Assembly (NCBI GenBank): GCA_038231995.1
Contig: JBBSIT010000001.1
Location: 1-27,411 of the forward strand
DNA: 27,411 nt
Origin: Acetobacterales bacterium
GTDB taxonomy: Bacteria; Pseudomonadota; Alphaproteobacteria; Acetobacterales; Acetobacteraceae
Direction of reading: 5' to 3'
The notes under the pieces were generated by a model. It searched no databases and was not told where the DNA came from. It saw nothing but the letters and a program-made list of their open reading frames with translations. The translations under genes were made by a program, and so were the position numbers. Positions 1 to 27,411 of this stretch are shown here, piece after piece (within the stretch, counting starts at the first letter, position 1; every line of letters begins with the position of its first letter).

Positions 1-99
1 AAGGAAACGCTCGCGGCTGCGGGCACGCGGCGCGCTCAGGGCCAAGCGGCGCAAATCCGCCTGCGTCTGGCCCCAGCGCTCACGATCAACTCGTAACAT
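1..99 (-). mobile_element. 5' end of a probable IS630-family transposase (HTH) ORF, truncated by the window edge
   Basis: Not in the ORF track. ATG at 99 reads MLRVDRERWGQTQADLRRLALSAPRARSRERFL with no stop to position 1. I recognise this 'MLRVD..RWGQT..DLRRLAL.AP..R.RERFL' N-terminus from alphaproteobacterial IS630-type HTH proteins (recall, not a search). A TA dinucleotide at 170-171 is a candidate left boundary. Confidence 0.6.
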
Positions 100-191
100 C
101 AGTTCTGACGATACCTTCACCAGAAAGCCGCCATATGGGAATGACCGCCGTGCAGCCAAGCACAACAACTATGGGTCTCGAACTGGACGCG

Positions 192-256
192 GTTTCACGC
201 GGCTACTCAACTCGATCGGACCCCAAGCGCGGGTCCGCTCGAGTTGAAGCCGCTTT
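192..256 (-). repeat. Structured ~65-bp palindromic repeat, copy 1 (overlaps the modC stop codon)
   Basis: Minus strand AAAGCGGCTTCAACTCGAGCGGACCCGCGCTTGGGGTCCGATCGAGTTGAGTAGCCGCGTGAAAC. Stems GCGGCT/AGCCGC, TCAACTCGA/TCGAGTTGA and CGGACCC/GGGTCCG. Shares an exact 18-nt end with 17356-17419. Confidence 0.85.
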
Positions 257-1331
257 AATCCAATATCTCCACAGCGACCGACTTGAACAGCGCGAGGGCG
301 GGCACGCCGGGCCGGAGGCCGAGGCGGATGACGGCGTCCGGCGTGACGCGCGCGAGCAGGGCGCCGCCGTCCAGCGCGAGTCCGATCAGGGCGGCGTGGC
401 GGGCCTTGTCCTCGGTGATGGTGGTCACGGTCGCGGGCAGGATATTGTGCAGGCTGACGGCCTCGGGCGCCCGGGTGGCCAGAACGATCTCGCGCGCAGG
501 AACCCGCAGGCGCACAGGCACGCCGAGAGCGGACACGATAAGCGGCACGAGGATGCTGCGCCCCGCCGCCGTCACCTCCGTCAGCCGGCGATCGGGGTGA
601 TGCGCCGCGATGCGGCCGGCAAGGATCGCCGCCGCGTCGTCACGGAACGCGAGCGGCAGGTCGCTCCGCGCCAGGACAGCGTCGAGCGGTCCCGCGGCGC
701 GCACCCGCCCCGCCTCCAGCAGCACCAGCGTGTCGGCCAGGCGCACCACCTCGTCCAGCGCGTGCGTCACATACAGGATCGGCAATCGGAGGGTCGTGCG
801 GAGGCGGCCCAGATACGGCAGGATCTCGGCCCGGCGGGCGGTGTCCAGGCTCGCCAACGGCTCGTCCATGAGCAGCAGCCGCGGCTGGGCCAGCAGGGTG
901 CGGCCGATCGCGACGCGGCTGCGCTCCCCGCCCGACAGGGTCGCCGGACGACGCGCCAGCAACGCCTCGATGCCGAGCAGCCCGACCACGTCGTCGAGCA
1001 GGATGGGCCCTGGCGGCGCCCGGCGCAGGCCGTAGCGCAGGTTGCCCAGCACGGTCATGTGCGGGAACAGCCACGCATCCTGGAACACGAGGCCGACCCG
1101 GCGCCGTTCGGGCGGTGTCCAGACTCCCCCGCCGGTGTCGGCGAGCACGGCACCGGGCAGGGCGATGCGGGCCCAGTCCGGCCGCAACAGGCCGGCCACG
1201 ATCGCGATCACCGTGCTCTTGCCTGCACCGGATGGGCCGAACAGCGCGGTGACTCCCGGCGCCTGCGCGGAGAACGCGACGTCGAGCGTCAGGCCAGGGA
1301 AGGCATGGCGCAGCGCAACATCGAGCGTCAT
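255..1331 (-). CDS. modC: Molybdate ABC transporter ATP-binding protein (358 aa)
   Basis: Starts MTLDVALRH at ATG 1331, overlapping the modB stop. Walker A GPSGAGKST, signature LSGGE, Walker B LLLMDEP, VTH switch, C-terminal TOBE/Mop-like segment (SLHNIL...ALFKSVAV). Confidence 0.93.
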   Translation of the reverse strand: MTLDVALRHAFPGLTLDVAFSAQAPGVTALFGPSGAGKSTVIAIVAGLLRPDWARIALPGAVLADTGGGVWTPPERRRVGLVFQDAWLFPHMTVLGNLRYGLRRAPPGPILLDDVVGLLGIEALLARRPATLSGGERSRVAIGRTLLAQPRLLLMDEPLASLDTARRAEILPYLGRLRTTLRLPILYVTHALDEVVRLADTLVLLEAGRVRAAGPLDAVLARSDLPLAFRDDAAAILAGRIAAHHPDRRLTEVTAAGRSILVPLIVSALGVPVRLRVPAREIVLATRAPEAVSLHNILPATVTTITEDKARHAALIGLALDGGALLARVTPDAVIRLGLRPGVPALALFKSVAVEILD

Positions 1332-2026
1332 CGGCCGATCATGACGTGCAGGCGGCGACCCAGCCAATCCGACGCGAGCAGCCCCAGCAGCGCCAGCGTT
1401 AGCGAGATCAGCGAGAGCCGGGCAGCCGCGGCCTCGCCGCCCGGCGTCTGCAGGGCCGCGTAGATGGCGAGCGGCAGGGTCTGTGTCTCGCCGGGGATAT
1501 TGGCGGCGAAGGTGATGACGGCGCCGAACTCCCCGAGCGAGGCGGCATAGGCCGTGACGGCGCCGACCAGAACGCCGGGCAGGGCGAGAGGAAGCGTGAT
1601 GGTGACGAAGCGGTCGAGCGGCCCGGCGCCGAGCGAGCGGGCGGCCTGCTCGAGGCCGGGATCGACCGCGTCGAGCGAGAGGCGGACCGAGCGCACGATC
1701 AATGGGAACGTCATGACGGCGCAGGCCAAGCTCGCGCCGGCCGTGCTGAACACAAGGCGCACGCCGAACCAGTCCTGCAGCCAGGCGCCGACCGGGCCGC
1801 GCACGCCGAACAGCAGCAGCAGCAGCCAGCCGACCACGACTGGCGGCAGCACGAGCGGCAGGTGGACGATCGCATCGAGCACTCCCCGGCCGGGAAACTG
1901 GCCCCGGGACAGCAGCCAGGCTGCCGCGAGGGCGACGGGCAACCCCATCGCCACGCTGCGACCCGCGACGCCCAGGCTCAGCCCGAGGGCGCTCCACTCG
2001 GCGTCGGAAAGGCCGATGCCTGAAAT
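1328..2026 (-). CDS. modB: Molybdate ABC transporter permease; start uncertain (ATT 2026, GTG 1954, or frameshifted ATG 2075)
   Basis: HLPLVLPPVVVGWLLL, FPLIVRSVRLSLDAVDPGLEQAARSLGA (EAA-loop region), ASLGEFGAVITFAANIPGETQTLPLAIY. The frame stays open upstream of GTG 1954 as ISGIGLSDAEWSALGLSLGVA until TGA at 2035-2033. Confidence 0.9.
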   Translation of the reverse strand: MSGIGLSDAEWSALGLSLGVAGRSVAMGLPVALAAAWLLSRGQFPGRGVLDAIVHLPLVLPPVVVGWLLLLLFGVRGPVGAWLQDWFGVRLVFSTAGASLACAVMTFPLIVRSVRLSLDAVDPGLEQAARSLGAGPLDRFVTITLPLALPGVLVGAVTAYAASLGEFGAVITFAANIPGETQTLPLAIYAALQTPGGEAAAARLSLISLTLALLGLLASDWLGRRLHVMIGR

Positions 2027-2082
2027 GGCCGATCAGCCTTCGTCGTTGTCCGAAGCGGCGAGGGCCGTCCCGCATCCGGCGT

Positions 2083-3510
2083 TCACGAGGCTACCTTGGC
2101 ACGGTGGAGGCTAAGCTCGGAACCGGCGTCCCGGCGGAGCCTGAGGGCGGTCGGAGCGGCGAGGGCCGCCACGGCTGCGACCACGAGGAACGCGGCGGAG
2201 AAGTCCGACGTGGTGGGATCAACGTTGCCGCGTAGGGCGGCCGAGGCGGCCAGGGTGGCGGCGCCGATCGTGATGCCCAAGGTGAGCGAGACCTGCTGGA
2301 GGGTCGCGTAGAGGCTGGTCGCGGCGCTCAGGCGTGCGTGCGGGATATCAGCATAGGCGAGGGTGTTGTAGGCGGTGAATTGCAGCGAGCGCGCGAAGCC
2401 GCCGGCCAGCAGCACGGCGACGATGCCTGCCGTGGACCAGGCTGGGTTGAAGGCCGCGCAGCCGGCCAGCAGCACGGCCGACAGCGCGCCGTTCCAGACC
2501 AGGGTGGTGCGGAAGCCGAACCAACGCAGCACGTTCTGAGTGATGGGCTTCATGGCGATAGCGCCGACCGAGCTGGCGAAAGTCGTGAAGCCGCTCTGCA
2601 CGGGCGACTGCCCGAAGCCGAGCTGCAGCATGAGGGGAAGGAGGAACGGGATCGCGCCGATGCCGACGCGGAACAGCGAGCCGCTGATGACCGAGACTGC
2701 GAAGGTCGGGATGCGCAGGAGCCTGAAGTCGAGCAGAGGGTTATCGGTCCGCGCCGCATGCCGGGCATATGCAGCCGCGGCGAGCAGGCCGACGCCGAGC
2801 AGGCCGGCCGTGACAGGGACCGGGAGCAGGCCGCGTCCCACCGTCTCCAGGCCGAACATCAGGGCGGCCAGCGCGGTGCCGGAGAACAGCAAACCCCGTC
2901 CGTCGAATTGGACAGGGGTGGCCCCGCGCACGTCGGGTATGTAGCGGCTGGCGAGAACGATGCCGACCAGGCCGATGGGTATGTTGATGTTGAAGATCCA
3001 GCGCCAGTTCGCGTAGGTGACGATAAGGCCGCCTAGGGGCGGCCCGACCACGGGGCCGACGAGGGACGGGACCGTGAGCCAGGCCATGGCCGCCAGGAGC
3101 TGGGATTTCGCGACGGACTGCAGCAAGATGAGCCGCCCGACCGGCACCATCATGGCGCCGCCCGCGCCCTGCAGGACGCGGGCCGCGACGAGAAAGGGCA
3201 AGGTCTCCGCCCGGCCGCACAGCACGGAGCCGATAGTGAACACGGCGATGGCGGCGCGGAACACGGTCTTGCTGCCGAACCGGTCCGCCGCCCATCCGCT
3301 GGCCGGGATGAAGATCGCGAGGCTGACCAGGTATGACGTGAGAGCTACGTTCATGTGCAGGGGATCGGCCCCGAACGCACGCGACATGGCGGGCAGCGCG
3401 GTGGCGATGACGGACCCATCCAGGTTCTGCATGAACAGGGCGCAGGCGACGATCAACGCTGTCCGTCGCGCCCGCCGCGGATCATCCGGAAGAGCGGGCG
3501 CGTCGTTCAA
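2083..3510 (-). CDS. MFS transporter, 14-TMS DHA2/EmrB-QacA-like efflux family (475 aa)
   Basis: CALFMQNLDGSVIATALP, GWAADRFGSK motif A, RVLQGAGGAMMVPVGR, GPVVGPPLGG, WRWIFNINIPIG. TTG start overlaps the qor stop. Confidence 0.9.
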   Translation of the reverse strand: MNDAPALPDDPRRARRTALIVACALFMQNLDGSVIATALPAMSRAFGADPLHMNVALTSYLVSLAIFIPASGWAADRFGSKTVFRAAIAVFTIGSVLCGRAETLPFLVAARVLQGAGGAMMVPVGRLILLQSVAKSQLLAAMAWLTVPSLVGPVVGPPLGGLIVTYANWRWIFNINIPIGLVGIVLASRYIPDVRGATPVQFDGRGLLFSGTALAALMFGLETVGRGLLPVPVTAGLLGVGLLAAAAYARHAARTDNPLLDFRLLRIPTFAVSVISGSLFRVGIGAIPFLLPLMLQLGFGQSPVQSGFTTFASSVGAIAMKPITQNVLRWFGFRTTLVWNGALSAVLLAGCAAFNPAWSTAGIVAVLLAGGFARSLQFTAYNTLAYADIPHARLSAATSLYATLQQVSLTLGITIGAATLAASAALRGNVDPTTSDFSAAFLVVAAVAALAAPTALRLRRDAGSELSLHRAKVAS

Positions 3511-4481
3511 GGAATGAGGACGGTGCTGCCGGTCGTCTTGCGGCCCTCGAGCGCGATGTGTGCTGCGGCAGCGTCGCGCAGCGGAAAGACCTGGTTCACC
3601 CGGACCTGCACCGCGCCCGACCGCACGACCTCGAACAGCTCCGATGCGGCGGTCTCAAGATCGGTGCGGCGCGCCGTGTAGGTGGCGAGGCTGGGCCGGG
3701 TCAGGAAGAGGCTGCCTTTGGCGCCGAGCAGCCCGATATCCACGGGGGGGACCGGACCGGACGAGTTGCCGTAGCTGACCATGGTGCCCAGCGGCGCCAG
3801 GCTGTCGAGGCTGACCCCGAACGTGTCCTTGCCGACGCTGTCATAGACCACCGGCACCATGGCGCCGCCCGTGATGCGCTTGACCTCGCCGGGCAGGGAC
3901 TGGTGCCCGACGATCACGTGCGCGGCGCCGTGGGCACGCGCCAGGTCGGCTTTGCTCTCGGTCGAGACGACGCCGATGACCATCGCCCCGAGATGCTTGG
4001 CCCACTGGCACATGATGAGCCCGACTCCGCCGGCCGCCGCGTGCACCACGATCGGGTCGCCGGACTTCAAGGGGTAGGTGCGGCGCAGCAGGTACTGAGC
4101 GGTCATGCCCTGCAGCATCATGGCCGCGGCAGTCCGGTCATCGATGTCTTCGGGCAGCCGGACGAGCCGATCCGCGGCGATCACCCGATCAGTCGCGTAG
4201 GCGCCGATCGGGGCGCTGGCATAGGCGACGCGGTCGCCTACGGCGAGCCCCGTGACGCCGGCGCCGAGAGCGCGGATGACACCCGCGGCCTCCATCCCGA
4301 TCGTAGCTGGCAGGGTTGGGATCTTGTACAGGCCCGTGCGGAAATAGACGTCGATGTAATTGAGGCCGACCGCGGTGTGGTGGACCAGCGCCTCGTCGGG
4401 TCCCGGCTCCGGAGTGGGCACGTCCTCCCACTGCATCATTTCGGGGCCGCCGTGGGCGTGGATACGGATCGCCTTGGTCAT
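3507..4481 (-). CDS. qor: NADPH:quinone oxidoreductase, zeta-crystallin/MDR family (324 aa)
   Basis: MTKAIRIHAHGGPE start, GLNYIDVYFRTGLY, IGMEAAG, nucleotide-binding HAAAGGVG, YDSVGKDTF, GSLFLTRPSL, TTGSTVLIP end. ATG 4481 overlaps the ogt stop (ATGA). Confidence 0.92.
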   Translation of the reverse strand: MTKAIRIHAHGGPEMMQWEDVPTPEPGPDEALVHHTAVGLNYIDVYFRTGLYKIPTLPATIGMEAAGVIRALGAGVTGLAVGDRVAYASAPIGAYATDRVIAADRLVRLPEDIDDRTAAAMMLQGMTAQYLLRRTYPLKSGDPIVVHAAAGGVGLIMCQWAKHLGAMVIGVVSTESKADLARAHGAAHVIVGHQSLPGEVKRITGGAMVPVVYDSVGKDTFGVSLDSLAPLGTMVSYGNSSGPVPPVDIGLLGAKGSLFLTRPSLATYTARRTDLETAASELFEVVRSGAVQVRVNQVFPLRDAAAAHIALEGRKTTGSTVLIP

Positions 4482-4954
4482 CGTGAACCCCCTGGAAAAC
4501 GGCCGCGTGTGGCCACTCCAGCTTCGAGTGACAGGAGAAAACGCTTGGTGTCCAGCCCCTCGCCGCCGGAGAAGCCGCCGATCCCGTTCGCTGCCACGAC
4601 GCGATGGCAAGGGATGATGACCGGGATCGGATTGGACCGGGTGGCGCCGCCGATCGCTCGCGCGCAGCCGCCCGCATCCCTGGCAAGCTCGGCATAGGTC
4701 CGAGTTTGCCCGAACGGGATGCCGCACAGGGCGGTCCATACCTTGAGCTGATACTGAGAACCTCGGGGCTGCAGAGGCAGATCGAACTCGGTCCGTTCGC
4801 CGTCGAGATAGGCATGCAACTGGTCGCGTGCTTCCTGAAGCAGCGGTGTCTGGGTCTGGTCGCGTCCCCAGCCCCAGTCCAGCGCTACGATGGCATCGTC
4901 TTCCTCAGAGATCGTGAGAGCGCCCAACGGCGAGTGCAGGGACAATTGGGGCAA
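4478..4954 (-). CDS. ogt: Methylated-DNA--protein-cysteine methyltransferase (158 aa)
   Basis: TTG 4954 with GAAGG 6 nt upstream gives MPQLSLHSPLGALT. Contains KVWTALCGIPFGQTRTY, ARAIGGA and active-site PCHRV. Confidence 0.9.
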   Translation of the reverse strand: MPQLSLHSPLGALTISEEDDAIVALDWGWGRDQTQTPLLQEARDQLHAYLDGERTEFDLPLQPRGSQYQLKVWTALCGIPFGQTRTYAELARDAGGCARAIGGATRSNPIPVIIPCHRVVAANGIGGFSGGEGLDTKRFLLSLEAGVATRGRFPGGSR

Positions 4955-4981
4955 GCTCAGCCTTCTGGTAAAACCAGCCAG

Positions 4982-5010
4982 ATGGCACTCGCAGCCGGCC
5001 GCCCTGTCAA
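4982..5010 (-). promoter_or_regulatory. Candidate sigma70 promoter for the ogt cluster
   Basis: Minus strand TTGACA (5010-5005), 17-nt spacer, TGCCAT (4987-4982), about 28 nt upstream of the ogt start. The -10 match is weak. Confidence 0.4.
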
Positions 5011-5091
5011 GCGCGTAGTGCGCAGCGTGGTCCCGTCGCGTCCGCCGTGCTACGCGGCACGACAACACCAGGATGTATCGGATCGGACGGG

Positions 5092-5697
5092 ATGATCTCG
5101 TTGGACACCAGTTTCGCGGGCCCGGATGTTTCACGTGAAACACACGCCCGCCTCGACGCCTATGTCGTGCTGCTGCAGAAATGGATGCGCACGATCAATC
5201 TCGTGTCCAGCGGCGACCACGATGCGCTCTGGACGCGGCATGTCCAGGACAGCCTTCGCCTGGTCCCGCTGCTTCCGGCCGGGATCGATCGCGCTATCGA
5301 CCTAGGATCGGGGGGCGGCCTGCCCGGTCTGGTGCTCGCCATAGCCAGCGGCATTCCGTTCGACCTTGTCGAAGCCGACCGCAGGAAAGCCGCTTTCCTC
5401 CAGGAAGCCGCCAGAGTCACCCGCGCGCCAGTGACGGTCCGTTGCCAACGGATCGAGGCCGGCGGGATAACGCCGGCAATGCTCGTTACGGCGCGCGCCC
5501 TGGCGCCATTGCCCCGGCTGCTCGGGTACGCGCATCCCCTGCTGCAGCCCGGCGGGGTCTGCCTATTCCCCAAAGGCGCCGACGCCGAGCAGGAGCTCGC
5601 GGCCTGCACGGGATGGAAGATGCACGTCGAGCGATTTCCCGCTCCGACGAACATGGGCTCTGTCGTGCTCCGAATCACGCAGCTGGCCCATGCCTGA
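5092..5697 (+). CDS. rsmG: 16S rRNA m7G527 methyltransferase (201 aa)
   Basis: KWMRTINLVS, WTRHVQDS, SAM-binding DLGSGGGLPG, LVEADRRKAAFL, VTARALAPL, LFPKG; directly upstream of parA. Confidence 0.93.
   Translation: MISLDTSFAGPDVSRETHARLDAYVVLLQKWMRTINLVSSGDHDALWTRHVQDSLRLVPLLPAGIDRAIDLGSGGGLPGLVLAIASGIPFDLVEADRRKAAFLQEAARVTRAPVTVRCQRIEAGGITPAMLVTARALAPLPRLLGYAHPLLQPGGVCLFPKGADAEQELAACTGWKMHVERFPAPTNMGSVVLRITQLAHA
5127..5142. promoter_or_regulatory. parS centromere site
   Basis: Perfect palindrome TGTTTCACGTGAAACA matching the chromosomal parS consensus, about 550 bp upstream of parA, inside rsmG codons D-V-S-R-E-T. Confidence 0.9.
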
Positions 5698-6511
5698 CCA
5701 TTCGCCGCCGCTGCGCGCGCCCCGGGGCAGCGAGCCGCGCATCCTCGCCGTCGCCAACCAGAAAGGCGGCGTGGGCAAGACCACGACCGCCATCAATCTC
5801 GCGACCGCGTTGGCGGCGTGCGGAGAACGCGTGCTGCTGCTGGATCTCGACCCACAGGGCAACGCCTCGACAGGGCTCGGCCTGTCCAGGTCCACGCGCG
5901 GCGCAGGGATGTACGCCTTGCTGCTGGGTGGCGCCTCCCTGGAGGCTGTTCAACGCCCGACCGGCGTTCCGGGGCTGAGCATGGTGCCGTCCGATTCCGA
6001 CCTGGCCGGCGCAGAGGTCGAGCTGGCCGCGATGGAGCGGCGCGAATACCGTTTGCAGGAGGCGTTGCGCACCGCACCGGCCGGCGCCGGGCCGACCTAT
6101 GTCCTGATCGACTGCCCGCCCAGCCTCGGGCTGCTCACCGTCAACGGCCTCGTGGCGGCGGATGCCGTGCTGGTCCCCCTGCAATGCGAGTTCTTCGCGC
6201 TGGAGGGCCTGAGCCAGCTTGTACGGACGATCGACCGGGTGCGACAGAGCCTGAACCCCACACTCACTTTGCAAGGCATCGTCCTGACCATGTTCGACCG
6301 CCGCAACAACCTGTCGGAGCTGGTGGCCGCCGATGTACGGAGCTTCTTCGGCGATCGCGTCTATGAGACCGTCATCCCTCGCAACGTGCGCATCTCCGAG
6401 GCGCCAAGCCATGGCAAACCCGTGCTGATGTATGATCTCCGCTCGCCAGGCGCCCAAGCCTACGTGCGCCTGGCGGCCGAGGTCCTGCGCCGCGAGCGGG
6501 CCATCACATGA
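5690..6511 (+). CDS. parA: Chromosome partitioning ATPase (273 aa)
   Basis: Deviant Walker A NQKGGVGKTT, DLDPQGNASTGLG, IDCPPSLG, PLQCEFFALEGL, IPRNVRISEAPSHG. Confidence 0.96.
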   Translation: MPDHSPPLRAPRGSEPRILAVANQKGGVGKTTTAINLATALAACGERVLLLDLDPQGNASTGLGLSRSTRGAGMYALLLGGASLEAVQRPTGVPGLSMVPSDSDLAGAEVELAAMERREYRLQEALRTAPAGAGPTYVLIDCPPSLGLLTVNGLVAADAVLVPLQCEFFALEGLSQLVRTIDRVRQSLNPTLTLQGIVLTMFDRRNNLSELVAADVRSFFGDRVYETVIPRNVRISEAPSHGKPVLMYDLRSPGAQAYVRLAAEVLRRERAIT

Positions 6512-7380
6512 GGGCGCCCGAAGCTCCTCCTCGCCTTGGCCGCGGTCTGGCTGCCCTGTTCGGCGATGCCACGCCGTCCGGCGCCGTCGAGGCGATGCGC
6601 CGGACCAACCTGCCCCTGACCGCGCTCGAACCGGGTCCGTTCCAGCCGCGGACCCGCATGGATCAGGAGGCGCTGGACGAGCTCGTGGCGTCCATCCGGC
6701 AGCAAGGCGTGCTGCAGCCTGTCCTTGCGCGGCCGCACCCGCTGACGGAGGGCCAATACCAGATCGTCGCGGGGGAACGGCGGTGGCGGGCGGCGCAGGC
6801 GGCCGGGCTGCACGACATGCCGGTGCTCATTCGGCGCCTCTCCGATACGGAGGCGATGGCCGCGTCGCTGGTCGAGAACCTGCAGCGGCAGGACCTCAAC
6901 GCGATCGAGGAGGCCGAGGGCTACCGCCGGCTCATCCAGGAGTTCGGGCTGACGCAGGACAAGCTCGGCGACGCCATCGGCAAGTCGCGCAGCCATGTGG
7001 CGAACTCCGTCCGCCTGCTGCAGCTCCCCGGCAGCGTGCGCGAGCGCGTGCAGGACGGCACGCTCTCCGCCGGGCATGCGCGCGCCCTGCTGACCCATCC
7101 AGAACCGGAGAGCGCCGCCCGCGCCGTCATCGCCCAGGGCCTCAACGTGCGGCAGACGGAGGCGCTGGCCAGCCGGACGGTGCGCTCCGTCGACCGCACG
7201 CGTCGCGCCGCCGATCGCGGCATCGCCGTCGAGACGGAGGCGGTCGCGCGCGAGCTGTCCGACCAGGTCGGGCTGCGGGTGGAGGTGTCCCATAGCGGAC
7301 GAGGCGGGACGGTCCGCATCCACTATCAGACGTTGGAGCAGCTCGACGGCCTCATTGCCCGCCTCAGCCGCTCGGGTTAG
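6508..7380 (+). CDS. parB: Chromosome partitioning protein (290 aa)
   Basis: RLGRGLAAL ParA-interaction N-terminus, FQPR, GVLQP, AGERRWRAA CTP-binding motif, ENLQRQDLNAIEEA, HTH TQDKLGDAIGKSRSHVANSVRLL. ATGA overlap with parA. Confidence 0.96.
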   Translation: MRAPEAPPRLGRGLAALFGDATPSGAVEAMRRTNLPLTALEPGPFQPRTRMDQEALDELVASIRQQGVLQPVLARPHPLTEGQYQIVAGERRWRAAQAAGLHDMPVLIRRLSDTEAMAASLVENLQRQDLNAIEEAEGYRRLIQEFGLTQDKLGDAIGKSRSHVANSVRLLQLPGSVRERVQDGTLSAGHARALLTHPEPESAARAVIAQGLNVRQTEALASRTVRSVDRTRRAADRGIAVETEAVARELSDQVGLRVEVSHSGRGGTVRIHYQTLEQLDGLIARLSRSG

Positions 7381-7382
7381 TT

Positions 7383-8393
7383 TTACCGCGATGCCGCCGC
7401 GCTCTGCCGGGCCATCTCCAGGACCAGCCGGCGTATCAGCAACGCGTCCTGCGCGCCGGTTTGCTTGCACGCGAGTTCCGTCCGGCGGACCGCCTGCATT
7501 GCGGCGGCGAGCCGAGCCAAAGTCCAAGTCTCGAGCGCTCGCTGGAACCCATTGACCCGGCGGAAGAACACCGGGGGCCGCATCGCCTTCACGGCGTCCG
7601 CGGCCGACAGCCCCGATTGCATGGACAGCCGCGCCGCCTGCAGGCGCCCGAGATGGGCCAGCAGCCCGCGGGCCGCAGCGACCGGAGCCAACCCTTCGGC
7701 CAAGGCGAGTTCGATGGAGATGTCCGCCGTCCGCACATCGCCCGACGTTGCCGCGAACATGGCGTCGTCGAAGGACGTGCCGGCCTGGTCGCCAACACAC
7801 ACCCGCGCCGCATCGAGGTCGAGGCTTCCATTCGGACCGGCATACAGGACCAGCTTATTCAGCTCGTTGCGCGTCGAGGCGCGGTCCGTCCCAAGGTGCT
7901 CCAGCAGCCATTGCAGCGCATCCGGCGTGATGCGGACCGAGGCCGCGGCGAGCGTGCCCTCGATCGTCTCGCGCAGCGCCCGGCCCTCCTCGGGGTAGCA
8001 GGCCAACGCCGCACCCGTCGGCATCCCCTCGACCAGGGCGCGCAGCTTGGAACGGCCCGGCAGGGCGCCAGCCTCCAGCACCACGAGCGAGTCGCCCCGG
8101 CCCTCCCCGATCTGGCGCACCGCGCCCGCCAGGCCGTCCGACGCATCGCGCACCCTGACGACCCTGCGGCCGCCCGTCATCGAGATCGCCTGCGCCTCCT
8201 CAGCCAGGCGGTCATGGTCCTCGCGCACGAGCCATGCCAGCCGGAACGGGTCGTCCCCCGGCCCGAGAACGGCCCGCGTGAGCTGATCGGCCCGGTGGCG
8301 GACCATCCCCTCGTCCTCGCCATGGAGCAGCACGATCCGGATTGCGCCGGGATCGGTCAGGAACGCCGCGACCCGGCGCGCCTCGACCTTCAC
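7383..8393 (-). CDS. holA: DNA polymerase III delta subunit (336 aa)
   Basis: GTG 8393 gives MKVEARRVAAFL; LLHGEDEG, RRVVRVR, SKLRALVE, ELNKLVLY, RPPVFF; canonical leuS-lptE-holA order. Confidence 0.88.
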   Translation of the reverse strand: MKVEARRVAAFLTDPGAIRIVLLHGEDEGMVRHRADQLTRAVLGPGDDPFRLAWLVREDHDRLAEEAQAISMTGGRRVVRVRDASDGLAGAVRQIGEGRGDSLVVLEAGALPGRSKLRALVEGMPTGAALACYPEEGRALRETIEGTLAAASVRITPDALQWLLEHLGTDRASTRNELNKLVLYAGPNGSLDLDAARVCVGDQAGTSFDDAMFAATSGDVRTADISIELALAEGLAPVAAARGLLAHLGRLQAARLSMQSGLSAADAVKAMRPPVFFRRVNGFQRALETWTLARLAAAMQAVRRTELACKQTGAQDALLIRRLVLEMARQSAAASR

Positions 8394-8415
8394 GCGCCAG
8401 CGATCCCGGCCGAAC

Positions 8416-8943
8416 TCAGGATACCGCCGCCCGGTTCGCGAAGAACGACGACAACTGCAGCGTGATCTGATCCGCCAGCGCCGACGTGATGCGCCGCGTT
8501 GCCGCGTCGTTCTCGAGCTCGAGCGCAAAGAATTGTTGGTTCAGCACGTTGTAGCCGTCCACGCTGCGCGCCGTCCCGTTCGCCACGACCGCACGCTCGA
8601 TCGATAGCTCCCGCAGCGTCCAGCTCGCCGTGCCGATCAGGCGGACGCGGGTGGTCGAGTTGTCGCGCTGGATGCCGGTCGCCTCGGGCAGCAGCACGAG
8701 AAGCACGCCGAGCTCGTAGCGTTTCGCAATCCCGGTCCCCGCACCCTCGAACCGCTGCCGCAGGGCCTGGCGCATCGATTGGCCCGAACGGTCCGGCAGA
8801 CGGGCGACGTAGATCGCGGCGAGCTCCGCTTGCGCGACGCTCAGGGCGCCGCCCGCACGGGGCGCATAGAGCGGGTGGAAGCCGCAGCCGGACAGCAGCG
8901 CGGCTGCCCCAGTCACCGCCCAGCGGCGTGGGACCGGAGCCAT
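8416..8943 (-). CDS. lptE: LPS assembly lipoprotein (175 aa)
   Basis: Lipobox LSG-C followed by GFHPLY; lies between leuS and holA. Confidence 0.85.
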   Translation of the reverse strand: MAPVPRRWAVTGAAALLSGCGFHPLYAPRAGGALSVAQAELAAIYVARLPDRSGQSMRQALRQRFEGAGTGIAKRYELGVLLVLLPEATGIQRDNSTTRVRLIGTASWTLRELSIERAVVANGTARSVDGYNVLNQQFFALELENDAATRRITSALADQITLQLSSFFANRAAVS

Positions 8944-8944
8944 C

Positions 8945-11557
8945 CTAGCTTGCCACCACGAAGTTCACGATACGGTTCGGCACATGGATCCGCTTGACCA
9001 CGCGCTTGCCCGCCAGCAGCCGCATGATGCCCGGCTCCGCCTCCGCTTCCGCTATCACCGCGTCCGCGGACGAGTCGGGCGGCATAGCCAGGGTCGCGCG
9101 GAGCTTGCCCATGACCTGGACCGCGATCGTCACCGTATCGGCCGCGACCAACGCCGGGTCGGCCTCCGGCCAGGCGAGCTCGGCGACGAGCGCCGCGTCG
9201 CCGGGCAGCAGCATGGCGTGCAGCTCCTCAGCCAGATGCGGCATGAACGGGCCGAGCAGACGGGCCATCGTCAGCACGGCCTCCCGCCGCGCCCAGCCCA
9301 GGCCCGAGTCGTCGCCCGCAGTGCGCTCAGCCTCGCCCAGGGCCGACGTAAGCTCATAGAGCCGGGCCACGGCCACGTTGAACGCGAACCCTTCCAGCGC
9401 ATCTGTGACGGCGGCGATGCAGCGATGCGTCGCACGGCGGAGCGCCATCGCGGGCGGCCCGAAGCTCTCCGGCTGCGGCGTCTCGGGGCAGGCGGCCGCG
9501 ACGGCATGGGCGGTGCGATACACCCGCTGCGTGAACCGGAACGCGCCGGACACCCCGGCCTCGGTCCACTCGATATCGCGCTCCGGCGGATTGTCGGACA
9601 GCACGTACCAGCGCGCCGTGTCGGCGCCGAACCGCGTCAGGATCGCGTCGGGCTCGACCGTGTTGTGACGGCTCTTGGACATCTTCTCGACGCGGCCGAC
9701 CGTGACCGCCTCGCCGGTGCCGCGGTGCACGACGCTGCCATCCGGCCGGCGCTCGACGTCCTCCGGATACAGCCAGCTCCCGTCCGCGCCGCGGTAGCTC
9801 TCGTGCGTCACCATGCCCTGGGTGAACAGCGCCGCGAACGGCTCGTCCATGTCGAGGTAGCCCTCCGCCCGCATCGCGCGGGTGAAGAAGCGGGAGTAGA
9901 GCAGGTGCAGGATCGCGTGCTCGATGCCGCCGATATACTGGTCCACCGGCATCCAGTGGTCCACAGCAGGACGCAGCACTGGGACCTCGGCGTGGGGGCT
10001 GCAGAACCGGGCGAAGTACCAGGAGCTGTCCACGAAGGTGTCGAAGGTGTCGGTCTCACGCTGGGCCGGGCCGGCGCAGCGCGGGCAGGCCACGTATTTC
10101 CAGGTCGGGTGGTGATCGAGCGGGTTGCCCGGCCGGTCGAAGCTCACGTCCTCCGGCAGGCGGACCGGCAAGTCGGCCGCCGGCACGGGCACGACGCCGC
10201 AGGCCGCGCAGTGGATGATCGGGATCGGGCAGCCCCAGTAGCGCTGCCGGCTCACGCCCCAGTCGCGCAACCGCCAGTTCACGACGCCGCGCCCCGCATG
10301 CGCCTGCTCTAGCGCCTCGATGGCCGCCCGCTTGGCGGCTGCCGTGTCCATGCCGTTGAGGAACCCCGAGTTCATCACGGTGCCGGGGCCGACATACGCC
10401 GTGTCGGTGATGGCATGGGCTGCCTGGTCCTGACCCGGCGGCAGCACGACGGGCACGACCGGCAGGCCGTGTTTACGAGCGAAGTCGAGGTCGCGCTGGT
10501 CCTCGGACGGGCAGCCGAAGATCGCGCCGGCGCCGTATTCCATCAGCACGAAGTTCGCGATCCACACGGGGAAGGTCGCGTCGGGCAGGAAAGGGTGTGC
10601 GACGCGCAGCCCGGTGTCGTAGCCGCGCTTCTCCGCCGTCTCGATCGCGGCCTCGCTGGTGCCGAGCTGGCGGCACTCGGCGACGAACGCCGCGGCCGCC
10701 GGATCGCGCGCGGCGACTGCGGCGCTCACGGGGTGCTCGGGCGCCAAGGCGAGGAACGACATGCCGAACAGCGTGTCGGGCCGGGTCGTGAAGACCTCGA
10801 TCTCGCTCGCTGCTTCGAGGGGCGTCGCGAGCGGGAAGCGCACGCGCGCGCCCTCGCTGCGGCCGATCCATTTGGCCTGCATGGTGCGCACGCGCTCGGG
10901 CCAGCGGTCCAGCCCGTCCAGCGCCGCCAGCAGCTCGGGCGCGTACTGGGTGATGCGCAGGAACCACTGGGCGAGCAGCCGCTTCTCGACCGGGGCGCCG
11001 GAGCGCCAGCCGCGGCCGTCGATCACCTGCTCGTTGGCGAGCACGGTGCCGTCCACCGGGTCCCAGTTGACCCAGCTCTCCTTGCGCTCCACCAGGCCAC
11101 CGGCGAGCATGTCCAGGAACAGCCGCTGCTGCTGGCCGTAATACTCCGGGTCGCACGTCGCGAACTCGCGCGACCAGTCGAGCGACAGGCCCAGCCGCTG
11201 CAGCTCTGAGCGCATCGCATCGATGTTGGCCCGGGTCCATTCCGCAGGATGCACGCCTCGGTCCCGCGCCGCGTTCTCCGCCGGCAGGCCGAAGGCGTCC
11301 CAGCCCATGGGATGCAGGACGTCGAAACCTCGCGCCCGCTTGTAGCGGGCCACCACGTCGCCGAGCGCGTAGTTGCGCACGTGCCCCATGTGGATCTTGC
11401 CGCTGGGATACGGGAACATCTCCAGCACGTAGTATTTGGGCTTGTCGTCCCGCGGCACGTCCTCGGTGCGGAAGCAGTCGCGCTCGCGCCAGGCGCGCTG
11501 CCAACGGGGCTCGGCGGCGCGGAAGTCATAGACGGCGGGGTCGGGGCGGTCGTTCAT
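8945..11557 (-). CDS. leuS: Leucine--tRNA ligase (870 aa)
   Basis: [14 protein letters not shown] (HIGH), [21 protein letters not shown] editing domain, [33 protein letters not shown]. Confidence 0.98.
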
Positions 11558-11643
11558 CGGCGCGAGGTCATCCTGGGGGGTGCCCCTGTATCCCCGAGAA
11601 CGGCGCGCCCAGCAACCCGGCCGCGCTCAGCTTCGGGGCGCGG

Positions 11644-12177
11644 TCAGCTCCGGGCGACTTGCGACCTCAGCTCCCGCGCGCGGGCCAGAACCTTGTTCTC
11701 GATCTCGCCCGTCGTGGTCGGGCTGACCGGGGCATCCACCCACTGCCCGCCCTGCAGGACCTGACGGAAGATGGAGATGCGCACGCCGTCGGCCCGCAAC
11801 TGCCGGCCCAGGATGTAGCCGGTCGCCTTGAAGCGCTCGCCGGTGCTGGTCGGCGGCTGATACCAGTCGGTGATGATGACGCCGCCGAACGGGTCGGCAG
11901 AGGCCAGCGGCATGAACGCCAGCGTGTCCAGCGCCGCGCGCCACAGATAGGCGTTCACGCCCAATGCCGCGCCTTCCTCGGCCCGGCCAGCGTTCGCGCC
12001 CTTGCCGATGCCGAGCACCAGGCCCTGATCGCCGAACAGCCGGCCCTGCTCGCCGCCCTTGGTGCGGTAGTCCTGATATTCGTCCTCGGCCACGCCCTGG
12101 ACGCTGGAACGGCTGCAGCCAGCGAGCGCCAGCGCAACGGCAAGGGCGGCTAAGGGGAGGAGCGTACGTGGGACCAT
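11644..12177 (-). CDS. DUF3576-family outer-membrane lipoprotein (177 aa)
   Basis: ATG 12177, hydrophobic signal with lipobox LAG-C, core GVNAYLWRAALDTLAFMPLASADPFGGVIITDWY; upstream of leuS. Confidence 0.82.
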   Translation of the reverse strand: MVPRTLLPLAALAVALALAGCSRSSVQGVAEDEYQDYRTKGGEQGRLFGDQGLVLGIGKGANAGRAEEGAALGVNAYLWRAALDTLAFMPLASADPFGGVIITDWYQPPTSTGERFKATGYILGRQLRADGVRISIFRQVLQGGQWVDAPVSPTTTGEIENKVLARARELRSQVARS

Positions 12178-12263
12178 GGGGCGCCTATGCAGAGAAGGCC
12201 CGCAGGAAGCGGGACGCCGCTGTCTAGCCTGCCCGGCGCCCATCGCCAAGTCCGGCCTCCACG

Positions 12264-12299
12264 TACGAAGAAGGGGTGGTGGTTGCCCACCGCCCCTCC
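12264..12299 (-). terminator. Probable intrinsic terminator of the porin gene
   Basis: Minus strand GGAGGGGCGGTGG-GCAA-CCACCACCCCTTC-TTCG: 13-bp stem with one mismatch and a GNRA loop, short pyrimidine tail, about 25 nt after the porin stop. Confidence 0.65.
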
Positions 12300-12323
12300 G
12301 GGTCGTCAAGCCGTAGCGTCAGC

Positions 12324-13772
12324 TTACCACTGGAAGCTGATGCCGGTGCCGATGACCTGGCCGATGACCTTGTTGTGGGTCTGCGTGCCGCCCGTGGCGA
12401 TGTTCGTAGCCGTCACGCCCTGGCCCGTCAGGAAGTCGAAGCCGTTCTGCTTGCGCTGATCCCAGAGATACGACGCGAAGACGGACACGCCCGGCGCCAG
12501 CGAGTAGGTAGCACCAGCCGCGATGCCCTGCTCGCGACGCTGACGGCCCAGGATGCCGTTCAGGTTGTCGCCCGCCGACTTGTAGTCGAGGTAATGGGCG
12601 CCGACGATCACCGGTCCGACCGTGTAGGACACGCCGACCAGCCAGGCCTCGCCGCTCGGCGCGCCTCGTGCGGGCAGGGCGAACGACCCGTTGAACCGGC
12701 CATACTGATACTTACCGCCGAAGCTCAGGCCGCCATAGGTGACAGCCGCGCCGAAGTCGCCGACCGAAAGGCCCTCGTAGTTGAGACGGTTGTTCGCATT
12801 GAAGGCAGGCACGAACGGGTTGCCGCTGTTGTCCTTGACGGACGCCGAGCCGATGTAGCCGCCTGTCGCGGCCACGCCGAAGCCGGCGAAGGTGCCGCGG
12901 TAGCGCAGCAAGGCGTCGACGAGGTTGCGGCGGCGCTGGCTCTCGGCGTTGGACGGCGAGGAGGAGAGGCGGTCGCAGCCCGGGCCGGCGCCGTTGCCGG
13001 CGTTCGCACCGGCCGCCCCGGTGAAGGCGCCGGCGGCGTTCACGAAGTTGGTGCCCTGGTTGCTGGCGCCGCCGCAATGGCTGGCCAGGCTGCCGTTGCC
13101 GGTGTTCGGCTCGTAGGCCACGCCGAAGTCGAACCCGAACAACTGCGGCGACAGATAGACGGCCTTCGAGGTCGTGTACAGGTTGCCGGTGTCGGCGAAT
13201 GGCCAGGTGAGGGTCGCCCCGCTCGTCAGGAAGCCGGGCATGTCGCCGTTCCAGCCGCCGTCGTTGAAGTTCTCGAAATTGCCCGTCATGTAGAGGCTGC
13301 TCGGGCCGTCGATCATGCCGAAGCGGACCGTGCCGAGCTGCGGCGTGCCGAGGTAGCCCCAGGCGCGGCGGAAATACAGGCTGTTGCGCGCACGGTCCTG
13401 CTGCGAGATGGAGCCGAAGAGGCCGCCGCCGGCGCCGGAGGTGTTGTCCTGCCGGATTTCCAGGGCCGCGCCGTAGCGCAGGCCGTTCGCCGCCACGCCG
13501 TCGAAGCCCGGATACAGGCGGGAGTAGGTGCCGAACGTGTAGTTCGTTAGCTTGTTGGTGCCGTTCTGCGGCGTCAGGCCGTTCGCGCTGCCGGCCAGGT
13601 TGTTTTCCAGGTCGCGGTCATTGACGATCGCGGCGTAGAACCGGACGCGGCCGTTCAAGCGGACGGTGATCGTGCCTGGCGCAGGCGTCGCCGGCGCCTG
13701 GGCGTCGGCAATCGTTGCCGCTCCCATCGACGCACCCAGTGCGGCCACAGTGGCCAGCAGGAGCTTACGCAT
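12324..13772 (-). CDS. Outer-membrane porin, Gram-negative porin type (482 aa)
   Basis: Strong RBS GAGGAGG before ATG 13772; signal peptide MRKLLLATVAALGASMGAATIADA; ITVRLNGRV, GLRYGAALEIR, Gly/Asn/aromatic-rich strands; terminal aromatic GISFQW. Confidence 0.88.
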   Translation of the reverse strand: MRKLLLATVAALGASMGAATIADAQAPATPAPGTITVRLNGRVRFYAAIVNDRDLENNLAGSANGLTPQNGTNKLTNYTFGTYSRLYPGFDGVAANGLRYGAALEIRQDNTSGAGGGLFGSISQQDRARNSLYFRRAWGYLGTPQLGTVRFGMIDGPSSLYMTGNFENFNDGGWNGDMPGFLTSGATLTWPFADTGNLYTTSKAVYLSPQLFGFDFGVAYEPNTGNGSLASHCGGASNQGTNFVNAAGAFTGAAGANAGNGAGPGCDRLSSSPSNAESQRRRNLVDALLRYRGTFAGFGVAATGGYIGSASVKDNSGNPFVPAFNANNRLNYEGLSVGDFGAAVTYGGLSFGGKYQYGRFNGSFALPARGAPSGEAWLVGVSYTVGPVIVGAHYLDYKSAGDNLNGILGRQRREQGIAAGATYSLAPGVSVFASYLWDQRKQNGFDFLTGQGVTATNIATGGTQTHNKVIGQVIGTGISFQW

Positions 13773-14042
13773 AGATTCCTCCTCAAAACGCCGATTGCCC
13801 GGCGGACATTCAGGCCCCGCCCCGTTCCCACCAGACACACGCGTCGCCGCGGCACATCCTGAACGGGCGGGGGCAGCCAGACCTGAGAGAGTATTGCCTC
13901 GCCCCCCGCGTTCCCGCAATCGACTCACAAGCGTCCCCATGGCAATCGCGAAACACTGTGGCGCCACGGCCACATGCCCCCTGCGCAAACCTGCCGTGGC
14001 AGGGCTTGACCAGAGGCCTGCCGGGGAACGAGCCTGCCCGCC

Positions 14043-14732
14043 ATGCAGCCGCTCCCAGCCTTCACCGACATCGCCGGCGCCCTCGGCGCCGTCCGGGACC
14101 GCATCGCCGCGGCCGCTTTGCGGGCAGGCCGGCTGCCCTCGGACGTGACGCTCGTCGCCGTCTCCAAGACGCATCCGGCAGCCCTGGTCGCGGCTGCCCT
14201 GGCCGCCGGGCAGACGATTTTCGGCGAGAACCGCGTGCAGGAGGCCGTCGCCAAGTTCCCCGCTCTGCGCGAGTCGCATCCCGCGCTGCACCTGCACCTG
14301 ATCGGCCCGTTGCAGACCAACAAGGCGCGGGAAGCCGTGCGCCTCGCCGACACGATCGAGACGCTCGACCGCCCCCGTCTCGCCGACGCGCTGCTCGACG
14401 CCATCGGCCGCGAGGGCCGCACGCCCCGGCTGCTCGTCCAGGTCAATGTCGGCGACGAGCCGCAGAAGGCCGGCATCCCCCGCGCGGACGCCGACGCCTT
14501 CATCGAGGACTGCCGCGCCCGGTTCGGACCGGCGCTGCGCGGCCTGATGTGCATCCCGCCCGCCGAGGGCGACCCGGCGCCACACTTCGCGTGGCTCGCC
14601 GCCTGCGCCGCGCATCACGGGCTGGCCCAGCTCAGCATGGGCATGTCCGGCGACTTCGAGACGGCCGTCGCGCACGGCGCCACCCATGTGCGGGTCGGCA
14701 GCGCGATCTTCGGCACGCGCCCGGCGCCCTGA
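14043..14732 (+). CDS. yggS: Pyridoxal phosphate homeostasis protein (229 aa)
   Basis: LVAVSKT (PLP lysine), FGENRVQE, HLIGPLQTNK, GLMCIPP, LSMGMSGDF, GATHVRVGSAIFG. Confidence 0.95.
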   Translation: MQPLPAFTDIAGALGAVRDRIAAAALRAGRLPSDVTLVAVSKTHPAALVAAALAAGQTIFGENRVQEAVAKFPALRESHPALHLHLIGPLQTNKAREAVRLADTIETLDRPRLADALLDAIGREGRTPRLLVQVNVGDEPQKAGIPRADADAFIEDCRARFGPALRGLMCIPPAEGDPAPHFAWLAACAAHHGLAQLSMGMSGDFETAVAHGATHVRVGSAIFGTRPAP

Positions 14733-14996
14733 TCCGGCGTTACGCCTCGTGCCGGCCGGCATAGGAGCGGCTCAGGCCGTCGAGGACGAGATGCGGCGGG
14801 GCGCCATCCGCCATGGGCGGCCCTGTGGAACCCGGCCGCTGCTTGCGCATTGCAACCCGACGGGCCTATGCCTCGCGCTCCGCACGGCGCGGTGCGGGCA
14901 GCGACCTGGACACCCCTTCGCGCAGGACGAACCTCCGATGGCCTGCCTCCCCTGCCACCCCAAGCTGGCCGCTCGCTGGTCGATGGCCGCGGGCCG

Positions 14997-16895
14997 ATGA
15001 GCGGCGCCATAGCGCAGGCAGCCCCGGCGCACCCGGCGCCGCCGTTGCGCGCCAGCCTGCTCCTGGCCGTGCTGGGCGTGGTGTACGGCGACATCGGGAC
15101 CAGTCCGCTCTATGCGCTGAAGGCGAGCCTGCTGCACGTGACGCAGGGCGGCGTGCACGAGGCCGAGGTGCTCGGCGTCCTGTCGCTGATGTTCTGGTCG
15201 CTGATCCTGGTGGTCACGGTCAAGTACGTGCTGCTGATCCTGCGGGCGGACAACAATGGCGAGGGCGGCATCCTAGCGCTGATGGCGCTGGCCCAGCGCA
15301 ACGTCAAGAGTCTCCGGTTCCGGACCACCCTGGGGCTCGTGGGCATCGCCGGGGCCTGCCTGTTCTTCGGGGACGGCGCGATCACGCCGGCCATCTCGGT
15401 GCTTTCGGCGGTTGAGGGCCTGCAGGTCGTCTATCCCAACCTGGAGCATTTCGTGCTGCCGATCTCGGTGCTGGTCATCGCGGGCCTGTTCGCGGTCCAA
15501 GCCTACGGCACGGCCAGCATCGGCCGCGTGTTCGGCCCGGTCATGCTCCTGTGGTTCCTGGCGCTGGGCTTGCTCGGCGTGTTCGAGATCGCCCGGTATC
15601 CCGCCGTGCTGGCCGCGCTATCGCCGCTGCATGCCGCGAGCTTCTGCATGAGGCATGGCTGGCTCGCCTTCGTGACCCTCGGCTCGGTGGTGCTCACCGT
15701 CACGGGAGCGGAGGCGCTCTATGCCGACATGGGGCATTTCGGGGCGCGCCCGATCCGGCTGGCGTGGCTGTTCTTCGTGCTGCCCAGCCTCGCGCTGAAC
15801 TACCTCGGACAGGGCGCGCTCGTCCTCAACGACCCGGCGACGCTCGGCAGCCCCTTCTTCCTGCTGTGTCCCGAGCCGTTGCGCCTGGCCCTGGTGGTGC
15901 TGGCCACGTTCGCGACGGTGATCGCGAGCCAGGCCATGATCTCCGGCGCGTACTCCGTCGCGCGCCAGTGCATGCAGATGGCGTTCCTGCCGCGCATGAC
16001 GGTGCGGCATACGAGCCAGACGGAGGAAGGGCAGATCTACCTGCCCCAGGTCAACGCGTGCCTGCTGGTCGCCGTCCTCGTCCTGGTGCTCTCCTTCCGC
16101 ACCAGCGAAGGGCTGGCGTCGGCCTACGGCATCGCCGTCACCGGCACCTTCCTGTGCACCAGCGTGCTGGCGGTCGTGGTGTTCCGGAGGCAGTTCGGGT
16201 GGTCGCGCCTGCTGGCGGGCGCCGTCTTCGGGACGTTCTTCATCATCGACGGGCTGTTCTTCGCCGCCAATGCGCTGAAGATTCCCGATGGCGGCTGGGT
16301 GCCGCTGCTGCTCGGCATCGCGCTGATGGCCATGATGACGTCCTGGCATCGCGGCCGCGACCTGCTGCTGGCCCGCTGGAGGCAGGACAGCCTTCCGCTC
16401 GCGCCCTTCCTCGCCCGGCTCCCGCAGTCCCGCACCGTCCGCGTGCCTGGCCAGGCGGTCTTCCTGACCGGCAACCCCGACTACGTGCCCGCGGCCCTGC
16501 TGCACAACCTCAAGCACAACAAGGTGCTGCACGAGCGGGTGCTGTTCGTGACCGTGGAGAACCTGGACGTGCCCGAGGCCGGGCCGGACAGCCGGGCCGA
16601 GGTCACTGAGCTTGCACCCGGCGTGCACCGGGTGATCCTGCGCTACGGCTTCATGGAGAGCCCGAACATCCCCAAGGCGCTCGAAGGGCTACGCGGGAGC
16701 GGCGTGCATTACGAGCCGATGCAGGCCAGCTTCTTCCTGAGCCGCGAGGTCCTGGTCAGCGCGATGGTGCCCAAGCTGCCGATGTGGCGGCTCTATCTGT
16801 TCCTGTTCATGGCCCGCAACGCCGTGCCCGCGACCGAATTCTTCCGCATCCCCAGCGACCGCGTGGTGGAGCTTGGGGTGCGCGTGGCGCTCTGA
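14997..16895 (+). CDS. kup: KUP/HAK potassium transporter (632 aa)
   Basis: [13 protein letters not shown] signature, [59 protein letters not shown]. Start taken at ATG 14997. Confidence 0.96.
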
Positions 16896-16997
16896 TCGGA
16901 GGCCGCCGGGTCAGCGCGGGCAAACTCCGGGGCGCCTGGCGGCGTTTGAGTGCGGCGGCGTGGTTTCATGCGCCCGACTTCGACCAAGGCAGGGGGC

Positions 16998-17348
16998 ATG
17001 ACGAAGTTGACGATGGTGCTGGCGCAGGGGCCCAATCTGCCCGAGGGCGACTTGCAGGACCGGCTGACCGTCCACCTCTGCTTGACGTCGCAGGGCCAGA
17101 TCGACCTGCACTCCTACGAGACCGGACCGGCGCCTTGGCTTGCCATCCGCGAGCGGCCCGGCCACGAGCCGCGCCGCTCGGAGGTGATCCGGCTGGACGA
17201 GGGCTGGGCGCTGCAGAGCCTGCGCGGAGACGATGACCCGCTGTGGACGTTCGAGGGCCACGTGTTCCGCCCTGGCGAGCTGGTCCGCCTGGGCCGGCCG
17301 GATGGGAGGGAGTTTCTGTTCCGCATCGTCGCAGTCGATCCGGACTGA
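16998..17348 (+). CDS. Conserved hypothetical protein (116 aa)
   Basis: Purine-rich RBS AGGGGG before ATG 16998, GC3-biased codons. The pattern LA.GP..PEG ... GQID ... GW ... DDDP ... HVFRPGELV ... DG ... FRI resembles an uncharacterised alphaproteobacterial family (recall only). Confidence 0.7.
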   Translation: MTKLTMVLAQGPNLPEGDLQDRLTVHLCLTSQGQIDLHSYETGPAPWLAIRERPGHEPRRSEVIRLDEGWALQSLRGDDDPLWTFEGHVFRPGELVRLGRPDGREFLFRIVAVDPD

Positions 17349-17355
17349 ATGCGTC

Positions 17356-17419
17356 AAAGCGGTTTCACCCTGACTGGACGTGCTCTTGCGTTCAGTCAGG
17401 GTGAGTAGCCGCGTGAAAC
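17356..17419 (+). repeat. Structured ~64-bp palindromic repeat, copy 2 (between convergent stops)
   Basis: AAAGCGGTTTCACCCTGACTGGACGTGCTCTTGCGTTCAGTCAGGGTGAGTAGCCGCGTGAAAC. Perfect 12-bp stem TCACCCTGACTG/CAGTCAGGGTGA; same ends as copy 1. Confidence 0.85.
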
Positions 17420-17424
17420 GAAGG

Positions 17425-18630
17425 CTAGCGCGCAGCCTGCTCCAGCACGCGCCGGAACAGGGCGAGCTGCCCCTCGCTCGTCGCCTCCCAGCCGAACCCT
17501 TCGGCATAGGCCCGCGTCTCCGCCCGGGATGGGGGCTTCGCCATGAGGTCCTGCACGCCCTGTGCTACGCCCTCGGCCGTGTTGGCCGGCATGATGACCC
17601 CGGCCGCACGCGACTGGACCACTTCGGGATTGCCCGGGATCGGGCTCGCGACCACGGGCGTCCCGCACGCCATGGCTTCGAGCAGCACGTTGGCCCAGCC
17701 TTCCCGGCTCGATGCGAGCACGAGCGCGTCGGCCGCCGTGTAGATCTCCGGGAGCTCCCCGTGCGGGCGGCTGCCGAGCAGGGCCACGCGGTCCGCAACG
17801 CCCAGCTCGGCCGCGAGCGCCAGGAGACGGCCCCGCTCCGGTCCGTCGCCGACGATCAGCAGCCGCCAGCCGGGCAGGTGCGCCATGGCCGCGACCACGC
17901 GGTGGTGGCCCTTGCGTTCGACGAGGTGGCCGACCGAGAGCAGCGTCGGTCCGTCCAGGCCCAGCCGCGCCCGCGCCTGCCCGCGGTCCAGCGGGCGGAA
18001 GGCGTGCAGGTCCACGCCGTTGCGCAGCACCGTAACCTTCCCGGGCGGCGCGCCGAGGCCCAGCAGCGCGTCGCGCAGGCCGGCGCTGACCGTGATCATC
18101 GCATCGGCGTCGCGCATGGCGCGCAGGATCAATCGGCGGGGCACGGCGTAGTCCGGCAGTTGCGTCACATCGGAGCCGCGGGCGGTCACCACCACCGGGA
18201 CTCCGAACTGCCGGCCGAGCCAGGTCGCGACCACGCCGTCGGGGTAGAAGTAATGCGCGTCGATCAGGTCGAACACGAGGCCCTGGGCCTGCAGGCGCGC
18301 GATGGCGCGGCGCGCCGCGAGGAACAGCGTGAACGGCGCCGCCGACATGCCGACCTTGGGCAGCACGACGTAGCGGGGATGATGCACCTCCAGGCCGTGC
18401 CGCATCTCCTGCTGCGGCACGGCTGCGTGGCGCGCCCAGGCGCCGAAGCGCGGATCGCGGCTTGGGAACCAGGGCACGGGCGCCACCACGGTGCTCGCGG
18501 CCTCGCGCGTGCCGACGAGGTTGCGAAGCCGGTTCTCGACGAAGACGCCGTGGTTCGGCTGGGCGCCGTTGGGATAGAGCGTCGTGAACGTCAGCAGCCG
18601 GACAGGCCGGCTGCCTAGGGCGCCTCGCAT
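17425..18630 (-). CDS. Glycosyltransferase family 4 (GT-B); start may be ATG 18630 or ATG 18732
   Basis: RLLTFTTLYP N-terminal strand, DLIDAHYFYPDG, TARGSD, SVGHLVERKG, REGWANVLLEAMACG (E-x7-E). Confidence 0.88.
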   Translation of the reverse strand: MRGALGSRPVRLLTFTTLYPNGAQPNHGVFVENRLRNLVGTREAASTVVAPVPWFPSRDPRFGAWARHAAVPQQEMRHGLEVHHPRYVVLPKVGMSAAPFTLFLAARRAIARLQAQGLVFDLIDAHYFYPDGVVATWLGRQFGVPVVVTARGSDVTQLPDYAVPRRLILRAMRDADAMITVSAGLRDALLGLGAPPGKVTVLRNGVDLHAFRPLDRGQARARLGLDGPTLLSVGHLVERKGHHRVVAAMAHLPGWRLLIVGDGPERGRLLALAAELGVADRVALLGSRPHGELPEIYTAADALVLASSREGWANVLLEAMACGTPVVASPIPGNPEVVQSRAAGVIMPANTAEGVAQGVQDLMAKPPSRAETRAYAEGFGWEATSEGQLALFRRVLEQAAR

Positions 18631-18739
18631 CCCGGCTGGGGTGCTGAACGCCCTAGGTGTCGCTGGGGAAGCAGCTTCACGCCGGAGGCTTGGGTCGCTG
18701 CCGCGTCCCAGCCGGCCCGCGCCCTGCTCCATAGCCCGG

Positions 18740-21517
18740 TCAGCGCTGTCCTTGAAGTTGTTGCAGCAATTGGCGCGCCGCCGGCTTGTCTTCGAACTCC
18801 GCAGGGGCATTGACGATCGGCCCCAGCACCCGCACGGCCTCGTCGCGCTGGCCGGTCCCGCTCAGCGCCTGGGCCAGGTGGAACTGGACCGTGGGATCGT
18901 TGGCGCGGGCGGTGCCGGCCTGGCGCAGCAGGGGCAGCCCGGCCGCCGCGTCGCCTTGCGCCGTCATGATCCAACCCAGCGTGTCCGCCGTCTCCGAGCT
19001 GGGGGCGAGCAGGTAGGCGCGCTGGGCCATCGCCCGGGCACGCGGGTCGCCGCGAAGCTGCAGCACCCAGGCGAGGTTGTTGAGCGCTACCGGGTCGTTC
19101 GGCCGCTTCGCGAGCACGATCTGCAGGTTGCGCTCCGCCTCCTGCGGGCGCTTTGCCGCGATGTCGAACGTGGCGAGCACCTGCGCCGCGTCGGCGTCCT
19201 CGGGGTTCTGCGCCAGCCAGGTGCGAAGCTGCTGAGCGGCCTGGTCCGGTGCGCCCGCCGAGTTGAGCGCGTTGGCGGAGCGCAAGGCGAGCGCCGCTGA
19301 GGGGTTCGCCTTCATCTCCGCCGCGTAGGCCGCCGCCGCGTCGCTGAACCGCCGCTGAGCCATGTAGGCGTCGCCGCGCAGGACGGCCGCGACCGGCATG
19401 TTGGCAGGGTCGCGCTTGAGCTGGTCAGCGGCCGCCAGCGCGGCGTTGATCCCGCCGGCGCGCTGCTCGATCGCGACGAGGGCCTGCATGATGCCAAGAT
19501 TGCCCGGCGAGGCGCGCAACCCGTCGCGGAGCGTCGTGCGCGCCTGGTCGAGCTCGTTGTCCTCGAGGTACAGGGTCAGCAGCCGTTGGCGGGCATCGAG
19601 GTCGCCGGGGTTGGCGGTCAGGATCTGCCGGTACGTCTCCTTCGCATCTGTCTTCAGGCCGACCGCGACCTGCGCGCGGGCGCGGGCGCCGACCAGCGCC
19701 GGCGGCGGGGTGGCTCCGCGGATCGACTGGTCCAGCAAGGTCAGCGCCTTGCGCGGGTCGCCCGACCGCACGTACAGGTCCGCCAGCACGGCGGTGAAGC
19801 CGATATTCGCGGGCGCCGCGGCCCGCGCGGCCTCGACGACCGCCACGGCGCGGCCGATCCGGTTGTCCTGCAGCAGCACGCCGACCAGCGCCGACAACGC
19901 TTGCTCGTTCGTGGGATCAGCCGCCAGCATGTCGGTGAGGATCCGCTCCCCGTCTGCCGTGCGGCCCTGCAGCAACTGCAGGCGCGCGAGGTTCAGCTTG
20001 GCCGCGCTCGACGCGGGGAACGCCTTCGCCACGGCGGCGAACTGCTCCCGGGCGCCATCGAAATCGAGCTGCGCCATGCGCAGCATGCCTGTCAGGTTGC
20101 CGACCGCCTCGGTCTCGCCCGCCTGCTGGCGCAGCCGGTCTAGCGCCGTCTTGGCCCGCTCGATATCCCCTGCCGCCAGGGCCGCCACGACGAGGTTCTC
20201 CGCTGCGCTGGCCTGGGTCGGCGACAGCTCGAGCGAGCGCTCGAGCGCCCCGGTGGCGCCCGACGCGTCGCCCATCTGCAGGCGCGACGAGGCGAGGCGG
20301 GTCAGGATATCGGCGTTCTCGGGCGCCAGGGCAGCGGCGCGCTGGAAGCTCTGCACGGCTTGGTCGGCCCGGCCGGATTGCGCCTGAGCGCGTCCCATCA
20401 GGTCGAGTATGTCCGCGTCCGCCTGTCCGGCCGCGGCGGCGCGGCTCAGGTCGGCCAACGCCTTGTCCACGCGCCCGCCCGCCAGGTCGATGCGGGCCAG
20501 CAGCTTCACGCCCTCCATGTCGTTCGGCGAGCGGGCGACATGGCGTGCAGCAGCCTCGGCGGCCTGCTCGGATTGCCCCAGGTTGAACTTGACGATGGCC
20601 TGGATCATGTAGCCGCGGGGGAAGCGGGGCAGCATGTCCCGGAGCTTCACCAGCTCCTGGTCGGCAGCTTGGTAATCAGCGGCGCGCGTCAGCAGCACGG
20701 CCCTGAGATAGGTGCCTGCGGCGCTGCGCGGCTCGGCTGCCAGCGCTGCGTCCACGTCGGCCTTGGCCTTGGCGTCCTCGCCCATGGCGATCAGCACGTT
20801 GGCCCGCTCCAGCCGCGGCACCGCATTGCCGCCCGACCGCTCGACGGCCGTGTTCAGCGCCGCGAGCGCCGCCGCGCGATTGCCCTGGGAATTCAGCAGC
20901 TGGCCCTTCAGCAGCAGGGCGTCGGCCCGCTTGCCATCCAGCGCGAGCGTGCGATCGACCTTGCGTCCTGCGGTCGCGAAGTCCTGTTCCTTCACCGCGA
21001 GCCGGGCGGCCGCGAGCGGCGCGTCGGGCAATTGCGGCGCGATCCGCTCGGCCTCGGCGAACGAGGCCTTGGCAGCGTCGTTGTCGTCGAGGCCGATCTG
21101 CGCGATGCCGCGCATCACCAGGATGGTCGCGATCTGCGTAGGCTCGCCGCCCTCGGGCGGGAACTCGTCCAGCAGGGGACGCAGCTTGCCTTGGGCCAGG
21201 TAGGCCTGCGCCAGCGGCTGGCGCACGCTCAGCCGGTCCTGCCCCAGGTCGCGCGCCAGCTTGAGCTGGCGCTCGGCCGCCACGGCGTCGCCGAGCTGAA
21301 GCTGCACGATGCCGAGCTGGAACTGGGCCTCGCGGCTGTTGGGGTTCTGCTTGACGGCGTTCCGCAGCTCGATCTGCGCGGTGCGCAGGTCGCCCTTCTC
21401 GAGTGCTGCGCGCGCCTGCGCCATCGGGTCCTGCGTGCGCCCGAAGACGAACCAACCGCCTCCGGCTGCGGCGAGGCCGACCAGGAGGAGACAGACGATG
21501 AGGATGGTGCGCTTCAT
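18740..21517 (-). CDS. prsT: PEP-CTERM/XrtA-system TPR-repeat protein (925 aa)
   Basis: N-terminal KGDLRTAQIELRNAVKQNP...AERQL pattern, TPR helices throughout, C-terminal ALNNLAW...ADTLGWI...QFHLAQAL; immediately downstream of prsK-prsR (TIGR02917-type context). Confidence 0.85.
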   Translation of the reverse strand: MKRTILIVCLLLVGLAAAGGGWFVFGRTQDPMAQARAALEKGDLRTAQIELRNAVKQNPNSREAQFQLGIVQLQLGDAVAAERQLKLARDLGQDRLSVRQPLAQAYLAQGKLRPLLDEFPPEGGEPTQIATILVMRGIAQIGLDDNDAAKASFAEAERIAPQLPDAPLAAARLAVKEQDFATAGRKVDRTLALDGKRADALLLKGQLLNSQGNRAAALAALNTAVERSGGNAVPRLERANVLIAMGEDAKAKADVDAALAAEPRSAAGTYLRAVLLTRAADYQAADQELVKLRDMLPRFPRGYMIQAIVKFNLGQSEQAAEAAARHVARSPNDMEGVKLLARIDLAGGRVDKALADLSRAAAAGQADADILDLMGRAQAQSGRADQAVQSFQRAAALAPENADILTRLASSRLQMGDASGATGALERSLELSPTQASAAENLVVAALAAGDIERAKTALDRLRQQAGETEAVGNLTGMLRMAQLDFDGAREQFAAVAKAFPASSAAKLNLARLQLLQGRTADGERILTDMLAADPTNEQALSALVGVLLQDNRIGRAVAVVEAARAAAPANIGFTAVLADLYVRSGDPRKALTLLDQSIRGATPPPALVGARARAQVAVGLKTDAKETYRQILTANPGDLDARQRLLTLYLEDNELDQARTTLRDGLRASPGNLGIMQALVAIEQRAGGINAALAAADQLKRDPANMPVAAVLRGDAYMAQRRFSDAAAAYAAEMKANPSAALALRSANALNSAGAPDQAAQQLRTWLAQNPEDADAAQVLATFDIAAKRPQEAERNLQIVLAKRPNDPVALNNLAWVLQLRGDPRARAMAQRAYLLAPSSETADTLGWIMTAQGDAAAGLPLLRQAGTARANDPTVQFHLAQALSGTGQRDEAVRVLGPIVNAPAEFEDKPAARQLLQQLQGQR

Positions 21518-21523
21518 CAGGGA

Positions 21524-22945
21524 TCAGCTCATGTTCCGAAGGGGCGCGTCGGCGCCGAGGTCGGATTCCTCGACGGACTTGGAGGGCTCGGGTGCGAGGC
21601 CGTGCGCATCGAGCAATGAATACAGCGTCGGCCGGCTGATGCCGAGAAGTTTCGCAGCCGTGGCGAGCACGCCGCTGCTGCGGGCCAGCGCCCGCTGGAT
21701 CACCTCGCGCTCGGCCCGCATGCGTGCGGCGCGCAGGTCGTAGGCGGCCACGTCCTCCTCCTCGACCGACAGCTCCAGGTCGGCGGCGGAGATCATGCGC
21801 GTGTCGCTCATCACCACGGCGCGTTTCATCCGGTTCTCCAGCTCGCGCACGTTGCCGGGCCAGGAATGGGCATTCATGGCGGCGACCGCGTCGTCGGTGA
21901 AGCTTCGTATGCTGCGGTTAAATTCCCGGTTAAAGCGGTTGAGGAAATACCGCGCGAGCAGCACCGCGTCGCCGGACCGGTCGCGCAGCGGCGGGATGCG
22001 GATGGTGACGGGGTTGAGCCGGTAGAGCAGGTCGCCGCGGAACCGGCCGTCCTCGACCTGGCCCGAGAGGTTCTGGTTGGTGGCCGAGACCACCCGCACG
22101 TCCACCTGGATGGGGGTGCGGCCGCCGATCCGCTCCACCACCTGGTCCTGCAGGAATCGCAGCAGCTTGACCTGCAGCGGGTGCGGCAGGTCGCCGATCT
22201 CGTCCAGGAACAGGGTGCCGCGGTTGGCGACCTCGATCTTGCCGATGGTCTGCTTGATCGCCCCGGTGAAGGCGCCCCGCTCGTGGCCGAACAGCTCGCT
22301 CTCCAGCAGGGTCTCGGGGATCGCGCCGCAGTTGAGGGCTACGAACGGCTTGCCCGCGCGGGGCCCGAGGTCGTGCAGCGCGCGGGCGAGCGCCTCCTTG
22401 CCGGTGCCGCTCTCGCCGAGCAGCAGGACGGTCACGTTGGCGCCGGCCAGCTTCTCCACGTCGCGGCAGACCTTCAGCATGCTGTCCGCGTTGGTCACGA
22501 TGCGCTTGATGGGCGAGGGCGCCGGGCTCTCCGCCAGGCGGCGGTTCTCGTCCTCCAGCTCGCTGAGCCGTAGGCTGCGCTCCACGATGGTGTGCAGCAC
22601 CTGGATGTCGATCGGCTTCTCGCAGAAGTCGTAGGCGCCCGCGGCGATGGCGCGCAGCGCATGGGTGCGGTCGCCATGGCTGGTGGCGACGATCACCTTG
22701 ATCTCGGGGTTCTGCCGCGACAGGCCGTCCAGCGTCGCGAAGCCCTCGCTCACCCCGTCCGGATCGGGCGGCAGGCCGAGATCCATGATGGCGGCGTCGG
22801 GCCGCTCCTTCTGCGCGATGGCCAGCGCCTGGGGCCTCGTGTGGGCGAACAGCACCTCGCAGGCGGGGAACGCCCAGCGATACTGGCCGCAGAGGCCGAG
22901 GTCGTCCTCGATGATGAGCAGCTTGGGTTTGGTCATGAGGGTCAT
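21524..22945 (-). CDS. prsR: Sigma54-dependent response regulator of the PEP-CTERM system (about 470 aa)
   Basis: Receiver IIEDD...[11 protein letters not shown] (typical of PrsR), AAA+ [33 protein letters not shown], Fis-type [16 protein letters not shown]. Confidence 0.9.
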
Positions 22946-22957
22946 TCTAGCGCAACA

Positions 22958-24988
22958 CTAGGCCGGCTGCATCGCGGGCGCATCGGCGCGCGCCAGCAGC
23001 AGGTGCACCGTCGTGCCGGCGCCGGGCTGACTGGTCACGAGCAGGTCGCCGCCCGCCTCGCGCATCAGCTCGCGCGCCTGGAACGCGCCGATGCCGGTGC
23101 CCTCCCGCTTGCTGGTGGCGAAGGGACGGAACAACTGGTCGCGGATGAACTCGGCCGACATGCCTGGGCCTCCGTCGGTGATGTCGATGACTACCCGGCG
23201 CGCCTCATGGCGGATGCGCAGGCGCACCGGGGCGGCGCCCCCCGCCTCGGCGGCGTTGTTGAGCAGATGGGTCACCACGGTATCGAACGCCTCGGGGCTC
23301 ATGGCGACCGCGCCGGTGGAGCCGTCGTGCTCCAGGGCGAACGCGGCCGGGCGCAGGCGGCGGAATGCCGCCACGATCGCCTCCAGCCGCGGCAGGGGCG
23401 CGAGCGCTGCCAGGGCGATGTCGGCGCCCGGCGTCTCGAGCCGCTTGATGAGGTAGCTGATCTTCTGCACGGACGAGCGGACCGTGCCCAGCATGTCCCG
23501 CTGGAACTCGGGGTTCTGCATGTGGCTCTCCGCGTTGGACAGCAGCAGCGAGAGCTGGCTCGACACGTTCTTGATGTCGTGCGCCACGAAGGCGAACCGC
23601 TTGCCGTAATCGTGCAGCTGGCGCGTCTGCATCATCACCTGGGTCGCGCGCTGCTCGGCCAGGAAGCCCGCGACCTCGCGCCCGACGATCCGCAGCAGCT
23701 CGAACACTTCCTGGTCCAGCCGGAACGGCGCGCGCGGCGGGGCCGCCAGGATGAAGCCCATCAGCCGGCCCTGGTGCGCCAGCGGGACAGCCAGCCAGAC
23801 GCGGCCGATGCCGTCCAGCGGCGGCAGCGCCTGCAGCTCCGAATCCACCTCCACGATCCAGTCGCCGCCGCGGAACTGCAGCACCAGCGGGTGGTCGGCC
23901 GCAATCGGCGTCGAGACCGCCGGCATGTTCCAGGCGCCGGTCCACTGGAACGCGTTCTCGCCGGCGTCGCGCAGGAAGAGCAGCCCGGCCGGGCAGTCCA
24001 CCACGTCGGCCACGGCGCGAATGACGCGGGCGTGCAGCGCCGTGGTGGAGCTGCCGTCCTCGCCCGAGAGCGTCTCGATGCAGCGCAGCCACTCGCGCCG
24101 GTAGTCGTAGCGCTGGGCGAAGAAGTGCTCGACGAAGAGCCCGCGCATGCGCGAGCGCGCGGAGCCGGAGGTGAGGACGACGCCGAGCGCGATCACGCCC
24201 GCGAACACGAGGCTCGTCTCGGCCACCCGGCCCCAGTCGCCGCCGAACTGGCGGAACACCTCGCCCGCGGCCGCGAGGCCCAGGATGAAGATGCCGCTGA
24301 GCACCAGCGTCGCGCTGCGGAACACGGCGGTGCGGGACACGTGGATCTCGACGTTCCAGCGCCGGTCGCGCGAGGCCGCCATGGCCAGCAGCGGCGCCAC
24401 GATGGCGGTCGCGACCGCGCGCGCGTCAAACAGCGCGAGCGACGCATGCCGGAACAGGACCGCATCGGCGCAGAGCAGGATATCGAACCCGGCCAGCGCG
24501 CCTAATGCTACGCAGGGCAGCGCCACGTGCCACCGGGCATGGGCCGGCGTATTGAGATAGAGGTTCTCGATCAGCAGGAGCTGACAGATCGCGAGGCCCA
24601 TCCGGGCGGCGATGCCGAAGGACCAGAGCGAGACCGGCGCCCCGCCGCCGCCCCATTCGAGCAGCGAGCCCACGGCGATGACGAGCAGCGCGATGAAGCC
24701 CATGGTCCGGAACGCGACCCCGGCCTGGCCGCCCTCCGGCACCGAGCGGCGGTACAGGTGGAGGATGAAGCCGTACCAGCACAGCGCGCGCGCCAGGTCG
24801 AGGCTGCCGGCGACGCCGTTGAGCTGCATGTCGCCCATGATGGCCGCCCAGGCCGCCCAGGCCGCCGTAACGATGCAGCACCCTGCGAGCAGCCAGCCTG
24901 TCCGCCCGAGCCGGGCCTGGAACAGCACCAGCGCGGCCAGCAGCCCATAGACGGCGGCGCACACGCCATAGAGAGCGGTCGCCATCAC
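22958..24988 (-). CDS. prsK: PEP-CTERM system histidine kinase (676 aa)
   Basis: Multi-TM N-terminus, RYDYRREWLR, GAF-like middle region, H-box AFVAHDIKN, N-box LLNNAAEA, DGGPGM, LFRPFATSK, GTGIG. Confidence 0.9.
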   Translation of the reverse strand: MMATALYGVCAAVYGLLAALVLFQARLGRTGWLLAGCCIVTAAWAAWAAIMGDMQLNGVAGSLDLARALCWYGFILHLYRRSVPEGGQAGVAFRTMGFIALLVIAVGSLLEWGGGGAPVSLWSFGIAARMGLAICQLLLIENLYLNTPAHARWHVALPCVALGALAGFDILLCADAVLFRHASLALFDARAVATAIVAPLLAMAASRDRRWNVEIHVSRTAVFRSATLVLSGIFILGLAAAGEVFRQFGGDWGRVAETSLVFAGVIALGVVLTSGSARSRMRGLFVEHFFAQRYDYRREWLRCIETLSGEDGSSTTALHARVIRAVADVVDCPAGLLFLRDAGENAFQWTGAWNMPAVSTPIAADHPLVLQFRGGDWIVEVDSELQALPPLDGIGRVWLAVPLAHQGRLMGFILAAPPRAPFRLDQEVFELLRIVGREVAGFLAEQRATQVMMQTRQLHDYGKRFAFVAHDIKNVSSQLSLLLSNAESHMQNPEFQRDMLGTVRSSVQKISYLIKRLETPGADIALAALAPLPRLEAIVAAFRRLRPAAFALEHDGSTGAVAMSPEAFDTVVTHLLNNAAEAGGAAPVRLRIRHEARRVVIDITDGGPGMSAEFIRDQLFRPFATSKREGTGIGAFQARELMREAGGDLLVTSQPGAGTTVHLLLARADAPAMQPA

Positions 24989-25026
24989 GGCCGGTCAGCG
25001 ATAGTTGGACAGGATGGGATGCATCG

Positions 25027-26376
25027 CTAGCGAGCGCCTTCCTGGAACAGGATGACCCGGACCGTCGCGATCAGGATCAGCAGATCGAGCAGCAGCGACC
25101 GGTGCTTCACGTAATACAGGTCGTAGGACAGCTTGACGCGCGCGTCCTCGATGGAGGCGCCGTAGGGGAAATTGACTTGCGCCCACCCGGTCAGCCCCGG
25201 CTTGACGCAGGCGCGGTCGCGGTAGTGCGGCACAACCTCCGAAAGCTTCTCGACGAAGTGCGGGCGCTCCGGCCGCGGGCCGATGAAGCTCATCTGCCCG
25301 CGCAGCACGTTGACCAATTGCGGCAGCTCGTCGATGCGGGTGCGCCGGAGGAAGGAGCCGATCCGCGTGACGCGGGGATCGGACTGGCTCGCCCAGGCCG
25401 GGCCGCGCGACTCGGCGTCGAGCCGCATGCTGCGGAACTTGAACAGGGTGAAGGGGCATCCGTGCAGGCCCACCCGCTCCTGGCGGTAGAGCACGGGGCC
25501 GGGGCTGTCGAGGCGGATGAGCAGCGCGGTCAGCAGCATCAGAGGCAGCGTCACGATCAGGAAGCCGAGGCTGATCAGCACGTCGCCGAGCCGGTTGACC
25601 CGGTCCTGCAGCGGCGTCGGGCTGATGGGGCCGCGCCAGTCCGCGCCCACGATGTCGATGTTGATGCGCCGGAGCCGGCTCTCCCAGAAATCGGGCTCGC
25701 TGTGCAGGCGGATGCCGGCCGCCCGGGAGCGCTGCAGGTCCGCGGAGGCCGGCGGAGCGCCTTCGCGGGAGGCGAGGACCACGTCCTTGACGCCGGACCG
25801 GCGCAGCGCGGCGTAATCCAGGCCCGCGGCGCCGGACGGCTGCACGCTCGCGACATCGAGGAAGCCCTTGCGATGGGACCGGACCGCCGCGGTCGTGCCG
25901 ATAGCGTCCTCGGGATGGCCGACGACCAGGACGCGGCGGACGAACACGTCCCGGCGCATGGCGATCCGGAATACGAGCCGCGTGGCGGAGAGCAGCAGGA
26001 TCCACGCGGCGCAGATCTTGAGCGGCCACATCGCGGTGGATTCGAGCAGGGCGCCGGCATCGACGCCAAGCGCGCGGCCGACGACCCAGACGACGGGCAG
26101 GGCCAGCAGGCCGGCGAGCCCCGCGTTGAGCAGGAGCTGCCTCGTCTTGAGGAAGACCTCCGGGCGGTAGAGGCCGATCGCGAACGCCGTGGCCCCGATC
26201 GTCACGGACAGCACGAGAGCGCTGTTCATCGCCTTCGTCTGGAGCAGCAGGGACGACCCGCCTGATGGGATGCCGGCAGACATCAGGACGTAGATCAGTA
26301 CGGAGAGGAGCGTGACCTCAAGCAGCCAGAGGCACAGCATTTCGGGCGCGACGTGATGTCCGAAGAACCTGATCAT
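25027..26376 (-). CDS. PEP-CTERM-associated polyprenyl-phosphate sugar transferase (WcaJ/EpsB-like, TIGR03013 type; 449 aa)
   Basis: RBS GAGGG before ATG 26376 (MIRFFGHHV); TM N-terminus; C-terminal FTLFKFRSM, DPRVTRIG, RIDELPQL, GPRPERP, KPGLTGWAQV, DLYYVKH. Confidence 0.9.
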   Translation of the reverse strand: MIRFFGHHVAPEMLCLWLLEVTLLSVLIYVLMSAGIPSGGSSLLLQTKAMNSALVLSVTIGATAFAIGLYRPEVFLKTRQLLLNAGLAGLLALPVVWVVGRALGVDAGALLESTAMWPLKICAAWILLLSATRLVFRIAMRRDVFVRRVLVVGHPEDAIGTTAAVRSHRKGFLDVASVQPSGAAGLDYAALRRSGVKDVVLASREGAPPASADLQRSRAAGIRLHSEPDFWESRLRRINIDIVGADWRGPISPTPLQDRVNRLGDVLISLGFLIVTLPLMLLTALLIRLDSPGPVLYRQERVGLHGCPFTLFKFRSMRLDAESRGPAWASQSDPRVTRIGSFLRRTRIDELPQLVNVLRGQMSFIGPRPERPHFVEKLSEVVPHYRDRACVKPGLTGWAQVNFPYGASIEDARVKLSYDLYYVKHRSLLLDLLILIATVRVILFQEGAR

Positions 26377-26572
26377 TGAACCCTCTTCGGCAAGCATGCC
26401 TGATTACCGCAACGCCCGTTCAGCCTGGAAGCGCACCCTGCACCGCTGGGAGGCGCACGCCCGGACCCTACACTATCAGCCGTTCTCATTCCGCAACAGA
26501 CCACGGCGCAACCGTTCTTTCTTTAGCGTGTGCGGATGCCTGAAATATGGCGCAATCGGAGACAAATGGCTT

Positions 26573-26588
26573 GTAAAAACATTTTTAC
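26573..26588. promoter_or_regulatory. AT-rich palindrome, candidate enhancer-binding site
   Basis: GTAAAAA-CA-TTTTTAC, perfect 7-bp arms in a GC-rich background, about 200 bp upstream of the sugar transferase start in the divergent region. Confidence 0.5.
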
Positions 26589-26668
26589 CGGACGCTTAAG
26601 GTTTGCGGGTCATGCTCGCCTTCCGATGCACGCGTAGGTTGGGTGGCTGTTGCTAAGGAGGTAATGAC

Positions 26669-26983
26669 ATGCGGGATATTCCCCCCGAGACCCTAAGATT
26701 CCATTATCGGCTCGATGGGCCGCAGCGGATGCGGCAGAGGGCGGGCGCCGGGCCGGCCGTTCGAGGCCGGGTCAGCCTGCGGCTTCACAACGGCTCGCGG
26801 CCTGATCGGATGCACCGTGCTGGCCGGTTGGCACGAGCGGCTTCCCCATCGCCGCGCGAGAGGCTAAGTCAGATCCCGGTCGCGGCCGCGGCTGTCCGAC
26901 ACGGCCCGGTCCTGGCCGTCCGCTCAGGGGCGAGGTGTCTGTTGGCTGCTGCGATGACGAGGCGCCAGCATGGCGTTCGATAG
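26669..26983 (+). CDS. Dubious 104-aa ORF with a perfect Shine-Dalgarno
   Basis: TAAGGAGGT 6 nt before ATG. Arg/Ala-rich, uses CTA/AGA/AGG/CGA codons, no recognisable motif. Confidence 0.25.
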   Translation: MRDIPPETLRFHYRLDGPQRMRQRAGAGPAVRGRVSLRLHNGSRPDRMHRAGRLARAASPSPRERLSQIPVAAAAVRHGPVLAVRSGARCLLAAAMTRRQHGVR

Positions 26984-27114
26984 CCCAGCCGCCTTCTGCC
27001 TGCGAATCGGCGCCGTAATGGAGCGCTGCGAGGCAGGGGCGGCGACGCCTGAAGCGACGCGTGCGCATCGCCGCCTTGTCCGGTATGGTCGGGGCAGCAT
27101 GCCGAGGGGGAACC

Positions 27115-27219
27115 GTGGCTAAACACAGCATGGCTTCATCCATGACGCAGGCGAGTGCTGCGGCCGAATCACATGAGCCCCGCGCGGCCAGGGCACTCAA
27201 TGAACGGGACGTCGCATGA
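27115..27219 (+). CDS. Putative 34-aa small ORF coupled to the next gene
   Basis: GAGGGGG then GTG 27115; MAKHSMASSMTQASAAAESHEPRAARALNERDVA; TGA overlaps the next ATG (ATGA at 27216-27219). Confidence 0.35.
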   Translation: MAKHSMASSMTQASAAAESHEPRAARALNERDVA

Positions 27220-27411
27220 CGGTACCTTCTCGATCCGACCATCTCATCGAGCGCGCCGCAGCACGCCTGTTGGCGGGCACCCTCGCACCGCCGGAGCAGC
27301 CCGGCGCCGTCCCGGATTACGTGGCGGGACCGGTGCCGCTTCCCGGCGCAGGTCCCGCTGCCAGCCCAGCCGCCGCCAGCACGCGGAATGACGGCGGCGA
27401 TGCAAGGGACG
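27216..27411 (+). CDS. 5' end of a probable EPS/XrtA-associated tyrosine autokinase (truncated by window edge)
   Basis: Not in the ORF track. Reads MTVPSRSDHLIERAAARLLAG then a Pro/Ala linker, open to the edge. LIERAAARL resembles the N-terminus of TIGR03018-type kinases, and the context fits. The P-loop is outside the window. Confidence 0.55.
   Translation, partial: MTVPSRSDHLIERAAARLLAGTLAPPEQPGAVPDYVAGPVPLPGAGPAASPAAASTRNDGGDARD

Follow-up and report, generated by a model that had tools for sequence, protein, structure and literature searches.

A TA-flanked family of palindromic repeats, conserved in structure and abutting stop codons, in an Acetobacteraceae genome

Two short stretches in a 27,411-nucleotide window from an Acetobacterales bacterium (by window we mean the whole stretch of DNA that was analysed) carry the same ends and the same hairpin plan, and each follows a gene. 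What kind of element are they, and why do they lie where they lie? An initial annotation of the window had placed two copies of about 65 bp at 192-256 and 17356-17419, and both were confirmed. The minus strand carries copy 1 and the plus strand copy 2, which, once the strands were checked, agrees with the earlier claim that the two share one orientation relative to the gene that each follows. The terminal 18 nt were said to be identical; they are, with 0 mismatches (the shared 3' 18-mer is TGAGTAGCCGCGTGAAAC), and the chance expectation for this 18-mer in the window is 0.01 matches. The 4-nt blocks that differ between the copies still pair, ACTC with GAGT in one and CCCT with AGGG in the other. 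Thus, the copies are real, but the extent first given to them was too narrow. The element's first bases form a YTAR box, which overlaps the stop codon upstream, and both copies run past the earlier limits through GTGAAAC, where copy 1 is cut. The features concerned are these:

1-195, minus strand: left end of an IS630-family insertion sequence (terminal repeat AAACCGCGTCCAGTTCGAGACCC, transposase ORF from 99)
192-258, minus strand: copy 1, a hairpin-1-only module with a subfamily-B-like inner stem (from sequence and RNA fold)
255-1331, minus strand: modC-like ABC ATPase gene (ABC_tran and TOBE), whose stop is the first triplet of copy 1
16998-17348, plus strand: 116-aa ORF with no Pfam family, whose TGA is 5 nt upstream of copy 2
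17354-17428, plus strand: copy 2, a hairpin-1-only module of subfamily A (from sequence and RNA fold)
17425-18630, minus strand: GT4 glycosyltransferase gene, convergent on copy 2, whose stop lies within the element's terminal CTAG

On the minus strand, 5' to 3', copy 1 reads T-TAA-AGCGGCTTCA..stem..loop..stem..TGAGTAGCCGC-GTGAAAC, and the modC-like gene ends on its TAA (257-255). The IS630-family end abuts and truncates it after GTGAAAC, four bases (AAAC) being common to both, and the contig begins within that insertion sequence. Copy 2 reads T-CAA-AGCGGTTTCA..stem..loop..stem..TGAGTAGCCGC-GTGAAAC-GAAGG-CTAG. Its 5' box has decayed from TAA to CAA and it ends at the middle CTAG of the element, whose CTA (17425-17427) provides the TAG stop of the GT4 glycosyltransferase gene. 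Each copy folds as RNA into one long bulged hairpin (copy 1, -43.4 kcal/mol, z -5.3; copy 2, -42.5 kcal/mol, z -5.9), and neither contains the second hairpin of the complete element.

The genome that holds the window (G000; 4.86 Mb in 843 contigs, 70% G+C, 82.8% complete) contains 70 matches to the 18-mer at up to 3 mismatches, compared with 2 for a reversed control. Thus, the family is not limited to two copies. An nhmmer profile built from the 18-mer matches gave 100 matches, or 93 non-redundant copies, of which about 50 are full-length, about 26 contain hairpin 1 (H1) only and about 15 are fragments, several of them with hairpin 2 (H2) only. The complete element is about 105 bp long and consists of H1, an A-rich linker and H2, in the order Y-TA-R-AGCGGYTTCA, H1, GTGAAAC-AAAGG, C-TA-G, H2, C-TA-G. 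H1 is a 55-bp bulged hairpin closed by GCGGYT/ARCCGC with a two-base bulge; H2 is a nearly perfect hairpin of about 35 bp that follows H1 in about half of the copies. Each hairpin is flanked by TA in a YTAR box, mostly CTAA or CTAG. The boundary boxes read YTAR in 47 of 82 copies at the 5' end and CTAG in 40 of 75 in mid-element and 33 of 61 at the 3' end.

At least four subfamilies (A to D) can be distinguished, which have wholly different H1 inner stems, each with a matching type of H2. Within a subfamily identity is about 90% over the full length, unpaired parts included, which argues that the family has been copied and has not arisen by convergence. Subfamily A carries a terminal inverted repeat of 13-15 nt, RAGCGGTTTCACCC, at both ends; in subfamilies B, C and D this repeat is weak, with about 8 of 13 positions matching. 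As a separate observation, CTAG is 6.5-fold under-represented in the genome (2,048 occurrences, where base composition predicts about 13,400), and 93 of the genome's CTAGs fall inside repeat copies.

It had been suggested from the two window copies that structure is conserved rather than sequence. Covariation in both stems bears this out. In an alignment of 38 full-length copies (A1), RNAalifold predicted 35 pairs, and compensatory double changes occur in 28 of them. Cells of the alignment were paired at 94.8%, compared with 79.6% in shuffles, and none of 500 shuffles reached the alignment on any of five pairing measures; when partner columns were slid as a control, pairing fell to 33-41%. The tetranucleotide GTAG, which had been taken as a link to REPs of the RAYT type, does not hold up as a tag. 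It occurs in 13 exact copies, many more (about half) have GTAA, and others have GGTG, GTCA or GTGG; the fourth base covaries, pairing with the Y of GCGGYT in the opposite arm. In short, the position reads GTAR or GGTG, and the tetranucleotide is absent in relatives from other genera.

The two strands of the element do not fold equally well. The top strand was the better folder in every pair compared (copy 2, -42.5 versus -33.7 kcal/mol; copy 1, -43.4 versus -41.5; a third comparison, -72.7 versus -60.2), because G-T mismatches outnumber A-C mismatches on it. We considered this asymmetry as a sign of a role in RNA and rejected it, because the G-T excess is present whichever strand is transcribed: G-T and A-C mismatches on the top strand number 40 and 18 where the top strand is transcribed and 42 and 24 where the bottom strand is. 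The excess is thus not simply the result of selection on RNA. It may come from a DNA-strand-specific step or have been inherited from master copies.

How do the copies meet the genes around them? Gene positions came from a self-trained codon-usage gene caller (4,954 genes, 86% coding) and are not a curated annotation. The initial annotation had both copies right after a stop codon, and this is true of the window copies and of the family. Among about 85 copies, the first triplet at the 5' end is TAA in 34, TAG in 18 and TGA in 11, and the stops of genes genome-wide are 62% TGA, 26% TAG and 12% TAA. As the two usages differ, the stop belongs to the element. Where a same-strand gene lies upstream, its stop is the first triplet of the element in 19 of 33 copies; where a convergent gene follows, its stop is the terminal CTA of CTAG in 17-19 of 29. 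In addition, an opposite-strand gene starts 0-20 nt from the element's 5' end in 24 of 34 cases, and H1-only copies mostly lie between convergent genes. Virtual excision of the element with one TA leaves TAA or TAG in all 20 cases in this genome in which both TAs survive, a result that is consistent with the rule but is not independent evidence for it, because the boxes are nearly constant.

Relatives within another genus, g58, differ in whether a site is filled; one nearly closed genome of this genus, G057, carries at least 19 copies. At a first site, the empty sequence of G159 reads ..ACGC-TA-GACGGATTT, with the TA inside a TAG stop, the filled sequence of G057 reads ..ATAC-TA-element-TA-AATGGATTT, and G157 reads ..CGA-TG-AAGAATGGATTT. 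Thus, there is a single TA when this site is empty and a TA on both sides when it is filled. A second site is empty in G157, with TA at a stop codon. At a third, only G057 has the element; in G158 the aligned flanks are 41 nt apart, and in all species the neighbouring protein stops at one and the same codon. These three orthologous comparisons, from another genus and at 85-91% identity, include one that is clean on both sides. We infer from them that TA duplication is the general rule, although the YTAR boxes, being palindromic and nearly constant, are possibly part of the element and not derived from the target. The earlier argument that the element has no target-site duplication and so is not a MITE therefore fails: TA flanks the copies in YTAR, and the empty site has a single TA. 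Four further loci of G057 (L105, L106, L110 and L112) gave no readable empty site.

For copy 2 itself, no readable empty site was found among 40 relatives, because the two flanking genes lack synteny in other genera, with an identity of just about 70%. In contigs of four metagenomes, a related strain (X3) spans copy 2 with the element present, and no clean element-less joint was seen at this position; a metagenome joint from 4635 to 17429 has just 27 letters on its shorter side. No element copy was seen in 4440-5200 of the window. Compared with one orthologue, which is not decisive, the GT4 glycosyltransferase displays no truncation of its C-terminus, and an exact-protein look-up of it returned no record.

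When we tabulated orientation against flanking genes, it proved to depend on the subfamily. Subfamily A lies sense, downstream of genes (top strand transcribed in 15, bottom in 3), whereas subfamilies B, C and D are mostly antisense between co-directional genes (top 6, bottom 15; A versus B/C/D, Fisher p = 0.001). Antisense copies of B and D display, on the transcribed strand, the TAG of the upstream gene followed by AGC-ATG. From the upstream stop to the next start, a frame of 33 sense codons spans the whole element and ends on a TAA or TAG that overlaps or abuts that start (TAATG, TAGTG, TAG-ATG or TAG-C-ATG). At tight operon junctions, with 0-3 nt to the next start, the intact 33-codon frame and the early ATG are present in 8 of 8 cases. 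Tight junctions account for 8 of about 25 open-frame copies, compared with 1 of about 27 closed-frame copies, the latter with a 4-nt gap. Because such a frame would be open by chance about half of the time in DNA of 70% G+C, the evidence lies only in its link with context. A TGA at codon 20 closes this frame in subfamily A, and in B copies that are not in operons the ATG or the frame is gone. The flanks of the tight junctions are real operon partners, for example a liv-type binding protein, permease and ATPase, or a class II aldolase and an FAD oxidoreductase. Neither window copy is in the bridging-frame configuration.

Based on these results, we propose a non-autonomous element of the MITE/REP kind, a palindromic repeat that is mobile, takes TA as its target, tolerates stop codons and survives according to what its transcribed strand does. 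We give this reading a probability of about 0.62. The element would insert into a TA dinucleotide and duplicate it. In a genome of 70% G+C, TA would be found mainly in TAA and TAG stops and in stop/start overlaps of the TAATG type. Since A or G is the first base of the element on either strand, TAA or TAG would be restored at both junctions, the flanking proteins would stay unchanged and the insertion would be nearly neutral.

The fate of a copy would then depend on what its transcribed strand does. Subfamily A, copy 2 of the window included, may persist downstream of genes in the sense orientation, where it would form a very stable hairpin at the 3' end. Antisense copies of subfamilies B and D may be kept inside operons as a translatable bridge, in which an ATG 3 nt after the upstream stop opens a 33-codon frame that ends touching the next start and could keep translation coupled. 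The hairpins probably also form barriers at transcript 3' ends, and on the bottom strand H2' with CCUUUGUUU is probably a weak terminator. Mobilisation would occur in trans, by a separate enzyme, possibly one of the many TA-targeting IS630-type transposases of the genome. The part of the model that invokes simple selection on RNA does not explain the G-T excess on the top strand.

How far does the family reach? The 18-mer, exact or with 1 mismatch, was found in none of 120 other genera of the family Acetobacteraceae, and a scan of 185,000 species genomes gave single chance matches and two real copies in a Rhodopila sp. MAG (Acetobacteraceae). Thus, the exact 18-mer motif is lineage-specific. 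By comparison, a covariance model of the full element matched over the whole length in 32 of 140 other Acetobacteraceae genera. It matched in 0 of 149 other alphaproteobacterial families, in a search that also served as a negative control for the model but that weighs little as evidence at one genome per family. The cross-genus consensus is CTAGAGC-hairpin-GCTCG-nAAAyAAAGG-CTAGAGC-hairpin-GCTCTAG, in which the A-rich linker is conserved across genera though it is unpaired.

A broader reading of the same data is a tentative possibility, to which we give some weight but would not commit ourselves. Here the repeats would form an Acetobacteraceae-wide class of mobile, 'translationally transparent' hairpins that insert at the TA of stop codons and rebuild stops at both ends, 102 nt apart in frame, and that have split into specialised subfamilies. 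The gene-end subfamily would act as a sense 3' hairpin, and the operon-junction subfamilies as antisense copies with an ATG-initiated bridging ORF. The enzyme that moves them would read the structure on one DNA strand and not the terminal sequence.

A second alternative is that the element is first of all a selected RNA element (a terminator, a 3' stabiliser or an RNase E processing site) and that its copying is incidental. Very stable hairpins directly after stop codons would suit this, as would the conservation across genera of an unpaired A-rich linker, the location of H1-only copies mainly between convergent genes, and a subfamily orientation that tracks the direction of transcription. In full-length copies, the stretch that comes after H2 on the bottom strand, CCUUUGUUU or CCTTTGTTT, was flagged by a simple pattern scan as terminator-like. 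However, the element's own (top) strand, which is the one transcribed for subfamily A, lacks a U-tract, as the initial annotation had observed. Furthermore, many copies lie inside operons, where termination would harm, presence and absence vary among congeners at sites that are otherwise conserved, and the high identity among copies speaks for copying rather than convergence. A purely 3'-UTR RNA role, which had been suggested earlier, does not fit the many copies that lie antisense inside operons. We therefore regard an RNA element as unlikely to be the primary explanation; it is compatible with the TA-targeting mobile repeat as a secondary effect, not as a replacement.

It is also improbable that the element is a MITE derived from, and moved by, one of the genome's IS630-family insertion sequences. 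At least three IS630 types are present, with 6 DDE_3 fragments, and one IS end occurs in 18 copies. These insertion sequences target the TA in (C/T)TA(A/G), often in the element's own boundary boxes: TA-targeting IS630-type elements lie exactly in the boundary TA at six places (C697, C517, C428, C598, C284 and C379), so the boxes act as landing sites. Mobilisation in trans is active in this genome, given a 120-bp MITE that has the terminal repeat of an IS and at least 35 near-identical copies. But the terminal repeats of the insertion sequences (AAACCGCGTCCAGTT.., GTGCTCTGTCATCC.., GCTTGAGAACCG..) are unlike the ends of the element, the element family is older and far more diverse than they are, and elements of the IS5/IS427 type likewise duplicate TA in YTAR (PMC2266754). 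No autonomous IS with matching ends was found near the DDE_3, DDE_Tnp_1 or DUF4096 loci of the 83%-complete, 843-contig genome, and none was found in the nearly closed G057, where all 19 terminal motifs belong to small elements. A first version of the search for a parent IS by pairs of terminal motifs was too permissive and returned noise only. Thus, of the marks of a MITE, target-site duplication is found in the filled and empty sites of g58 and a parent IS is not found.

Least probable by far, and largely refuted, is a REP/REPIN family moved by a RAYT (a domesticated IS200/IS605-type Y1 transposase) through the hairpin and GTAG on single-stranded DNA: the elements are extragenic and palindromic with covarying stems, both window copies contain GTAG, the better top-strand fold and the direction-independent G-T excess would suit a one-DNA-strand mechanism, and GTAG-REP termini are known to donate TAG stops (PMC3733652), but a search for a RAYT/TnpA gene flanked by copies found no Y1_Tnp (PF01797) in the window's genome (83% complete), the domain occurs in 3 of 32 other element-bearing genera versus 11 of 108 genera without the element and in no closed genome that carries it, and the tag itself varies, with GTAA instead of GTAG in about half of the copies and GGTG in some, behaves as a covarying part of the stem and is missing in relatives from other genera.

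Our results place this repeat with the REP, RIME and MITE kind, in line with the REP/RIME-like family that had been suggested. The TA-targeting mobile repeat that we favour behaves as a REP or MITE would, with some traits of a MIRU, while the tests for a RAYT-moved REP failed. MIRUs of Mycobacterium tuberculosis reportedly lie in the intercistronic gaps of operons, where a small ORF overlaps the flanking stop and start, and these overlapping ends are said to suggest translational coupling. Likewise, subfamilies B and D carry an ORF that bridges the stop and start of flanking operon genes, and such an internal ORF was found in 8 of 8 tight junctions. However, MIRUs are tandem direct repeats and not hairpins; the element studied here is not tandem and so is no member of the MIRUs, and its frame is present in some subfamilies and in one orientation only.

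Correia elements are flanked by TA and, like our element, have no known cognate transposase. TA-duplicating MITEs as a group (Correia/CREE of Neisseria; IS630/Tc1-type; reviewed in PMC10969869) resemble it in being about 100-150 bp long, non-coding, intergenic and polymorphic between relatives, and their terminal inverted repeats have a good counterpart in subfamily A, with a weak one in B, C and D. It differs from them in that its ends are conserved over about 12 nt only while its interior is held by structure, in that H1 and H2 also occur alone, and in that insertion is centred on stop codons.

With REP, BIME and REPIN sequences (PMC3733652) the element shares high copy number, extragenic location, G+C richness, covarying palindromes, mosaics of modules and termini that donate stops. 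GTAG REP termini often supply the stop codon of a flanking ORF (Di Nocera et al. 2013, PMC3733652). In contrast to these, it has no conserved GTAG or CGTC tag and no RAYT, its unit, in which a linker joins a bulged hairpin of 55 bp to a hairpin of 35 bp, is longer and bounded by CTAG or CTAA, and there is evidence of TA duplication. Bru-RS1 and Bru-RS2 of Brucella and RIME of rhizobia are similar in being alphaproteobacterial, about 100 bp long and built of two large palindromes. IS711, an insertion sequence that duplicates TA in YTAR, has hot spots in Bru-RS (PMC2266754), much as IS630-type insertion sequences land in the YTAR boxes described here. The likeness to Bru-RS and RIME is one of size, architecture and setting and not of sequence as far as shown, and the covariance model matched in 0 of 149 other alphaproteobacterial families, at one genome per family.

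Thus, the separate traits of the element have precedents in stop-supplying REP termini, TA-duplicating MITEs, palindromes that are IS hot spots and the bridging ORFs of MIRUs. Absence from Rfam, which the initial annotation had raised as a test of novelty, was confirmed: the window gave no match, and six full copies, searched with gathering and E-value thresholds, gave just sub-threshold hairpin look-alikes (miRNA models). No description of this repeat family was found in the searched literature or in Rfam, and the family seems to be undescribed, though of the familiar REP/MITE-like kind.

We believe that the family matters for several reasons. In this genome, and in about a quarter of the Acetobacteraceae genera sampled, a good share of gene boundaries is marked by these elements. 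Annotation pipelines are ignorant of them, so that stop codons, short spurious ORFs and 'intergenic' RNAs are easily misread at such places. The elements also offer a clean natural case in which a selfish repeat would enter tightly packed and even overlapping genes without harm, through stop-codon targeting, regeneration of stops on both strands and, in some subfamilies, a bridging frame. Additionally, they are an example of a structure-conserved mobile element without a known mobilising enzyme, and they are hot spots of IS630-type insertion and cause contig breaks in metagenome assemblies.

Several observations concern the insertion sequences of this genome in their own right. The IS at 1-195 of the window is about 1.3 kb long and encodes DDE_3, with a full copy at about C628:2100-3415. 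Its terminal repeat, AAACCGCGTCCAGTTCGAGACCC, occurs at 18 left ends including that of the window, mostly at contig ends, and the IS probably causes many of the assembly breaks. At the other 17 left ends the flank reads T/AAAC.. (the slash marks the junction), in keeping with a TA target; the window's junction with copy 1 reads GTG/AAAC instead of T/AAAC, perhaps because a short piece between two AAAC repeats was deleted. The terminal repeat of this IS is shared by a MITE of about 120 bp (AAACCGCGTCCAGTTTG...CAAACTGGACGGGGTT), which is found at C628:3296-3416 and at least 35 other places (for example on C507, C410, C25, C18 and C95). Its copies are 99-100% identical, which gives it the appearance of a recent burst, and it is clearly mobilised by IS630-type transposases. 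A second IS630-type IS, with the end ..GGAGGGATGACAGAGCAC, lies in the TA of a boundary CTAG at C697 (1-275), C517 and C428; on C517 and C428 it is downstream of the element. The same six bases as at this IS end, GAGCAC, precede the element at C312.

In genus g58, G157 (L098:2293-2460) and G159 (L099:1333-1500) carry at the third site a different, AT-rich insert of about 168 nt, with two hairpins of A/T tracts, that begins directly at the TAA stop. A dispersed repeat unrelated to the element, 115-190 nt long, is found at L105:968-1157 of G057 and is matched at least 8 times in G157 of the same genus.

Within the window's own genome, a diverged second copy of 16710-17345 (82% and 72% identity) lies at C673:144-850. 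The region doubled there comprises the end of the gene upstream of the 116-aa ORF and the region of that ORF, and the duplicate is a paralogue or else comes from a second strain in the bin. Last, 680 bp of the window (4482-5165) were left uncalled by the codon-usage gene caller but look coding on the minus strand, and they may be a gene with atypical codon usage.
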